A stretch of DNA of 64,000 nt from Candidatus Lustribacter sp. (GCA_965277805.1 OZ255842.1:1888001-1952000); one strand, 5' to 3'. Positions 1 through 64,000 are shown, counted from the stretch's first letter. Translations and numbers: made by a program. Notes: generated by a model not told the origin, from the sequence alone.

Positions 1-2
1 GC

Positions 3-401
3 GAGGATTCGGCCGGAGCCGGCCGGTATCGCGGCGGCCTTGGCTTTCGCAAGCGCTATCGGCTCTTGGCGGATTGCAACTTGCACACCAATTACGAACG
101 CGTGAAATGCCCGCCCTGGGGCGTGAACGGCGGTTCCGCAGCGATGCCGGGACGTCTCACGGTGCGAAAGCCCGGCGAGCCCGATCGGCAGATGCTCAAA
201 GCCGAAGGCTACAAACTCGCCGCCGGCGACATCGTCATCGCGGAAACGGGGGGCGGCGGCGGTAACGGGCCGCCGGCGGAACGTTCCCTCGAGGACATCG
301 AGCGCGATCTCACCCGCGGCTACATCACCCCCGAGGCCGCAAGCCGCGATTACGGCGTCGCGATCGCTTCGGACGGAAAGGTCGCGCGCGAAGCTACGTA
401 G
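3..401 (+). CDS. Hydantoinase B/oxoprolinase family protein, C-terminal part (truncated by window edge)
   Basis: Frame open from base 3: EDSAGAGRYRGGLG...PPWGVNGG...ETGGGGGNGPPAERS...DL..GYI, the typical HyuB C-terminus. Confidence 0.85.
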   Translation, partial: EDSAGAGRYRGGLGFRKRYRLLADCNLHTNYERVKCPPWGVNGGSAAMPGRLTVRKPGEPDRQMLKAEGYKLAAGDIVIAETGGGGGNGPPAERSLEDIERDLTRGYITPEAASRDYGVAIASDGKVAREAT

Positions 402-741
402 CGTCGACTGCGGAGCAAATTTGGGCACGAATGTCGCGCAACTCTTCCTCGCTGACGGATGACGGTGTTTCAGTGAGCCGCGCATGTGAAACCGTCTGCA
501 CATTCCATGCGAGCGCATAACTTCGCTTCGTGCAGCCGTTCTGAGGTGTCGGTTCGATGACCATGGACGCTCCGACGATTGCGAGCGCCGGCTCCCCCGT
601 AAGCGGCACAACAATGTCGACCGGCAGCCCCGTCCCGAAGAATCGTGGCGAACCGACCACGATCGCGGGCCGCTTATTGGGCTCGCCGGCCCCCGGAAGC
701 GCATCGCGCCAGTCGACCATCACGATTCGCCCCGGCTTCAC
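394..741 (-). CDS. mazF: PemK/MazF family toxin (mRNA interferase)
   Basis: 115 aa; G.IV.V, EPNKRPAIVV and VVPLT motifs; overlaps the upstream small ORF by 4 nt (GTGA). Confidence 0.8.
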   Translation of the reverse strand: MKPGRIVMVDWRDALPGAGEPNKRPAIVVGSPRFFGTGLPVDIVVPLTGEPALAIVGASMVIEPTPQNGCTKRSYALAWNVQTVSHARLTETPSSVSEEELRDIRAQICSAVDAT

Positions 742-935
742 CGGGAGCTATTAGAAAAAAACTCGGCCGGATCATCGTCCCAGTCATCCGGATGGCTTCG
801 AAGGAAGCTCACCGCGCGTTGCACGCTCGTCTTTGTCTGCGATGCGAGCGTCTCCGCCGCCCAGCGCTCGAGGATATCGCGTGCCAGTGCAGATGCTCCC
901 GCTGCATCATGTGTGGGGGCCGCCTCTGCCAGCAC
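738..935 (-). CDS. Putative antitoxin, possibly N-terminally truncated ribbon-helix-helix protein
   Basis: Small ORF translationally coupled to mazF with an acidic tail (DDWDDDPAEFF). In-frame upstream sequence VHVRLSPATRRVL is RHH-like but follows a TGA at 969-971. Confidence 0.6.
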   Translation of the reverse strand: MLAEAAPTHDAAGASALARDILERWAAETLASQTKTSVQRAVSFLRSHPDDWDDDPAEFFSNSSR

Positions 936-1047
936 ACGCCGGGTCGCGGGCGAAAGCCGTACATGGACTCAACTCGCTAAAGGAGACCTTAAATACACCA
1001 AGTAACTTAGTATCTTACGGACAGAGCTTGCCGCTGAGGGGGATGCG

Positions 1048-1950
1048 ATGCAGATCGTGCTGTTTGACGAGAGCAACTGGAAGATGGACCATCCGACCGG
1101 GCAGATTGCCTTTCATCATCTGCTCAAGGGCACGGATGGTACGCCTGAAAATTTCATGTACGTTCTCGGGCGGCAAGACCGCGATTTCTTCATGCCGCGG
1201 CATCGTCACAACTTCGATCAGATTCGTTTGCCGCTCGTGGGAACCATGAATCACGGCGGCGGTACCGTTATCGGTCAAGGCGAGGTCGGCTACATTCCAG
1301 AGGGTCTGCCATACGGTCCGCAAGACGATCCGTGCGAACCGTATGCGCCCGGCGAGCGACTCCAACTCGTGTTGCAATTCGGCGGCGCGTCCGGCATGGG
1401 TTTCATGAGCATCGAACAGCGGCGCCAAGCGTGGAAAGAGCTCGAGCAGAGCGGTAAGTTCGCCGGTCCCTACTATCATCGCAACGACGGAACGTCGGCG
1501 TGGGGACTCAACGCGATCTGGGAGCACGTGTTCGGAGATCGCATCAAGTATCCGCGTCCGCGGTACAAGAGCATCATCATCGCGGACCCGAAGGTCATGA
1601 ACTGGCTGCCGCTTCCGGAAACAAGCGACGTCCATCGCAAGTTCCTCGGCACGTTTTCCGAACGTGGCGTAACCGTCGAGATGATTCGCGTCGCTGCCGG
1701 GGCGAAATGGAATTCGGCAGACGGCGACGCGCTGCGTTTGATCGTCGTTCTCTTCGGTGAAGGAACGGTCGGCGGCACGAACATCACGCGCCTCTCGGCA
1801 TTGCAGGTCGAGGCGCGCGAAACGCTGGCGCTCTCCGCAACGACGGAGATGGAACTGTTCAGCATCGCCCTCCCGCCCGTGCAGCTGCCCGTGGCCCCGT
1901 CAACCGAATACGATTTCGAAGAACTGCCGGGCGAGCCGGTGCTCGCATGA
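1048..1950 (+). CDS. Cupin-like hypothetical protein
   Basis: PRHRHNFDQIR and Y.PEG.PYGPQ cupin-like motifs; SD GAGGGGG; ATGA overlap with the next gene. Confidence 0.6.
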   Translation: MQIVLFDESNWKMDHPTGQIAFHHLLKGTDGTPENFMYVLGRQDRDFFMPRHRHNFDQIRLPLVGTMNHGGGTVIGQGEVGYIPEGLPYGPQDDPCEPYAPGERLQLVLQFGGASGMGFMSIEQRRQAWKELEQSGKFAGPYYHRNDGTSAWGLNAIWEHVFGDRIKYPRPRYKSIIIADPKVMNWLPLPETSDVHRKFLGTFSERGVTVEMIRVAAGAKWNSADGDALRLIVVLFGEGTVGGTNITRLSALQVEARETLALSATTEMELFSIALPPVQLPVAPSTEYDFEELPGEPVLA

Positions 1951-2897
1951 CGTTCACACGCAATGGTTTTGTCGCGACGCTCGCCGCCGCGCTCGCGACC
2001 GCGGCACCGCGCATCGGCTGCGCGCAGACCGCTTCGACCGTCACGACGCGCATCGGCGTCGCGCCGGTCGAGGTGTGCGCTGAAGCCTTCTACGGCGTTG
2101 ATCTCGGCATTTTCAAAAAGGCCGGCCTCGACGTCGAGCTGCAATTCTTTCCGAGTCCCGGTGCGATCTCCACGGCGCTGGCCGGAAACGCGATCGACGT
2201 CGGGCTCTTCGATTCCGTCGGTTTGGTCGCCGCGCATTCGCATAACGTGCCGATCATCTTTCTCGCGCCCGGCAAGCTCTACGAAGATGCCGCTCCCGAG
2301 ATCGGACTCGTCGTCCGCGACGATGGCCCGCGTGCGGCGAAGGACGTCGTCGGAGCGGTCGCCGCGCCCAGCATCAACAACATCGGCGCGCTCGCAACAC
2401 TGGTTTGGCTCGATCGCAACGGCGGCGATTCAAAAAAGGTGAAGTTCGTCGAGCTGCCGTTCCCGGCGATGAACGATGCGGTGCAGCGCGGCACGGTCAT
2501 CGGCGCGGTCTCCGTCGAACCGTGGCTGAGTGACGCGCGCGACAAGGGCATGCGCACGATGGCACCGGCAAACGGCATCGGCAGCGTCTTCGTCGCGAGC
2601 GCCTGGGTTGGCTCGCAAACGTGGGCTCAAGCGCATCCCGCGATCGTCGCCCCGTTCGTCTCTGCCATTTACACCGCCGGCCATTGGGGCAACAACAATC
2701 ACACTGCCTCGATTCCGATCGTTTCGAAGTACACGAAACTGCCGCCGGATACGCTGGCCAAAATGAAACACGGACACTTCGGTGAGTCCACGGATCTCAA
2801 GACGATCCAACCCGTCATCGATGCCATGGTCAGCTATGGCTTCATTCCCAAGGGCTTCCCGGCCGCCGATTTGATCTATCACGCCCCCGCGACCTAG
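1947..2897 (+). CDS. ABC-type substrate-binding protein, SsuA/THI5(NMT1) family
   Basis: N-terminal signal; G.FKKAGLDVEL, WLDRNGGD.KKVKFVELPF motifs. Confidence 0.85.
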   Translation: MTFTRNGFVATLAAALATAAPRIGCAQTASTVTTRIGVAPVEVCAEAFYGVDLGIFKKAGLDVELQFFPSPGAISTALAGNAIDVGLFDSVGLVAAHSHNVPIIFLAPGKLYEDAAPEIGLVVRDDGPRAAKDVVGAVAAPSINNIGALATLVWLDRNGGDSKKVKFVELPFPAMNDAVQRGTVIGAVSVEPWLSDARDKGMRTMAPANGIGSVFVASAWVGSQTWAQAHPAIVAPFVSAIYTAGHWGNNNHTASIPIVSKYTKLPPDTLAKMKHGHFGESTDLKTIQPVIDAMVSYGFIPKGFPAADLIYHAPAT

Positions 2898-3703
2898 CGG
2901 ATGGCTACGGGCCGCTCCGGGGCCGCCAGTTGCGCAAGGATCGAGGCCAGTTGCGCGTGGCGGCCGGTGTGCGTGCGTTGCTCGGCATCGACGAGGTGAA
3001 ACGCGCGTGCATTGAACGCGCTTACCCGTGCGGCAAACTCGTCGGCGTCGCGACGTTTGAGCGCCTCAACGATGGCGATGCGATCGGGCTGCAGCAACTC
3101 GACGAGATGATGCCACTCCTCGAACGTGCTGCCGGTGGTGCGTGCGAGTTCGAGTTGGACGTCGACCAGAAACCCGACGAGCGCCAGCAACAGCGGGTCG
3201 TGCGCGGCGCCGGCGAGCGCGGTGATGAAGTGCTTGACCGACCGCACGATGCCGTCGATATCGGTCACGGCATCGATCGCCGCGATTGCGTCTTCGAGCG
3301 CCGTGATGTCCTCGTCCGTACTGCGCGTGACTGCCAGCCGCGCGGCATAGCCGTGGAGCGCACCGAGCAGTCCGATCAAATTCTGCACGCTGACGCTCTG
3401 AAGTTGAATCACGGTACCGAGCGCCTTCGCAACGAGCGAATCTGCAAGCGCGGAAACGTATGTGCCGCTGCCGTGGCGCATCTCGACTAAGCCCAACGCG
3501 TTCAAGCCCTGGAGCGCTTCGCGGATCGTCGGGCCGCTCACGCCGTACCGTTCGGCGAGGTCGCGTTCGGCCGGCAAGCGTGCTCCTGACGGAATCGCGC
3601 CCGACGCAATCTGACCGCGCAAATCTTCCGCAATCGCATCGGCGATGCGGCGACGGCCGTTGAACGGTGCGGCGCTGGTCTTCGCGGCAATTGCACGGGC
3701 CAT
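2894..3703 (-). CDS. FadR/GntR family transcriptional regulator
   Basis: G.RLPAERDLAERYGVS.PTIREAL...G.GTYV winged HTH followed by an FCD domain. Confidence 0.9.
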   Translation of the reverse strand: MARAIAAKTSAAPFNGRRRIADAIAEDLRGQIASGAIPSGARLPAERDLAERYGVSGPTIREALQGLNALGLVEMRHGSGTYVSALADSLVAKALGTVIQLQSVSVQNLIGLLGALHGYAARLAVTRSTDEDITALEDAIAAIDAVTDIDGIVRSVKHFITALAGAAHDPLLLALVGFLVDVQLELARTTGSTFEEWHHLVELLQPDRIAIVEALKRRDADEFAARVSAFNARAFHLVDAEQRTHTGRHAQLASILAQLAAPERPVAIR

Positions 3704-3733
3704 TTCCTCCGCACGTTCGCCGTTGTAACAATG

Positions 3734-3744
3734 TGGTCCTACGA
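3734..3744. promoter_or_regulatory. Candidate FadR-family operator TGGTCCTACGA
   Basis: One mismatch to TGGT-N3-ACCA (PdhR/LldR-type), located between the divergent FadR and HD genes. Confidence 0.45.
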
Positions 3745-3796
3745 TTGACTAGGTGACTATTTGACTCGCCCGCGATGACCGTGCTTTACTTCTTAT

Positions 3797-4516
3797 GTGA
3801 CTCAGCTGCAACAGGGTCGGCGCCGGCTGATTCTTCCCGCTCCCGTCGGACGCATCGGAACACCGGTGCCGAATCCCGAGCCCGAATTGCTCGCGCAACT
3901 CAGTCCGGACACCGTCATGATGATGGGCGACAATCCGGCGTTACCAAAGATGCCGCCGAAACCGCGCTTGCTCGATTTCTTTCGCTCGCGATTCGACGAC
4001 TTCACGGTCACGCATCTGCTCACGAGCGCGAAGCGCGCGCTCGAGGCGGGTCAGGACGAGAAAGTCGTGATCGCGTGCTTGCTTCACGACATTTCGAATG
4101 CGTGTCTCGTGCGCAGCGATCACGGCTACTGGAGCGCCCAGCTGATCGCGCCGTACGTCAGCGAAGAGGTCGCGTGGGCCGTAAAATATCATCAGGCGCT
4201 ACGCTACTTCGCCGATGAGTCCGCCGGATACGCATATCCCGAGAGCTACCTGGCGTTCTTCGGCGCCGACTATGTGCCGCCGGAGTACATCTGCCGCGAT
4301 GCCGAAGACGCGAGACGCCATCGTTGGTACATGACGTCACGCTCGGTCACGCTGTTCGACATCTACTTCTTCGACCGCAGCGAGACGATCGATCCCGAGA
4401 TCTTCACCGACATCATTGGGCGCAATTTCAAGGAGCCCGAAGAGGGCCTCGGCTTCGACGGATCGCCCGTGGCGCACATGTGGCGCACGATGATCTGGCC
4501 GAATAACTTTCTCTAA
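3797..4516 (+). CDS. HD-domain metalloprotein
   Basis: H...LLHDI...DH...YH motifs of PhnZ-like HD proteins. Confidence 0.7.
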   Translation: MTQLQQGRRRLILPAPVGRIGTPVPNPEPELLAQLSPDTVMMMGDNPALPKMPPKPRLLDFFRSRFDDFTVTHLLTSAKRALEAGQDEKVVIACLLHDISNACLVRSDHGYWSAQLIAPYVSEEVAWAVKYHQALRYFADESAGYAYPESYLAFFGADYVPPEYICRDAEDARRHRWYMTSRSVTLFDIYFFDRSETIDPEIFTDIIGRNFKEPEEGLGFDGSPVAHMWRTMIWPNNFL

Positions 4517-5391
4517 CCGGTTCGTTCGGCGATGCGCTCCGAGAGTGCGCGATACACGACGCTCACGTCTTGATTCCCCAGCCCGGAGTCCAACGCGCGC
4601 TGCCACTCACGATTGAGCGCCTCGAGCATCGGGAGCACAACGCCGTTGCCCGAGGCATCGGCCTGCAACGCCAGGCGCACGTCCTTGGCGGCGTTCGCCA
4701 GCGAAAACTCCGAATCGAATTTGCCGGCGGCGATCTTCGTCAATTTCGAGCGGACGAGCGGTGCTTCGAGCGGCCCCCCGTGCAGGCACTCGGCAACGCG
4801 TTCGAGTTCGACACCCAGCGCCGTTGCAAGCGCTGCGAATTCGGCGGTGCCTTCCACGAGCATCGCGAGCCACGAATTCAGCACCAGTTTCATGCGCGAG
4901 CCGGCGCCGGCTTCACCGAGCCAAATTGTCCTCTGGCCGAGCGCAGCAAACAGGGGCTCGAGCGCATCCACGCTCGCTTTCGGGCCCGACGCCAAAATCG
5001 TCAGGGTCCCGGCGCGCGCCGGGCCGGTGCTGCCGGAAACCGGCGCATCGATCAGCACCACATCCGGATAGCGCGCCGCAAGCCCGATTGCTTCCGTGGT
5101 TGCAGCGACTCCGATCGTGCTCATCTGTAGCCAGATGCTGCCGGCGCGCATTCGCCGCAACGCGCGGTCCATCGTCGCAATGACCGCCGCGCCATCCGCG
5201 AGCATCGAGATGACGACGTCGGCGTCTTCGACGGCCGCCGCAATATCGCGAAATGGACGGGCTCCACTGGCGCCGAGGGCTTCGGCTCTCTCCCACGTGC
5301 GATCCCAAATGCGCACGTCGAAGGATCGTTCGAGCAGGCGGAGCGTCATCGCGGAGCCCATCGCTCCCGCCCCGAGAATACAGACGTTCAT
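4513..5391 (-). CDS. NAD(P)-dependent oxidoreductase, 3-hydroxyisobutyrate dehydrogenase family
   Basis: GAGAMG Rossmann motif, DAPVSG, KLVLN, F.L..AAKD. Start set at ATG 5391, preceded by TATCCT-N6. Confidence 0.9.
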   Translation of the reverse strand: MNVCILGAGAMGSAMTLRLLERSFDVRIWDRTWERAEALGASGARPFRDIAAAVEDADVVISMLADGAAVIATMDRALRRMRAGSIWLQMSTIGVAATTEAIGLAARYPDVVLIDAPVSGSTGPARAGTLTILASGPKASVDALEPLFAALGQRTIWLGEAGAGSRMKLVLNSWLAMLVEGTAEFAALATALGVELERVAECLHGGPLEAPLVRSKLTKIAAGKFDSEFSLANAAKDVRLALQADASGNGVVLPMLEALNREWQRALDSGLGNQDVSVVYRALSERIAERTG

Positions 5392-5503
5392 GGCCCAAGG
5401 ATAGCGCGAGATGCCGACACCCGCTGCAAAGCCGTTGTTAACACCGCCGCCCTCGAAAAATCGTTCTAGGCGCCGTCCGGGCCGATGCGCTACCATAACC
5501 AAC

Positions 5504-6067
5504 ATGGAACCGATCTTGATGGAGCAAAATGATGCCGGCATAGCAACCGCGCCGAGCCTGGCAAGCGTAACCATCGAGATCAACGGCCAGCAGCACGAAC
5601 TCGCCCTCGACACGCGAACCACGCTGCTCGACGCGCTGCGGGAACACGTGCAGCTCACCGGCACGAAAAAAGGCTGCGATCATGGGCAGTGCGGCGCGTG
5701 TACGGTTCTGCTCAACGGCGTGCGCATCAACTCTTGCCTCACGCTCGCCGTGATGCACGAAAACGACAAAATCACCACGATCGAAGGACTCGGCACGCCG
5801 GCCGCCCTGCATCCGCTTCAGGCGGCCTTCGTCGAGCACGACGGTTTCCAGTGCGGATACTGCACGCCCGGCCAGATCTGTTCCGCGGTAGCGGTGCTCG
5901 GGGAGATCGAAGCCGGAATTCCAAGCCACGTCACGGCCGACATAACGGTCAAAGCCCGCACGACCGATGCCGAATTGCGCGAACGAATGAGCGGTAATAT
6001 CTGTCGGTGCGGAGCCTATTCGAATATTCTCGATGCGATTCGGGACGTCGCCGGAGAGCCGGCATGA
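5504..6067 (+). CDS. paoA: Aldehyde oxidoreductase 2Fe-2S subunit (PaoA/YagT-like)
   Basis: [32 protein letters not shown]; no Tat leader. Confidence 0.9.
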
Positions 6068-7020
6068 GACCGTTCACCTTCGAGCGTGCGACCACGCCGG
6101 CTGCAGCCGCTTCAGCCGCCGCGGCCTCGCCGAATGCCAAGTTCATCGCCGGCGGCACGAACTTGCTCGATCTCATGAAGCTGCAGATCGAAACCCCGGC
6201 GCACATCATCGACCTCACCAAACTCGACCTCGATCGCATCGAAGACACGAACGACGGAGGCTTGCGCATCGGAGCGCTGGTCACGAATACGAACATGGCC
6301 GCGCACGGCCGGGTGCGGCGCGAGTACGGCGTGTTGTCGCGCGCGGTTGTCGCCGGCGCGAGCGGACAGTTACGAAACAAAGCGACGACCGCCGGAAACC
6401 TGCTGCAACGCACGCGCTGCCCGTACTTCTACGATACCAACCAGCCTTGCAACAAGCGCCGCCCCGGCTCGGGGTGCGCCGCTATCGACGGCGTCAGCCG
6501 GCAATTGGCCGTGATCGGCGGCAGCGACGTGTGCATTGCGACGAACCCGAGCGATATGGCCGTGGCGATGCGGGCGCTCGATGCGACGGTAGAGACGGTC
6601 AAACCGGACGGCACGACGCGCGCCATTCCGATCGCCGAGTTCCACTCGCTGCCGGGTTCCACGCCGCACATCGAGACGACGTTGAGTCCCGGGGAACTGA
6701 TCACCGCGGTGACGCTGCCGAAGCCCATCGGTGGAACGCACATCTATCGCAAAGTGCGCGATCGCGCGTCGTACGCGTTCGCGCTCGTCTCGGTCGCGGC
6801 GATCGTTCACCCCGACGGTTCCGGACGCGTCGCGGCGGGCGGCATCGCACCGAAACCCTGGCGCGTTGAGGCTGCGGATGACATGATGCCGCACGGACCA
6901 AAGGCCGTCGCGACGCATTTGCTTGCCGGCGCGAAACCGACAACGGATAATGCGTTCAAATTACGGTTGCTCGAGCGCACGCTCGCCGCGGTTATGGCCG
7001 ATGCGCAGGCGCCCGCATGA
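6064..7020 (+). CDS. paoB: Aldehyde oxidoreductase FAD subunit (PaoB/YagS-like)
   Basis: [50 protein letters not shown]. Confidence 0.92.
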
Positions 7021-9224
7021 AATTCGACACGCCGTCATTACTCAATCCGATCGACCAGCTGAAATTCGTCGGAAAAGCGACCGACCGGATCGACGGTAAG
7101 CTGAAGACCACGGGAACTGCACCATATGCCTACGAGCGGCACGATGTCGTGGCGGATCAGGCCTACGGATTCATCGTGGGCTCGGCGATCGCAAAGGGTG
7201 TCATCACCTCGATCGACGTCGCCGACGCCAAGGCATCACCCGGCGTCATCGCCATCGTGACGACGCTTGATATGCCGCGGCTCGGCCGCGGGCGCATGAA
7301 CTACGCATATCTGTTCGGCGGGGCGGAGATCCAGCATTACGATCAAGCCATCGCGATCGTCGTGGCCGAGACATTCGAGCAGGCGCGCGCCGCGGCGCAT
7401 CTGATTCGCGCCGATTACGTTCAGAGTTCCGGCCGGTTCGATCTCGCCGCCGAGGCCCCGAACGCCCCCGTCGTGGGGAACCTAGCCGAACACGTTGAGG
7501 CAAGCCAGCGCGTCGGCGACTTCGTGAGCGCGTTCGCGGCCGCGCCGGTGACGCTCGATCAAATCTACACGACCCCCGATCAGAGCCATGCCATGATGGA
7601 ACCGCACGCCTCGATCGCAGCGTGGGACGGTGACCACCTGACGGTGTGGACGTCGAACCAGATGATCAACTGGGGCAAGGCCGATATTTCCACGATACTC
7701 GGCATCGCCGCCGATAAGGTGCGGCTCGATTCGCCGTTCATCGGCGGCGGGTTCGGCGGAAAGCTGTGGGTGCGCGCCGACGCCGTGCTCGCCGCGCTCG
7801 GCGCCAAAGCCGCCGGGAGGCCCGTCAAGGTCGCATTCGCGCGCCCCTTCATCACGAACAATACGACGCATCGCGCGGCGACGATCCAGCGCGTTCGCAT
7901 CGGCGCCGGCGCCGACGGCAAGATTACGGCGATCACTCACGAGAGCACGTCCGGCAACCTGCCCGATGGTTTTCCCGAAGGAGCCGTCGGACAGACGCGG
8001 CTGATGTATGCCGGTGCGAATCGCCTGACCGAATTGCGGTTCGCGATTCTCGATCTGCCGGAGGGCAACTCGATGCGCGCTCCGGGCGATGCGCCCGGGC
8101 AGATGGCGCTCGAAATTGCGATGGATGAGATGGCCGAGAAGCTCGGGCTCGATCCGGTCGAATTTCGCGTGCTCAACGACACGCAAGTCGACCCAGCCAA
8201 ACCGGAACGGCCCTTCTCTTACCGCAACCTCAACGGCTGCCTGCGCCGTGGCGCCGAAACGTTCGGCTGGAGTGCGCGTAATCCGAAGCCTGGCCAGGTA
8301 CGCGACGGCCGGTGGCTCGTCGGCATGGGCGTAGCGGCGGGGATTCGCAACAATCTTCTACTAAAATCCGGCGCGCGCGTCGACCTCGACAAAGACGGCG
8401 TCGTCACGGTCAGCACCGACATGACCGATATCGGTACCGGAAGCTACACGATCATCGCCCAGACGGCCGCGGAAACGATGGGCGTCGATCTGGACCGCGT
8501 CGTCGTACGGCTCGGTGACTCCGATTTCCCGGCATCGGCCGGCTCCGGCGGACAATTCGGCGGCAACAACTCAACCGCCGGTGTCTACGCGGCCTGCATG
8601 AAACTGCGTGAGCTGATTGCGCAGAAGCTCGGCTTCGACGCGGCCGAAGCGAAATTCGCCGACGGCTGCGTGCGGGCGAGCGGACGCAGCGTGCCGCTCG
8701 CAGCCGCAGCCGGAGATACGGGACTTTCGGCCGAGGACAGTATCGAATACGGCGACCTCGATGAACGCTTTCAGCAATCGACCTTTGCCGCGCACTTCGT
8801 GGAGGCCGCCGTCGACGCGGCAACCGGTGAGACTCGCATCCGGCGTATGCTGGCGGTGTGTGCTGCGGGACGCATTCTCAATCCCAAGACGGCGCGCAGT
8901 CAGGTGATCGGCGCGATGACGATGGGCGCCGGCGCTGCCCTAATGGAAGAGCTCGCCGTCGACACGCAACGAGGGTTCTTTGTCAACCACGATCTGGCCG
9001 GTTACGAGGTCCCCGTTCACGCGGACATCCCGCACCAAGACGTGATCTTTCTCGACGAGGTCGATCCGATCTCGTCGCCGATGAAGGCCAAGGGCGTGGG
9101 CGAACTCGGGATCTGCGGCGTAATAGCCGCGATTGCCAACGCCGTCTACAACGCGACCGGCATCCGCGTGCGCGACTATCCGATCACGCTGGACAAAATG
9201 ATCCATCAGCTGCCGGAACTCTAG
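7017..9224 (+). CDS. paoC: Aldehyde oxidoreductase molybdenum-binding subunit (PaoC/YagR-like)
   Basis: [33 protein letters not shown]. Confidence 0.92.
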
Positions 9225-9226
9225 CA

Positions 9227-9235
9227 TGATATAAT
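9227..9235 (+). promoter_or_regulatory. Extended -10 promoter (TGATATAAT) of leaderless cydA
   Basis: TGnTATAAT ends 6 nt before the ATG at 9242; no SD. Confidence 0.6.
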
Positions 9236-9241
9236 CGCGCC

Positions 9242-10576
9242 ATGGACGTTGCGGCCGATCGGCTACAGTTCGGCTTTACTATCATGTTCCACTATCTGTT
9301 CCCGATCGGAACGATGGGTGTCGCACCGTTTATCGCCTGGTATAACTATCGCGCAATGAAGACCGGCGAGCAGCAGCACGCGCAGGCTGCTCGGTTCTGG
9401 ACCACGATCTTTGCGATCAATTTTGCCATCGGCGTCGTGACGGGTATCCCGATGGAGTTTCAGTTCGGCACCAATTGGGCCGCCTTTTCGGCCAAGGCCG
9501 GCGAGGTGATCGGTCAGCCGCTGATGATGGAAGGCGTGTACGCGTTTTTCGTTGAGTCGGTCTTTCTCGGCGTTTTACTGTATGGCCGCGGACGTGTGAC
9601 GCAGACCGTGTACTTGGCGTCGGCCGTGATCGTCTGGCTCGGTTCATGGCTTTCGGGATTTTTTATTTGCGCCACCGATTCGTGGATGCAGCATCCCGTG
9701 GGCTACACGATCGCGGCCGACGGCCGGATCGAATTGAGCAGCCTTGCGGCGCTGCTGCTCTCGCCGTTCGCCTTCTGGCAAACCGCACACGCAATCGCCG
9801 GCGCGGTCGCCGCCGGCGGATTCATCGTGGCCGGTGTGGGCGCGTATTATCTCTTAGCGCGACGCGACATCATCTTCGGCCGCGAGTTCGTGCGCACGGG
9901 CGTCATCGTCGCGTTCATCGCTTCGGCGCTCGTGATTTTCCCGACGGGCGATCGCAACGGCAACAACGTCACGGTCTACCAGCCCGTGAAGCTCGCCGCT
10001 ATGGAGGGGCTCTTTACGTCGGAACGCGGCGCCCCGCTCGCCATCATCGGCATGCCCGATGTGCCCAAGAGGACACTTATCGACCCGATCATCGTACCGG
10101 ATCTGCTGAGCTTTCTCGCCTACGGCAACTTTCGCACCGATGTCGCCGGGCTGACAGCCTACCCTGACGCGCTCTGGCCGCCTGTGGAGGTAACGTATTA
10201 TGCCTACCACGTGATGGTCGGCCTCGGCACGATTTTCATCGGGGTTGCATTCATCGCCGGACTGCTGCTGTGGCGCAAGCGTTTGTTCGAGATGCCGCTC
10301 GCGCTCTGGGCGTTATTGCTGGTCATGCCGTTTCCATACATTGCGAGCGAAGCCGGCTGGGTCGTGGCGGAGGTTGGCCGCCAACCCTGGGTCGTCTACG
10401 GCCTGATGAAGACCCAGGACGGCGCTTCGCCGAACGTCGGCTCCGGCGAGACGATCTTCACGCTCATCGGCTTTGCCGGCATGTATTTTCTGCTCGGCGT
10501 ATTGTTCTTGTTGCTGACGCTGCGGACGATTGCGATCGGGCCCGGCGCGCCCGCCGCCGAGCAGGCGGAAGTGTAA
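9242..10576 (+). CDS. cydA: Cytochrome bd ubiquinol oxidase subunit I
   Basis: FHYLFP, GVVTGIPMEFQFGTNW, QPVKLAAME, YHVMVG, EVGRQPW; short Q-loop. Confidence 0.95.
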   Translation: MDVAADRLQFGFTIMFHYLFPIGTMGVAPFIAWYNYRAMKTGEQQHAQAARFWTTIFAINFAIGVVTGIPMEFQFGTNWAAFSAKAGEVIGQPLMMEGVYAFFVESVFLGVLLYGRGRVTQTVYLASAVIVWLGSWLSGFFICATDSWMQHPVGYTIAADGRIELSSLAALLLSPFAFWQTAHAIAGAVAAGGFIVAGVGAYYLLARRDIIFGREFVRTGVIVAFIASALVIFPTGDRNGNNVTVYQPVKLAAMEGLFTSERGAPLAIIGMPDVPKRTLIDPIIVPDLLSFLAYGNFRTDVAGLTAYPDALWPPVEVTYYAYHVMVGLGTIFIGVAFIAGLLLWRKRLFEMPLALWALLLVMPFPYIASEAGWVVAEVGRQPWVVYGLMKTQDGASPNVGSGETIFTLIGFAGMYFLLGVLFLLLTLRTIAIGPGAPAAEQAEV

Positions 10577-11586
10577 TGGCTGCTATCATTGCCTTCTGCG
10601 TCATCGCCGTCATGCTGACGGTCTACACGCTGCTCGACGGCTACGATCTCGGTGCCGGTGCGGTCTCGCTCGTCCTCGCGAGGACGCGCCCGGAGCGTAC
10701 CGCAATCGTCGAAAGCATCGGCCCGTTCTGGAGCGGCAACGAAGTTTGGCTCGTCGCCGCGGGCGGCACGCTGTTCGCGCTCTTCCCCAAAGTCTACGCC
10801 GTGTCGTTCAGCGGGTTCTACTTGCCGTTCATCGTGGTGCTCTGGCTGCTGATGTTTCGCGGCATTGCCATCGAGTTGCGCGAACAGCTCCCGGGCAGCG
10901 TGTGGCTCGATTTTTGGGACACGGCGTTCTCGCTCTCGAGTCTGCTCCTGATCGTGCTCTTCGGCGTTGCGTTCGGCAATCTCGTCCGCGGGCTGTCGCT
11001 CGATGCAGACGGCTACTTCTTCGGAACCTTCTCCTCGCTGCTCAATCCCTACGCGCTCGCCGTCGGCCTGCTCGCGGTCGTCGCGCTGGTGCAGCACGGC
11101 CTCGTCTATCTCTCCGCGCGCGTGGACGGACCGCTCGGCGAGCGCGCCTTGCGCTACGCCGGCGGCGTTTGGTGGGCCGTGCTCGTCGTCTTCATCGCCG
11201 TTACGGCGGCAACGATGCTCCTCCGCCGCGGCGTGGAGGGGGCCGGTGCACCGCTCGCCTTCACGGCGGGCACGGTCGCGCTGCTTTCGCTGTTGGCGAT
11301 GCGCTCGCGCCCGGCACGCGAACGGGCCGCGTTGCCGTTTCGGCTGTCGCTGCTGTTCCTCGCGGCGCTGCTGGTCACGGCAAGTGCAACGATGTATCCC
11401 TACCTGATCCGCCCCTATCCCGGGCACGCCGGTGGACTGACCATCGCGAACGCGGCGCCGCCGGCCGCCGCCCTGGCCGTCTCTCTGCCGATCGCGATCG
11501 CCGGACTGATCGTGGTCATCGCGTACTCGACCTTCGTCCATCGGCTGATGCCGGCGCGAGTCGCCGTCCGCGAAGGGAGGGAATAG
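10576..11586 (+). CDS. cydB: Cytochrome bd ubiquinol oxidase subunit II
   Basis: LDGYDLGAG, IGPFWSGNEVWL, FP..YA..FSGFY; TAATG overlap with cydA. Confidence 0.93.
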   Translation: MAAIIAFCVIAVMLTVYTLLDGYDLGAGAVSLVLARTRPERTAIVESIGPFWSGNEVWLVAAGGTLFALFPKVYAVSFSGFYLPFIVVLWLLMFRGIAIELREQLPGSVWLDFWDTAFSLSSLLLIVLFGVAFGNLVRGLSLDADGYFFGTFSSLLNPYALAVGLLAVVALVQHGLVYLSARVDGPLGERALRYAGGVWWAVLVVFIAVTAATMLLRRGVEGAGAPLAFTAGTVALLSLLAMRSRPARERAALPFRLSLLFLAALLVTASATMYPYLIRPYPGHAGGLTIANAAPPAAALAVSLPIAIAGLIVVIAYSTFVHRLMPARVAVREGRE

Positions 11587-11592
11587 GCCGTT

Positions 11593-11949
11593 TTAGGCTG
11601 CGGGCAGCACCTTCTTCGCCGATCGGAACTGCGACGGCGTCACCCCAACGTGACGAACGAACTGCCGCGTGAAATAGCAGACGTCGCCGAAGCCGACCGC
11701 TTCGCACACCGCAACCACATCTTGCTCCGTCTCGATCAGCAGCGCTTGCGCGGCGGCGAGCCGTCGCTTGATGATCCACGCGGTGACCGGAGTGCCCGTC
11801 AGCGATGAGAAGCGGTGCGTCAGATGTGCGGGAGAATAGCCGAGCGCCTCGGCGACATCGCGCAGGCTAATCGACGAGGCGAAGTTTTCCTCGACGTAGT
11901 CGACGACGCCCCGAACGATTTGGTGCTCTCTTACCGGTCCGTTCAGCAT
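11593..11949 (-). CDS. Stand-alone AraC-type HTH regulator
   Basis: ISL.DVA...YSPAHL...F and VGF.D..YF.RQF....GVTP.QFR; SD GGAGG; no sensor domain. Confidence 0.85.
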   Translation of the reverse strand: MLNGPVREHQIVRGVVDYVEENFASSISLRDVAEALGYSPAHLTHRFSSLTGTPVTAWIIKRRLAAAQALLIETEQDVVAVCEAVGFGDVCYFTRQFVRHVGVTPSQFRSAKKVLPAA

Positions 11950-12121
11950 GTTTACCTCCCTCGCACTCGTGTCGGATACAAGCGTAGCCCGCCACGAGTA
12001 CGATGTCTGCCAACATGCTGTTAACACTCACCCCCTGATTGAGCGTGCTCACGTCCGGAGGTCGCCGCTCTCCGAAAGATTAGCCATTCGCGCGGCCGGC
12101 CCGGCGGGCTAGCATCCGAAT

Positions 12122-12802
12122 ATGGCCGTCGCATATCTCCAGCATCAGCCCTCACCGCGCCTCATGCGCTACCGCGATGCGCGCAGCGAGCCGTGTACGG
12201 GGGACCTGACCGATGTCTTTCCTAGCGGCGACGAGAGTGCGACGATCGTGATGGCCGACGTGTGCGGAAAAGACGAGCAGGCTTACGGCCACGCGCGCTA
12301 TCTGCGTAACGCTGTACGCGCGCTGGCGGATGATTATTCACCGGCCGGCGTATTGGACCGCGTCAACGTCGCGTTCTCGCGCCGCATCGCCGACTTCGGC
12401 GACGATCGCTTCGCCAGCATCTTCGTCGCGACGCTGACCGGACATCGCTTGGCGTACGCATCGGCCGGCCACGATTTTGCCCTGATGGTTAGCGCCGACG
12501 GACGCCATTGGCATCTTCCGCCGACCGGCGTGATCGCCGGCGTTCGCGGATCGGAGAGTTATGCAGAGAAGACGATCCCCGTCGCCTCGACGGACTGGCT
12601 CGTCCTCGTCACCGACGGCATCACCGACGCGCGCGGCGCCGACGATGCGTTCTTCGGCACGGGCGGTGTTGCGCGCAACGCGCTCTGCGCCGTCAGAAGC
12701 GGCAAGGACGACCCGGCCGCGCACATCCTCGAGGCCGCTCGCGCGCACGCCGGCGGCCGCTTCAAGGACGATGCCTCCGTGCTCTGCGTCCGTTTTTCTT
12801 AG
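12122..12802 (+). CDS. PP2C/SpoIIE (RsbU-like) Ser/Thr phosphatase
   Basis: GD, ADVCGK, SAGH, TDGITD, DDAS motifs. Confidence 0.85.
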   Translation: MAVAYLQHQPSPRLMRYRDARSEPCTGDLTDVFPSGDESATIVMADVCGKDEQAYGHARYLRNAVRALADDYSPAGVLDRVNVAFSRRIADFGDDRFASIFVATLTGHRLAYASAGHDFALMVSADGRHWHLPPTGVIAGVRGSESYAEKTIPVASTDWLVLVTDGITDARGADDAFFGTGGVARNALCAVRSGKDDPAAHILEAARAHAGGRFKDDASVLCVRFS

Positions 12803-12808
12803 GGCCCG

Positions 12809-13258
12809 TCAGCCGCTTTCCGCGAGCCTGATCGTTGCGACGGGCAACCCCGGCAAGGAGCGCTTGCGCAAGTGCGTCGGCGTTTCGTTCAGGACGATTT
12901 CCAAGGTTGGATTCACGTGTAATTCCAACAGATGACCGCCGAAGGCGGCACCGCCGCGTCTGGCGATTACGACGTGCGCATGCACTTGCGGCTTGCCGTC
13001 TTCCGTTGTCGCGATGTCGCCCGCGATCGAGACCACCTCGACTTGTTCGTCGAAGCGATTCGGTTTGTATGTCTTGGCACCGAAGTCGAACCAGCCCAAG
13101 ACCGCCGAAGACGCCGCGCCGACGCCCGTAAACGAGGCGCCGTTCACGCCCGTCTCGCGAGCGAATCGCGCCATCTCAGCGGCCGCCTCGTCGCCCGCTT
13201 CGAAAATCAAGGCATAGGTCGCGACGACCTCATCGTCGGCGATGATTCGATATTGCAT
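12809..13258 (-). CDS. PPC/DUF296 domain protein
   Basis: EVVS.AG, HAHVV and GGHL metal-binding motifs. Confidence 0.85.
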   Translation of the reverse strand: MQYRIIADDEVVATYALIFEAGDEAAAEMARFARETGVNGASFTGVGAASSAVLGWFDFGAKTYKPNRFDEQVEVVSIAGDIATTEDGKPQVHAHVVIARRGGAAFGGHLLELHVNPTLEIVLNETPTHLRKRSLPGLPVATIRLAESG

Positions 13259-13293
13259 GCGATCATTTTGCCCACGCGCGGCGCGCGCGAAGC

Positions 13294-14265
13294 TTATTTG
13301 AGCGCGAGCGGGCTGATCAGATCGCGAACGTCGATCTTAGCGGGCAGCGCTTTGAGTTCCACGGCGGTATCCAGCAGCGGCTGAAGCGCGCCAACATCAA
13401 AGACTTGACCGTAGTACGCGCGGTGCATTTTCTCCGCTAATCCGTTCGGGAACGGCAACCACTGTTGCAACATCGCGGCAGATCGCGCGTGATTGCGCGG
13501 GTCGTCGGCCCACACGGCGGCGTCGTGGATCGCGGCGACAAAGCGCTTTGCTGCATCGGGATTAGCGCGCGCCCAGTCCGCACTCGCACACCACGCCGTC
13601 GCTTGCACCTGTTTGCCGACCGCCGCATAGGTCGATGCGAGCACGCGCACGTCGTCGCCGGCCGCGGTAACGTTGGGCTCGCCGTCTTGCGCAGCCGCGA
13701 TCGTGCCGCGCACGAGTGCGGCGGCCATGCTGATCTGCGGGACCTCAACGAACTTGATCGTGCTGATATCGGCGCCGTTGCTTTGCAGCCACTTCGTCGT
13801 CAGCAGCCGCCCGACGCCGCCGAGCGACGTGACGCCGATCGTCTTGCCGTCGAGGTCCTTCGCCGTGGTGATGCCCGAGTTGCGGCCGGTGATGATCACG
13901 CTGGTCAGGTCGCCGGTGCGAAACATGTACGACGGCGCGAGTAACGTGACGGGGACGCCGTGCTCGTAGGCCGACGCGATGCCGATAACGTCGGATTCGC
14001 CGACGTCGATGGCCTTGCCGACGATGCCCGCGAGAATGGTCGCGCCGCCACCGGACCGGATCGCTTGGATCTGCGGATCGATACCGTACTTCTGGAACAG
14101 CCCCAGCGCCTGGGCGTAGAACGCCAGCGCGTTGCCGTCGTTACCCGGGGTGGCGATTCGAACGGGGATGAGACCGGTGCTTTGGGCACCGGCCGGCGTT
14201 GCACCAGCAAGGACGGCAACCGATGCCATGCCTGAGAGCAGAAGCGAGCGTCGCATCTGCCCCAC
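13294..14265 (-). CDS. SsuA/THI5-family substrate-binding protein
   Basis: RRSLL Tat-like leader; GLFQKYGID, DLDGKTIG, KFVEVP. Confidence 0.85.
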   Translation of the reverse strand: MGQMRRSLLLSGMASVAVLAGATPAGAQSTGLIPVRIATPGNDGNALAFYAQALGLFQKYGIDPQIQAIRSGGGATILAGIVGKAIDVGESDVIGIASAYEHGVPVTLLAPSYMFRTGDLTSVIITGRNSGITTAKDLDGKTIGVTSLGGVGRLLTTKWLQSNGADISTIKFVEVPQISMAAALVRGTIAAAQDGEPNVTAAGDDVRVLASTYAAVGKQVQATAWCASADWARANPDAAKRFVAAIHDAAVWADDPRNHARSAAMLQQWLPFPNGLAEKMHRAYYGQVFDVGALQPLLDTAVELKALPAKIDVRDLISPLALK

Positions 14266-14273
14266 TGCTCGCT

Positions 14274-14453
14274 CTAGGCTTCGACGGCCTCTCGAGCCTT
14301 CGGCTTTTCGCGATTCGAAGTCAGGACCTCATCACGGCTGCGCACGCATGAGCATTGGAAATTTTCACCGAGACAGCCCACGGCCGAATGCAACACAAGC
14401 GCGTGGTTGCATGAGGAGCAATAAATCGAATCATCCACAGCACCCACGGTCAT
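14274..14453 (-). CDS. Small Cys/His-rich putative metal-binding protein (59 aa, missed by the ORF track)
   Basis: MTVGAVDDSIYCSSCNHALVLHSAVGCLGENFQCSCVRSRDEVLTSNREKPKAREAVEA; fills the gap between two co-oriented genes. Confidence 0.65.
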   Translation of the reverse strand: MTVGAVDDSIYCSSCNHALVLHSAVGCLGENFQCSCVRSRDEVLTSNREKPKAREAVEA

Positions 14454-14483
14454 ACCCAGCCCGTCGTGTTGCTTAAACCACGC

Positions 14484-14849
14484 TCACCCTTGCGCGGCGG
14501 CGACCGCTTCATCAAGTGTGGGGTGAACGTTGAAGAGTTTATCGAAGCCGAGAATTGCAAAGACCTTCTGGAGATGTTTCTGCGGCAGAACGATGTAGAG
14601 CTCATCGCCGCGGGCGCTCATCCGGGACTTCGCGCGCGCGAGCGAGTTTAGCCCCGTACTATCCATGTAGCGTACGTGGCTCAAGTCGATGACGAGCGGC
14701 GAATGCGCTCCGTCCACGGCGGATTTGAGCGCTGTCTCAAACGCATCTTTCGCGGAGTAATCGACTTCGCCGGCAACGCTAAAAACATGGATGCCATGAG
14801 ACACTCCGTTTGCACATAGCAGATCCGGGAGTCCGCCTGTGTTATCCAC
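14484..14849 (-). CDS. STAS domain anti-sigma factor antagonist (RsbV/SpoIIAA-like)
   Basis: GEVD, LVIDLS.V.YMDSTGL (phosphoacceptor Ser), F.I.G. Start uncertain; GTG 14849 chosen. Confidence 0.85.
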   Translation of the reverse strand: MDNTGGLPDLLCANGVSHGIHVFSVAGEVDYSAKDAFETALKSAVDGAHSPLVIDLSHVRYMDSTGLNSLARAKSRMSARGDELYIVLPQKHLQKVFAILGFDKLFNVHPTLDEAVAAAQG

Positions 14850-14991
14850 CGTACATTCAGTGTAGACTTCTAACTGCGCTGCGTCCGTACGATATTGCAC
14901 CAAACGGCCCTCCAAGCGACGTACGGTATTTTGTACTATCACCTAGCCGGGCACATCCGCGCCCCGCTCATCCGCTAACGGAGAAACCGTC

Positions 14992-15819
14992 ATGAGCTTC
15001 ATCACGACCACAGATGGTACGGAGATTTATTACAAAGACTGGGGATCCGGTCGCCCGATCGTATTCAGTCATGGCTGGCCGCTCTCGGCTGATGACTGGG
15101 ACGGGCAGATGATGTTTTTCTTAAGCCACGGTTATCGTGTCATCGCTCACGATCGCCGCGGCCACGGCCGCTCATCGCAGGGGAGCACCGGTCATGACAT
15201 GGACCATTACGCCGACGATCTGGCCGCGCTGACCGCGCATCTCGATTTGAAGAACGCCATCCACGTTGGCCATTCGACCGGCGGCGGCGAGGTGGCGCAC
15301 TACATCGCGCGCAGCGGCGAGAGCCGCGTCGCAGCTGCCGTGCTCATCAGTTCGGTGCCGCCGTTGATGCTGAAGACGCCTGCGAATCCCGGCGGCCTGC
15401 CGAAGGACGTGTTCGACGGTCTTCAAGCGCAGGTCGCCACCAATCGCGCCCAGTTCTTTCTCGACTTCCCGAGCGGGCCTTTCTTCGGCTACAACCGTCC
15501 GGGCGCAACGCCGAAGCAAGGCGTGATCAACAACTGGTGGCGACAGGGCATGATGGGTGGCATCAAGGCGCACTATGACGGGATCGTGGCATTCTCGCAA
15601 ACCGACTTCACCGACGACCTCAAGAAAATCTCGGTGCCGGTGCTGGTGATGCACGGTGAGGACGATCAAGTCGTGCCGTATGCCGATTCCGGACCGCTGT
15701 CGGCCAAACTCGTCCAGCACGGGACGTTGAAATCATATCCCGGCTATCCGCACGGCATGCCGACGACGAACGCGGACGTGATCAACGCGGACCTACTGGC
15801 GTTCTTCAAGACCGTGTGA
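14992..15819 (+). CDS. cpo: Non-heme chloroperoxidase / alpha-beta hydrolase
   Basis: [38 protein letters not shown]. Confidence 0.9.
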
Positions 15820-17183
15820 CGGCAAAATCGGTACGCGCAGTCGTTGCGCTGACGTGCTTTGCCCAGTTCGTCCTGCAACTGGATTTCAGCATCGTCAACG
15901 TGGCGCTGCCCTCGGTTCTGCGCGACCTGCGTCTGCCGCCGGCGCAGCTCCAATGGATCGTCACCGGTTATGCGTTGACCTTTGGTTCGCTGCTGCTCGC
16001 CGGCGGCCGGGCAGCAGATGTGCTCGGCCGTCGCCGAGTTTTTACCGGCGGCTTGATCGTGTTCGCGATCGCTTCGCTCGCGTGCGGTCTGGCGCAATCC
16101 GGCATGCTGCTGGTCGCCGCACGCATGGTGCAAGGTCTGGCCGCGGCCGCCACCTCGCCGGCGGCGCTCTCGCTGCTCACGACGTCGACGGAGCAAGGAC
16201 CGCAACGCACGAAGGCGCTCGGCGTGTGGCAGGCGATGACCGCAGCCGGAGCGATGACCGGAATCATCGTCGGCGGTGCGCTGACCCAATTCTTCGGTTG
16301 GCGCTCGATCTTCCTGATCAATCCGCCCATCATTCTCGCGATGCTCTTCTTCGCTCGCGCGCTGCCGCCCGAGCGCCCTACGGGCACGTCGTCATCGATC
16401 GACGTGCGCGGCGCACTGCTGCTCACGGCATCCATTGCGGCGTTCATTTTCGGGCTCAGTAACGGCGAGCAGGCCGGATTCGCCGACCCGCTCACGATCG
16501 GCGCGCTCGTCGCCGCCGTCGCACTCGGCGGCTGGTTCTTCGTCGCCGAACGCGGCGTTGCGGAGCCCATGGTGCCGCGCTCGATCTCCTCGTCCCGTCC
16601 GCGGCAAGCGGCGGTGGCGGTCATGCTGTTGCTGGGAGCCGTCATCGCCGGGTACGTGTACTTCGTGTCGCTCTATCTGCAGCGTGTGCTGCAATTCAGT
16701 CCGGCGCTGGCCGGGCTCGGCCTCGTGCCCTCGACGCTCGCGGTCGTGCTCGTCTCCACATACGTCATGCGGCCGGTGCTCGCACGCATCGGCATCTGGC
16801 GGACGATCCTCGCGGGGTTGACGCTGCTCGGCTTCGGGCAACTGTGGCTCGTCGCCGTGTGGTCGACCGGCGGCTACGTAGAGGTGGTACTGCCCGGCCT
16901 CATTCTCACCGCATCCGGCATGGGACTCGCCCTGCCGGCCGCCTCGGTTGCGCTCACCAACGGCGTGGAACCGCGCGATGCCGGACTCGCCGGCGCGCTG
17001 TTCGTTGCAAGCCAGCAGGTTGGCGGCGCGATTGGGCTTGCGGTGCTCGCAACTGTGGCCGCCGCGCGCAGCTCGGCAACGGATGCGACGCTCCAGAGCG
17101 GTTATAGCCTTGCGTTTCTCGTCTCGGTGTTCCTCATACTGATCGCGGCTACGGTTGCATTCGGTGCGCAACGCGCACGTTAG
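15816..17183 (+). CDS. MFS transporter, DHA2 (14-TMS) family
   Basis: [32 protein letters not shown]. Confidence 0.9.
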
Positions 17184-18282
17184 CGGCACCGCGATCGTCG
17201 TCGGCGGCTCGCTGACCGGATTGGCGGCGGCGATTGCGTTAGCGCGAATCGGCGTACGGGTCACCGTGCTCGAACAAACGGTACGCTTCGACCGCGGCGG
17301 CACGGGCTTAGGCGTCGATCGCGGCCTGCTCGCGGCGGTCGTGGGCGCCGATCCGCGCACCGACCGCGACCAGCCGCACCTGCCGGTGATCGTCACGAGC
17401 CGCGAGACGTCGACATGGCATGCCATCCGCGCGTGGCTCGTTGCGCTCGCCGCCCGCGTGGACGGCTTAAAGATGCGCGAAGGGGTGCGCGTGACGGGCA
17501 TCGCGCAACGCGGCGATTCCGCCACGGCCGTTGCCGGCAGCGAATCGTTTACCGCCGACGTGCTGATCGGCGCCGACGGCTATCGCAGCACGGTGCGCGC
17601 CGTCGTCGATCCGGACAACGCATTCGCGCCGTACGCCGGGTTTCTGATCTGGCGCGGGCTCGTCGCCGAGCGCGACCTGCCGGGGCGCGCCGCGCAGGCG
17701 CACGTCGCCGGCGGCCTGCTTCCGTTTCCTGAAGTCGCGCGATTGATCGCCTATCATGTGCCGGGCGCCGACGGATCGGTGCAGAGCGGCGAACGGCAGT
17801 TCACCTTCGCATGGTACGATGCGTCGCGCACGACATGGCTGCGCGCGAACGGCGCATTGCGCGGCGACGAAGTACAGCATTCGATCGAGAGCGCAGCGAT
17901 CGATGAAGCAATGCGCGCGGAATTGCGCATGGCCGCACGGCGCGGCTGGACGGGCACCGCACTCGACATCGTCGTGCGCGCCATCGACGAGCGCATCATC
18001 TTCGGTACGCCGCTGACGGAGTATTATCCGCAGCGCCTGGTCAACGGCCGGGTCGCGATCCTCGGCGACGCGGGCCACGTGGCATCGCCAATGGTCGGGC
18101 ATGGTCTAGCACTCGGCTGGCTCGATGCGCACGCGCTCGCGGCCGCTATTGCGGCTGAAGGAAAGCCGAACGGACGCGCGCTCGCCGCCTACGAGGGCGC
18201 GCGCTTGAGCGAATCACAACAGCACGTGACGGAAAGTCAACGCTCGACGCATCAGTTGCTACTGCACGCTCAGGGTCGCTGA
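17164..18282 (+). CDS. FAD-dependent monooxygenase (2,6-dihydroxypyridine hydroxylase-like)
   Basis: GGSLTG, ADG, YAG..WRG, GDAGH...P..G.G; start uncertain (17155 or 17164). Confidence 0.8.
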   Translation: MRNAHVSGTAIVVGGSLTGLAAAIALARIGVRVTVLEQTVRFDRGGTGLGVDRGLLAAVVGADPRTDRDQPHLPVIVTSRETSTWHAIRAWLVALAARVDGLKMREGVRVTGIAQRGDSATAVAGSESFTADVLIGADGYRSTVRAVVDPDNAFAPYAGFLIWRGLVAERDLPGRAAQAHVAGGLLPFPEVARLIAYHVPGADGSVQSGERQFTFAWYDASRTTWLRANGALRGDEVQHSIESAAIDEAMRAELRMAARRGWTGTALDIVVRAIDERIIFGTPLTEYYPQRLVNGRVAILGDAGHVASPMVGHGLALGWLDAHALAAAIAAEGKPNGRALAAYEGARLSESQQHVTESQRSTHQLLLHAQGR

Positions 18283-21200
18283 GGCAGTCCGGCCGAATTC
18301 TTCCGGCCGATCGATCAGGCGCGCTTCCGCACCCGGCCACGCGAACGTGCCCGGCGTGACGGTGCGCGCGATGTAGTGCAGCACGTAGATGCCGGGCCCG
18401 AGATGATCGGCGTAGGCTTCGATCCGATCGTGATAGATCTGCTGATCGTCGATCTGCCAGCTCTGCGCCGGCGCGACGGCGGTATTCGTCTTGAACGAGG
18501 TGTCGACGGCTTCCATGCCGGCCGGTAGCGGATCGGTGATCTGCACGCGATCGATCGGATGATCGGTGATGACTTGCAACTCGACATCGAACACTTGCGC
18601 TGCGTGCAAGGCAACGGGATCGGCGAGCACGGCCAGGCCCATCGTTGCCAGCGCGCTCGCGGCGCCGGCCGGATGAACGATCCGCGTGACGCGCAGGCCG
18701 TTGAGCTGACCGCGCTGCGGGCCGGCCAGGCGATAGCGGTAGCTCAATGCGTAGTGGAGCGGCCCCGGGCTTTGCAGCGCGAGGTTGACCGGAGTCGTGC
18801 CCGGCGCAAGCCGCGCGGCCGGAACGTTGGCCGTTAGCGAGGCGGGGCGATGTCCGCTGAAGGCTACGGTAGCAATCGAGGATGTGCCCAGCGTTGCAGT
18901 TGCGTTGAGGTTCGCCGGCGGCCCGGCGGCAACGGCAACGTCGACGAGGGCATCGAGCGCCGCGGCGTTCTGGCAGGCACAGCCCCACGAGCCGTTGCGG
19001 CGCAGCGCGAGCAGACTGCGCGTGAGACGGTCGATGGTGAGAGCGTCGGCATGTTGCGCCAGGAGCAAGCGCGTCATCAGCGCTTCCGCGATCACCGGCT
19101 GTGCGAACCAGCGGTAGCGGTCCGGCGCGTTGAATGTTGCGAGTGCGCCGGTCTGGTACACGCGATCGCCGAGCGCTTGGGCTTCGGCATTGCCGCGATC
19201 GCCGTAGCCCGGCGCAAGCAGCAGCAGCCGCGCGAGCCGGATTTGATCGGGGGTGTCGAACTGGGCGCGCACCGCATCGATGTCGCCCAGATAAGACGTG
19301 CGGCGATCGCCGGCATCGGCCAGCGCATCGAGCGCGTGCAGGCGCAGCTGGTTCTTGCAGGCGGCGCTCTTGCACCACGGCCAGGCGCCCGGATCGGCCA
19401 GCACGGTGCTAGCAAAGTTGACCGCCTTCGCACGCGAGGCCGCGTTGACCGCGATGCCGGCATCGCTCGCGCGCGCATACGCGTGCAGCACCTCGAGCGA
19501 GTCGTAGGGATCTGTAACCTTTCCCCCCGGATACGACGCGAAGCCGCCGTCCGGCCGTTGGAGCGAGGCGAGAAACGCAAGATCGCCGGCAGCGGTCGTG
19601 CGCGCTTCGGGCGGCGGCGCCGAATTGGTCAACGCACCGAGACGAATGACGTCGGCCGCGACGGTGAGACGACCGGCGGCGGCAAGCGCCACGCGGCCTT
19701 CGTCGGCGAAGACGGATTGCGCGGCAACCAGCGCATCGGGCAGCAGGCTGTTGGCGAGCACCAGTTGCACGCCACCCGCATCGGCCGGCGTGCCGGCCGC
19801 AACGTTGAGCGGAATCGCGGTGCTGCCCCTCGCCAACACACCGGTCGTGATGACGCTCTCCATCACCGCGCGATCGATGACCGGAACGGGAATCGCGAAG
19901 CCGTCGCTCGCCGCTCCGCCCGTGCCGCTGCGTTTGGCGGTGAACGTTGCGGTGCTCGTGCCCGGGCCGCCGGCCAGCATCGGAAAGCGGTAGGCTTTGG
20001 TAATCTGGTCGATCGGCGCGGAGAACGTCGTCGTGGGCACGGGTTGCTGCGTCTCGTTGAGGAACGCGAGGGGCGCGGTCAGCGTGCCGGCGATCGCGAT
20101 CGTGGCGCCGGTTGCGCTCGCCGCGTCGGTCACCGCGACGCCGGCATTGAAGCGATCGCCCGGGCGCGCAAACTGCGGAACCACCGGATTCGCAATCAGC
20201 GATTTGGTCGTGAGGAAGGTCGTCTCGCCGTTACCGAAGCGGCCATCGGTCGTTGCGGCGACCGCCATGACGCGCCAGGTCGTGAGATCGTCGGGGAGAT
20301 CGAAGGCAACGTCGGCATCGCCGTTCGCATCGGTAAGGATGGAGCCCGCGTAGTACGCCAGCGGATCGAACTTACGGCGGATGCGCGTGTCTTCGGCCCC
20401 GGTCGACAGGCCTCCACCGAACCCCCAGCCCTTTTCGACCGGGCGGGCCAAGCTTTGCAGCACGATTGCGCCGCGGTTGTCCGCGAAGCGCGTCGAGATC
20501 GGCTGATCGCCGTACACGAGCGCAACGAGGTCGGGCGGCCGGTAACCGCTGAGCTGAAGGATCGCATCGTTCGCAACGATCAGCGTGACCTGACCGCGTA
20601 CGGCATGCTGCGCACGATCGGTGACGTGCACGTGAATCGATTGGTGCGCGGCCGGCGCGAGGCGTGCTTGTTGCGGCTTCGCGGTCACCGTTAAGTATTT
20701 GGCATCGAGCGCGACGTCGAAGGCCGCGAAGCCGTTACGCGCGACCGCATTGCCGGTATCGGCCGGCGCGGTTTTCGGCAGCGGGCCATGACGCACGGCG
20801 ATGGCTTCGAATGCTGCGTTCGGCAGCATCCCCGGCGTGACGGTGAACGACACCGCCGGCGCCGCGCCGTGCGCGTGGAGGCGCTGCTGCCAGATCACGC
20901 CGCTGCGCACGACCGCGACCAGAATGTCGGCATCGGGGAACGGCGAGACGATCAGCGCGCGCGCAACCTCGCCCGGGCGATACTTCGTTTTGTCGAGATG
21001 CACGTCGAGCTGGTTGGGGTCGCGCGCCCCCCAGGCCGCTTCGCCCGGTCCGGTAACGTAGAGCTGCACGTCGGTCTCGCCCGCATCGGAGGTCGCACCG
21101 GCCGTATTCGCGCGGATGCGATACGTTCCGGAACTCGGCGGCGTCAGCTGCGCGCTGACGGCGCCGGTTGCGGTTTCGACATCGGTGGTCGCGATGGTCT

Positions 21201-23931
21201 TGTAGGTGACGCTCTCTTCCGCGGAATCGCCGCCTTCGACAACGGCGGTCGCCGCAAGGTAGGTCGCGAGCTGCAACTCGAGATGAACCTTCGTTTGCGG
21301 TACCGGGGCGCCGTTCGGATCCAGCGCGATCACCGAGATCTTCGCCGGCTGCTGCGCGGTCGCGACGAAATCGGTTTTGAGACCGATCTGCACCTTGCCC
21401 GGAAACGCGGTGAACGTTTTGCTGTCGCCGACCGAGAGGTTCGCGACGTCGGTCGTATCGGCGTCGACTTGATAGGTCATCGGATACGGCAGATCGGCGG
21501 CCACCGGTACGGAGAGCGGCGCATTGCCACTCGCGTCGACGGGAACCGTTTGCTGCAGCACGTCGGAACTCACCGAGGGCGCGCTCTCGGGCCAGAACCA
21601 TTGGCGCCCGAACGTGTAGCTCGGGTCTTTGGCCCACGTATAGTTGGTGAGCGAGCGCGTGACTTCGTAGTACGTCGACGCGCCGGCGACGGGCGAGCCG
21701 AACAAATACGTGCTCGTCGTTCGCGCCGCGACCGATTCGCCGGCAACCGCGGCCTTGACCGGCAGCGCGAGGGTGACGGCGAAGTTCGGCGGCTTGAATT
21801 CCGCGACGCGGAAGCTGCCGTCGATCGTCTCGCCGTTGCCGGCACTCGCGTGCACGTTGTAGTAGCCGAGCGGCGCGTTCTTGTCGATCGTGATCGGAAT
21901 TGACGCCGTACCGTAGGCGTTGAGCGTGATGCGCGGTAACGTGCGCTTCTCTTGATTCGGGAATTGCAACTCGACGCTATAGTTCGCGGCTTTCCCGCGA
22001 CCGAGCACACCGTGCGTGAGGAACCACCCGACCGCGGTGAGCTTCACCGTCTCGCCCGGCTGGTAGAGGTCGCGGTCGGAGAAAATCGTGCCGTGCGCGA
22101 TCGGGGTTGCCGATGACCAGCCCGTGTAGAGATTGGCCGCGAACGCACCGGAGCCGTCGTCGGAGCGCACGTACGTCCAGTCGGGGCCGTCGCGCACGAT
22201 CGTGACCAGTGACGGTGCCGTGTTCTGGCCATTATCGAGCACGGCACACGGCGCAAAGCCGGAGCCGCCGAAGTGCGCGATGCCGTCGGCGCCGGTTTGC
22301 GCCGTCGTACACGGGATCGCCGCATTCTTCACCTTGGCGCCGGTTTGCGATGAATACACGGAGACGGAGGCGCCCGCAACGGGCGTGCCGTCGCTGAGAC
22401 GATTGACGCGCACGAACCCGCTGTCGGGAAACCACTGCGCGAACACGCCGAGATTCGTCAGCCCGACGAGGCCGCTGAACGAAGCACTATGGTCGGGGAT
22501 CGTCGCGGCAACGGAATACGCGAGCACGCCGGCCGGACCGCCGAGCTGTTCGCGCAGCGGCACCGTAATCGTGCGATCGACGTTCGGCCGGCTGGTCGTG
22601 TCGAGCGCCACGTGGCGCGTCGCCGGCAGCGCAAAAAGCGCGGAGGTGTCGTCTTGCGGATCCTCGTTGAGCACGACATCGGCCGGCTGCAGCGCGGTAA
22701 AGCGCGCGTCGACCGACCCGCGCGGCACGTTTACGGCATCGACGTTGAGCGCGACCTTGAGCGGCGCTGGAAAGAGATTGGAACCTGTGGGAGCCCAGAG
22801 GGACGGTGTCACGTCGGTCGTACGGAAGGTCGCGCTCGCGCTGGTACCGAGCTTCTGACCGAAGGTGTCGGCCAGCGCCGGATCGATCGTCACCGTGTAG
22901 TCGGTGTTCGGTGCGAGCAGCGCCGGGTTGATGCCGACGGTGCTGTCGTCGATGGTCGCGACGGCGGTGCCCGCGGCCGGCGCCGGCTGGATGTGAATCG
23001 CGCCGAGCGTCTTCGTATCGACCGGATTGCTGAACGAGAGTTGGGGCGTGCCGCTGTCGAGCCGGTCGGCGGGATCATGCGGTTGCAAGAGCCCGTCGAA
23101 CGTGAGCACTCCATAGGTGCGTAACCGGCCGCTGAACGTGGCCGAACTCGGCATGTTCCCGCGCACCGGCACGATACCGGGCGTGAAGATGATGTGGTAG
23201 CTCGTACCTTTGGCCAGCGGTTGCGCCGGCAAGAAGACGTAGGTGTACGCTTGTTGTGAGGGGTCGAAGGCTTGATCCGGCGGTGGCGACGGCGACGCGG
23301 AGTTCGCCGGGCTCGGCGGCACGATGAGTCCCACGGCCGGCCCGGCGGTGTCGGGCAGCAGCGAGCCGTGCGCGATGAGGCTCTGCACGTCGAGCGCGGT
23401 GTTGGATGATAGGCGAATCGTAGGCGTGAGCGGCCCCGGATCGGGCGCGGTCTTCGCGTCGTCCTGCAGCGGGAGATCGCTCAGCGCGATCGCAGCGGTT
23501 TGAAACGTCCAAGTGAAGTCGCTCGCCAGCGCGTGGCCGCTCAGATGGTGGAGACCCTTCGCGATCGTCACCCGCACGCGCGTTGCGAGCGGGAGCGCGG
23601 CGTCGGCTTGGAAGCCGATCATGCGCGGCGTGAGAAAACGGAAATGTCCCGGCAGCGCGGGCGAAATCGAGAACTGCGCGAGCACCGCGGCTTCGTCGGG
23701 ACTCTCCAGCCGCTCGAGCGGAATCAGATCGCCGCGGAAGATCACGCGGATCTGCGCCAGCGTATCAACGGTGCCGCTCGGCGCGAACGAGGCGATCGGA
23801 CCCTGCGGCGTCGCGGCCGGCGCGGGTTCGACCGATTGGAGCGCGGACGGCGCGCTCGAGCTCGAGTGGCAGGCGGTAAAACCCAGCACGGCAATTGCGA
23901 CCAGGAGCGTTCGGACCGCGTGCGTCAACAA
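18259..23931 (-). CDS. Bacterial alpha-2-macroglobulin family lipoprotein lacking the CxEQ thioester
   Basis: Lipobox FTAC; SDR.LY.PGE, F.VAEFKPP.F, LPDDLTTWR, DPLPAG.E, Y..R.VTPG.F..P.A motifs. Start set at TTG 23931 (or 23928). Confidence 0.9.
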   Translation of the reverse strand: MLTHAVRTLLVAIAVLGFTACHSSSSAPSALQSVEPAPAATPQGPIASFAPSGTVDTLAQIRVIFRGDLIPLERLESPDEAAVLAQFSISPALPGHFRFLTPRMIGFQADAALPLATRVRVTIAKGLHHLSGHALASDFTWTFQTAAIALSDLPLQDDAKTAPDPGPLTPTIRLSSNTALDVQSLIAHGSLLPDTAGPAVGLIVPPSPANSASPSPPPDQAFDPSQQAYTYVFLPAQPLAKGTSYHIIFTPGIVPVRGNMPSSATFSGRLRTYGVLTFDGLLQPHDPADRLDSGTPQLSFSNPVDTKTLGAIHIQPAPAAGTAVATIDDSTVGINPALLAPNTDYTVTIDPALADTFGQKLGTSASATFRTTDVTPSLWAPTGSNLFPAPLKVALNVDAVNVPRGSVDARFTALQPADVVLNEDPQDDTSALFALPATRHVALDTTSRPNVDRTITVPLREQLGGPAGVLAYSVAATIPDHSASFSGLVGLTNLGVFAQWFPDSGFVRVNRLSDGTPVAGASVSVYSSQTGAKVKNAAIPCTTAQTGADGIAHFGGSGFAPCAVLDNGQNTAPSLVTIVRDGPDWTYVRSDDGSGAFAANLYTGWSSATPIAHGTIFSDRDLYQPGETVKLTAVGWFLTHGVLGRGKAANYSVELQFPNQEKRTLPRITLNAYGTASIPITIDKNAPLGYYNVHASAGNGETIDGSFRVAEFKPPNFAVTLALPVKAAVAGESVAARTTSTYLFGSPVAGASTYYEVTRSLTNYTWAKDPSYTFGRQWFWPESAPSVSSDVLQQTVPVDASGNAPLSVPVAADLPYPMTYQVDADTTDVANLSVGDSKTFTAFPGKVQIGLKTDFVATAQQPAKISVIALDPNGAPVPQTKVHLELQLATYLAATAVVEGGDSAEESVTYKTIATTDVETATGAVSAQLTPPSSGTYRIRANTAGATSDAGETDVQLYVTGPGEAAWGARDPNQLDVHLDKTKYRPGEVARALIVSPFPDADILVAVVRSGVIWQQRLHAHGAAPAVSFTVTPGMLPNAAFEAIAVRHGPLPKTAPADTGNAVARNGFAAFDVALDAKYLTVTAKPQQARLAPAAHQSIHVHVTDRAQHAVRGQVTLIVANDAILQLSGYRPPDLVALVYGDQPISTRFADNRGAIVLQSLARPVEKGWGFGGGLSTGAEDTRIRRKFDPLAYYAGSILTDANGDADVAFDLPDDLTTWRVMAVAATTDGRFGNGETTFLTTKSLIANPVVPQFARPGDRFNAGVAVTDAASATGATIAIAGTLTAPLAFLNETQQPVPTTTFSAPIDQITKAYRFPMLAGGPGTSTATFTAKRSGTGGAASDGFAIPVPVIDRAVMESVITTGVLARGSTAIPLNVAAGTPADAGGVQLVLANSLLPDALVAAQSVFADEGRVALAAAGRLTVAADVIRLGALTNSAPPPEARTTAAGDLAFLASLQRPDGGFASYPGGKVTDPYDSLEVLHAYARASDAGIAVNAASRAKAVNFASTVLADPGAWPWCKSAACKNQLRLHALDALADAGDRRTSYLGDIDAVRAQFDTPDQIRLARLLLLAPGYGDRGNAEAQALGDRVYQTGALATFNAPDRYRWFAQPVIAEALMTRLLLAQHADALTIDRLTRSLLALRRNGSWGCACQNAAALDALVDVAVAAGPPANLNATATLGTSSIATVAFSGHRPASLTANVPAARLAPGTTPVNLALQSPGPLHYALSYRYRLAGPQRGQLNGLRVTRIVHPAGAASALATMGLAVLADPVALHAAQVFDVELQVITDHPIDRVQITDPLPAGMEAVDTSFKTNTAVAPAQSWQIDDQQIYHDRIEAYADHLGPGIYVLHYIARTVTPGTFAWPGAEARLIDRPEEFGRTASATLSVQ

Positions 23932-23937
23932 CCGGGG

Positions 23938-26094
23938 ATGCGCCGTCCTTGGGTCGTCGCCCTTGCGAGTGTCGTTATTGCCGCCGGCGCGTTCTTGGCG
24001 CGGCCGATCGGCCCCGGCGCGTTCGCACCGAGCGGCGGCGCGGTGACGTTCGTCGATCGCGCCGGCTTGCCGCTCGGAACCGTGCTTTCGCGCGATACGG
24101 AACACGCAGTGCATGTGCCGCTGCAAGCGGTGTCGCCGCACTTCCTCGCGGCGATCGTCGCGGTCGAAGATGCACGCTTCGCGCAGCATCGCGGCGTCGA
24201 CCCGGCCGCGCTGGCGCGCGCGACGGCCGAGGTGCTGCGCACGCGACACATCGTCAGCGGCGGTTCCACGATCACGATGCAGTTGGCGCGCCTGCGCTAC
24301 GACCTGCCGCGCACGGTGTGGGGGAAGCTCGAGGAGATCGCGCTGGCGCTGCGGATCGAAGCCGGCACCTCGAAGGCGCAGATCCTCGAAGCGTACGTGA
24401 ACCGGCTGCCGATGGGCGGCAACCTCGTCGGCGTTGAGGCCGGCGCGCGGACCTACTTCGGCGTGCCGGCCGAAGCTCTGGATTGGTCGCAAGCGGCATT
24501 TCTTGCGGCGTTGCCCAACGATCCCTCGGCCCTCGATCCGTACACGCATCGCGCTGCCCTCGAACGGCGCCGCCGCGCGATCATCGCTTACCTGCACTCG
24601 CGCGGCGTGCTCGGTGCCGATGACGCACGCCGCGCCATAACAGAACAGATCGCGCTCGTGCCACGCCGCGAGGGCATTCATGATGCGCCGCAACTGCTGT
24701 TTCGCTTGGCCGCGTCGACCCCGGCCGGCACGGAACGCGTGCGCACCACGATCGATCGCGACTTGCAGCGGTACGTCGAGAACACGGCGCAAGAAGTCGT
24801 TGCGGCGCTCGGCGACCGCGCGGTGCACGACGCCGCGGCGGTCGTGGTCGACAACGCCACCGGCAACGTCCTCGCGTATCTCGGCTCGCCCGAATACTTC
24901 GACGCGCGCAGTTTGGGACGCAACGACGGCGTGACGGCGCTGCGCCAGCCGGGCTCGACGCTGAAGCCGTTTCTCTACGAGCTGGCCTTCGAGCGCCGCA
25001 CGATCCGGCCGGCGACGATTCTCGAAGACGTGCCGACGACGTACGCGATTCCGGGGGCGCAGATTTACGCGCCGGCCGACTACTCCGGTGAATTCGAGGG
25101 CCCCGTCCGGCCGCGCATCGCGCTCGCGGATTCGCTCAACGTGCCGGCGGTGCGCACGCTGAGCGCGGTCGGGGTGACGACATTTCAATCGCGGCTGCGG
25201 GCCCTCGGCTTCGTGCATCTCGACAAACCGGCAGCCTACTACGGCCTCGGCCTGACGCTCGGCAGCGGCGAAGTGACGCTCGAAGAACTCGCGCGCGCCT
25301 ATGCAACGGTCGCCCGCGGCGGCCGGCCGATCGCCTTACGCTACCGCGACGTTGATCCCGTGACGAGCGATGCGCGCGACCTGCGCGTCGGCGATGAGGC
25401 GACCTGGGCGCTGGTGACCGACATGCTCTCCGACGCGCACGCGCGAGCGCGTGCCTTCGGCGTGTCGTCGCTCTTGCGGTTGCCGTTTCCGAGCGCGGTG
25501 AAAACCGGCACGTCGTCGGATTTTCGCGATACCTGGACCGTGGGCTTCACGCGCGATTACACCGTCGCCGCGTGGGTCGGCAACTTCAACGGCGCGCCGA
25601 TGCAGCGCATCACCGGCGTCACCGGTGCAGCACCGTTGTGGAATCGCATCATGCTGCACCTGGCCGAAACGCGCGAACCCGGTCCGTTTACGCGGCCGCG
25701 CGGCTACGCTCGCCGTGCGATTTGCGCGACGACCGGGATGCTGCCCGACCCGTCGTGCGAGAGCGTCGTAATGGAATGGCTCGACCCGCTCGACCGCCGC
25801 GCCCTGCACGCCGCCCCGCATCGCGCGCTCGCGCTGGCCATCGACACGCCGCACAACAACGCCCGCTACCTGCCCGGCGGCACGATCCTGATGCGCGCGA
25901 ACGCCGCATTCGGCAGTGACGTGCGCTGGCTCGTCGACGGCCGCCCCGCCGGCAACGGCACGCGCGTTCCGCTTGCGCTACGGCGCGGCGCGCACACGAT
26001 CGAAGCGCAGAATGACCGCGGTGCCGCCGTTACGCACGTCGTCGTGGCCGACGATATCGCCATGCGACGGAGTGGGTTCACGGTGACGCGCTAG
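23938..26094 (+). CDS. pbpC: Penicillin-binding protein 1C
   Basis: EDARF..H.GVD and GGSTITMQ (transglycosylase); SxxK (STLK), SLN, KTGT (transpeptidase); adjacent to A2M. Confidence 0.92.
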   Translation: MRRPWVVALASVVIAAGAFLARPIGPGAFAPSGGAVTFVDRAGLPLGTVLSRDTEHAVHVPLQAVSPHFLAAIVAVEDARFAQHRGVDPAALARATAEVLRTRHIVSGGSTITMQLARLRYDLPRTVWGKLEEIALALRIEAGTSKAQILEAYVNRLPMGGNLVGVEAGARTYFGVPAEALDWSQAAFLAALPNDPSALDPYTHRAALERRRRAIIAYLHSRGVLGADDARRAITEQIALVPRREGIHDAPQLLFRLAASTPAGTERVRTTIDRDLQRYVENTAQEVVAALGDRAVHDAAAVVVDNATGNVLAYLGSPEYFDARSLGRNDGVTALRQPGSTLKPFLYELAFERRTIRPATILEDVPTTYAIPGAQIYAPADYSGEFEGPVRPRIALADSLNVPAVRTLSAVGVTTFQSRLRALGFVHLDKPAAYYGLGLTLGSGEVTLEELARAYATVARGGRPIALRYRDVDPVTSDARDLRVGDEATWALVTDMLSDAHARARAFGVSSLLRLPFPSAVKTGTSSDFRDTWTVGFTRDYTVAAWVGNFNGAPMQRITGVTGAAPLWNRIMLHLAETREPGPFTRPRGYARRAICATTGMLPDPSCESVVMEWLDPLDRRALHAAPHRALALAIDTPHNNARYLPGGTILMRANAAFGSDVRWLVDGRPAGNGTRVPLALRRGAHTIEAQNDRGAAVTHVVVADDIAMRRSGFTVTR

Positions 26095-26853
26095 CTACTC
26101 GATTTCTTTCGCCGGCCGCAGGACGATCTCGTTGATGCTGACGTGCGCGGGCTGGGAGAGCGCGAACACTACCGACGCGCCGATGTCGGCCGGGGTCAGC
26201 GGCGTGACGGAGTCGAGCATCTTCTGGAAGCGCGCGCGCGTTGCGGCGTCGGCCGCGTGCTCGAAGAGTTCGGTCTCGACGATCCCGGGGCTGACGACGG
26301 TCACGCGGATGTTATGGTCCGTCCCTTCTTTGCGCAGCGATTCCGAGAACGTGTTGACGGCGGCCTTCGTCGCAGCATAGGCCGGCGAGCCGGGGTTGGC
26401 GAGGCGCGCGCTGACCGAAGAGATATTGACGACGTGGCCTTGGCCTTGCTCGATCATGAGCGCGAACGCCGCGTGCGTGACGTTCATGAGGCCGATGATG
26501 TTCGTTTCGAACATCTGTCGCCAGTCGGCAAGCTTGGCCTCCGCCGTGCGGGCACTGAGCATGACGCCGGCCGAGTTCACCACGCTATCGAGACGGCCGC
26601 AGCGTTCGGAGATCGTCTGCATGCACGTTGCGACGCTCGTTGCGTCGGCGACGTCCAACTCAACCGCGTGAGCGGTTCCGCCCTCAGCTGCGATCTCGGC
26701 GACGAGTTTCAATAGTCGATCTTGGCGGCGAGCCGCGACGACGACGGTCGCGCCTTCCGCGCCGAGCGCGCGCGCGACGCCTTCACCGATGCCCGATGAA
26801 GCGCCGGTTACCAGTGAAACGTGACCGGCCAGTAAGGATCGTGAACTCGGCAT
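26095..26853 (-). CDS. SDR family oxidoreductase (NADP-type)
   Basis: TGASSGIG, ARR, NSAG, YAATK. Confidence 0.9.
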   Translation of the reverse strand: MPSSRSLLAGHVSLVTGASSGIGEGVARALGAEGATVVVAARRQDRLLKLVAEIAAEGGTAHAVELDVADATSVATCMQTISERCGRLDSVVNSAGVMLSARTAEAKLADWRQMFETNIIGLMNVTHAAFALMIEQGQGHVVNISSVSARLANPGSPAYAATKAAVNTFSESLRKEGTDHNIRVTVVSPGIVETELFEHAADAATRARFQKMLDSVTPLTPADIGASVVFALSQPAHVSINEIVLRPAKEIE

Positions 26854-26911
26854 GTCTTCTTCTATCGCCGCTGCTGAAGTTTTTCATGCCCCGAGTGAGA
26901 ATGGCGAGCGT

Positions 26912-28075
26912 ATGGAATTGCGTCTCGGGGTTATCGGAATGGGAACGGCGGCGCAGCGGATGGTGCCGGCCGCCGGCAAAGCGGCGGGCATTCGGGTCGC
27001 TGCCATCTGCGATCGGGTTCCCGAGATGCGCGATCCGATTGCCCAGCGCTACGGCGCGCGCAGCGTGCCGGATATTGAAACGCTGCTTGCAATGGATGAC
27101 ATCGATGCCGTATACATCGCCACGCCGACCGAGATGCACCTCGAGCACGTGCTGGCCGCGGTGAAGGCCGGCAAACACGTGCTGTGTGAGAAACCGGTCG
27201 CCACGACGCTGGCCGAGGCCACCACGATGATCGAGGCTGCCGACCGCGCCGGGGTGGTGTTCAACGTCGGACACTCGCACAGCTATGATGAGCCGAACCG
27301 CGCGATGCGCGAGGTCATCGCGAGCGGTGAGCTGGGGCGCGCGCGGCTGCTCCACAACATCCACTACACCGACTGGGTCTATCGGCCACGGCTGCCGGAG
27401 GAGCTCGACGTCAACTCCGGCGGAGGCGTGACGTTTCGTCAAGGCGCGCATCAGTTCGACATCCTGCGTTTGCTGGGCGGTGGACTTGTGAAGCGCGTGC
27501 GCGGACAGACCTTCGATTGGGATCCGCAGCGGCCGGTGATCGGCGCGCACAGCGTCTTCCTCACCTTCGAAGACGGAACGATCGCGACCGCGATCTACAA
27601 CGGTTACGGCGCGTTCCTCTCGAGCGAGATTACCTATGATGCCGGAGCGGTCGGCTATCCGCAAAAAGACGGGCCGGGAGCGATGCGGCACGCGATGAAA
27701 TCAGCCACGGCCGCAAGCGAGGCGAAGCTCAAACGCTCGCGCGCCGGCATCCCCGCGCAGGAAGAGTTGCCGCCGAACCAGCCCTTCTTCGGTTGGACGA
27801 TGGTGAGCTGCGAAGGCGGCGACATCCGCCAATCGCCGACCGGTCTGTACATCTATACCGAACGCGGGCGCGAAGATCGTCCGCTGCGGATGGACCTCAC
27901 GACGCGCGATCCGGTGATCGAGGAATTCGTCGAGACCGTCGCCGGCCGGCGGCGCGCGCTGCACGACGGCCGTTGGGCCCGGGCGAATCTCGAGGTCTGC
28001 GTCGCTACGGTTGAATCGGGCCGCACCGGTAAGGAAATCACGCTCGAATACCAAGTCGCCGTTCCTAAGGACTGA
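26912..28075 (+). CDS. Gfo/Idh/MocA oxidoreductase, phthalate cis-4,5-dihydrodiol dehydrogenase-like
   Basis: GVIGMG, ATP...H, EKP, GHSHSYD, YTDW.YRPR..EELD...GGG..F.QG.HQ.D. Confidence 0.8.
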   Translation: MELRLGVIGMGTAAQRMVPAAGKAAGIRVAAICDRVPEMRDPIAQRYGARSVPDIETLLAMDDIDAVYIATPTEMHLEHVLAAVKAGKHVLCEKPVATTLAEATTMIEAADRAGVVFNVGHSHSYDEPNRAMREVIASGELGRARLLHNIHYTDWVYRPRLPEELDVNSGGGVTFRQGAHQFDILRLLGGGLVKRVRGQTFDWDPQRPVIGAHSVFLTFEDGTIATAIYNGYGAFLSSEITYDAGAVGYPQKDGPGAMRHAMKSATAASEAKLKRSRAGIPAQEELPPNQPFFGWTMVSCEGGDIRQSPTGLYIYTERGREDRPLRMDLTTRDPVIEEFVETVAGRRRALHDGRWARANLEVCVATVESGRTGKEITLEYQVAVPKD

Positions 28076-28080
28076 TACTC

Positions 28081-29040
28081 ATGAATCACGTTTCACGGAC
28101 CTCGTTTATCGTCGGCAGTGCCGTCCTTGCGGTGACGGCACAGGCGGCACTTGGACAAACGCCGGCGCACCTGGTCGTCGGGGCATCGGCGATCGACGGC
28201 GCGATCGGGTTGATCACGGGACAGAACAACGGATATTTCAAAAAGAATGGGGTCGACGTCGAGCACGTCGTCAACAATGGTGCGGCGAGTGCGGCGGGGG
28301 TCGCCGGCGGCTCGATTCAACTTGCGGCGTCGAACGTCGTCACGCTGATCAAAGCGCACCTGAACGGGGTGCCGTTCCAGATCGTCGCTCCCAGCAGCAT
28401 GTACACGAGCGACAATCCGACGCAAGTGCTCGTCGTGCGCAATGACGCCAACTTCAAAACCGCCGCCGACCTCAACGGCAAGACGATCGGCGTCACGGCG
28501 ATCGGCGATCTGCTCTCCGTTGCGACGCTCGCGTGGATCGATCAGAACGGCGGAACATCGAGCACCGTCAAGCTCATCGAGATCCCGCCGACCTCGCAGA
28601 CCGCAACGCTCGTTGCCGGCCGCGTGGAAGCCGCATCGCTGGCGGAGCCGTTCCTCTCCCAAGCGCTCGCCAGCGGATCGGTGCGCATCTTCGGGAAGAT
28701 CTTCGATGCCATCGCACCGCGCTTCTTACAAGCGGCTTATTTTGGCAAGGCCGATTGGATCAACGCCAACCCCGATGCCGTGCAGCGCTTCGTGCGCGGG
28801 CTGCTCGAAGCCAATACCTGGGCGAACGCCCATGAAGATAAGACGCTGCCGTGGCTGATCGACTACGCCAAGCTCGATCCCGCCGTCGCTAAACACGCCC
28901 GGCGCGAACACTTCGGCGAATCGATCGACCCGGCATCGGTCCAGGCCGAAATCGACGTGCTCGCCCGCACGAAGGCCATCGACCACGGCTTCGACGCGCG
29001 CGACATGTTCAGCCCCGTCGTCCTCAATATGCGAAAATAG
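28081..29040 (+). CDS. SsuA/THI5-family substrate-binding protein
   Basis: Signal peptide; GYFKKNGVDVE, DLNGKTIG, WIDQNGG. Confidence 0.85.
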   Translation: MNHVSRTSFIVGSAVLAVTAQAALGQTPAHLVVGASAIDGAIGLITGQNNGYFKKNGVDVEHVVNNGAASAAGVAGGSIQLAASNVVTLIKAHLNGVPFQIVAPSSMYTSDNPTQVLVVRNDANFKTAADLNGKTIGVTAIGDLLSVATLAWIDQNGGTSSTVKLIEIPPTSQTATLVAGRVEAASLAEPFLSQALASGSVRIFGKIFDAIAPRFLQAAYFGKADWINANPDAVQRFVRGLLEANTWANAHEDKTLPWLIDYAKLDPAVAKHARREHFGESIDPASVQAEIDVLARTKAIDHGFDARDMFSPVVLNMRK

Positions 29041-29452
29041 CTAACGCGCTGCGGCGCGCGATGAGCGCATCCAGTGACCATCGTCCCGGACCGGCAAGCA
29101 CGATTGCGAGCGCGCCGATCAGGTACACGCTCGGTAATTCCATGCTGTCACCACCCGCACTCACGAGCGGTGTATGTGCCGGGATGTGCACGGCGGCAAT
29201 TGCAACCAACATGTCGATCGCGATCAAGCCGGCCGCGACGCGCGAGGCAATTCCGATTACGAGCGCCCATCCGCCGAAGAACTCCGCCACCGCTGCGGTC
29301 TCTTGCACGAATGCCGGCGGATGGAACGGCATTGCGTTCATCCAGGTCGCCGCATGCGCAATCTTCGGTGCACCGTGCAGCACGAACGCGATTCCGATGA
29401 CCAGCCGGAGCAACAGGAGCGCGATTCCGAAACGGTTCGATTCAGTAAACAT
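29024..29452 (-). CDS. DoxX family membrane protein
   Basis: LLRL..G..F..HG..K, AEF.GG, GPG.WSLD. Confidence 0.88.
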   Translation of the reverse strand: MFTESNRFGIALLLLRLVIGIAFVLHGAPKIAHAATWMNAMPFHPPAFVQETAAVAEFFGGWALVIGIASRVAAGLIAIDMLVAIAAVHIPAHTPLVSAGGDSMELPSVYLIGALAIVLAGPGRWSLDALIARRSALAIFAY

Positions 29453-29526
29453 GACCCAACGTATATCCATTAGACCTGAACAAACCATGAGACGCTGGCA
29501 GGCCGTCACTTGCGACGCAAAGCCGA

Positions 29527-30483
29527 TTAGCGGTTGAGTACTTGAGCCGCGATGACATCCTTAGCTGGGAACGATGCTTTGATCAGACCGTACTTTGCCG
29601 AGCAGTCGATGAGGGGTTGCAGCAATGCCGGGTCGACACGTTGGGGGTAGTAGGCTCGCTTTTGGTTGGGGCTGATCGGTTGTTTTGAGTAGGTGTTGAG
29701 GATTTTGGCGGATGCGTCATGGTTTTTGTTGGCCCAATCGGCGGTTTCGGCAATGGCGTCGGCAAAACGGCGGACGGCGTCGGCGTGGGTGGTGACGTAG
29801 TCTTGCAGGCAGAACCAACCGCCGCCGAGCCATTCATCGCCGATCGCGTCGTTCACGTTGGCGACGACGTGCGCGCCGTTCGCCAGCAGCGCGGATTGCG
29901 CGGGCTCTTCTGCGACGACGGCATCGACGCGACCCGTCGCGAGCGCGCCGCCCATGTCGGCGTACGGCATTTCGACGAATTTTACGGCGTCTTGCGCCAG
30001 GCCGTTCTTGTCGAGATACGCCCACATCGCCATTTCGCTCACGCCCTTGAGGCTCGTGACGGCAACGGTTTTACCGACGAGGTCTTTGGCGGTGTGAATG
30101 GGTGCGGTCTGCAATGCGAGGAGCGCGCCCGTCGGCTGTTTCGATGAGTATGCGGCCGACGGCGCGACCAGCACAAACGGGATGCCGCGTTCGCGCGCGT
30201 TGGCGAGCGTGACGACGGCAGCGGTTCCGAAATCGAGCGAACCGCCGACCACGGCTGCAGCCGTGGCGGGACCGTTGGCCATCACCACGAGATCGACGTC
30301 GAGGTTGTGCTTCTTGAACAACCCTAGTGCCTGTGCGTAAAAGACCGTGCCGCTGATGTCGATCGGTACTGCCGCGACGCGCAGTTTCGTCAGCGTCTGT
30401 GCGCTTGCCGGGCCGTGAAGTGCGTACTGCGCAGCAGCAGCCGAGCCGGCGAGAATCAGCGAACGGCGGGAGAGTTCACGCAC
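29527..30483 (-). CDS. SsuA/THI5-family substrate-binding protein
   Basis: SRRSLI Tat leader; GLFKKHNLDV, DLVGKTVAV, KFVEMP. Confidence 0.85.
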   Translation of the reverse strand: MRELSRRSLILAGSAAAAQYALHGPASAQTLTKLRVAAVPIDISGTVFYAQALGLFKKHNLDVDLVVMANGPATAAAVVGGSLDFGTAAVVTLANARERGIPFVLVAPSAAYSSKQPTGALLALQTAPIHTAKDLVGKTVAVTSLKGVSEMAMWAYLDKNGLAQDAVKFVEMPYADMGGALATGRVDAVVAEEPAQSALLANGAHVVANVNDAIGDEWLGGGWFCLQDYVTTHADAVRRFADAIAETADWANKNHDASAKILNTYSKQPISPNQKRAYYPQRVDPALLQPLIDCSAKYGLIKASFPAKDVIAAQVLNR

Positions 30484-30498
30484 GGGACGTCCTTTCGT

Positions 30499-31440
30499 TC
30501 ACGCGAGATTGGCGACCAGATCTCCGCTCGTGAGGCGCTTGTCGAGCGCACCGTATTTGTACATGACCGAAAGCACGGAGTCCAAATACCGCGGCTCGAG
30601 CGACGTTGCGTAGATGCAGCGCGTCATCCTGGTCAGCGTCGCCGGGTCCATCTTCGAGTACTTGCCTAGGATCTGGCCCGCCTCGACCTCGTGCGTGTTC
30701 GCCCAGCGTGCGGTGTCGTAAATTGTTGCGACGAACCGCTTCACCAGCGGCAAGTTCGCCTTGAGAAAGTCGGTCGTAACGAACCAGTTCGCGATCAGGA
30801 ATTGCGGCGCGATCGTGGCGTAGGCGTCGCCGACCACGCGCATCGTCTTACCGACGCCGTCGGAGAGGTAAGGTTCACCGACCAGCGCGGCATCGAACGT
30901 GCCGCGTGAGAGCGCCGCGGTCATCAGGCCCATCGGGGTTTCGACAAACTTCACCGTGCGCGAGTCGACGCCGTTGTGATCGAGCCAGACGCGCACGCCC
31001 ACCTCGGTCAGATCCTTGAGCGCGGTGACGGCGATCGTCTTGCCGATGAGGTCGTGCGGCGATTTCACCGGCGAATCGATCCCGGTCACGACGGCCGTGG
31101 TCGGCCGCTTGGCGGTGAAGAGCCCGCCGCCGGCAATGATCTTGAACGGTGCGCCGTGCGTGATCGAGAGCGCGAGGTTCGCGGTATTGGAGATGCCCAC
31201 GTCGAGCGCGCCGGCGGCCACCATCGTTGCTGAGTTGGCACCGGACCCGACCATCGAGAGCGCAACGTTGAGTTGGGCTTGAGTGAAGAACCCTTGGTCG
31301 GCGGCGAAGTAGCCTTCCGCGTACGCGTCGGCTGTCGCGACGCTCACGCGCAGCGGCGCGGCTTGCGCGCGCACGACCGCGGGCATTGCGATGCTGGCTG
31401 CGGCGCCGGCGGTGAGGCCTAGAACCTCATGCCGCTTCAC
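30499..31440 (-). CDS. SsuA/THI5-family substrate-binding protein
   Basis: Leader ending MPAVVRAQ; DLIGKTIAV, WLD.NGVD...VKFVE.P. Confidence 0.85.
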   Translation of the reverse strand: MKRHEVLGLTAGAAASIAMPAVVRAQAAPLRVSVATADAYAEGYFAADQGFFTQAQLNVALSMVGSGANSATMVAAGALDVGISNTANLALSITHGAPFKIIAGGGLFTAKRPTTAVVTGIDSPVKSPHDLIGKTIAVTALKDLTEVGVRVWLDHNGVDSRTVKFVETPMGLMTAALSRGTFDAALVGEPYLSDGVGKTMRVVGDAYATIAPQFLIANWFVTTDFLKANLPLVKRFVATIYDTARWANTHEVEAGQILGKYSKMDPATLTRMTRCIYATSLEPRYLDSVLSVMYKYGALDKRLTSGDLVANLA

Positions 31441-31446
31441 GCGGGC

Positions 31447-32223
31447 TTACGCAACGCTGACGCTCCGGCGGCGAATGAAGTCGATGATGAGGTCGGCCGC
31501 TTCAGCGGCTGCTCCGCCGGCGCCGGCTTTGATGAAGCCATGCGATTCGCCCGGGAAGAGCCGCAGCTCGATCTCACCCCCGGCGCCCTCGTACGCCGCA
31601 GCGAAGTTCGGCGCCATGTCCGGCGGGACGTTTTCGTCGGCGAGGCCTTGCACGACGAGCACCGGCGGCAGCGCACGCGCTTGGCCGGATACGACGATGT
31701 GCTGCGGGCTGGCGGCGATCATCGTCGCTTCGTCGCCGAAATATGCTTCGTGCGCGGCGATCAAGTTGGCCGCGCCGCGGTCCTTCGCCATGCGATAGCG
31801 CGCGAGCGGATCGCTGATCGGCCAGCAGCCAATCGCAAACGCAAGCTCTTCTCCCGGCCGCGCGTCGATCGCGCACAGCAGCGCGGTCTGTCCACCGCTC
31901 GAAACGCCGAAGATGCCCACGAGCGAGGGCAACGTGCGCACTTGCTCGGCGTGTTCCTTGAGCCAGCGAACGGCGCTGCGTACGTCGTCGGCGGCACCCG
32001 GGTAGACGGCCACCGGCGGCATTCGGAACTCGACCGCGAGAACGACCACGCCCGCGTCGCACAGCGTGCGGCAGAGGTCGGCGGTGGCGGCGGGGCTGCT
32101 CGTGGTCCACGCGCCGCCGTGCACCATCACCGCGGCGGGGAACGGTCCGTCGCCGGACGGCTGATAGAGCGTCGCGTTCAGGGCTAAGTCGCCGTGACGG
32201 GCGTAGACGAGTTCCGACTCCAT
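31447..32223 (-). CDS. Alpha/beta hydrolase (HSL/esterase family)
   Basis: HGGAW oxyanion motif, GVSSGG nucleophile, D..VP, HGF. Confidence 0.88.
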   Translation of the reverse strand: MESELVYARHGDLALNATLYQPSGDGPFPAAVMVHGGAWTTSSPAATADLCRTLCDAGVVVLAVEFRMPPVAVYPGAADDVRSAVRWLKEHAEQVRTLPSLVGIFGVSSGGQTALLCAIDARPGEELAFAIGCWPISDPLARYRMAKDRGAANLIAAHEAYFGDEATMIAASPQHIVVSGQARALPPVLVVQGLADENVPPDMAPNFAAAYEGAGGEIELRLFPGESHGFIKAGAGGAAAEAADLIIDFIRRRSVSVA

Positions 32224-32259
32224 CCCCAGAGGCTACCGTGCCGAGGGGCCGGCGTCAAA

Positions 32260-32880
32260 CTAAGCTGAGCGGAGTCCCCGGTTGCGGTAGCCCATCGTTT
32301 TCACGAACGCCTCGACGTACTCGGGCTCGAACTGCGTGCCGCTGCAGTTCATCAGTTCGGCCAGCGCCTGCGCCGGCGTGCGTACGCGTGAGTACGGACG
32401 AGACACGGTCATGGCGTGGAAAGCGGCGGCGACGGCGATGATCCGCGATTCGTAAGGGATCTCGCTGCCGAGCAGGCCGTCGGGATAGCCGCGGCCGTCG
32501 ACGCGCTCGTGATGCGAGCGGATGATCGCGCGGTACTTTTCCAGCTGCGGGAAGCCGGCGACAATCGTGGCGCCGAGATCCGGATGACGGCGCATCTGCT
32601 GCCATTCCGACTCATCGAGCGAGCCGGGCTTCTCGAGCACGTGGAGCGAGATTGTCGTCTTCCCGATGTCGTGCAAGCGGGCGGCCGTCACGATGCGGTT
32701 GATGCTGATCTCCTCGAGCTCGAGGGTCGTCGCGAGGCGGCGAGCGAGCAGGCCAACAGCATCGAGATGTGAAGCCGTGATCGGGTCGCGCACGCGCACC
32801 ATCTGTACAAGTCCGTCGACGATCGCTTGGTCACCGTCGGCCAGAGACGACTGTAGCCAAAGTTCCGTAGCTTTATCCAC
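32260..32880 (-). CDS. HD-GYP domain protein (stand-alone; metal-ligand Asp replaced by Ala)
   Basis: LHDIGK, HP, HHER.DGRGYP, IAVAAAFHAMT..RPY; start GTG 32880. Confidence 0.85.
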   Translation of the reverse strand: MDKATELWLQSSLADGDQAIVDGLVQMVRVRDPITASHLDAVGLLARRLATTLELEEISINRIVTAARLHDIGKTTISLHVLEKPGSLDESEWQQMRRHPDLGATIVAGFPQLEKYRAIIRSHHERVDGRGYPDGLLGSEIPYESRIIAVAAAFHAMTVSRPYSRVRTPAQALAELMNCSGTQFEPEYVEAFVKTMGYRNRGLRSA

Positions 32881-32891
32881 GTGTATGTGTT

Positions 32892-33803
32892 CTAGGCGGT
32901 TTGTGCGATACGGCCGCGGTAGCCGAGCATTGCAGTGAATGCGGTGACGAGTTCGGGGTCGAACTGCGTGCCGCTGCCGGCGACGATCTGCTCCATCGCT
33001 TCGTTGGTCGTACGCGTCGTGCGATAGGGGCGGGCAAGCGTCATCGTGTGGAAGGCATCGCACATGGCGACGATCCGGCTCTCGAGCGGGATCTCTTCGT
33101 GCGCGGTTCCGGCGGGATAGCCGCGGCCATCGAACCATTCGCGGGTGGCCCGAACCAGGGGGGCGATTTCGGCCAGCGCCGGCATCGCTTCGAGCGTCGC
33201 GGCGCCGATCGCCGGATAGCTCTGCACTTCTTCGCATTCGGCGGCGGTGAGCGGCATCGGCTTATTCATGATCGAGCGCGAGATGCGCATCTTGCCGAGG
33301 TCGTGCAGCCGAGCGGTGAGGGTGACGCGGGAGACCGTTGCGCTCTCGAGGCCCATGTTAACGGCCAAGCGAGTGGCAAGTTCAGCGGTGATTTCGCAGT
33401 GGTCGGCGAGTTCAGGATCGTGCAGCCGGAGGGCGGCGACGAGGCCATCGGCCTGCGCAGCGGTGGTTGCATCGACGGTGTTCTTCGCGGAAGCCATGGC
33501 ACCCGAGGTGCGCAGATAATCGAGCGCTTCCTGGCGGAGCTTGTTAGCGAAGCGGACGCGATCAGCGAACCCTTCGCCTGGTTGCGTCATCTCGTGGATG
33601 ACGGTGTCGAGCGTACCTAAGATTTCTTCACCGCTTGGCATTCCACGTTCGAAGTCGATCCAGGCGCGAACGCGACGAGGATTGTTCATCCGTTGAGCTT
33701 CGGCCACGATCTTCACGCATGAATCGATCGTGTGGGCAGCCCACGGGAGCGAACGGTACAACGACTGGGGTAGCGATTCGAGAACGTCGCGCGAGACGGT
33801 CAT
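32892..33803 (-). CDS. HD-GYP domain protein with N-terminal helical extension (degenerate)
   Basis: LHDLGK, YP in place of HP, TREW in place of HHE, DGRGYP, CDAFHTMT..RPY; SD GAGGA before ATG 33803. Confidence 0.85.
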   Translation of the reverse strand: MTVSRDVLESLPQSLYRSLPWAAHTIDSCVKIVAEAQRMNNPRRVRAWIDFERGMPSGEEILGTLDTVIHEMTQPGEGFADRVRFANKLRQEALDYLRTSGAMASAKNTVDATTAAQADGLVAALRLHDPELADHCEITAELATRLAVNMGLESATVSRVTLTARLHDLGKMRISRSIMNKPMPLTAAECEEVQSYPAIGAATLEAMPALAEIAPLVRATREWFDGRGYPAGTAHEEIPLESRIVAMCDAFHTMTLARPYRTTRTTNEAMEQIVAGSGTQFDPELVTAFTAMLGYRGRIAQTA

Positions 33804-33849
33804 CTCATCCTCTTCCATAGAAGCAGAAAAAGCGGTGTGAAGCATTGTC

Positions 33850-33933
33850 TTACAACGGGGGAAGAATTGTCGTCTGAATCGTGACGAACGCGACGAGCGC
33901 AAACGCCAGAGCTTGGGCGAGCAGAAGTTTCAC
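33850..33933 (-). CDS. 27-aa hydrophobic signal-peptide-like ORF, putative signalling pro-peptide (MKLLLAQALAFALVAFVTIQTTILPPL)
   Basis: GTG start with SD GAGG 7 nt upstream; TAA stop; basic N-terminus, hydrophobic core and Pro-rich tail; has its own predicted promoter. Confidence 0.7.
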   Translation of the reverse strand: MKLLLAQALAFALVAFVTIQTTILPPL

Positions 33934-33967
33934 AGGGGAACCTCACAAGAGTAGAGTGGTCCCCCAG

Positions 33968-34014
33968 ATCGTAAGCCTATCTAGACCGGAATCATCTCCC
34001 AAGATATGGGGAGA
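33968..34014 (-). promoter_or_regulatory. Predicted activator-dependent promoter: 20-bp palindrome TCTCCCAAGATATGGGGAGA (33995-34014) plus -10 TACGAT (33973-33968)
   Basis: Perfect 6-bp arms; centre about -43.5 relative to the implied +1, matching lux-box geometry. Confidence 0.55.
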
Positions 34015-34027
34015 AAGTGACAAGCCG

Positions 34028-36556
34028 CTATTCGAGCCAGCCCATGTCCTGAGCATAGGCAACGGCCGCAGCGCGCCCAGAGCAGCCAATCTTCGAACAC
34101 GCCGACTTCAAATGGCTGAGCACAGTGTGGCTTGAGCGCCCTAGGCGGTCAGCCACGTCCGCGGTGGTCCCCCCGCTTCGAAGCTCGCGCAAAACTTCGA
34201 GCTCGGTCCTAGTTAACTGCGTAATCGTAGCCGGCGCCAAGATCCGTCTTAAGAAGCGGGCGTGGCCATCGAGCTGAAGCGCGATTAGAGGCTCGGTCAA
34301 CTGACTTAACTGGCGGACTGTCGTCGTTTGCCTCGACGTCGAGCAAATTGTGACGATCACTGTAAGAAGGCTCGCGTCGCGAGGCGTAACAGCTGAAAAG
34401 TCCGGAGTCGGGGCACGACGAGCAGCACGACCGCGACCCAGTAGCCACTGGCCAAGAGAATTATAAACTTGCGCGTATGCCAAGAGCCGACGGCTCTCAA
34501 AATCACTATCTGCGGGCATCAGTATCGGCCGACCAACCAAGGCAGTGGCCTCGTCACGCCTCGACGTAGCTAAAATCAATCCCAAAAGAGCGTCCCTAAA
34601 GACTCGTTCGGACGGTGACAGCGCGCTATTATCTAACGCAGATAACATGCTCACGGCTAATGGCTCGTTGCCGCGACCGGCTGCCCTTATTGCCTTGACA
34701 TAGTGGAGCCACATTAGATTTCTTGCACTACGCTCAGCACCCAGCTCGACGAGACGCCTTTCACTAGCCTCGTAGAGATCGTCGTCCCCTTGATCAGCGG
34801 CAATTACAAGCTGACATTCCAAGCCATGTATCTGCATCGCTCGGTCGCCCGCGGCGATGGCTGATCGTGTGCAAGCTTCTGCATATCTTCTCGAGAGCAG
34901 AGTATCCGGATAAACGGCGGAGGCCACGCCTTGTAAAACGCTATAACCACGAGCAGCGATACTCTCGAGCCCAAGTGAGTGGGCAAGCTGAACGCTCTCC
35001 GTTGCGTATCCTTCCGCGACCATTGGTTCACCAAGGCACCAGTGAGCGTAAGCGAGGCGATGGCTAACGATAGCCCGCATCTCCACTGACCCTGCGTCCA
35101 GCGCGTTAGAGCAAAACCCAATTGCATCTCGCGAAACCGTCACTTCTCCAGCCAATGCACCGGCTACGGCCAAGGCAGCAGCAGCGTTTAATCGGACTGT
35201 TCCCTCAATGTGCTCATCAACCATCAGGGCACGCAACGAGGGTACGGCCTCCTTTGGACGCATAACGCTTACGGACAGATTAGCTGACTGGAGGGTAAGA
35301 GCACCGCGCATTTGGTGCCCAACGTCTCCTTCCAGCGCCCTTTCGAGCTCTCGTTTCGCAACCGCATACGCGCCATCGATCGAAAGCGCGAAGCCGCGCA
35401 AACCTGTTATGATCGGATGATCGCGATAGGCGCGCGGAAAGCGATTGATCGCAGCCAATATGTCCGAGCGTCTACCATTCTCAATGCGATCGATACCGTG
35501 CCGCGTCAGTAGCGCGATTGCTTGGTCCCATGCCTCGGCGCGGATATGCATCGCAATCGCCCCGTCTACATCACCAAACTTCTCGAGGGCACGCGCGAGT
35601 CGCGCAACTAATATCGAATGACGTTCGCTATCTGCTTGACTACGCTCTAAAATGAATTCACGGAACAGCTCATGTACCTTGAAATTACCATTGCCTATTC
35701 GCGACAATAGAGGTAAGCGTAGTTGCAGGCGTTCCAGCGCCAAGCGTGACTCCGGAAAACCGGCCGCACCAAGTATACGGGGCTTCAAATCACTTAGATG
35801 AGCGGCCGCCTCGCAAAGCCCTTGCTCATCGGCTGATAAATGAGACCAGACCTGCTCTTCTATAAATTCAAAAAGGACGCGTCTCGTTCGTATGCGCAAC
35901 GAGGGAAGCGCTTGTGTCCGTTCCCAAGTTCCCAACGATAACCGCACTGCCAAAGGCCAGCCGCCTACGTCGGTTACGAGATCCTGAATCGAACTACTAT
36001 CGATTTGAACGTTTAACGTTAACGCTACCGCGGCGCCTTCACTAACCTCAAATGCGAGGTCCTCTGCGGTAATTGGCAGCGCCATATAGTCTCGCGCCAA
36101 CCAAGTACCAACCGGCAATTCCGGCGTTTCACGCGAAACGATGACCCAACGGACAGTGGGAACGGTTGCTTCAATCACGTGCCGAACAAAGCGGAGACTG
36201 TTGGCGTCTGCCGAGATTCGCTGGAAGTCCTCGAATACGATCGGGGTTTCTACCGATCGCAACCTCTGCGAACACCACTCTGCTAAATGGACTAAATTCT
36301 CTTCCGTTTGAGGTCTAGCGAGGTGTGCACTCAGTGCACGCATTGAACGGGGAGAGACCTTTTCAATCAGAAGTCGCGCCACGGTTTCTGGGGTGACGCC
36401 ATCTTCGGGGAGATAAATCCAATGGGCTTCGGCACCGAATGCATCAGTGGCAGCCTCGCTCTTCCCGAAACCAGCAGGTGCGATGAGCATCGCAAGTCCG
36501 CGATTCGCCGAGTCTTGTAGGGCTTCGGTTATCCGTTCGCGCGGATAAATAGACAT
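34028..36556 (-). CDS. MalT-like STAND ATPase / helical-repeat / LuxR-HTH transcriptional regulator
   Basis: APAGFGKS Walker A, IVFEDFQ Walker B, GWPLA, HELFREF, C-terminal LT.TE.EVL..L..G.....VA..L..S..TV..H. Confidence 0.9.
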   Translation of the reverse strand: MSIYPRERITEALQDSANRGLAMLIAPAGFGKSEAATDAFGAEAHWIYLPEDGVTPETVARLLIEKVSPRSMRALSAHLARPQTEENLVHLAEWCSQRLRSVETPIVFEDFQRISADANSLRFVRHVIEATVPTVRWVIVSRETPELPVGTWLARDYMALPITAEDLAFEVSEGAAVALTLNVQIDSSSIQDLVTDVGGWPLAVRLSLGTWERTQALPSLRIRTRRVLFEFIEEQVWSHLSADEQGLCEAAAHLSDLKPRILGAAGFPESRLALERLQLRLPLLSRIGNGNFKVHELFREFILERSQADSERHSILVARLARALEKFGDVDGAIAMHIRAEAWDQAIALLTRHGIDRIENGRRSDILAAINRFPRAYRDHPIITGLRGFALSIDGAYAVAKRELERALEGDVGHQMRGALTLQSANLSVSVMRPKEAVPSLRALMVDEHIEGTVRLNAAAALAVAGALAGEVTVSRDAIGFCSNALDAGSVEMRAIVSHRLAYAHWCLGEPMVAEGYATESVQLAHSLGLESIAARGYSVLQGVASAVYPDTLLSRRYAEACTRSAIAAGDRAMQIHGLECQLVIAADQGDDDLYEASERRLVELGAERSARNLMWLHYVKAIRAAGRGNEPLAVSMLSALDNSALSPSERVFRDALLGLILATSRRDEATALVGRPILMPADSDFESRRLLAYAQVYNSLGQWLLGRGRAARRAPTPDFSAVTPRDASLLTVIVTICSTSRQTTTVRQLSQLTEPLIALQLDGHARFLRRILAPATITQLTRTELEVLRELRSGGTTADVADRLGRSSHTVLSHLKSACSKIGCSGRAAAVAYAQDMGWLE

Positions 36557-36803
36557 GCTAAGTCAGCCCTATGCGCTCAAATTGAAGGGAGGCAATGGAA
36601 CTCCACGGGGAAGATCGCGTCGGCCACCAACCCGAGCAATCCTTGAGTGTGTCGGGCAACACTAGGCTAGGGGCTTAGGCACTCGACCGCTCGCGACCCT
36701 TTACGATATCGTGACGAATCTAGTCCCAGCGAATTACAAGGTTCCAGCATCAACCGAGAGCCAAAGACCGGACTTGCAGCCAAGCCCCTGCATGGATTCA
36801 GGC

Positions 36804-39434
36804 ATGAAAAAGAGTCCCCAAAGGAAGGTCCGCCCTCTTAATCAGCGCGCTGCAATAAATCGCGAGTTGACGCGACAGAGCTCTGCGCCCGCGAGGCTGC
36901 GGATTATTGAAAGATTACTCTCCGCCACGAGCTATCCGATTACAGCAGTTATCGCGCCGGCGGGTTTCGGAAAAACGACGGCCATCAACGATCTGCTGGA
37001 GCAACAGCGCTCCGCATCCGTTATAATTTCGACCCCGAACGATACAAATATCGAGAAGTTTATGCAGTCGCTCGCACAATCATTTGCTCCTCACTTCCCG
37101 GAGTTGGCAACACCACCCAGCGAAGTTAATGCCGGCGCTCAAAGTGGTGGGAGCAATATCGACCTTTATGTTGCGTGGGCAAACAGGCATTTGCGCGATA
37201 TAAACTTCACGATTGCAGTCGATGATCTGCAGCGTGCGGATCATGACCCGTCAATAGCGGCCTTCCTAACGCGACTTGCTGATATCTCAAAAGACCACCT
37301 AAAGTGGATCTTCAGTTCACGGACGCACGGTCATTTACCGTTGACCCGATGGCAAGCCTATGGTTATGCGGATGCGGCTATCACCGCAGATGATCTCCGC
37401 ATGACTTCAGATGAAGCCAACCAGTTTGCAAGAGCCGTCGGCAGCCCGGCAACGTCAGAGCAAATCGACGAATGGGTCGCTATAACGCAGGGCTTTCCGG
37501 TTCCACTTACCTATGCGATCAGAGTTTCCGCAAGCCGTGGAACCGCCGACGGCATTATGGATGGAACGCGATCAATCACTTTTCGCTTCCTTGCCGAACA
37601 TGTCTGGGAATCACTATCTTCCGAAGAACGTCGCCTCCTTGAACTTGCATCATTTTTACCGCCCTTGCACACTCATCGCTATGAAGAAGCCGGCGTTGAC
37701 AACGCGACCGGGATAATTTCTCGCTTATGCAATGACATTGCATTCCTTTCATTGACCCCCGCCGGAATCTTTTCGATGCACGATTTATTCCGGGACTTCC
37801 TACGTCAACAGATATTAGCAGCCGGATTAACACGACAAAATGAACGATTGAACTGCGCAGCAAATCTATTGCTAAATTCAGGCCGCTTCGACGACGGCTT
37901 TTCTCTTTTGATTGAGTTTCTAAGTCCGGTCGAACTTGCTCATACCATTGAACGATTTCCCTCAGCAAATTGCAATATAGCTGTTACGCGCGACATTGTC
38001 GAATCTACCGGGGAGCTAAAAGTAGAAAGCCTCGGATTAACGCTACTAGTATTGCAGGCTGAGCACTGGTCGTGGATGGGAGACGCGAATAGGGCACAAC
38101 GATACGGTCAGGAAATCCTACGGCGGCCCGACGCATCATCTGGGCAGATGATGAGCGCAATCAGCTCGATTTTTAGAACGACGAATTATCAAGGACAGGA
38201 GGTTCACAAGTATTGGCTCTCAGTATTTCCTTTGATATTTGATCGGCTGGGTGACGCAGATCGGATTTGGGCTCGCGCATACCAAGTTATGTTACTTTCG
38301 CGGTATCCTGAGACCCAGGGAGTAGCCCGCTCATTCGCTAGCGAGGTACTTAGCCAAACCAGCAAGTTATCCGCAAGAGCGCACATTGATGTTCTTATCG
38401 TACTCGGCGTAGCTTTTTACTATCTTAACGATAATGTTGACGGCATGGACGTTTTACGTGAAGCCGCTGACTTGGCTGAATTATTCAGCGATGCGAGAGA
38501 ACGGGCTCGCGCACTTAACAACTACGGGGTGATGTTAGATCGGGTTCGCGATGCGAGGGTGGAGTCGATCTTCGCGCCATTGCGGGACCTCGTAGAGCGC
38601 ACGGGGTCTTGGCGCTTTTCGCACACAAGCCACTGGCTCCCGGCTCAATATTATGCAGTTCAGGGTGATTTAGGTGCGACGAATGAGGCTCTGACGCTCC
38701 AGTCCGCGGTGATCGCGAGCGAAGAGTCCGAAAAGGAGCGTTTGTCTTCAATTCGCCGACATTGCTTAGACCTATGCAATCTGATAAAGGAAGATTATCG
38801 CGCAGTCATTTCCGACTTTGCCTCTGCAACTCCCTATAAACTGCTAGAGTTAGAATACGACCGCCTCGCGTGCGCAGCATTAGCATACGGTTTTTTGTCC
38901 AACACGATTGACTGTGAAAAACTACTTGCAAAATTAAAGCAGCTTCGTCATTCAAGTCCGGTCTTTGCTCTGTACAGCGGTCGCGAGACTATCCTGATTG
39001 AAATTACTGCGTTGTGTATGGTTGGCCGCTGGACCCAGGCAAGACAGTTGAATGAACAATTTAGGGGGCAGATCGCGTCTATAGCACCGCTCGAATACGC
39101 GCTCGAGCTCTTATGTCTTGGGCCACCCTTCTTGAATGTTTCAGCTGCACTCGAGCCTTGTCTCGGGAAACCATATATGGGACTTCCCGCTTTAACCATC
39201 AAAAGGCTGATTGATCGTCAGCTGGCGGATCATTTAAAGCAACACCTGACGGCCGCTGAAATGGACGTGCTTCGCATGGTTACAGCGGGCAAATCAAACA
39301 AAGAGATCGCGAATGCACGCAAGCGTAGTGAGGAGACGGTTAAGCGACAAGTAGCCTCACTATATAGAAAACTAGGCGTCGAAAATCGTACGAGCGCGGT
39401 CGCCGTTGCGCGGGAACGAGGCATCCTAGACTAG
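36804..39434 (+). CDS. Second MalT-like STAND ATPase / TPR-like / LuxR-HTH regulator
   Basis: APAGFGKT, IAVDDLQ, HDLFRDF, TPR-like ARALNNYG, LT.AE.DVL..V..GKSNKEIA....S.ETVK..V..LY.KLGV.NR. Start uncertain (36711, 36804 or 36867). Confidence 0.9.
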   Translation: MKKSPQRKVRPLNQRAAINRELTRQSSAPARLRIIERLLSATSYPITAVIAPAGFGKTTAINDLLEQQRSASVIISTPNDTNIEKFMQSLAQSFAPHFPELATPPSEVNAGAQSGGSNIDLYVAWANRHLRDINFTIAVDDLQRADHDPSIAAFLTRLADISKDHLKWIFSSRTHGHLPLTRWQAYGYADAAITADDLRMTSDEANQFARAVGSPATSEQIDEWVAITQGFPVPLTYAIRVSASRGTADGIMDGTRSITFRFLAEHVWESLSSEERRLLELASFLPPLHTHRYEEAGVDNATGIISRLCNDIAFLSLTPAGIFSMHDLFRDFLRQQILAAGLTRQNERLNCAANLLLNSGRFDDGFSLLIEFLSPVELAHTIERFPSANCNIAVTRDIVESTGELKVESLGLTLLVLQAEHWSWMGDANRAQRYGQEILRRPDASSGQMMSAISSIFRTTNYQGQEVHKYWLSVFPLIFDRLGDADRIWARAYQVMLLSRYPETQGVARSFASEVLSQTSKLSARAHIDVLIVLGVAFYYLNDNVDGMDVLREAADLAELFSDARERARALNNYGVMLDRVRDARVESIFAPLRDLVERTGSWRFSHTSHWLPAQYYAVQGDLGATNEALTLQSAVIASEESEKERLSSIRRHCLDLCNLIKEDYRAVISDFASATPYKLLELEYDRLACAALAYGFLSNTIDCEKLLAKLKQLRHSSPVFALYSGRETILIEITALCMVGRWTQARQLNEQFRGQIASIAPLEYALELLCLGPPFLNVSAALEPCLGKPYMGLPALTIKRLIDRQLADHLKQHLTAAEMDVLRMVTAGKSNKEIANARKRSEETVKRQVASLYRKLGVENRTSAVAVARERGILD

Positions 39435-39842
39435 CTACGGTAGCGTAGCACTTTGCCAGATGGTGCCGTCGGCGAATGAGACCTGAACGACCCGAACTTC
39501 GGGAGTTCCGTTAACGTCAAACGGGTTCACTGGGAAGCCGTGGCGGATCAGCACGCCTTTCGCGAACCTCCCGACGTCGTTGAATCGATCGACGAAGCCA
39601 TTCGCGTCCACGGCAAAGACGACGTCCGTTGCATCGACGTTCGACTGGTTTTCGAACGTTATTTCAACCGATGCCGGTAGAATGTTCATGTCGTGGATGG
39701 CGTCCTGATAGAAGCCTCCGATAAACTGCGCATTTACGACTTGAATCGAGCCGGCTTCTGCAGCGCTAGCTGAGGGCAGCCCCACCGTAGAGGCGGCGAG
39801 GATCGCCGCCCCGAGGAAAGCCGCCGAAAGTTTGCTGTTCAT
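39435..39842 (-). CDS. Secreted hypothetical protein (beta-rich)
   Basis: Sec signal ending ASA; I.F.N......DV.F, DVG.F..GV.I.H, V.V.FADG..W; leaderless (TACAAT-N6-ATG). Confidence 0.7.
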   Translation of the reverse strand: MNSKLSAAFLGAAILAASTVGLPSASAAEAGSIQVVNAQFIGGFYQDAIHDMNILPASVEITFENQSNVDATDVVFAVDANGFVDRFNDVGRFAKGVLIRHGFPVNPFDVNGTPEVRVVQVSFADGTIWQSATLP

Positions 39843-39948
39843 GGATCGATTGTACCCAACCTACACCCTCGGTACGGACGGCCAGCATGGGGCCAAGGAA
39901 ATCCGTTCCCGTCGCGAACCGCCGGTTATGGAACGTGCTTTCAACTGG

Positions 39949-41124
39949 ATGACGATTCGGTCGCTACTAGTCGCGATTGCGCTCATGGCCGGCTTCATTC
40001 CGGCAGTCGGGGCAACAAAGCCCGATCCCTACATCATATATGTGATCGATCCGCTCAGCGGGCCGAACGCCTACTTCGGGCAGCAACTCCAACGAGTGCT
40101 CCAGCTCTATGAGAACGTCGCGAACAACAGCGGCGGCATCAAGGGGCAGCCGATTCACTTCCAGTTCCTCGACGATGAATCGAAGGCGCAAGTCGCGGTC
40201 GAACTGTTCGGCCAGCTGGCGGCCAAGCACGTGCCGGCGATTCTCGGGCCCGACTCGCAGTCCGAGTGCCGTGCAGTGCTGCCGCTCACCTCCCACGGAC
40301 CCGTCGTCTACTGCTTCACGCCCGGTATCTTCCCACCGCCCGGGTATTTGTTCTCCGCTGCGGCTGGCATCGATCACACGGAACACGTGCTGCTCAAGTA
40401 CGCGCACGATAGCGGCGCGAAGCGGCTCGCGCTGCTTGTCGAAACCGATGCCACCGGCCAGAGCTCGGACAAACTTCTGCCGCAGACGTTGGCGAAGCCC
40501 GACCTCGCCGGCATGGACGTCGTCGTCACGCAGCACTTTGAGCCGTCAGCGCTCAGCGTCTCGGCGCAAGTCGCCAGCATCAAAGCAGCGAATCCGCAGT
40601 ATCTCTACGTGTCGGCCACCGGCACACCGTTCCAAACGGTGCTGCGCGGGCTAATCGACGGCGGACTGAACATCCCGGTCGTCACGTCGAGCGCAAACAT
40701 GGATCTCAAGGTGCTCACGCCTTTCGGCACGTCGCTGCCGCCGCTGGCATTCAACGCGCCACCGTCGTGGAACGTCGCTGCGATGCATGACAAGCCGCTC
40801 AAAGCGGTTGTCGATGCCTATCAAGGCGCCTACAAGTCCGGCGGCGGCATCCCATCGCCGAACGATGAGATGGCCTGGGATCCAGCGAGCATTATCGTGG
40901 CCTCGCTGCGCAAGCTCGGCACCAGTGCGACGGCAGATCAAATCCACGACTTCATCGAGAACCTGCACGACTTTCCGGGCCTTGGCGGCTACTACGATTT
41001 CCGCACCGGCAACCAGCACGGCTTGGGCGAGGACGCGGTGATCGTCGTGTCTTACGACTCCGCGCACCAGCGCTTCATTCCGGTTAGCAAACCGGGTGGT
41101 GAGCCGCTAGCCTCGCACCCTTGA
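39949..41124 (+). CDS. LivJ/Peripla_BP_6-type substrate-binding protein
   Basis: Signal peptide; PLSGP.A..G, N..GGI.G.PI, G..G.Y.F....HGL. Confidence 0.85.
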   Translation: MTIRSLLVAIALMAGFIPAVGATKPDPYIIYVIDPLSGPNAYFGQQLQRVLQLYENVANNSGGIKGQPIHFQFLDDESKAQVAVELFGQLAAKHVPAILGPDSQSECRAVLPLTSHGPVVYCFTPGIFPPPGYLFSAAAGIDHTEHVLLKYAHDSGAKRLALLVETDATGQSSDKLLPQTLAKPDLAGMDVVVTQHFEPSALSVSAQVASIKAANPQYLYVSATGTPFQTVLRGLIDGGLNIPVVTSSANMDLKVLTPFGTSLPPLAFNAPPSWNVAAMHDKPLKAVVDAYQGAYKSGGGIPSPNDEMAWDPASIIVASLRKLGTSATADQIHDFIENLHDFPGLGGYYDFRTGNQHGLGEDAVIVVSYDSAHQRFIPVSKPGGEPLASHP

Positions 41125-41161
41125 GCTTGACTTCCAATGTGGACTTTTGAGTTCGTTTGAA

Positions 41162-41473
41162 ATGATTGAGGCTGAACCTTCGATTGGGTCTTCGCGACCC
41201 GAAGACGCCGTCATCCGCTTTACGGCATGCTTCGACGCGCACGATATCGAGGGAATGGTCCAGTTGTTCGCGGACACCGGCGTTTGGGTGCGGCCGGATG
41301 GAGACGTCGCCGGGATAGCAGAGCTGCGCACTTTCATGGACCACCGCTCGGCCGGCGTTTTTACGCGGCCGTCATCTCTAACATACGATCGACGGTCGCA
41401 AACGATCGCGCAGTCGTCGAGTCGAACGTACGTGAGTCAATTATGGAGTTCAAGCGTCAATGAATGCTGGTAG
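41162..41473 (+). pseudogene. SnoaL/NTF2-like protein pseudogene
   Basis: F...FD..D......LF...GVW....G frame switches at about 41369 (TR-cc-VISNI, expected TRHVISN), then an apparent internal deletion and a second shift (EFKR / VNECW). Confidence 0.65.
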
Positions 41474-41510
41474 CGGACTCCTTACCGGCCTCGGTGTATG
41501 ATTCAGCCAG

Positions 41511-41978
41511 ATGGCCGCCCGGAACACGTCAAACTCTGAGACCGCGTCGCAATCCTTCGACGAATTCCGCTCCGCGTTTCGGCTTACGATTCCCCACGAA
41601 GTCGAATTCCGGGAGATCGATGTGCTCGGTCATGTCAACAACGTACGGTACTGCGAGTGGGCGGAGCACGCGCGATGCAAGTACTTCACCGAGGTCATAG
41701 GCGAGGATATCGCCGGACGAGCCGGTGTGATTCTCGCGAAGCACGACTTGCAGTATCTCAACATGGTGCGTTATCGCGAAAAGGTGGTCATGGGAGGCCG
41801 AATTACGCGATGGGGTGGCAAATCGTTTGACTTTTTCACTGAGGTCTGGTCGGAAAACATGGCCCGCTGTGTCTTTCATTCAACCGCCGTGCTCGTGGCT
41901 TATGACTATTCGGCGACCACCACAATCACGATCCCCGAGGACTGGCGACGACGCGTAACTGATTTCGAGACACGCTAA
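41511..41978 (+). CDS. Acyl-CoA thioesterase (4HBT/YbgC hot-dog fold)
   Basis: EID.LGHVNN..Y..W.E.AR motif. Confidence 0.88.
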   Translation: MAARNTSNSETASQSFDEFRSAFRLTIPHEVEFREIDVLGHVNNVRYCEWAEHARCKYFTEVIGEDIAGRAGVILAKHDLQYLNMVRYREKVVMGGRITRWGGKSFDFFTEVWSENMARCVFHSTAVLVAYDYSATTTITIPEDWRRRVTDFETR

Positions 41979-41999
41979 CCGAAAGGGACGGTACTTGTC

Positions 42000-42977
42000 G
42001 TGGATGGCAAAATTGGCCTTGAGGAACATTTTGCGCTCGAAGAGACCATTTCGGACTCGCTGCACATGTTGCCGGAGGAAGCGTGGTCCGAAGTTCGCCG
42101 GCGGTTGCTGGACATCCAGGAGAAGCGGCTAGAGCTTATGGACGTCCATGGGATGGAGATGATGCTCCTCTCGCTCAACGCGCCAACAGTTCAGGCGAAG
42201 TCCGATCCGAAGGAAGCCTACGAGCTCTCGCGGCGCGCTAACGACTTTCTCGCGGAACAAGTGGCAAAGCGGCCTACGCGCTTTCAGGGACTCGCAGCGC
42301 TTCCGATGCAAGATCCGGATCTCGCCGCGCGCGAGCTCGAGCGGTGCGTCAACGAGCTCGGGTTCAAAGGTGCTCTCGTGAACGGCTTCTCGGAAATTTC
42401 GGGCGTCGAGGGTCCCGTGTACTACGATCTTCCGCAGTATTGGCCGTTCTGGGCGGCGGTTGAGTCATTGGATGTTCCGTTTTACCTGCATCCGCGCAAC
42501 CCGCTTCCGGACGACGCGCGCATTTACAAAGGCCATCCGTGGCTGCTCGGCCCGACCTGGGCGTTCGCGCAGGAGACGGCCGTTCACGCGCTGCGGCTCA
42601 TGGCTTCAGGTTTGTTCGACAAACACCCGAGACTTCAGATTATCTTGGGTCATATGGGCGAGGGATTGCCATACAACATGTGGCGCGTCGATAACCGCAA
42701 TGCTTGGATGAATTTGAAACCTCGTTACCCAGCTCAGAAGCGCCTTGCCGAGTACTTTCAGGCAAATTTTCACCTCACGACGTCGGGCAATTTCCGAACG
42801 CAGACACTGATCGACGCGATCCTCGAGATTGGCGCTGACCGAATCCTTTTTTCGACCGACTGGCCGTTCGAGAATATTGACCATGCAGCAGACTGGTTTG
42901 ATGCGGCGACTATGAGCGACTCGGATCGCCTCAAGATCGGCCGGCTAAACGCGCAGAAGCTGTTCAAACTCCTGTAG
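42000..42977 (+). CDS. Amidohydrolase-fold decarboxylase, gamma-resorcylate/2,3-dihydroxybenzoate decarboxylase-like
   Basis: KIGLEEHF, LSLNAP.VQ, FYLHPRNP, GPTWAF..ET..HALRL, GHMGEGLP, FSTDWPFE. Confidence 0.88.
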   Translation: MDGKIGLEEHFALEETISDSLHMLPEEAWSEVRRRLLDIQEKRLELMDVHGMEMMLLSLNAPTVQAKSDPKEAYELSRRANDFLAEQVAKRPTRFQGLAALPMQDPDLAARELERCVNELGFKGALVNGFSEISGVEGPVYYDLPQYWPFWAAVESLDVPFYLHPRNPLPDDARIYKGHPWLLGPTWAFAQETAVHALRLMASGLFDKHPRLQIILGHMGEGLPYNMWRVDNRNAWMNLKPRYPAQKRLAEYFQANFHLTTSGNFRTQTLIDAILEIGADRILFSTDWPFENIDHAADWFDAATMSDSDRLKIGRLNAQKLFKLL

Positions 42978-43001
42978 GCAAGTCGATCCTTGGAGTTCCA
43001 G

Positions 43002-43937
43002 TCAGCCGGCCCCACCGAAGAATTCCGGCGCGAACAACTCCTCGAGCGCCACGCGACGCGAGGTCAGTCCGTCGGCGACGAGGGCGCCGGTAATCGTTTC
43101 GAGCACATGCCGATTGGCCTCGACCCCGTACGGCGCGGGTAAGCCATTCATCTCGTCGCTCGGTCCCTTGGCAGCAACGAACGCGTCGTAAATACTCTCG
43201 ACCACCCACGGATGTTCTTCGTAGATCGACCGGCGCACGACCATCCCGTGGTTGATCGGGTAGATCTTCGTCTTCTCGTAGTAGCGCTGTCCCTCGGTCT
43301 TCGGATCGAACAAGAAGCGCACGTCCGGACTTTCACGCACGTCGACGGAACTGCGGTCGACGAGATTGCGTTCGAAAAGCCAATGCAAGAGCGCATCGAG
43401 CTTGCCGTCAAGTAACATCTGTCCGTTATTCGAATCCTTGGGCGTATATGTCAGGTCGATGCCGGGCGGCGGGACAAAGCCCATGGCGCCACCGTGGCTC
43501 TGATCGGGATTACGCTCCATGAACCACTTGAGCGACGTCATGTCGACGCCGAACTCGCTACGCAGTGCTTCACGGGTCCAAATGACCGCAGTTTGCTGAA
43601 ACTCCGGCACGCCGACGGTCTTGCCGTTGAGATCGAGCGGCGAATCGATGCCGCGGTCGTTGCGCACGAGCACACCGGTGTGAAAAAACTGGCGCGTCGC
43701 GAAGATCGGCAACATGACCCAGTCGCGCAGGCCTTTATCGGTCGCGATCGACATCGATGCCATCGACATCTCGGAGACGTCGAATTCCTTGTACTTGAGT
43801 TGCCGGAAAAAGATCTCCGAGCCGTGCAGCGCGCTGCAAGCTAAATTGATATCCGCCGGCTTCACGGTGCCTTCGAGGATCGCGCGGCTGCGTGGATGAC
43901 TCCCGATGGCGCAGGTGAGATTTAAGGGTGTACGCAT
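43002..43937 (-). CDS. 4,5-dihydroxyphthalate decarboxylase-like protein (SBP fold, no signal peptide)
   Basis: IF.RQL...EFDVSEMS, P.F..R.F.H, GVPEFQQTA.IW.R, IYPINH..V.R. Confidence 0.72.
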   Translation of the reverse strand: MRTPLNLTCAIGSHPRSRAILEGTVKPADINLACSALHGSEIFFRQLKYKEFDVSEMSMASMSIATDKGLRDWVMLPIFATRQFFHTGVLVRNDRGIDSPLDLNGKTVGVPEFQQTAVIWTREALRSEFGVDMTSLKWFMERNPDQSHGGAMGFVPPPGIDLTYTPKDSNNGQMLLDGKLDALLHWLFERNLVDRSSVDVRESPDVRFLFDPKTEGQRYYEKTKIYPINHGMVVRRSIYEEHPWVVESIYDAFVAAKGPSDEMNGLPAPYGVEANRHVLETITGALVADGLTSRRVALEELFAPEFFGGAG

Positions 43938-44027
43938 GCCAAGACCTTCGCCGTTAGTGTCCATAAAATGCTTCTTTCGTGCATCGATGCGATCTCAGCC
44001 CTCTTGCACGAAGGAAGTCGAGAGCAT

Positions 44028-44047
44028 ATATTTTGAATTCAAAGGTA
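44028..44047. promoter_or_regulatory. Operator-like palindrome copy 1 (ATATTTTGAATTCAAAGGTA)
   Basis: Perfect core TTTGAATTCAAA in a divergent intergenic region; recurs at 57128 and 60606. Confidence 0.6.
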
Positions 44048-44081
44048 GTTCAACCCAAGGCCACGATCGAAAGGCACCCGC

Positions 44082-44453
44082 ATGGCTCGTATTCGTCATA
44101 TAGCGCTGTTCACAAGGGACACGAGCGCGCTCGCCACGTTTTACACGACGACTTTCGGCATGCATGAGGTCATGCGGCGCGATAAACCCAACGGCGCGGT
44201 TTACCTCTCCGACGGTTACATCAATCTTGCGATCCTGCCCAATACCGACGCTGAGGCCGAGGGCGCGCCCGAAGGCATTCACCACTTCGGTTTCGAGGTT
44301 GACGATGTCGACGCTTTCGCGCGAAATGCCATCGGCGCCGGCGCGACCCAAGGCCGCAGCAACGTACCCGTCGATGGCCGGTATGCGGAGGCCTATATCA
44401 AAGACCCCACCGGGCAACGGGTCGATCTCTCGGCCGGCGGCTGGAAAGTCTAA
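44082..44453 (+). CDS. VOC/glyoxalase family protein
   Basis: IRHIAL, YLSDG.INLAI, HHFGF.V, DP.G..VDLS. Confidence 0.85.
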   Translation: MARIRHIALFTRDTSALATFYTTTFGMHEVMRRDKPNGAVYLSDGYINLAILPNTDAEAEGAPEGIHHFGFEVDDVDAFARNAIGAGATQGRSNVPVDGRYAEAYIKDPTGQRVDLSAGGWKV

Positions 44454-44455
44454 AC

Positions 44456-45628
44456 GTGCGGCGCTTGATCGTTGCAGCGGGGCTCGCGGCGCTCGTTGCC
44501 GGCACCCCAGCTGGGCCGACGGCCGCGGCCGATCCCTTCGTCATCGACGCTATCTCGTCGCTGACGGGGCCGAGCACGTTCGTCGGTAAAGGCACGGCCG
44601 AGGGACTCGAAGCGGTCGAGGCGATCGTGAACAAGGCCGGCGGCATCGGCGGCCGGCCGATAAAGTTCCTCATCCACAACGATGAGAGCAGCCCGCAGCT
44701 CACGGTCCAAATTGCAAACCAAATCTTCGATCACCATCCCACGGTCGTGGTCGGCAGTACGTACGGTGCGGGCTGCCGTGCGGTCTTCCCGCTCACGGCA
44801 AGCGGGCCAGTAACGTTCTGCATGACGCCCGCGGTCGTTCCGGCTCCGGGGAGTTACGACTTCGCGGCGGGGGTTTCGAATATCGATCTCACGCAAGCCG
44901 CGATTCGCTACTTTCGCGAGCGCGGCTGGACGAAGATTGCCACAATAACCGGTACCGATGCAACCGGACAAGACAACGACGCTGCGATCGATACGATTCT
45001 AGCGATGCCCGAAAATCACAGCGTGCAGCTGGCCGACCGCGAGCACTTCGCCATCACCGATCTCACGGTCAACGCACAGCTGGCGCATATCAAGAGCTCC
45101 GGCGCGCAAGTTCTCATGATCGGCACGGCGGGGACGCCAACCGGAACCATCTTGCGGGGGATCTCCGAAGTGGGGCTTGCAGTGCCGGTCGGCATCAACT
45201 ACGGCAACGCAACCCGTCCGCAGATGACCCAACTTGCCGACTACCTGCCGAAAGAACTCTACTTCTACGGCACGGCGTTTCTCGCGCCGGCCAGCGTCAC
45301 CGATGCGAAGACCAAAGCCGCCGTGGACCTCTACTACGCGACGCTGCGCGCGCTCGGACATGTGCCGGACGCGAGCCAACTATCGGGCTATGAGACGGGG
45401 ATGATCGTCGCGCACGTGCTACAGGTCGCCGGCCCCAGCGCCACGGCAGCTCAATTGCGCACGGCCTTGGCAAACCTGCGCGGTTGGGTCGGCGCGAACG
45501 GACCGTATGACTTCGTCACGTATCCCCAGCGCGGGCTCGGCCCGAACGCCGCCGTGATCAGTCGCTGGGACGCGAATCGTTCGGATTGGACGGCCGTGAG
45601 CCGGCCCGGCGGGGCACTCCTCCGCTAA
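44456..45628 (+). CDS. LivJ-type substrate-binding protein
   Basis: Signal peptide; N.AGGI.GRPI, G..G.YDF...QRGL. Confidence 0.85.
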   Translation: MRRLIVAAGLAALVAGTPAGPTAAADPFVIDAISSLTGPSTFVGKGTAEGLEAVEAIVNKAGGIGGRPIKFLIHNDESSPQLTVQIANQIFDHHPTVVVGSTYGAGCRAVFPLTASGPVTFCMTPAVVPAPGSYDFAAGVSNIDLTQAAIRYFRERGWTKIATITGTDATGQDNDAAIDTILAMPENHSVQLADREHFAITDLTVNAQLAHIKSSGAQVLMIGTAGTPTGTILRGISEVGLAVPVGINYGNATRPQMTQLADYLPKELYFYGTAFLAPASVTDAKTKAAVDLYYATLRALGHVPDASQLSGYETGMIVAHVLQVAGPSATAAQLRTALANLRGWVGANGPYDFVTYPQRGLGPNAAVISRWDANRSDWTAVSRPGGALLR

Positions 45629-45635
45629 GGCGCAG

Positions 45636-46703
45636 CTATGCGAGAACCGGCTGCGACGTGAAGTGCGGTGCGACTTCGCGCGAAAACAACTCGATCGAAC
45701 GGACAGCCTCGGCATGCGGCAGCGTGTGGAAGTTGGCTTGAAGTGATGCGATCTCGAATCCACCCGATTCGGCTTGGAATCGCTCGATCTGCTTGCAGAC
45801 CTGTTCCGGAGAGCCAATCCATGCGCCGCAGCCTTCGATGAGCTTTTCCATGGTCAACGCGTTCATTTGCTCGCGGTGCTTATCGTAGTTCTTGTAATCG
45901 ACGGACGAATTCTCGGTAATCTCTTTTGTCGCCTCGATCAAAGAGGTGAAGTATGATTCTACATGCGGCTTCGCAATACGGCGGGCCCGTTCAGGATCGC
46001 GGTCGACGAACATGTGGAAGGCCAGAAAAACCCGTCCTTTGCCCGGATGACCGGCGTCACGGTAGGCCTTGCGGTAGATTTCGAGCATTTCGCGCAAGCG
46101 GCTGGCAGCCATCGGGACGGCCATGATGTAGTGCCCGTTTCGGCCCGCATATTCGTATGACTCGGCTGTGATATTAGCAGCCACATAGAATGGGGGCCGC
46201 GGCCGCGACGTCGGACGGGGCAGTGAGGTCGTCGCCTTAAACGAATGAAACTGCCCGTCGGCGGCGACGTTCTCTTCGCGGAGCAGCCGATCGACCTGCT
46301 CGATGCCTTCGCGAAATCTTGCGATCGACTCGTCGCGCGAAATACCAAACCGTTCGAACTCATGCGGCAGAAAGGCTCGCCCAAACCCAACCTCGAGCCG
46401 TCCGTTCGAAATTGCATCCAGCATTCCCAATTCACCCGCAATCTTTAGCGGATGGTTGAATGCCGGGATGACCGCACCGGTAATGACCTTGATCCGCTGC
46501 GTGCGCGCGGCTGCTGCCGTGAGCATCACGATCGAACTCGGACTATAGCCTCCATACGGCGTAAAGTAATGCTCGATCGCACGGACGTGCGCGTAGCCGT
46601 GCGCCTCCGCCGCCTCAACCAACTCCAGCGAATCGCGAAAGTAGTCAGCGGGGGATTTCTCCGCGGGGCTGACATCCGGAAAGAGCGTTAAGCCGAATTC
46701 CAC
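45636..46703 (-). CDS. LLM-class (luciferase-like) flavin-dependent oxidoreductase
   Basis: EHYF..YG, A.T.RI, HPL..A....LD.ISNGRL.VG.GR, GSPE.V; start GTG 46703. Confidence 0.88.
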   Translation of the reverse strand: MEFGLTLFPDVSPAEKSPADYFRDSLELVEAAEAHGYAHVRAIEHYFTPYGGYSPSSIVMLTAAAARTQRIKVITGAVIPAFNHPLKIAGELGMLDAISNGRLEVGFGRAFLPHEFERFGISRDESIARFREGIEQVDRLLREENVAADGQFHSFKATTSLPRPTSRPRPPFYVAANITAESYEYAGRNGHYIMAVPMAASRLREMLEIYRKAYRDAGHPGKGRVFLAFHMFVDRDPERARRIAKPHVESYFTSLIEATKEITENSSVDYKNYDKHREQMNALTMEKLIEGCGAWIGSPEQVCKQIERFQAESGGFEIASLQANFHTLPHAEAVRSIELFSREVAPHFTSQPVLA

Positions 46704-46716
46704 CGCGTTGGGTCGT

Positions 46717-48018
46717 CTACGCGTTCGCGTGCGTGGGTTCGCCGGCGAATGCGCCGACGGTCTGCCACGGGGTCCCAATCGGGATGATCTTCTCTTCAGC
46801 GTAGAGGCGATTGTAAGGGATGTCCTCGGTAAGACCGAGTGGCGGCTCATCTGCCTCGTTGAAGCGCCTCACCGCGTCGAGCATCAGGCGGCGCATCCGG
46901 ATGACCGGGATATCGCTCGTGCCGAGATGCTCTTTGCTGCGGTCGTAGATCGGGCCCATGCTTTCTTGGACGGCGAGGTCCTCGATGTTGACGCCGCGGA
47001 GCCCGGTAAAGCTCTCCCCGCGCATCATGGCCTGGCGATCCTGCAGCCATGTGTTTTCGGACGTGGCCATCAGGTTATAGTCCGCGTCGAGGTCGATTCC
47101 GGGTCGTAGTCCCGATCCGGCACTGCTTTTCGCCCGCACGGTATCATCGAGCGGCATGTCGTTCTTGACTTGAATGAAGTAAAACATCGTGTGCGTATCG
47201 TCGATCGGCACAAACGCCTGCATCCACGTCCAGCCTTTCGGCGGAGGGAAGATCGCGTAGATCGGCGCGATAAACAGCGTCACACGAATGTATTTGGTGG
47301 TATCGGGGTCGGCGATCGGTGTGCGAATTGCCGCATAGCGATACCCGTACGCCGTGTCCTGCGTTTCCATTCGCGGTTTCAGATCGGCCGAAGGGCGCTT
47401 GGCGTGGAAATCGTCGCTCATTACCGTCGCACCGCCGACCGCGGCCGGCGAGACGAGGTTCTGGTGCAAGATGTTCGTGTGCGACGAATCGATGACACCC
47501 TCGAGACATTGCAGCCAGTTGCACGCCACGCGGGCCTGCATGATATGGCGAAACTCCGGCGCAACCTCGGTGAACGGGAAGTTCATATGCGGCGGTTCGC
47601 TACCGGCCGGGCCGAGATACACCCACACGAGCCCGCCCGCTTCATAAGCGGGGTAGGACATCGCTTTGATGCGGTCTTTGAAGCCGAACTCTTCAGGCTC
47701 AGCGGGCGTCTCCAGGATCGCTCCACGGCAGTTGATCTTCCAGCCATGGTAGAGGCAGCGCAAGCCGCCCGTTTCGTTTCGCGCTAGCGCCAGCGATGCG
47801 CCACGGTGCGGACAGTACTCATCGAGCAGACCAACGGTTCCCGCCGGTTCGCGGAACGCGACCAGGTCTTCTCCCAGCAGCCGCACGCGTTTGGGCGCAC
47901 CGCCGGCGACCAAGTCGGAGCTCTGTAACGCCGGGATCCAATACCGTCGCATCATCTTCCCCATCGGGGTCGCAGCACCAATACGGCACAACAGTTCGTT
48001 CTCGGCGGTCGTCAGCAT
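46717..48018 (-). CDS. Rieske non-heme iron oxygenase, phthalate 4,5-dioxygenase-like oxygenase subunit
   Basis: CPHRGA...CLYHGW Rieske motif, EG.ID.SH..LH, ED.AVQESMG.I.DR.KEHL..SD. Confidence 0.88.
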   Translation of the reverse strand: MLTTAENELLCRIGAATPMGKMMRRYWIPALQSSDLVAGGAPKRVRLLGEDLVAFREPAGTVGLLDEYCPHRGASLALARNETGGLRCLYHGWKINCRGAILETPAEPEEFGFKDRIKAMSYPAYEAGGLVWVYLGPAGSEPPHMNFPFTEVAPEFRHIMQARVACNWLQCLEGVIDSSHTNILHQNLVSPAAVGGATVMSDDFHAKRPSADLKPRMETQDTAYGYRYAAIRTPIADPDTTKYIRVTLFIAPIYAIFPPPKGWTWMQAFVPIDDTHTMFYFIQVKNDMPLDDTVRAKSSAGSGLRPGIDLDADYNLMATSENTWLQDRQAMMRGESFTGLRGVNIEDLAVQESMGPIYDRSKEHLGTSDIPVIRMRRLMLDAVRRFNEADEPPLGLTEDIPYNRLYAEEKIIPIGTPWQTVGAFAGEPTHANA

Positions 48019-48029
48019 CGCATTGCTCC

Positions 48030-49484
48030 TTAGGACAGACCGTATTCTTTCCAGCGCGACGCGACCTTGGACATCATGGCGGCGCTGACTTTGTTGACAG
48101 GTGGATAGGTGACGCCCTTAAACTTGAACGACGCGTCGATTCCCACTCCGCATGTCGGCGGATCGAAGTCGACGTCGATCGATTTTCGCTTGGGCAAGTC
48201 GTGCTTTTTCCCGACGATGACGTGCTTTTCAGGATCGCTCGCCGCACACACGCGCCACATCACTTCGTCCCAGTCGCGGACGTTGCAGTCTTCGTCGACC
48301 ACGATGATCCAGCGCCACGGTTCCCCGGTGTCGTTCCAGATGCCGTCCATGATTCGCCGCGCATCGTCTTTGTCGCGAATGGTCGCCGAGACGATCAGCA
48401 TGCCCATGCGCCCCACTTCCGGGAAAAACACCTCGCGGATGTTTGTCAGGCCGGTCTTCTGAATGACGCGTGCCTGGATCGAGCCGGAACGAAGGAGCTG
48501 ACGCGGATAATCTTCGACACGCAGGCAGATCAAGCCGTAGCTCAGCGGGTTCTTGCGATGCGTGATACACGTGATGTGCACGACGAACGAATCCGAGTTC
48601 TCGCCGTAAAAACCCGTCGATTCGCCGTGAGGGCCTTCGGTCGTGCGTTCCTTCGGGTAAACGATGCCCTCGACGATCATCTCGGCGCGCGCCGGCACCA
48701 GCAGATCGTTGGTCTCGCATTTCACGAGTTCCGTCGGGGCCCCGCGCCAGCCGCCGGCGGCTTCGTATTCCATTGAGCCGTTCGGACCCGGAGCAACGGG
48801 GCTGCCGGAAGCTAGGACGAGCAGCGGATCCATACCAAGAACAATCGCGACGGGCGTCGGCAGGCCGGCCGCTTCGTTTTCCATGATGTGGTCGCCGCCG
48901 GCGGCACCGGTAGTCAGGCCCCGGCCGCGGATACCACCGGCCATCGACACCGTCGTCTTGTCTTTGATCATCACGCGATAGGAGCCCATGTTCAGGTCGC
49001 CCGTTAGGGGATCGCGCGTAACGAAACCGGAGGTCGTTCCCAGATAGCGGCCGCCGTCATGTTCGTGCCAAACGGGAGTTGGCACGAGGTCGATGTCGAT
49101 CGCATCCCCGGTGACGATCACTTCTTTGCATGGTCCGGTTTCGAGAACTGTCGACGGAATGCGTTCGATCATGCCACGCACGACCCGTTCGTGAATCAGC
49201 TCTTCTTCCGGTTCAGCGTTGAAGGCGACCGCAAGCTGCTGGGTCGTCGAAATGATATTGGTCACCAGGGGCTTACCCTTATAGCCCTTGATGTTTTCGA
49301 ACAGCAGTGCCGGGCCTTTGCGCTCGAGCGAACGGGCAGTGATCGCACCGACTTCGTGAACGGGGTCGACCTCGACTGTGATGCGATGAAGCAGTTTTTT
49401 GGATTCTAGCAGCTCCAGGTACTCGCGCAAATCATGGTAACCCACCCACGCGTTCGTCTGGGGCTTCGGCTGCGTCATCGCCAT
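48030..49484 (-). CDS. UbiD family (prFMN-dependent) decarboxylase
   Basis: DLRE.L..L, P.LLF.NIKG, DGG.Y, N.G.YR, EGPHGE.TG.Y, IVVDED; SD AAGGAG before ATG 49484. Confidence 0.9.
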   Translation of the reverse strand: MAMTQPKPQTNAWVGYHDLREYLELLESKKLLHRITVEVDPVHEVGAITARSLERKGPALLFENIKGYKGKPLVTNIISTTQQLAVAFNAEPEEELIHERVVRGMIERIPSTVLETGPCKEVIVTGDAIDIDLVPTPVWHEHDGGRYLGTTSGFVTRDPLTGDLNMGSYRVMIKDKTTVSMAGGIRGRGLTTGAAGGDHIMENEAAGLPTPVAIVLGMDPLLVLASGSPVAPGPNGSMEYEAAGGWRGAPTELVKCETNDLLVPARAEMIVEGIVYPKERTTEGPHGESTGFYGENSDSFVVHITCITHRKNPLSYGLICLRVEDYPRQLLRSGSIQARVIQKTGLTNIREVFFPEVGRMGMLIVSATIRDKDDARRIMDGIWNDTGEPWRWIIVVDEDCNVRDWDEVMWRVCAASDPEKHVIVGKKHDLPKRKSIDVDFDPPTCGVGIDASFKFKGVTYPPVNKVSAAMMSKVASRWKEYGLS

Positions 49485-49587
49485 CGCACTTCTCCTTACG
49501 GTACCTGTTGCGCGTCCTACGACGCCGCTTCCGGACCCTCCCGCGGGAGCAGGACGCGCACCGCGATCGGACAACGGAACTGAGAGC

Positions 49588-49917
49588 ATGACGGCTCCCT
49601 TGATGTGGTCAAGGCGCTTGATTCTGGCGGGTGCCGGTGCGCTGTGCGCTGCGGGGCCGTTGCGCCTTACCGCTCAGCCGCTTACCCATCTTAGCGTGGG
49701 CACGATTCCAACTGACCCACCGCTGTCGCAAACCGTCAACGCCGGGCTCACTCGCATCTTGGGAAAGCCGTACGACGCAATCGCGCCGCACTTTCTGATC
49801 GCGGCGTTCTTCGCACAAGCCGATTTCATCAATGCCAACAAAGACGCGATTCAACGATTCTCGCGGGCGATGGAGCAGGGCAACGCATTCGCTAACGCCC
49901 AGTCGTCATCAACCTGA
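49588..49917 (+). pseudogene. Internally deleted, truncated paralog of the downstream substrate-binding protein
   Basis: The N-terminus (WSRR...LTHLSVGT.P.D) is fused directly to LSQT.NAG..R.LGKPYDAIAP.F; about 150 central residues and the C-terminus are missing. Confidence 0.8.
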
Positions 49918-49926
49918 AAGCGTGAA

Positions 49927-50895
49927 ATGATGCTTACTTCGCACTGGTCACGACGTGCCTTTATAGCAGGGGCGGCGAGCGCTGCTGTGCCACTCCGAGG
50001 AGGCGCGCAAAACCTCACGCATGTGAGCGTGGGCACGGCGCCGATCGACGCCGGAATGCCGCCGGTCATAGCCCAACACGCCGGGATCTTCAAGCGCAAC
50101 GGTCTGGACGTCGACGTGCAGGTCATGAACAGCGGGGCGGCCGTAGCCGCCGCCATCGTCGGCGGAGCGCTCAACGCCGGCGGTACGAGCGTTATGGGAC
50201 TCATTACGGCGCACCTCAAAGGGGTGCCGTTCCAAATCATTGCTCCCGCCAGCCTGTATGTGAGCGATCATCCCTCCGAACTGCTCGTCGTGCGAAAGGA
50301 CTCGACAATCCGTACCGGCGTCGATCTCAATGGGAAAGTCGTCGCCTCTCCCGCGCTCAAGGATCTGTTCTCGATTACAACCTTCGCGTGGGTGGATGAA
50401 AACGGAGGCGACTCGCGCACACTACACGAGATCGAGTTGCCGCCCGCCGCGACTCCGGCGGCACTCGATAGCGGCCGTATCGATGCAGCCGTACTGACGG
50501 AACCGCTGCTCTCGCAAACGATCAACGCGGGCATAGCGCGGGTCTTGGGAAAGCCGTACGACGCCATAGCGCCGCGCTTTATGATCGCAGCCGTTTTTGC
50601 CGACGCGAATTATATCAACGCGAACAAGGACGCAGTCCAGCGCCTCTCACGAGCGCTTCTGCAAGCGAATGCGTTCGGCAATGCGCATCCCGATCAAACC
50701 GCACCATGGCTAGCGGAACTCACAAAGGTGGATGTAGCGACGATCAATCGCGGTCATCGTGAGATGTTCGACGAGGCGATCATACCGGGCAACCTGCAGC
50801 GCGTGATCGACGCAGCCGCGCGCTACAAGGCCATCGATCACGCCTTCGATGCCCGCGACCTCATCAGTCCAGTCGTGCTGAGCGCGAAAACTTGA
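49927..50895 (+). CDS. SsuA/THI5-family substrate-binding protein
   Basis: SRRAFI Tat leader; GIFKRNGLDV; close paralog of 28081..29040 (AHL.GVPFQI.AP.S.Y.SD.P and AIDH.FDARD..SPVVL shared). Confidence 0.88.
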   Translation: MMLTSHWSRRAFIAGAASAAVPLRGGAQNLTHVSVGTAPIDAGMPPVIAQHAGIFKRNGLDVDVQVMNSGAAVAAAIVGGALNAGGTSVMGLITAHLKGVPFQIIAPASLYVSDHPSELLVVRKDSTIRTGVDLNGKVVASPALKDLFSITTFAWVDENGGDSRTLHEIELPPAATPAALDSGRIDAAVLTEPLLSQTINAGIARVLGKPYDAIAPRFMIAAVFADANYINANKDAVQRLSRALLQANAFGNAHPDQTAPWLAELTKVDVATINRGHREMFDEAIIPGNLQRVIDAAARYKAIDHAFDARDLISPVVLSAKT

Positions 50896-50908
50896 GCATG
50901 CTATAACG

Positions 50909-52075
50909 CTAGCCCGGCCCGTGTACCATCGGCGACGTCGCGATTTCCGTGTTTTGGAGTTTTCCGTTTACTCGTTCGGTGCGGCGGATGTAGACGTTTT
51001 GCACGAGGTCGCGATTGGCCGGGTCGATCTCTACGGGACCGCGCGGACTCTCCCACTTGAGGCCCTTGAGCGTTGCCATTGCCTTGTCGAGTGCGATGGG
51101 CCCGTTTTGCTTTGAAGCTACTGCCGCGATTGCCGCCATAACATCGTAGCCTTCCACAGCCGCGAAGTTCGGTTCTAGGGCCGGACGCAGCGCCTTAAAC
51201 GTTTTGACGAACTGCGCGTTGAGCGCGCTCTTGTGCGCCGCGCTATAAATGTACGCAGTGATCAGACCGATCGCCAGATCGCCGTCGGCTGCGAGATTGT
51301 TTTCGTCGACGAGATCACCGGTGGACAGCAGCTTCGACGTCTTGTCGAGCCCAATATTGTGATAGGCCTGCAAGAACTGCCCAGCACCGCCGAACGATGG
51401 GAGAAAAAGGAAGACTGCGTCTGGCTTGGCGTCTTTGATCCGCTGCAGATACGGCGCGAATTCAGCCGTGCCGGTTGGAATCGCATCGGTGCCGAGCAGC
51501 TTCCCGCCGGCGGCGGTGAAGGCTTGAGTGAATCCGCTGCTGGCATCAATCCCGGCTTGCACGTTGGCGTACGCGGTGTACGCGGTCTTCATACCGTTCG
51601 CGGTCGCGTATCTGCCGAGGGCCGCGCCAAGCTCGGCCAGCGTGAACGAGTAGCGCGTCATGTTCGGAAACTTGGCGAGGAAGCCGGTCGACGGCGCATT
51701 CGCCACGAATTGCGGCTTCTGCGCTTCGAGCGTTACGGAACCCGCAGCAATTGCGTTGGGCGTCGAGACGTAGCCGGCGAGCGCATCGACACCGGCTTGC
51801 GCGATCAACTCTTGCGTCTGCCGCATGGCGCCTTCGGGGTTGAGCCCGGTACCGTCGTCGCGCCGGATGAATTGCACAGTTCGCCCCGCTACACGGTTGC
51901 CGTGCATGCGAATGTAGGCATCCATGCCGGCATCGAAGGTGGCCAACGTCGCATCGGTATTCGAATACGACCACACGACGCCGATCCGCAGCGGCGTGTC
52001 GGCTCCGGCGGCGGCGGTGAGGAGTACGGTCGCGGCGAGCCCCGTCGCTGCAATTCGGCGAACACGGAAGTTCAT
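50909..52075 (-). CDS. LivJ-type (aromatic-acid class) substrate-binding protein
   Basis: GR.V..IRRDD, FAPYLQRIKD.KPDA.F.F.P, WESPRGP..ID...RD..QN.YIR. Confidence 0.85.
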   Translation of the reverse strand: MNFRVRRIAATGLAATVLLTAAAGADTPLRIGVVWSYSNTDATLATFDAGMDAYIRMHGNRVAGRTVQFIRRDDGTGLNPEGAMRQTQELIAQAGVDALAGYVSTPNAIAAGSVTLEAQKPQFVANAPSTGFLAKFPNMTRYSFTLAELGAALGRYATANGMKTAYTAYANVQAGIDASSGFTQAFTAAGGKLLGTDAIPTGTAEFAPYLQRIKDAKPDAVFLFLPSFGGAGQFLQAYHNIGLDKTSKLLSTGDLVDENNLAADGDLAIGLITAYIYSAAHKSALNAQFVKTFKALRPALEPNFAAVEGYDVMAAIAAVASKQNGPIALDKAMATLKGLKWESPRGPVEIDPANRDLVQNVYIRRTERVNGKLQNTEIATSPMVHGPG

Positions 52076-53541
52076 GAGCAGTCCCCTCGTTCGGTGAAGT
52101 CGAGTTCCGCCTCTGAAGCCCAGAGGCCGTGAATGTGGGTCGTGGACAGAAAGGGTAAGAGCACGCGCGCCAGCGGCCCGTCCGACAGGTGTAGCGCGTC
52201 CAAGACGATGAGCTCGGAATGCATCGAGCGGTAATCGCTGGCGACGCCGATCAGATAGCCGTCGCCTTCATCGCCCGCGACGGTTCGTGGAACGAAGCAG
52301 CACTCACCAAGCGTCACGCCTTCAGGCACGTGATACGCGTCGCTCGCTCCCGTCGCGAAGTCGAACCGGCCGTAGGCGCCGACGGCCGGTGGCCGGAGGT
52401 GTGCCAGCCGTTCGTGCACCGGGCGTGCCGGATCGCGGAAACCGGCGAATCCGTAGCGGTTGGGCAACGTCAGATAGCGCGGATCGACGCGTCCGCGGTC
52501 GTCGACATCTTCGGCGAACAAGATCTCCTCGGTCCAGGCATCGCTGCGCGAACTCAGATCGAAGCGATACCGGCGGATAAGCGCGCGAGCTCGTGCCGGA
52601 TCGTACGGCGTCCCATCAACGTTGGGAAAGAACGGGAAGAAATTGGAGTTCCAAAACGGCGCGTCGAGCACGACGGTAGTGCCGTCGGTGTGCGCGTTGA
52701 AGGTGTGCATCATGCAACGTTCGGGTCCGCGAAACCAGCGCATATCGCTCGGGGCACCGTCGCGCGGGAGGATCCCGATATAGCTCGGCTGCGAACTGTC
52801 CCAGCCCCAGTGGATGCGCCCGGCCTCCAGGCGTTCGCGGCTCGTCACGTAGCCGCCGAAGGGAAACACGATATGCTCTTGCGTGAGCGCGATGTCATGC
52901 ATCATGCTGACGTACGGCACTTTGAGGTGCCGTTCGCTCGTCACCGCACCGCCGCGATCGATGACGACCACGAACAAGTCGTCGCTGGCCGCACCGGTTG
53001 CTTCGTACCCGTACGCGATCATCTCGCCCGAGAGCGGATCGATTTTCGGATGCGCGGTGAACGTCTGACTCGAGTACGCCCCGCCGAAATCCCACGAACC
53101 GAGCGTCGCCAACGTTGCGGGATCGAGCCGGATCGGTAAGCCGTCCTCCTTAAGTGCGAAGAGCTTTCCCGCATGCGCCAGCGGCGCCGTATTCGCGACG
53201 GTCCGCAACTGTGGCGCCGCCGGGTCGCGCACCACAGGGTCATCCGTAAATGCATTGCGGTAATAGCCGTACAACTGACGGCCGGCTTGGCGGTTCGCCT
53301 CAAAGCGCGGCGTCGCAATCCACCGGCCACGATAGTCTGCGCGCCCGTCGTGAATACGAAAGCTACTCACGTAACCGTCGCTGTTTAGAGGGGCGTCGTC
53401 GGGAAACATCGGCGGATAGAACCACTGGCCGCCGACCCGAACGAACGCACCGTTCATGTCGTGCGGAAGCTCGCCCACGATCTCGCAGTCGATGACGTGT
53501 GCCTCGAAGCGCTCCGAGAGCGGGCGGCTCGGCGCCGTCAT
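52072..53541 (-). CDS. Carotenoid oxygenase family protein (lignostilbene dioxygenase-like)
   Basis: Four Fe-ligand His present: TAHPK, MMHD, MMH..NA, HIHG.W; also LKEDG and E..FVP. Confidence 0.88.
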   Translation of the reverse strand: MTAPSRPLSERFEAHVIDCEIVGELPHDMNGAFVRVGGQWFYPPMFPDDAPLNSDGYVSSFRIHDGRADYRGRWIATPRFEANRQAGRQLYGYYRNAFTDDPVVRDPAAPQLRTVANTAPLAHAGKLFALKEDGLPIRLDPATLATLGSWDFGGAYSSQTFTAHPKIDPLSGEMIAYGYEATGAASDDLFVVVIDRGGAVTSERHLKVPYVSMMHDIALTQEHIVFPFGGYVTSRERLEAGRIHWGWDSSQPSYIGILPRDGAPSDMRWFRGPERCMMHTFNAHTDGTTVVLDAPFWNSNFFPFFPNVDGTPYDPARARALIRRYRFDLSSRSDAWTEEILFAEDVDDRGRVDPRYLTLPNRYGFAGFRDPARPVHERLAHLRPPAVGAYGRFDFATGASDAYHVPEGVTLGECCFVPRTVAGDEGDGYLIGVASDYRSMHSELIVLDALHLSDGPLARVLLPFLSTTHIHGLWASEAELDFTERGDCS

Positions 53542-53542
53542 C

Positions 53543-54046
53543 TTAGTTCGTGACGGTATAGTACGTGAAGAGCGTAGAGCCGGGACCGGGAAGACGCTCG
53601 CCCATGCCGACGATCACCGTGCGCGTCAGCCAGTCGTGCGGTCCGGCCGGAACGTCGAACACCGGCGTGATGACGAAGTAGGTCGATTGCGCTACTTCGA
53701 AATTCGTGGGGCGCGCCTCCGGCGCCAAGGGCCGGCCATCGGGCTGCCGACCGTAGAGATAGCCGCGGTTGTAGAGATAGATCGGCGTCCCGTCAGAGGC
53801 CTCGAGCATGTAATGCGCGTTCAGCTCTGCCACACCGTCGGCGCGTCCCCGCGCCCAATCAGCGCCGCTCTGCGGGATCGCGCGCCCCTGTAGTCGGGGA
53901 CCGGTGATCTCTCCGTGCGAAATGCGCACGTACACGCGGCCACCCATCGGCGTACGCGGCTCGAAGCGCACGCGATCGTCGAAGAAAAGCTTGACCTGAA
54001 ACGCGAACTCGAGCTTGAGTTGGGGAATCGGAAGATTCTCGTTCAC
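53543..54046 (-). CDS. DUF3237 family protein
   Basis: G.R....I..G...GP.L.G, GADW, A.Y.L...DG..IY..N.G, P.F....G.HDWL. Confidence 0.8.
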   Translation of the reverse strand: MNENLPIPQLKLEFAFQVKLFFDDRVRFEPRTPMGGRVYVRISHGEITGPRLQGRAIPQSGADWARGRADGVAELNAHYMLEASDGTPIYLYNRGYLYGRQPDGRPLAPEARPTNFEVAQSTYFVITPVFDVPAGPHDWLTRTVIVGMGERLPGPGSTLFTYYTVTN

Positions 54047-54110
54047 GGTTCACCTCTGTCAACGAAACTAGTTGCCAAAATGGTTATCATGTACTACTAT
54101 CGGTGTCAAG

Positions 54111-54539
54111 ATGCCGAATGACGACGTCGATCTTGCGTCGCTCGAGTCGTACATCGGCTTTTTGCTGATCCGCGCGCAGCACAAGCTCTATGCGCAATTT
54201 ACCGACATCATGCTCGAAGTCGACTTGTTGCCGGCACAGTTCGCGCTGCTCACGCTGTTGAAGGCAAACCCCGGCATCATGCCCTCGCGCGCCAGCAACG
54301 CCCTCGGCATACAGAAGGCGAACTTCGTGCGCCTTCAGGTTCAGCTTGAAGAGCGCGGCCTTATAGAACGGCAGGCACGTGACGGCCGTTCGTTCGGCCT
54401 ACGGCTCACGAAAGACGGATCTGCGACCCTCCGCAAAGCTCTGCGTCTCCATCGGGAATTCGACGCCGCCGTGCGCGATAAGATCGGCGCCGATGGGGAA
54501 CGGACCCTGCGCCCGCTCCTGCTGTCGCTCACGCGCTAA
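54111..54539 (+). CDS. MarR family transcriptional regulator
   Basis: IGF...RA, QF..L.L...PG, LE.RGLI.R...D.RS..L.LT..G. Confidence 0.88.
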   Translation: MPNDDVDLASLESYIGFLLIRAQHKLYAQFTDIMLEVDLLPAQFALLTLLKANPGIMPSRASNALGIQKANFVRLQVQLEERGLIERQARDGRSFGLRLTKDGSATLRKALRLHREFDAAVRDKIGADGERTLRPLLLSLTR

Positions 54540-54616
54540 AACCGAACGATACGTCGATGCTTCACATGCAGCCTTCGAGCGGTATTCAACAGACGCAATG
54601 GCGAATCTCGGCGAGG

Positions 54617-55135
54617 ATGCCAAAGGCGAACACGCGATCGATCCTGATTCCTCAGGAGCACATCGACCAGCATCTGCGCGAATTTCCCGGCCTTTTCGAA
54701 GCCTCGAGCACGCAAGTGCTGTTCGCCGTACGTGCGCTCGCGCAACGGATCAACGACCGCGCGACAGACTGGCTCTCCCCCCTCGGTCTCACGTCGACGC
54801 AATATAACTATCTTGCCGTGCTCTATGCAAAACGCGCGACCGGCCTAACCCTCAACGATATCAGCGGCCTGGTACACACGGCAAACGGGTCGGTCACGAC
54901 AATGATCAATGCGCTCGAGCGGTCATCATTGGTGAAACGTACACCCCATCCAAGCGACGGCCGCAGCAGCGTCATATTTCTCACGGCGCGCGGGCGCAAG
55001 CTCTTCGAACGAGCGTTTCAACTCCATCACGAGAACATCGAGCGCACGTTCGCCGGGCTCGCAATCGCCGATCGGAAGGCCTTGCTTGCCGGACTCGAGC
55101 GCCTCGGTGACGCCTTTGCGAAGGATTCAAAATAG
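54617..55135 (+). CDS. MarR family transcriptional regulator
   Basis: GLT..QY..L..L, SVT.....LE...LV.R..HP.DGRS..I.LT..G; start uncertain. Confidence 0.88.
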   Translation: MPKANTRSILIPQEHIDQHLREFPGLFEASSTQVLFAVRALAQRINDRATDWLSPLGLTSTQYNYLAVLYAKRATGLTLNDISGLVHTANGSVTTMINALERSSLVKRTPHPSDGRSSVIFLTARGRKLFERAFQLHHENIERTFAGLAIADRKALLAGLERLGDAFAKDSK

Positions 55136-56170
55136 ATGCAATGCGCTCATACTCGCGCCGCGTTCTTGACGGGTAGCGTCGCGGCAGCCGCGGCCGCTGC
55201 AATTCCGTCCGGGATCGGTGCCCAAAGCGGCGGATCACTGCGGCGGAACATCGACGTCCATCAGCACATTCTGCCGCCGGAATACCTGGCCGCGGCACGA
55301 GCAGCCGGCCGTATTGCCGACGTCGGTGAGGCTCCGGCCATTCTCGGATGGCAGCCGCAACAGAGCCTCGAGCGGATGGACCAGCTCGGCATCGACATTG
55401 CAATCACCTCGATCTCGACACCCGGCGTTACGCTCGGCGACGTGGCGAATGGCCGGCGCCTGGCCCGCGCGTGTAACGAATATGCCGCGAATCTGGCCCG
55501 CGAACACCCGGGCCGCTTCGGCAGCTTCGCATCGCTGCCCCTGACTGATGTCCCCGGCAGCCTCACCGAACTCGCCTACGCGCTCGATCAGCTGCATGCC
55601 GACGGCGTGGTGCTCTTAAGCGTGTACGGCGATCGCTGGGTTGGCGACGCGGCATTCGCGCCGGTGCTCGATGAACTGAACCGGCGGAAGGCGGTTGTTT
55701 TCGTGCACCCGTCGGTCGGAAACTGTTGCCGCTCGCTGATCCCCAACGTCAATGTCGGCATGATCGAGTATCCGCTCGACACGACACGGGCGATCGTCAG
55801 CCTCCTGGTCGGCGGCACGTTTACCCGCTGCCCCGATATCCGCTTCATCTTCCCGCACGGTGGCGGAACGATACCGATGCTGGCCGATCGCGTGGCCCGC
55901 ACGTCGGGCGCGCGTACCGACTTGCACTTGGGCGCACCGCCCCTCCAGATCTTAAAAAAGCAGTATTACGATGTGGCGCTCTCGGCCAGCGCGCCGTCGC
56001 TGGCGGCGATCAACGCCTTTGCTGATCCGGCGAAGATTCTCTTTGGCACCGATTTCCCGTTTGTCGAGATGGCCTACACGACGGATGGGCTGCGCAATGC
56101 GGGGCTTCCGCTCGATCGGCTCGCCGCGATCGAACGCGGCAATGCGACGGCGCTCTTTCCCCGCCGCTGA
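55136..56170 (+). CDS. Amidohydrolase_2 family protein (6-methylsalicylate decarboxylase-like) with Tat-like leader
   Basis: DVHQH, SIS.PG, RFG.FA.LP, FVHP, DTTRA, HGGG..P, FGTDFPF. Confidence 0.82.
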   Translation: MQCAHTRAAFLTGSVAAAAAAAIPSGIGAQSGGSLRRNIDVHQHILPPEYLAAARAAGRIADVGEAPAILGWQPQQSLERMDQLGIDIAITSISTPGVTLGDVANGRRLARACNEYAANLAREHPGRFGSFASLPLTDVPGSLTELAYALDQLHADGVVLLSVYGDRWVGDAAFAPVLDELNRRKAVVFVHPSVGNCCRSLIPNVNVGMIEYPLDTTRAIVSLLVGGTFTRCPDIRFIFPHGGGTIPMLADRVARTSGARTDLHLGAPPLQILKKQYYDVALSASAPSLAAINAFADPAKILFGTDFPFVEMAYTTDGLRNAGLPLDRLAAIERGNATALFPRR

Positions 56171-56171
56171 C

Positions 56172-57074
56172 CTACTCGCGCTGAATCAATGGACGCACGG
56201 CTTCGCCGTACTCCGTAACCTGCGTCTGCCGCGCGTATTCCTCAATCGACGCGCCGGTCCAATCGCCCGGACGCCACGCGGGATACTTGAAGCGCAAGCC
56301 TCCATCGACCGGAATGTCGATGCCGGTCAGAAACGACGACTCGTCGGAGGCGAGAAAGACCGCCGCCCAGGCGAGATCGGAAGCCCGCGGAAAGCGTTCC
56401 AGCGGGATCATCTTGAGGTAATCGTCCCGTGAGTAGAACGAACGGCGGTCCGGCCGTTCAGCCGTCGGCGTTTCGATCTCGTCGCGCATGTTCGTCCACA
56501 ACTGGTGTTCCATCGCGCAGGGCGTGATCGTGTTGACGCGGATGCCGTCGTGCGCCAAATCCATCGCGCACGAACGCGCAAGGTTGAGCAACGCACCCTT
56601 CGCCGCCGTATACGCGCCGCCGCTCGCTTCACCGAAATGCGCCGCCGTTGACAGCAAGTGCATGATGCTGCCCCGAACCTTGCCTGCGATCATCGCCCGA
56701 GCGACGTGCTTGGTCGTAAGCATACCCGCCGTCGGAAAGCTCGACATGGCAGCGGTAAATTCGGCGACATCCATGTCGACGATCGGACTCCAGTGCACGG
56801 TACCGGCCATGTTTACCGCAATGTCGACGTGCCCGTAGCGCTCGACGGCGCGACCGACGATTCGTTCGACATCCGGTTCGAGGAGCGCATTGCCCGGCAC
56901 CGCCGTCGCTTCCAAACCGTCACGCACGATCCGATCCGCCGTCGCTTGCGCGACCAGCGCGTTGAGATCGCTAACGACGACCGCAGCGCCCTCGCGGGCC
57001 AGAAAGAGCGCAATCGTGCCCCCGATATTCGGACCCGCGCCGAACACGATCGCCGTTTTTCCTCGAAGTCTCAT
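56172..57074 (-). CDS. SDR family oxidoreductase
   Basis: GAGPNIG, VN.AG, YTAAK, IRVN.I.P, FL.SD.S.F.TG....VDGG. Confidence 0.88.
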   Translation of the reverse strand: MRLRGKTAIVFGAGPNIGGTIALFLAREGAAVVVSDLNALVAQATADRIVRDGLEATAVPGNALLEPDVERIVGRAVERYGHVDIAVNMAGTVHWSPIVDMDVAEFTAAMSSFPTAGMLTTKHVARAMIAGKVRGSIMHLLSTAAHFGEASGGAYTAAKGALLNLARSCAMDLAHDGIRVNTITPCAMEHQLWTNMRDEIETPTAERPDRRSFYSRDDYLKMIPLERFPRASDLAWAAVFLASDESSFLTGIDIPVDGGLRFKYPAWRPGDWTGASIEEYARQTQVTEYGEAVRPLIQRE

Positions 57075-57127
57075 GGAGGCGTCGTTGTCGACTTGACACT
57101 GCCGGGCCTGGTCGGTACGATGCAAAT

Positions 57128-57147
57128 CTATATCGAATTCAAAATAG
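57128..57147. promoter_or_regulatory. Operator-like palindrome copy 2 (CTATATCGAATTCAAAATAG)
   Basis: Imperfect 20-bp palindrome between the divergent SDR and Rieske genes. Confidence 0.6.
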
Positions 57148-57162
57148 TTTCAGGGGGCCAGA

Positions 57163-58326
57163 ATGAACGAGCATACGGAGCGCCGCGCGTCGCGTCTGAG
57201 CCGCTTGACCGAAACCGCCCGCGGCACCGCTATGGGACAGCTCCTGCGGCGTTTTTGGCAGCCGGTGGCCGTCGGCCGTACCCTCGAGCCGGGGACCGCG
57301 CAGCAGCTGCGCGTCTTGGGCGAAGACCTCACGCTCTATCGCGGCGAAGCCGGCCGTCCCCATCTCGTCGGCTCGCACTGCGCGCACCGGGTGACGCTGC
57401 TCTCTACCGGCTGGGTTGAAAACGACGCGATCCGCTGCATGTATCACGGCTGGGCCTACGACGGAACCGGGGCCTGCATCGACCGGCCGGCCGAGCGAGA
57501 CGAACGGCCGTGCAACGTCCGCATCGCCGGTTACCCCGTCAACGAATACGGCGGTCTGATTTTTGCCTACCTCGGCGAGGGCGACCCGCCGCCTTTCGAG
57601 CTGCCGCGCAAGGATGTTTTCGAGGATCCCGCTCGCATCATCTATGCACGTTCCGAAACGTGGAATTGCAACTGGCTGCAAATGGTGGAGAACTCGATGG
57701 ACGCCGTGCACGTCAGCTTCGTTCATCAAAAGGGCCGCAGCGGAAACTTCATCAAAGTCGTCTCCCAGGCGATTCCGGAACTCGAGTACTTAGAAACCGA
57801 AGCCGGTATCCGGCAAATCGCGACGCGCGGCGAGGGAAACGTGCGCGTGAGCGATTGGACGTTTCCAAACAACAACCACATCAGCATTCCGGGGATGGAG
57901 CCCGGTGACGCTTGGATCGACGTCGGGCACTGGAACGTGCCGGTTGACGACGAGCACACCTACAGAATGAACATTTGGTCGACGCCGTCGCAATCGCCGG
58001 CGATCGACGAGCGGATCAGGGCGTATTTCCGGCAGGCCGGCGCCTACGATCCCGCCCATCATCACGACGAGCTGATCGTCCAAGGACGCTACCCCGCAGA
58101 CCAGCTGTTCGATCTCACCAGCGCGCAAGATTACGTCGCTCAGCGCGGCCAAGGCGTCATCGCCGATCGCGAGCACGAGATCCTCGGCCGCTCGGATGCG
58201 GGTATCGCGTTCCTGCGGCGCATCTTCAGCCGCGAGATCGATGCGATCGCCGGCGGCAAACCCACCAAAGCGTGGACGAAGTTGGCCGAAGCAGCGGTTT
58301 TGCCCGAACAAGTCGCCGCCCACTAG
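57163..58326 (+). CDS. Rieske non-heme iron oxygenase (phthalate/chlorobenzoate dioxygenase family)
   Basis: CAHR...CMYHGW, EN.MD.VH..FVH, QD..AQ..QG.I.DR..E.LG.SD. Confidence 0.88.
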   Translation: MNEHTERRASRLSRLTETARGTAMGQLLRRFWQPVAVGRTLEPGTAQQLRVLGEDLTLYRGEAGRPHLVGSHCAHRVTLLSTGWVENDAIRCMYHGWAYDGTGACIDRPAERDERPCNVRIAGYPVNEYGGLIFAYLGEGDPPPFELPRKDVFEDPARIIYARSETWNCNWLQMVENSMDAVHVSFVHQKGRSGNFIKVVSQAIPELEYLETEAGIRQIATRGEGNVRVSDWTFPNNNHISIPGMEPGDAWIDVGHWNVPVDDEHTYRMNIWSTPSQSPAIDERIRAYFRQAGAYDPAHHHDELIVQGRYPADQLFDLTSAQDYVAQRGQGVIADREHEILGRSDAGIAFLRRIFSREIDAIAGGKPTKAWTKLAEAAVLPEQVAAH

Positions 58327-58338
58327 AAAGCTGCCGCG

Positions 58339-59322
58339 ATGAAAAAGATCCCGATCACGCTGGCGTGCGGCGACTACGACATCATGCGCGCGCTCAAGGA
58401 AGGGCAAGTCGAACCCGACGGCATCGACCTCACCGTGCTGACGGCAATGGACTCATCGCCCCGGCATTGGCGCTTCTTCCGTAACCAAGAATATGACATG
58501 GCCGAGGTTTCCAGTTCGGCCTACTTCGCCTCGCGCGAACACGGCATGCCGTTTCGCGCGATCCCGGTGTTTCCGCACCGGCGCTTCCGCCACGGGTTCG
58601 TGTTCACGAATACGGCGGCCGGCATCAAGACGCCCAAGGATCTCATCGGCAAACGTGTCGGTTCGAAGGCATTCATCTTTTCCGCCACCTTGTGGCTGCG
58701 CGGAATCCTCGAGCACGAGTACGGCGTACCGCACAAGTCGATGGAGTGGTTCACCGAACTCGATGAGGACGTCGACTTCACGCCGCCGACCGACCTGCGC
58801 ATTCAGCGCATCCCGCACGACAAATCCACCGAGACGATGCTGGCCGAAGGCGAACTCGATGCGCTCGTCCACCCCGACCTGATCAAACCGCTCCTCGCCG
58901 GAGATCCCCGGGTTGGACGGCTATGGCCCGATTACAAGAGCGAAGAAATCGCGTACTACCGCAAGACCGGCATTTTCCCGATCATGCACCTCGTTGCGAT
59001 GCGCGCCGAGCTGGTCGAGAAGTATCCATGGATTCCGATCAACATGTATCGCGCATTTCAAGAATCCAAGGCCATTGCGATGAAGCGGCTCGAGAACCCG
59101 CGCATCGTTCCGCTGGCGTTCTATCGCGAAGCCTGGGAAGAACAACAAGAGCTCATGGGACCGGATCCTTGGGAGTACGGGCTCACCGATCAGAACATCA
59201 AGACGCTCGAGACCCTCGTGCAGTACTCACACGAACAAGGCTTCATCTCGCGCCGAATCCCGCTCGATGAACTTTTCCTCAACGTCACGCAAGGGCGCAA
59301 GCGCGAGGAATACCGCATCTAG
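58339..59322 (+). CDS. 4,5-dihydroxyphthalate decarboxylase-like protein
   Basis: LACGDYD, E.D..E.S...Y, PVFP.R.FRH, W.RGIL..EYG, YY..TGIFPIMH, DPW.YG. Confidence 0.8.
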   Translation: MKKIPITLACGDYDIMRALKEGQVEPDGIDLTVLTAMDSSPRHWRFFRNQEYDMAEVSSSAYFASREHGMPFRAIPVFPHRRFRHGFVFTNTAAGIKTPKDLIGKRVGSKAFIFSATLWLRGILEHEYGVPHKSMEWFTELDEDVDFTPPTDLRIQRIPHDKSTETMLAEGELDALVHPDLIKPLLAGDPRVGRLWPDYKSEEIAYYRKTGIFPIMHLVAMRAELVEKYPWIPINMYRAFQESKAIAMKRLENPRIVPLAFYREAWEEQQELMGPDPWEYGLTDQNIKTLETLVQYSHEQGFISRRIPLDELFLNVTQGRKREEYRI

Positions 59323-59331
59323 CCCCCGCGG

Positions 59332-60561
59332 CTACTTCCCGCTCACTCTCTGATTGGGCTTCAACGCGGCCCCGCCGGCGTCCGAGACGGCGATCCAGGC
59401 ACGCTTCGTGGGCGTCCATTCGCTGAGGACCACATCGCCGAGTCCGAGGCCGCGCTGGTCGCCGGTGCTGAAATCGTAGATCCCGCTCGTGCCCGCGAAC
59501 GAATGCAGCGATTCCATATAGTCGTGAATTTGGGCTGCTTTTGCGTTTGGTCCGAGCTTGCGATAGGCCGAGATCAAGAGCAACGCGGGATCCCAGGCCA
59601 GTTGTTCGCCCGCATCCGGTGTGATTTTTTCCGCTTTGAATGCGGAGAAGAACGTGGCGAGCTGATCGCGCACCGGTCCGGGCGTCATGATGTCGTAGGC
59701 CGGCCATTTACTCGATGCAAAGTACAGCTGTGACGGAAGAATTGCAGCGAGTTGATCCATTGCGGAGTACTCTTGCATCGCGAAGCTGGTGACGACCGGA
59801 ACGTCCAACCCGCCGTCATGCATCCCGTGGAACGCCGTTGCAATCGGTGCTCCCGCCGCCCAGATAACGAGTGCTTGCGGATTCGCCGCCTTGATGCGCG
59901 AGATTTGGGCACTCACGTTGATATCGGTGGGTGAATAGTGCTCGTAGCCGACAACCGCAATGGGACTATTCTCCGGGCGCTTCATCAGGTCGGTGAAGTT
60001 CGAGTCGGCTTCTTGGCCCGAGGCATCGTTCGTGGCTAGAAACGCAATTCGGGTCCAGCCCTTGTCGCGAAAGAAACGCAATGCGGCCGAGATTTCATCG
60101 AATGGCTGCACGCCGGACGAGAACACGTAGCCGCCCGTATCCGGACGCACGGCCGGACTGATGCAATAAAGGATCGGGCCGGTATGCACGACCAGCGGTG
60201 CCGTCGCTCGGCATTGAGCAGCACCGGCACCACCCAAGAGCGCTTGTGCACCGGCGGCGATGACGCCGTTGAGTAACTGCACTGATAGCTGCGGGCTCGA
60301 CTGATCGTCGAGAAATTGAAACTGCAACGGCCGGCCCTGGATACCGCCCGTCCGGTTAATGAAGCGCTGCAGCACTTGCAGGCCTTCTTGCTGCGATTGG
60401 CCGGCAAACGCGAACGTGCCGGTCAACGGCAAGATCGCCGTCAGCGGAAACGGGTCGCTCGCTGCCGGAGCGCGCCCACTGCTCAAAACTGCGAGCCCGA
60501 TCGTCACGATTATCGCAAGTGCAGTGCGCCGGCGCACCGCTAGGTTCAGCTTCATAGGCAT
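59332..60561 (-). CDS. LivJ-type substrate-binding protein
   Basis: Signal peptide; PLTG..A..G, N..GGI.GRPL, LDDQSSPQ, G..GIYDF..GDQRGL. Confidence 0.85.
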   Translation of the reverse strand: MPMKLNLAVRRRTALAIIVTIGLAVLSSGRAPAASDPFPLTAILPLTGTFAFAGQSQQEGLQVLQRFINRTGGIQGRPLQFQFLDDQSSPQLSVQLLNGVIAAGAQALLGGAGAAQCRATAPLVVHTGPILYCISPAVRPDTGGYVFSSGVQPFDEISAALRFFRDKGWTRIAFLATNDASGQEADSNFTDLMKRPENSPIAVVGYEHYSPTDINVSAQISRIKAANPQALVIWAAGAPIATAFHGMHDGGLDVPVVTSFAMQEYSAMDQLAAILPSQLYFASSKWPAYDIMTPGPVRDQLATFFSAFKAEKITPDAGEQLAWDPALLLISAYRKLGPNAKAAQIHDYMESLHSFAGTSGIYDFSTGDQRGLGLGDVVLSEWTPTKRAWIAVSDAGGAALKPNQRVSGK

Positions 60562-60605
60562 CCCCGCTTTTGTTTACTTGCCGCCTTTGGCGCGATGCCT
60601 AAAAT

Positions 60606-60625
60606 ATATTTCGAATTCCAACGAA
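60606..60625. promoter_or_regulatory. Operator-like palindrome copy 3 (ATATTTCGAATTCCAACGAA)
   Basis: Same TATTTYGAATTC motif upstream of the SBP gene at 60561. Confidence 0.5.
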
Positions 60626-60644
60626 CTCCTTCGCAACATATTTG

Positions 60645-61436
60645 CTATGGAATCGCCCGGACGACCCCGCCGTCGACTCGGATTGCGGACCCGGTCGTTC
60701 CTGACGCAGCCGGCGTGCACAAGTAGGCGATGGCATTCGCCACTTCATCACTCGTGAGAAAACGCTTGATCAGCGACGTTGGACGCGCTGTTTCGAAGAA
60801 GCGCTTCTCCATCTCCGCTAAGCTGATGCCCTCGTGCTCGGCCAGCTGCTGCACGAACGTGCCGACGCTTTCGGAGCGGGTCGGACCGGGAAGTACGCTG
60901 TTGACGGTAATGCCCGTTCCGGCGACCGATTCTGCAAGGCCGCGGGCAAGGGCGATCTGCGCCGTCTTGGTCACGCCGTAGTGAATCATCTCGAGCGGAA
61001 TCTGCAGACCCGATTCGCTGGAGACGAAAATGACACGGCCCCAGTTGCGTTCGCGCATGCCGGGCAGATAGGCACGGGTGAGGCGGACACCGCTGAGGAC
61101 GTTCGCCTCGAAAAAGCGCAACCAATCGTCGTCGGTTATTTCTTCGAACGGCTGCGGCGCGAAGATACCGAGGTTATTGATCAGGATATCGGCATTGGGA
61201 ACGGCGCGGACGAGTTGTTCCGCGCCCGCGGCAGTACTGAGGTCGCCGGCGACACCGATGACCGTGCGCCCGGCCAAGCGAAGCTCGTCTACCGCCGCAT
61301 CCACGCGCTCGGCCGTGCGGCCGGTGATCACGACGCGCGCGCCGAGCCCAGCGAGCGCGGACGCGGCGGCGAAGCCGATGCCGGCCGTAGATCCGGAAAC
61401 GACGGCAGTCTTACCGCTGAGATTGAGGTCGAACAT
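60645..61436 (-). CDS. SDR family oxidoreductase (YvrD-like)
   Basis: GSTAGIG, NNLG, SSES, HYGVTK, VN.VLPGPT. Confidence 0.9.
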   Translation of the reverse strand: MFDLNLSGKTAVVSGSTAGIGFAAASALAGLGARVVITGRTAERVDAAVDELRLAGRTVIGVAGDLSTAAGAEQLVRAVPNADILINNLGIFAPQPFEEITDDDWLRFFEANVLSGVRLTRAYLPGMRERNWGRVIFVSSESGLQIPLEMIHYGVTKTAQIALARGLAESVAGTGITVNSVLPGPTRSESVGTFVQQLAEHEGISLAEMEKRFFETARPTSLIKRFLTSDEVANAIAYLCTPAASGTTGSAIRVDGGVVRAIP

Positions 61437-61502
61437 AATGTAGCTCCTATCCTAGGACCTGCCGCAATAACCAGGTAGCGATAATCTTTCGGTTGACTGC
61501 GC

Positions 61503-62115
61503 TTAGGCGAGGGCGACCGGGTCGATCATCTCGTTGGCATCGTATGGGTGCGCGATAGCTTTGTATTTTGCGGCGGCATCGATTAACGGCTGGATGGCGC
61601 GTGAACGGCAGCCCGGCCAAGATGGCTAGATCGACGCCGGTGAACTTGGCCATCAGCGGAAGAGCCTCCGGAACGTGTCCGTTGACGTGGGCGCTCGCAT
61701 CGTTCATGACTTTCGAAAACGCCATCACCGCTGCATTTTTGTGCGATGGCATCGGCGGCGGCCGAGTTTGGTAGCTCCAAGAATTGCACGGTACTGGAGT
61801 CGCCGCCGGTCTCGTCGATCCAGGTGGAACTGGCGATCGTGAACGTATCGCCGAGTGCCGGTACGCCTAACGTTTTTCCGGCCATGTCGCGACCGGAGCG
61901 GATCGGAACGTCAATGCCGACGATGATTCCGATCGCATCGCGGATGCTGGCGTCGTAGATGGTCGCAGCGTACTCGACGAAGATCGGAAGATTGCGCGCA
62001 TGCGCTTCGAGCCGATGCGCATCGGCGTTACCGCCTGCGCGGCGACCGCTCCGGGAAGGAGCGCGGCTGCTGCCGTGCCGGCGAGAAACGCTGTTCGACT
62101 GAGGCTTCGGTTCAT
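61503..62115 (-). pseudogene. Decayed SsuA/THI5-family substrate-binding protein
   Basis: Four homologous segments in shifting frames (MNRSLSRTAFL..., AHARNLP...WIDETGGDS, AAV.AF..., IQPLIDAAAKYKAI..PYDA.EMI); 613 bp versus about 950 bp for intact paralogs. Confidence 0.82.
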
Positions 62116-63062
62116 TAGCGTGCGGCGGCGTCGCTGATGAGTTCCGTCGCCGGAAAGGGCTTATCGATGAGCTTGTACTTCGCCAGTGCATCGATGACCG
62201 GTTGAATGTCGGACGCGCTGACCGTGGTTCCCATACGCTGCCGTTGCATGTGCGCGATAACCGCGGGATCCGTTTTCGTATACGCGGCTTCATCTGCGAC
62301 CGTCGCCTCCGGATGCGCGCGGGCGTATGCGCCGGCTTCTGCCACGACTCGCGAGAACCGTTCGACCAGTGCGTGATTCTTCTCCACGTAGCTTTGCATC
62401 GCGACCCACACGCCGAGCGAGAATTGGCGCGCGATCGCGTCGTAAACATGCGCGATCTGGCGGGCGCCGTTTGCGAGCGCCGCAGCGAGCTGCGGATTGC
62501 TGAGCAAAGCTGCATCCATACGGCCTTGCGCCAACGCCGCACCGGCTGCCGAAGCCGGCAATTCAAAAAAGCGCAGCGTCTTGGAGTCGCCACCGTTTTG
62601 GTCGACCCACGCCTGCATCGCAACCGTTCCCACCGACGCGAGGGCGTTGGTGCTGATCGTCTTGTTGTTGAAGTCGCTCGCCTTGCGCAACGGCGAACCC
62701 TTCGGGACGATAAGACCGTTCGTGTCGGCGTCAACCCATAGGCCGCCCGGCGCCACGATCGTCAGCGGTACGCCACGCAAGTGCCCCTGGATGATCCCGT
62801 CAAGGCTGGAGAGACCGATGTCAAGCGAACCACCGACGACCGCGGCGGTGATGGCGTTGCCGCTCACCATCATGCTCAACTCGATCTGCAGGCCCGCTTT
62901 TTCGAACATGCCCGTGCGGATCGCGTAGGCAACCGGGGCAAGAGAATCGATCGGGGTCACGCCCAGGCGAATCGTCGTGAGCGAACTTTGTGCGAGCGCT
63001 CGAGCGGCCGGCCAAGACAGCATCGCGGTGCCCAGCACAGAGAGGCTCGTAGCACGATTCAT
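62115..63062 (-). CDS. SsuA/THI5-family substrate-binding protein
   Basis: G.FEKAGL.I, WVDQNGGDS, IQPVID..AKY..I; start ATG 63062. Confidence 0.87.
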   Translation of the reverse strand: MNRATSLSVLGTAMLSWPAARALAQSSLTTIRLGVTPIDSLAPVAYAIRTGMFEKAGLQIELSMMVSGNAITAAVVGGSLDIGLSSLDGIIQGHLRGVPLTIVAPGGLWVDADTNGLIVPKGSPLRKASDFNNKTISTNALASVGTVAMQAWVDQNGGDSKTLRFFELPASAAGAALAQGRMDAALLSNPQLAAALANGARQIAHVYDAIARQFSLGVWVAMQSYVEKNHALVERFSRVVAEAGAYARAHPEATVADEAAYTKTDPAVIAHMQRQRMGTTVSASDIQPVIDALAKYKLIDKPFPATELISDAAAR

Positions 63063-63157
63063 ACGCCCGTCTACAGCAGCTTGCCTTCGTTTTACTGCTC
63101 TTACCATGCACGAGGTACGCGTAGCACGCCTCGTGCATGGTAAGAGCAGATCAGACC

Positions 63158-64000
63158 TCAGTGATCGTAGATGGTGATGCCGAGGTTCGCTCCGACGCTT
63201 TGCGGGACGAAGACGTGGTCGTACAGACCTTCGACGGCAACCGAATGCGCGCCGGCGGACGTTGCGACCCGGGCCAGCAAGTTGCCGGTCCCGTCGAGCA
63301 CGGCCAAGGTGGCGCCCCCGGTGTCGGCGCCGTAGAACCGATTTGTTTGCGGGGCATACCAGATTTCATCGGGTGAGGGTCCCGCAACGCTATTTAGCTC
63401 CGCAAACGTAACCGCGTTGAACGTCGTCATGCTGGTCGTATTTCCACATGCTGCAACGAGCGTTTCATTTTGACCAAGCGCTAGTCCGGACGGACCGCAA
63501 TTCACGGGCAGCCCATTCGCGGATTTGAGCGTGAACGTTTTCGGGCTGAAATCGTCGATCTCGCCGTTGGGATGTACCGTCGTCGACGGAAGCGCCGTGA
63601 GGAACAGACCTTGCGCCGGATCCCAGACGGTTTGTTCGCCACCGCCGTTTGCCGTCGGAAGCGCAACCTGGCCGAGGATATTGTAGGGCGCTGATCCGGA
63701 GAAGAACGTGATGAACACGGGACACGCGTTGTCGCTCACTGCCGCGATCACGTTATCGGTCGGGTCATACGCCATTTCGTCGACGCGGAAATTTCCAGCG
63801 CCGACGGTCGGCACACCGGTGGTCGCCCCTACTGTGCCTTGGCAAATGTTCGGCGCCAGATTCGGTCCGGTGTACGGATTAGGCACCGGAATTGAAGCGA
63901 CGACCGAGCTCGAGATCGAAGACACGTTGACGATCTTCAGCGTGCTGTTTCCGTCACCGGCAGCCACGAGGCCGTTGCCAAGCGATACGTCGCCGTTGGG
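63158..64000 (-). CDS. Beta-propeller (YVTN/NHL-like) hypothetical protein, N-terminus beyond the window edge
   Basis: Frame open to 64000; AGDG.S, R.DE.AYDP, GEQ.VWDP, C.P.GLA, AHSVAV repeats. Confidence 0.6.
   Translation of the reverse strand, partial: PNGDVSLGNGLVAAGDGNSTLKIVNVSSISSSVVASIPVPNPYTGPNLAPNICQGTVGATTGVPTVGAGNFRVDEMAYDPTDNVIAAVSDNACPVFITFFSGSAPYNILGQVALPTANGGGEQTVWDPAQGLFLTALPSTTVHPNGEIDDFSPKTFTLKSANGLPVNCGPSGLALGQNETLVAACGNTTSMTTFNAVTFAELNSVAGPSPDEIWYAPQTNRFYGADTGGATLAVLDGTGNLLARVATSAGAHSVAVEGLYDHVFVPQSVGANLGITIYDH

What the first reader, a model, noticed from the sequence alone, without database searches (positions are those of the whole stretch)
32260..36556. Putative peptide quorum-sensing module: STAND/LuxR receptor, hidden 27-aa pro-peptide and HD-GYP pair
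Seen: on the minus strand, directly after the MalT-like LuxR gene, lie a palindrome, a -10 box, an SD (GAGG, 7-nt spacer) and an ORF below the track cutoff, MKLLLAQALAFALVAFVTIQTTILPPL (33933-33850). Two HD-GYP genes follow. The peptide has a basic N-terminus, a long hydrophobic core and a short distinctive tail (TTILPPL). Established: RRNPP systems (PlcR/PapR, Rap/Phr, Rgg/SHP) place a short exported pro-peptide gene beside a helical-repeat receptor, and the mature signal is usually a short C-terminal fragment. Characterised MalT-type STAND regulators have a helical sensor domain and respond to small metabolites. Inference: a STAND-LuxR protein senses the processed peptide and autoinduces the peptide-HD-GYP operon, linking cell density to c-di-GMP. 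I know of no described family with this architecture.
Basis: partly seen in the sequence, partly recalled or inferred. Interest (0 to 1): 0.92.

Follow-up and report, generated by a model that had tools for sequence, protein, structure and literature searches.

The report
Hidden peptide gene behind STAND regulator
A tiny unannotated gene for a greasy 20-30-residue peptide sits right behind a large ATP-driven regulator in dozens of species of a barely cultured soil phylum, laid out like a peptide pheromone and its receptor, though signalling itself is untested.

Summary
The 27-codon ORF (33850-33933, minus strand, GTG start), its GAGG Shine-Dalgarno, the palindrome, a -10-like hexamer, the MalT-like STAND/LuxR gene and two HD-GYP genes are all present.

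The ORF belongs to a real, unannotated gene family in one family of Eremiobacterota:
- A like ORF lies 70-130 nt behind the regulator's stop in 40 of 79 sampled loci. The reverse strand gave 0 of 79.
- It occurs in 18 genera and shows purifying selection only in its own frame (pN/pS 0.43 against 1.05 and 2.38).
- The ORF has a hydrophobic body of about 15 residues and a proline-rich tail.

The promoter in front of it looks activator-dependent:
- An 18-20-bp palindrome sits at a fixed distance from the -10 hexamer (centre about -43.5).
- The palindrome type switches with a recognition-helix residue of the adjacent regulator.

Best reading (0.42): the STAND regulator drives this promoter, and the peptide, probably its tail, is the regulator's ligand. 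That would be an SHP/XIP-like loop with a new receptor class and a cyclic-dinucleotide phosphodiesterase as output.

Not shown: export, processing, binding, density dependence. The sensor-tail co-variation test was inconclusive. A membrane micro-protein and a leader peptide remain rivals.

The parts
34028..36556 (-). MalT-like STAND NTPase with C-terminal LuxR/GerE HTH (842 aa). It is the proposed activator and proposed peptide receptor.
   Evidence: Pfam GerE at 780-835, E 5.9e-10. MalT NOD structure 8bob matched by sequence, E 4.8e-09. AF2 model has mean pLDDT 87.4 with helical repeats from 310 to 770. Foldseek best hits are 6mfv (STAND with TPR sensor, E 3.6e-11, TMt 0.68) and 8bob (TMt 0.79).
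33995..34014 (-). 20-bp palindrome TCTCCC-N8-GGGAGA, a proposed operator centred at about -43.5.
   Evidence: Conserved in all 6 same-genus loci, within a 19-nt block with two variable central positions, while the flanks vary. Unique in the genome. Present in 5 of 5 loci whose HTH reads HTVLSH.
33968..33973 (-). -10-like hexamer TACGAT with no -35 match upstream.
   Evidence: Conserved in 5 of 6 same-genus loci. The consensus scan finds no sigma-70 promoter with a -35 on this strand and no terminator. The same spacing is seen in 30 of 31 loci of the commonest box type.
33941..33944 (-). Shine-Dalgarno GAGG, 7 nt before the GTG start.
   Evidence: Read directly from the sequence. TGAGGT and GTGAAA are conserved in L001, L006, L007, L008 and L010.
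33850..33933 (-). 27-codon small ORF with a hydrophobic body and the tail ...TTILPPL. It is a member of a conserved unannotated peptide family.
   Evidence: Ten ATG-started family members were looked up and none is in the 15-billion-protein collection.
32892..33845 (-). HD-GYP protein 1 (317 aa) with a degenerate metal site. Its start lies 4 nt after the small ORF's stop.
   Evidence: Pfam HD_5, E 1.2e-31. The alignment to 5z7c shows S-Y and T-R where the solved enzyme has H and HH.
32260..32880 (-). HD-GYP protein 2 (about 206 aa) with the full HD...HHE...DGRGYP motif set.
   Evidence: Pfam HD_5, E 5.5e-32. PDB hits are 5z7c (3'3'-cGAMP phosphodiesterase, E 4.6e-30), 4mcw and 4r8z (c-di-GMP phosphodiesterase). 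The start codon was checked.
36711..39434 (+). Second, divergently transcribed STAND/LuxR gene (907 aa) with no small ORF behind it. It is a conserved neighbour in the genus.
   Evidence: Pfam GerE 9.9e-14 and AAA_22 2.8e-08. The next gene is convergent. A divergent paralog is present in L007, L008, L010 and L034.

Best explanation
This is a peptide/receptor regulatory cassette.

Shown:
- A real, translated, unannotated gene of 19-30 codons lies directly behind a MalT-type STAND NTPase that carries a LuxR/GerE HTH. The peptide has an uncharged stretch of about 15 residues followed by a proline-rich tail of 4-8 residues.
- The gene has its own promoter. That promoter has no -35 element. An 18-20-bp palindrome sits at a fixed distance from the -10 hexamer, with its centre at about -43.5.
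- The palindrome type changes together with a recognition-helix residue of the adjacent regulator.
- The peptide gene is usually co-oriented and tightly spaced with HD-GYP phosphodiesterase genes.

Inferred, step 1 (about 0.75 likely): the STAND/LuxR protein binds the palindrome as an oligomer and activates the peptide/HD-GYP operon, in the manner of LuxR at a lux box or MalT at MalT boxes.

Inferred, step 2 (about 0.4-0.45 likely): the peptide, most likely its C-terminal 6-8 residues after release from the hydrophobic part, is the ligand of the regulator's TPR-like sensor. This would close a positive feedback loop like those of Rgg/SHP, ComR/XIP or PrgX/iCF10.

Inferred, step 3 (about 0.35 likely): the loop runs through the outside of the cell and therefore reports density. 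Its output would be degradation of a cyclic dinucleotide.
For: Real gene:
- A hydrophobic, Pro-tailed ORF with a start codon is present in 40 of 79 downstream regions. The same test gave 0 of 79 on the reverse strand, a mean of 0.65 in 20 shuffles, and 0 of 79 in a coding control.
- A second filter adds 3 more loci.
- The ORF occurs in 18 genera.
- Pooled pN/pS is 0.425 in frame, against 1.05 and 2.38 in the other two frames, over 43 pairs.
- The tail pN/pS is 0.09 in the TPPDPF clade, where pS is 0.68.
- The frame is kept through 3n indels in the same-genus loci.

Link to the regulator rather than to the target gene:
- The ORF follows the regulator whether the next gene is an HD-GYP (33 loci) or a 150-aa protein with no Pfam match (7 loci).
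- The paralogous regulator in the same genome has its own such ORF.

Promoter:
- In 30 of 31 loci with the commonest box, a TAnnnT hexamer starts 22-23 nt after the box. The ORF's start codon lies 35-46 nt after that hexamer.
- The window has the same geometry.

Box/helix co-variation over 90 loci:
- T[VI]Q helix: box CTAsTkAA..TTmAsTAG in 34 of 37.
- T[VI]R helix: CTCGTCC..GGACGAG in 11 of 14.
- TVL helix: TCTCCC..GGGAGA in 5 of 5.
- T[VI]D helix: none of these boxes in 0 of 12.
- One cross-class case was found (L124).

Receptor:
- The P-loop NOD plus a 460-residue helical-repeat sensor resembles a solved STAND-TPR protein.

Permissive only:
- The genome holds 17 Opp-type binding proteins and site-2 proteases.
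Against: - No step of signalling is shown.
- Only 4 of 45 peptides have K/R in the first five residues, so a classical Sec or lipoprotein signal is unlikely for most.
- No exporter, protease or permease gene is linked to the locus.
- Eight of 47 HD-GYP-linked loci show no such ORF.
- The ortholog L009 has a 19-codon ORF that keeps the tail but is not hydrophobic and has no clear Shine-Dalgarno.
- The TPPDPF clade has no box in front of the peptide gene.
- The tail/sensor association (partial Mantel r 0.31) is confounded. Pairs with near-identical NOD domains already have pS of about 0.55. Sensor dN/dS is 0.07-0.16 in the pairs where it could be computed, so there is no sign of positive selection. 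Two pairs keep the tail despite a strongly diverged sensor.
- The box/helix co-variation rests on only three or four independent switches among related clades.
Confidence: 0.42

Rival explanations
1. The peptide is an output, not a ligand. It would be a membrane-resident micro-protein, or a membrane-active effector, made together with the HD-GYP enzymes when the STAND regulator is switched on by some other signal. It would act on a membrane protein or on the membrane itself.
For: The body is strongly hydrophobic (median uncharged run of 15 residues, up to 22) and there is no N-terminal charge. The gene is tightly coupled to the downstream gene, with 4 nt between stop and start in the window. 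The promoter evidence fits this reading equally well. Characterised MalT-type regulators sense small molecules (recalled).
Against: In 25 of 45 peptides the uncharged run is 15 residues or fewer, which is short for a membrane span. The most constrained part is the soluble Pro-rich tail (pN/pS 0.09). L009 keeps the tail and loses the hydrophobic body. The ORF tracks the regulator across different downstream genes.
Confidence: 0.25
2. The ORF is a cis-acting leader peptide. Ribosome pausing at the Pro-Pro tail near the stop codon (dependent on EF-P or proline supply) would set translation or transcription of the downstream gene.
For: PP occurs in the last 8 residues of 29 of 45 peptides, and 36 of 45 have at least 2 Pro there. 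The stop codon lies 4 nt before the next start in the window. In the TPPDPF clade a hairpin with 12-bp arms covers the next gene's start codon.
Against: The conserved hydrophobic body has no role in this model. The residue after PP varies widely (T, S, D, N, G, A, I, P, L). No alternative RNA structure is evident in the window, with fold z-score -1.16 and no terminator. The ORF is linked to the regulator, not to one kind of downstream gene.
Confidence: 0.1
3. The ORF is a precursor of a modified or lipidated peptide, either a RiPP or a mini-lipoprotein cut at a lipobox-like Cys.
For: 15 of 45 peptides contain Cys, often at ...[LVI][AV]AC just before the tail.
Against: Cys is exchanged for Ala or Asp within one clade. 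30 of 45 peptides have no Cys. No modifying enzyme is linked, and the neighbours are HD-GYP genes or a 150-aa protein with no family match.
Confidence: 0.06
4. The ORF is a chance open frame in a conserved non-coding leader.
For: It is short, has a GTG start in the window, and is absent from all protein collections searched.
Against: The ORF is found in 40 of 79 loci against 0 of 79 on the reverse strand. Purifying selection is specific to its frame. The frame is preserved across indels. A Shine-Dalgarno lies at the right spacing in nearly all loci.
Confidence: 0.02

Closest known systems
Rgg/SHP, ComR/ComS(XIP) and PrgX/iCF10 systems of streptococci and enterococci (RRNPP family; properties recalled, not from a call)
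   Same: The peptide is gene-encoded, 17-35 residues long and mostly hydrophobic, and its C-terminal 7-11 residues form the signal. Its gene lies beside a cytoplasmic helical-repeat receptor that is itself the transcription factor. There is a positive feedback on the peptide gene.
   Different: The receptor here is a P-loop STAND NTPase with a C-terminal LuxR/GerE HTH, not an XRE-HTH plus TPR protein. Most peptides lack the Lys-rich N-terminus. The phylum is Eremiobacterota, not Bacillota. Export, processing and import are untested.
PlcR/PapR, NprR/NprX, Rap/Phr and AimR/AimP (RRNPP; gene order recalled)
   Same: The peptide gene lies immediately downstream of the receptor gene on the same strand. 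The short C-terminal part often contains Pro.
   Different: Those pro-peptides are about 40 residues or longer and carry a Sec-type signal. Their receptors have no NTPase module.
MalT of E. coli and the LAL (large ATP-binding LuxR) regulators
   Same: The domain order is the same: NOD, arm, helical-repeat sensor, LuxR HTH. The target promoter is -35-less and activator-dependent.
   Different: The known inducers are small metabolites such as maltotriose (recalled). No adjacent, co-conserved peptide gene is described in the papers my searches reached. The window protein is 20% identical to MalT over the matched NOD.
LuxR and the lux box (class II activation; recalled)
   Same: A 20-bp palindrome centred near -42.5 replaces the -35 element. 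It is recognised by a GerE-type HTH dimer.
   Different: The ligand domain is not an acyl-homoserine-lactone binding domain, and there is no LuxI.

Membership tests
MalT/LAL-type STAND transcription factors | P-loop NOD (NTPase, helical and winged-helix domains) | tested here: met
   GxxGKS is invariant in 40 homologs. 8bob MalT NOD matches with E 4.8e-09 and TMt 0.79.
MalT/LAL-type STAND transcription factors | Helical-repeat (TPR/SUPR-like) sensor followed by a C-terminal LuxR/GerE HTH | tested here: met
   Paired helices run from 310 to 770 at high pLDDT. 6mfv, a STAND-TPR protein, matches with TMt 0.68. GerE lies at 780-835.
MalT/LAL-type STAND transcription factors | Inducer- and ATP-dependent oligomerisation on repeated DNA boxes | not testable with these tools
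   Only the palindrome and its fixed promoter geometry are seen.
RRNPP peptide-receptor systems | The receptor is a TPR protein with an N-terminal XRE-type HTH (or a phosphatase) and no NTPase | tested here: not met
   The receptor has a STAND NOD and a C-terminal GerE HTH.
RRNPP peptide-receptor systems | A small peptide gene adjacent to and co-conserved with the receptor gene | tested here: met
   40 of 79 loci against 0 of 79 on the reverse strand. Found in 18 genera.
RRNPP peptide-receptor systems | The pro-peptide carries an export signal and is processed to a short C-terminal signal | tested here: inconclusive
   A hydrophobic stretch of about 15 residues is followed by a tail of 4-8 residues, but K/R occurs in the first five residues of only 4 of 45. 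No processing data exist.
RRNPP peptide-receptor systems | The mature peptide is re-imported and binds the receptor's repeat domain | not testable with these tools
   Opp-type binding proteins exist in the genome (17). Binding was not assessed by any result that counts.
HD-GYP cyclic-dinucleotide phosphodiesterases | HD_5 domain with H..HD..H..HHE..DGxGYP metal and signature residues | tested here: met
   Gene 2 has all motifs aligned to 5z7c, 4mcw and 4r8z. Gene 1 has HD and GYP but lacks the H and HHE residues. The status 'met' therefore applies to gene 2 only.
Lux-box-type class II activator promoters | A palindrome of about 20 bp centred near -42.5 with no -35 element | tested here: met
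   The box-to-hexamer spacing is 22-23 nt in 30 of 31 loci. The window has 21 nt after its 20-bp box. No -35 promoter is called. The transcription start site was not determined.
Sec or lipoprotein signal peptides | A positively charged n-region, and for lipoproteins an invariant lipobox Cys | tested here: not met
   41 of 45 peptides have no K/R in the first five residues. 30 of 45 have no Cys.

The most novel reading that the evidence does not exclude
This is a second, independent architecture for gene-encoded peptide signalling in bacteria. A MalT-type STAND NTPase with a LuxR HTH would serve as the cytoplasmic receptor of an SHP-like 20-30-residue peptide. It would autoinduce from a lux-box-like site and set cyclic-dinucleotide levels. 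The system would be near-universal in one family of the almost uncultured phylum Eremiobacterota. A sister branch of the same regulator family might read peptides cut from tandem repeats of a subtilase lipoprotein.
Probability: 0.38. Interest if true: 0.9.

Novelty: new variant of a known kind. Interest (0 to 1): 0.8.

Why it matters
In print, peptide pheromones read by cytoplasmic receptor-regulators are a Bacillota speciality built on one receptor fold (RRNPP). MalT-type STAND regulators are known to sense small metabolites.

A STAND regulator that reads a gene-encoded peptide would have several consequences:
- It would join two fields: NLR-like ATPase switches and quorum sensing.
- It would give a ligand class to a large group of orphan 'LAL' regulators.
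- It would provide the first handle on cell-cell or self-signalling in Eremiobacterota, which are abundant in bogs and poor soils and have very few cultured members.

Whatever the mechanism, the finding also adds a conserved family of 19-30-codon genes that gene callers miss. None of the 10 members looked up is in a 15-billion-protein collection.

Tried and rejected
- Co-fold of the regulator's residues 300-775 (40-row alignment) with the 27-residue peptide. The verdict was no answer (score 0.08, mark 0.32). The peptide is under the 30-residue calibration range, so this is neither support nor evidence against.
- RNA evidence. No RNA holder was listed: four runs of one study hold the DNA. No reads were laid.
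- Rfam on the window locus and on seven related loci: no match.
- RNA folding of the intergenic leader: z-score -1.16, not notable.
- Consensus promoter and terminator scan: nothing on the gene strand.
- Pfam on the peptide: no match. Pfam on the 150-aa downstream protein of the TPPDPF clade: no match.
- ESM Atlas look-up of the 150-aa protein gave only unnamed clusters.
- Tail/sensor co-evolution. The positive partial Mantel result is not trustworthy, because the NOD domain is a poor clock. pS is 0.53-0.56 where NOD amino-acid distance is 0.04, and there is no dN/dS excess.
- Lipoprotein reading: rejected as a general explanation, because Cys is present in only 15 of 45 peptides and is exchangeable within a clade.
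- Literature (search listings and abstracts only). I found nothing on a STAND/LuxR regulator paired with a small peptide gene, and nothing on signalling in Eremiobacterota. Two of the five searches used words too common to be selective.
- Earlier notes of this scan: none on this genome's locus.

Full report
WHAT IS IN THE WINDOW

On the minus strand lies an 842-codon gene (34028-36556). Its product has a C-terminal LuxR/GerE HTH (Pfam E 5.9e-10, residues 780-835) and a weak AAA_22 match.

Its first 309 residues align to the solved NOD of E. coli MalT (8bob, E 4.8e-09). The P-loop G29/G31/K32 is invariant in a 40-row alignment of homologs.

An AlphaFold2 model (mean pLDDT 87.4) shows an alpha/beta NTPase module followed by paired helices from about 310 to 770, and then the HTH. 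Foldseek's best matches are a solved STAND protein with a TPR sensor (6mfv, E 3.6e-11, TMt 0.68) and the MalT NOD (8bob, TMt 0.79). The 'MalT-like STAND/LuxR' label is therefore correct.

After its TAG stop come, in order:
- 13 nt, then the palindrome TCTCCCCATATCTTGGGAGA (33995-34014);
- 21 nt, then TACGAT (33968-33973);
- GAGG (33941-33944), then 7 nt;
- GTG (33933) opening a 27-codon frame that ends in TAA (33850).

Four bases later an ATG opens a 317-codon HD_5 gene (E 1.2e-31). A second HD_5 gene follows (E 5.5e-32; probable GTG start at 32880).

The second enzyme keeps every metal and signature residue of solved HD-GYP enzymes. Its best match is a 3'3'-cGAMP phosphodiesterase (5z7c), followed by c-di-GMP enzymes. 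The first enzyme keeps HD and GYP but has S-Y and T-R where the solved enzyme has H and HH. It is probably not catalytic.

A second STAND/LuxR gene is transcribed divergently (36711-39434). It has no small ORF behind it.

No Rfam family, terminator or canonical -35/-10 promoter is found on the gene strand.

WHOSE GENOME

Record titles of the nearest loci read 'Vulcanimicrobiota bacterium' and 'Candidatus Eremiobacteraeota bacterium'. Protein-source names include Candidatus Aquilonibacter and Candidatus Cybelea.

The regulator has a homolog at E <= 1e-25 in 256 of 296 genomes of the window's family. It has one in 1 of 5 genomes of the sister family, and none in the 99 genomes of the other 19 families of the phylum that were searched. 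Eight of the 401 genomes in that tally are unpublished: G237, G266, G028, G036, G366, G209, G292 and G254.

IS THE SMALL ORF REAL?

Same genus. Six loci keep the order regulator, palindrome, hexamer, Shine-Dalgarno, small ORF, HD-GYP, HD-GYP.
- In L006, L007 and L008 (82, 81 and 73% regulator identity) the ORF keeps its GTG, its Shine-Dalgarno and its frame through indels of 3n. Its sequence changes, but it stays hydrophobic and ends ...LPPPL, ...IPPIG and ...IPPFG.
- L009 (58% identity) has a 19-codon ORF ending ...FLPPM. It has no hydrophobic body and no clear Shine-Dalgarno.
- In L010 the regulator carries ten in-frame stops, and the small ORF runs on past its stop after a run of C. This may be decay or an assembly error in a homopolymer.

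Other genera. Among 15 more distant loci (25-31% identity), the paralog in the window's own genome (L002) and L011, L018, L019, L021 and L023 each have a Shine-Dalgarno-led ORF of 20-42 codons. Each lies in the same place and has the same hydrophobic body and Pro-rich tail. Two further cases are in unpublished genomes (L015 of G028, L020 of G036). I do not use or print them.

Wider sample. I fetched the 1.5 kb behind the regulator in 80 more loci.
- They were taken by hand down the 150 listed rows, which had 364 matches in all.
- I left out unpublished genomes and many rows of the over-represented genus g41. The sample is therefore not random.
- One locus (L092) had no stop near the match end and was dropped, leaving 79.

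A fixed criterion was applied to the first 300 nt. It required an ORF whose last 30 residues hold a 12-residue window of mean hydropathy >= 2.2, ending 4-12 residues before the stop. It also required at least one Pro in the last nine residues and a start codon upstream. Results:

| Test set | Hits |
|---|---|
| Forward strand | 40 of 79 |
| Reverse strand | 0 of 79 |
| 20 shuffles of the same sequences | mean 0.65 |
| Coding stretch further downstream | 0 of 79 |

A second filter that demands a Shine-Dalgarno adds L062, L078 and L103 (32 forward against 1 reverse). By eye, L048, L052 and L115 also carry one.

The hits come from 18 genera. Kin are not independent, so these counts overstate the statistical weight. 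The strand asymmetry, however, does not depend on that.

Selection. Over 43 same-length pairs of 60-99% nucleotide identity, pooled pN/pS is 0.425 in the ORF's frame. The same DNA read in the other two frames gives 1.05 and 2.38. By clade:
- In the clade whose tail is (I/V)TPPDPF, the last seven codons have pN/pS 0.09 at pS 0.68.
- In a second clade the tails vary widely (for example ...DMPGGGN, ...CMPGDPQ, ...CDAPIGQG, ...CTMPANGD), with a ratio of 0.73.

Annotation. Ten ATG-started members were looked up by exact sequence in the 15-billion-protein collection, and none is there. I conclude that this is a real, translated, unannotated gene family.

WHAT THE PEPTIDES LOOK LIKE

Figures are for 45 peptides, and GTG/TTG starts are read as Met.
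- The median length is 22 residues (range 19-30).
- The longest run without D, E, K, R, N, Q, H or P has a median of 15 residues.
- That run is followed by a median of 6 residues.
- PP occurs in the last eight residues of 29 peptides, and at least two Pro in 36. One Pro was required by the filter, so it does not count as evidence.
- The last residue is Gly in 20.
- K/R occurs in the first five residues of only 4, all from the window's genus.
- Cys is present in 15, often at a lipobox-like ...VAC just before the tail. It is exchanged for Ala or Asp among close relatives.

THE PROMOTER AND ITS BOX

Behind most regulators lies an 18-20-bp palindrome. Three sequence types were found, and they sort with the residue that follows T-V/I in the HTH recognition helix. 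The table covers 90 loci.

| Recognition helix | Box type | Loci with that box |
|---|---|---|
| ...YT[VI]Q.HI... | CTAsTkAA-N(2-6)-TTmAsTAG | 34 of 37 |
| ...T[VI]R.H... | CTCGTCC-N4-GGACGAG (4 loci) or the same half-sites 18 nt apart (7 loci) | 11 of 14, plus L086, which my helix pattern missed |
| ...HTVLSH... (window's genus) | TCTCCC-N8-GGGAGA | 5 of 5 |
| ...T[VI]D.H... | none of the three | 0 of 12 |

No locus with a Q, R or L helix carries a box of another class. One locus with a D-type helix (L124) has a one-mismatch match to the window's type.

Genome-wide, the three short-spaced patterns at the same tolerance occur 110, 204 and 10 times in 11 Mb of both strands. That is well under 0.01 expected per 400-nt region.

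The geometry is rigid.
- In 30 of 31 loci of the first type, a TAnnnT hexamer (TATCCT 11, TATCGT 9, TATGGT 4, others 7) starts 22 or 23 nt after the 18-bp box core.
- The ORF's start codon lies 35-46 nt after the hexamer.
- The window has the equivalent spacing.

If the hexamer is the -10, the box centre lies near -43.5. That is the place of a class II activator site that stands in for a -35 element. None of the loci offers a -35 match (for the window).

What is shown is a fixed-phase palindrome whose type switches with the neighbouring regulator's DNA-reading helix. That the regulator binds it is inference. The co-variation rests on three or four switches between related clades.

In the TPPDPF clade (genus g41) there is no box in front of the peptide gene. 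Instead, an inverted repeat with 12-bp arms carrying the CTCGTCC/GGACGAG half-sites covers the start codon of the next gene.

WHAT THE ORF IS LINKED TO

An HD-GYP gene follows on the same strand in 47 of 80 loci. The table uses the strict peptide filter.

| Peptide ORF | HD-GYP | Loci |
|---|---|---|
| yes | yes | 33 |
| yes | no (next gene is a 150-aa protein with no family) | 7 |
| no | yes (six carry a peptide that the strict filter missed) | 14 |
| no | no | 26 |

The peptide gene therefore follows the regulator, not one particular target. About eight HD-GYP-linked loci show no such ORF.

Most 'neither' loci belong to a second branch of the regulator family (D-type helix). There the regulator gene runs straight into a lipoprotein with a weak subtilase match. 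Its N-terminal linker carries two to five perfect tandem copies of a 7-8-residue unit ending ...ALPG...AMPG or ...GLPA.

DOES THE TAIL CO-VARY WITH THE SENSOR?

For 45 loci with full regulator sequences, the sensor (residues 400-770) is the most divergent domain. Its mean amino-acid distance is 0.68, against 0.45 for the NOD and 0.48 for the HTH.

Tail distance correlates with sensor distance after controlling for NOD distance (partial Mantel r 0.31, 1 of 2001 permutations as high). Tail against NOD controlling for sensor gives -0.04.

This looked like pherotype co-divergence. Three loci with NOD distance 0.04-0.05 have sensor distance 0.28-0.35 and unrelated tails. Codon analysis, however, shows that these pairs already have pS of 0.53-0.56 in the NOD.
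- The NOD is simply under very strong constraint (dN/dS 0.03), so it is a poor clock.
- Sensor dN/dS is 0.07-0.16 in the pairs where it could be computed, with no excess.
- Two pairs (L071/L102 and L097/L112) keep nearly the same tail with sensor distances of 0.39 and 0.47.

I rate this test inconclusive.

HOW IT MOST LIKELY WORKS

Shown:
- a conserved, translated micro-gene behind the regulator;
- its own -35-less promoter with a phased palindrome;
- a box type that follows the regulator's recognition helix;
- tight coupling to cyclic-dinucleotide phosphodiesterase genes.

Inferred, in falling order of confidence:
- (a) The STAND/LuxR protein activates this promoter (about 0.75).
- (b) The peptide, most likely its constrained tail, is what the TPR-like sensor reads, closing a positive loop (about 0.4-0.45).
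- (c) The peptide leaves the cell and is re-imported, so that the loop senses density (about 0.35).

The genome has 17 Opp-type binding proteins and site-2 proteases, which only makes (c) possible.

Against (b) and (c):
- There is no N-terminal charge in 41 of 45 peptides.
- No exporter is linked to the locus.
- Some loci lack the ORF.

The main rival is that the peptide is an output: a membrane micro-protein or membrane-active effector. This fits the promoter evidence equally well, but it explains less well why the soluble tail is the most constrained part and why L009 keeps only the tail.

A leader-peptide role through Pro-Pro pausing fits the tail and the 4-nt stop-start spacing. It does not explain the conserved hydrophobic body, nor the linkage to the regulator across different downstream genes.

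COMPARISON WITH WHAT IS KNOWN

The cassette works like Rgg/SHP, ComR/XIP or PrgX/iCF10 in three respects. It has a 20-odd-residue hydrophobic precursor, a presumably active C-terminal piece, and a receptor that is itself the regulator. Its gene order is that of PlcR/PapR or AimR/AimP. These properties are recalled, not taken from a call.

It is not a member of RRNPP, because the receptor fold and HTH type were tested and differ.

The receptor is a member of the MalT/LAL kind of STAND regulators, whose known inducers are small metabolites (recalled).

Five literature searches returned nothing on a STAND/LuxR regulator paired with a peptide gene, and nothing on signalling in this phylum. I read listings and abstracts only, the library lacks most subscription journals, and supplements were not opened.

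Earlier notes of this scan describe XRE-HTH/TPR regulators with small hydrophobic peptide genes in Chloroflexota and Gaiellaceae. They are unchecked AI notes on another receptor type. They add context and were not tested here.

VERDICT

- If the ligand model holds, this is a new variant of peptide/receptor signalling with a new receptor class in a nearly uncultured phylum.
- If it does not, it is still a widespread, unannotated micro-protein family under the control of a STAND regulator.

Noticed in passing
L057, L065, L080, L081, L085, L090, L095, L099, L104, L105, L108, L110, L113, L114, L117-L120 (first 400 nt after the regulator's stop): A second branch of the same regulator family (recognition helix T[VI]D) has no small ORF and none of the three boxes. 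Its gene runs within 3-78 nt into a lipoprotein of about 400 aa. That lipoprotein has a weak Peptidase_S8 match, and its N-terminal linker holds 2-5 perfect tandem copies of a 7-8-residue unit ending ALPG, AMPG or GLPA. These repeats could be a multi-copy peptide source for that branch.
   Followed up: partly
L053, L070, L072, L076, L079, L083, L086, L091 (about 200-260 nt after the regulator's stop): In genus g41 a near-invariant inverted repeat with 12-bp arms (CTCGTCCATGCC-N8-GGCATGGACGAG) covers the start codon of a 150-aa protein. That protein has no Pfam or Atlas family. The repeat's outer half-sites are the same as those of the CTCGTCC-N4-GGACGAG box of other clades. It could be an operator or a start-codon-hiding hairpin.
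   Followed up: partly
window 36711-39434 (+): A second STAND/LuxR gene is transcribed divergently from the first. It is conserved as a neighbour in same-genus loci and has no small ORF behind it. The next gene (39435-39842, minus strand) is a convergent 135-aa secreted-looking protein.
   Followed up: partly
window 33500-39500: G+C falls to 0.47-0.59 over the two STAND genes and the small ORF. The flanks have 0.60-0.69 and the whole genome 0.643.
   Followed up: no
window 32892-33845 (-): The first HD-GYP protein lacks several metal-binding His residues that the second keeps. It also has a 130-residue N-terminal part with no family match. It may be a degenerate, regulatory paralog.
   Followed up: partly
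L010 (G003:C5:678042-682625): In a close relative (HD-GYP1 98% identical) the regulator shows ten in-frame stops, and the small ORF loses its stop after a run of C. This is either joint decay of receptor and peptide or homopolymer errors in the assembly.
   Followed up: no
window 28081-31440 and 39832-41124: Three NMT1/THI5-like and one Peripla_BP_6 solute-binding protein genes, and an alpha/beta hydrolase gene (31447-32223), flank the cassette. None is of the oligopeptide-binding type.
   Followed up: no
L055, L056, L058-L060, L062, L066, L071, L073, L089, L097, L106, L107 (small ORFs): A subset of the peptides has Cys at a lipobox-like place (...[LVI][AV]AC) just before the tail. Close relatives have Ala or Asp there.
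   Followed up: partly
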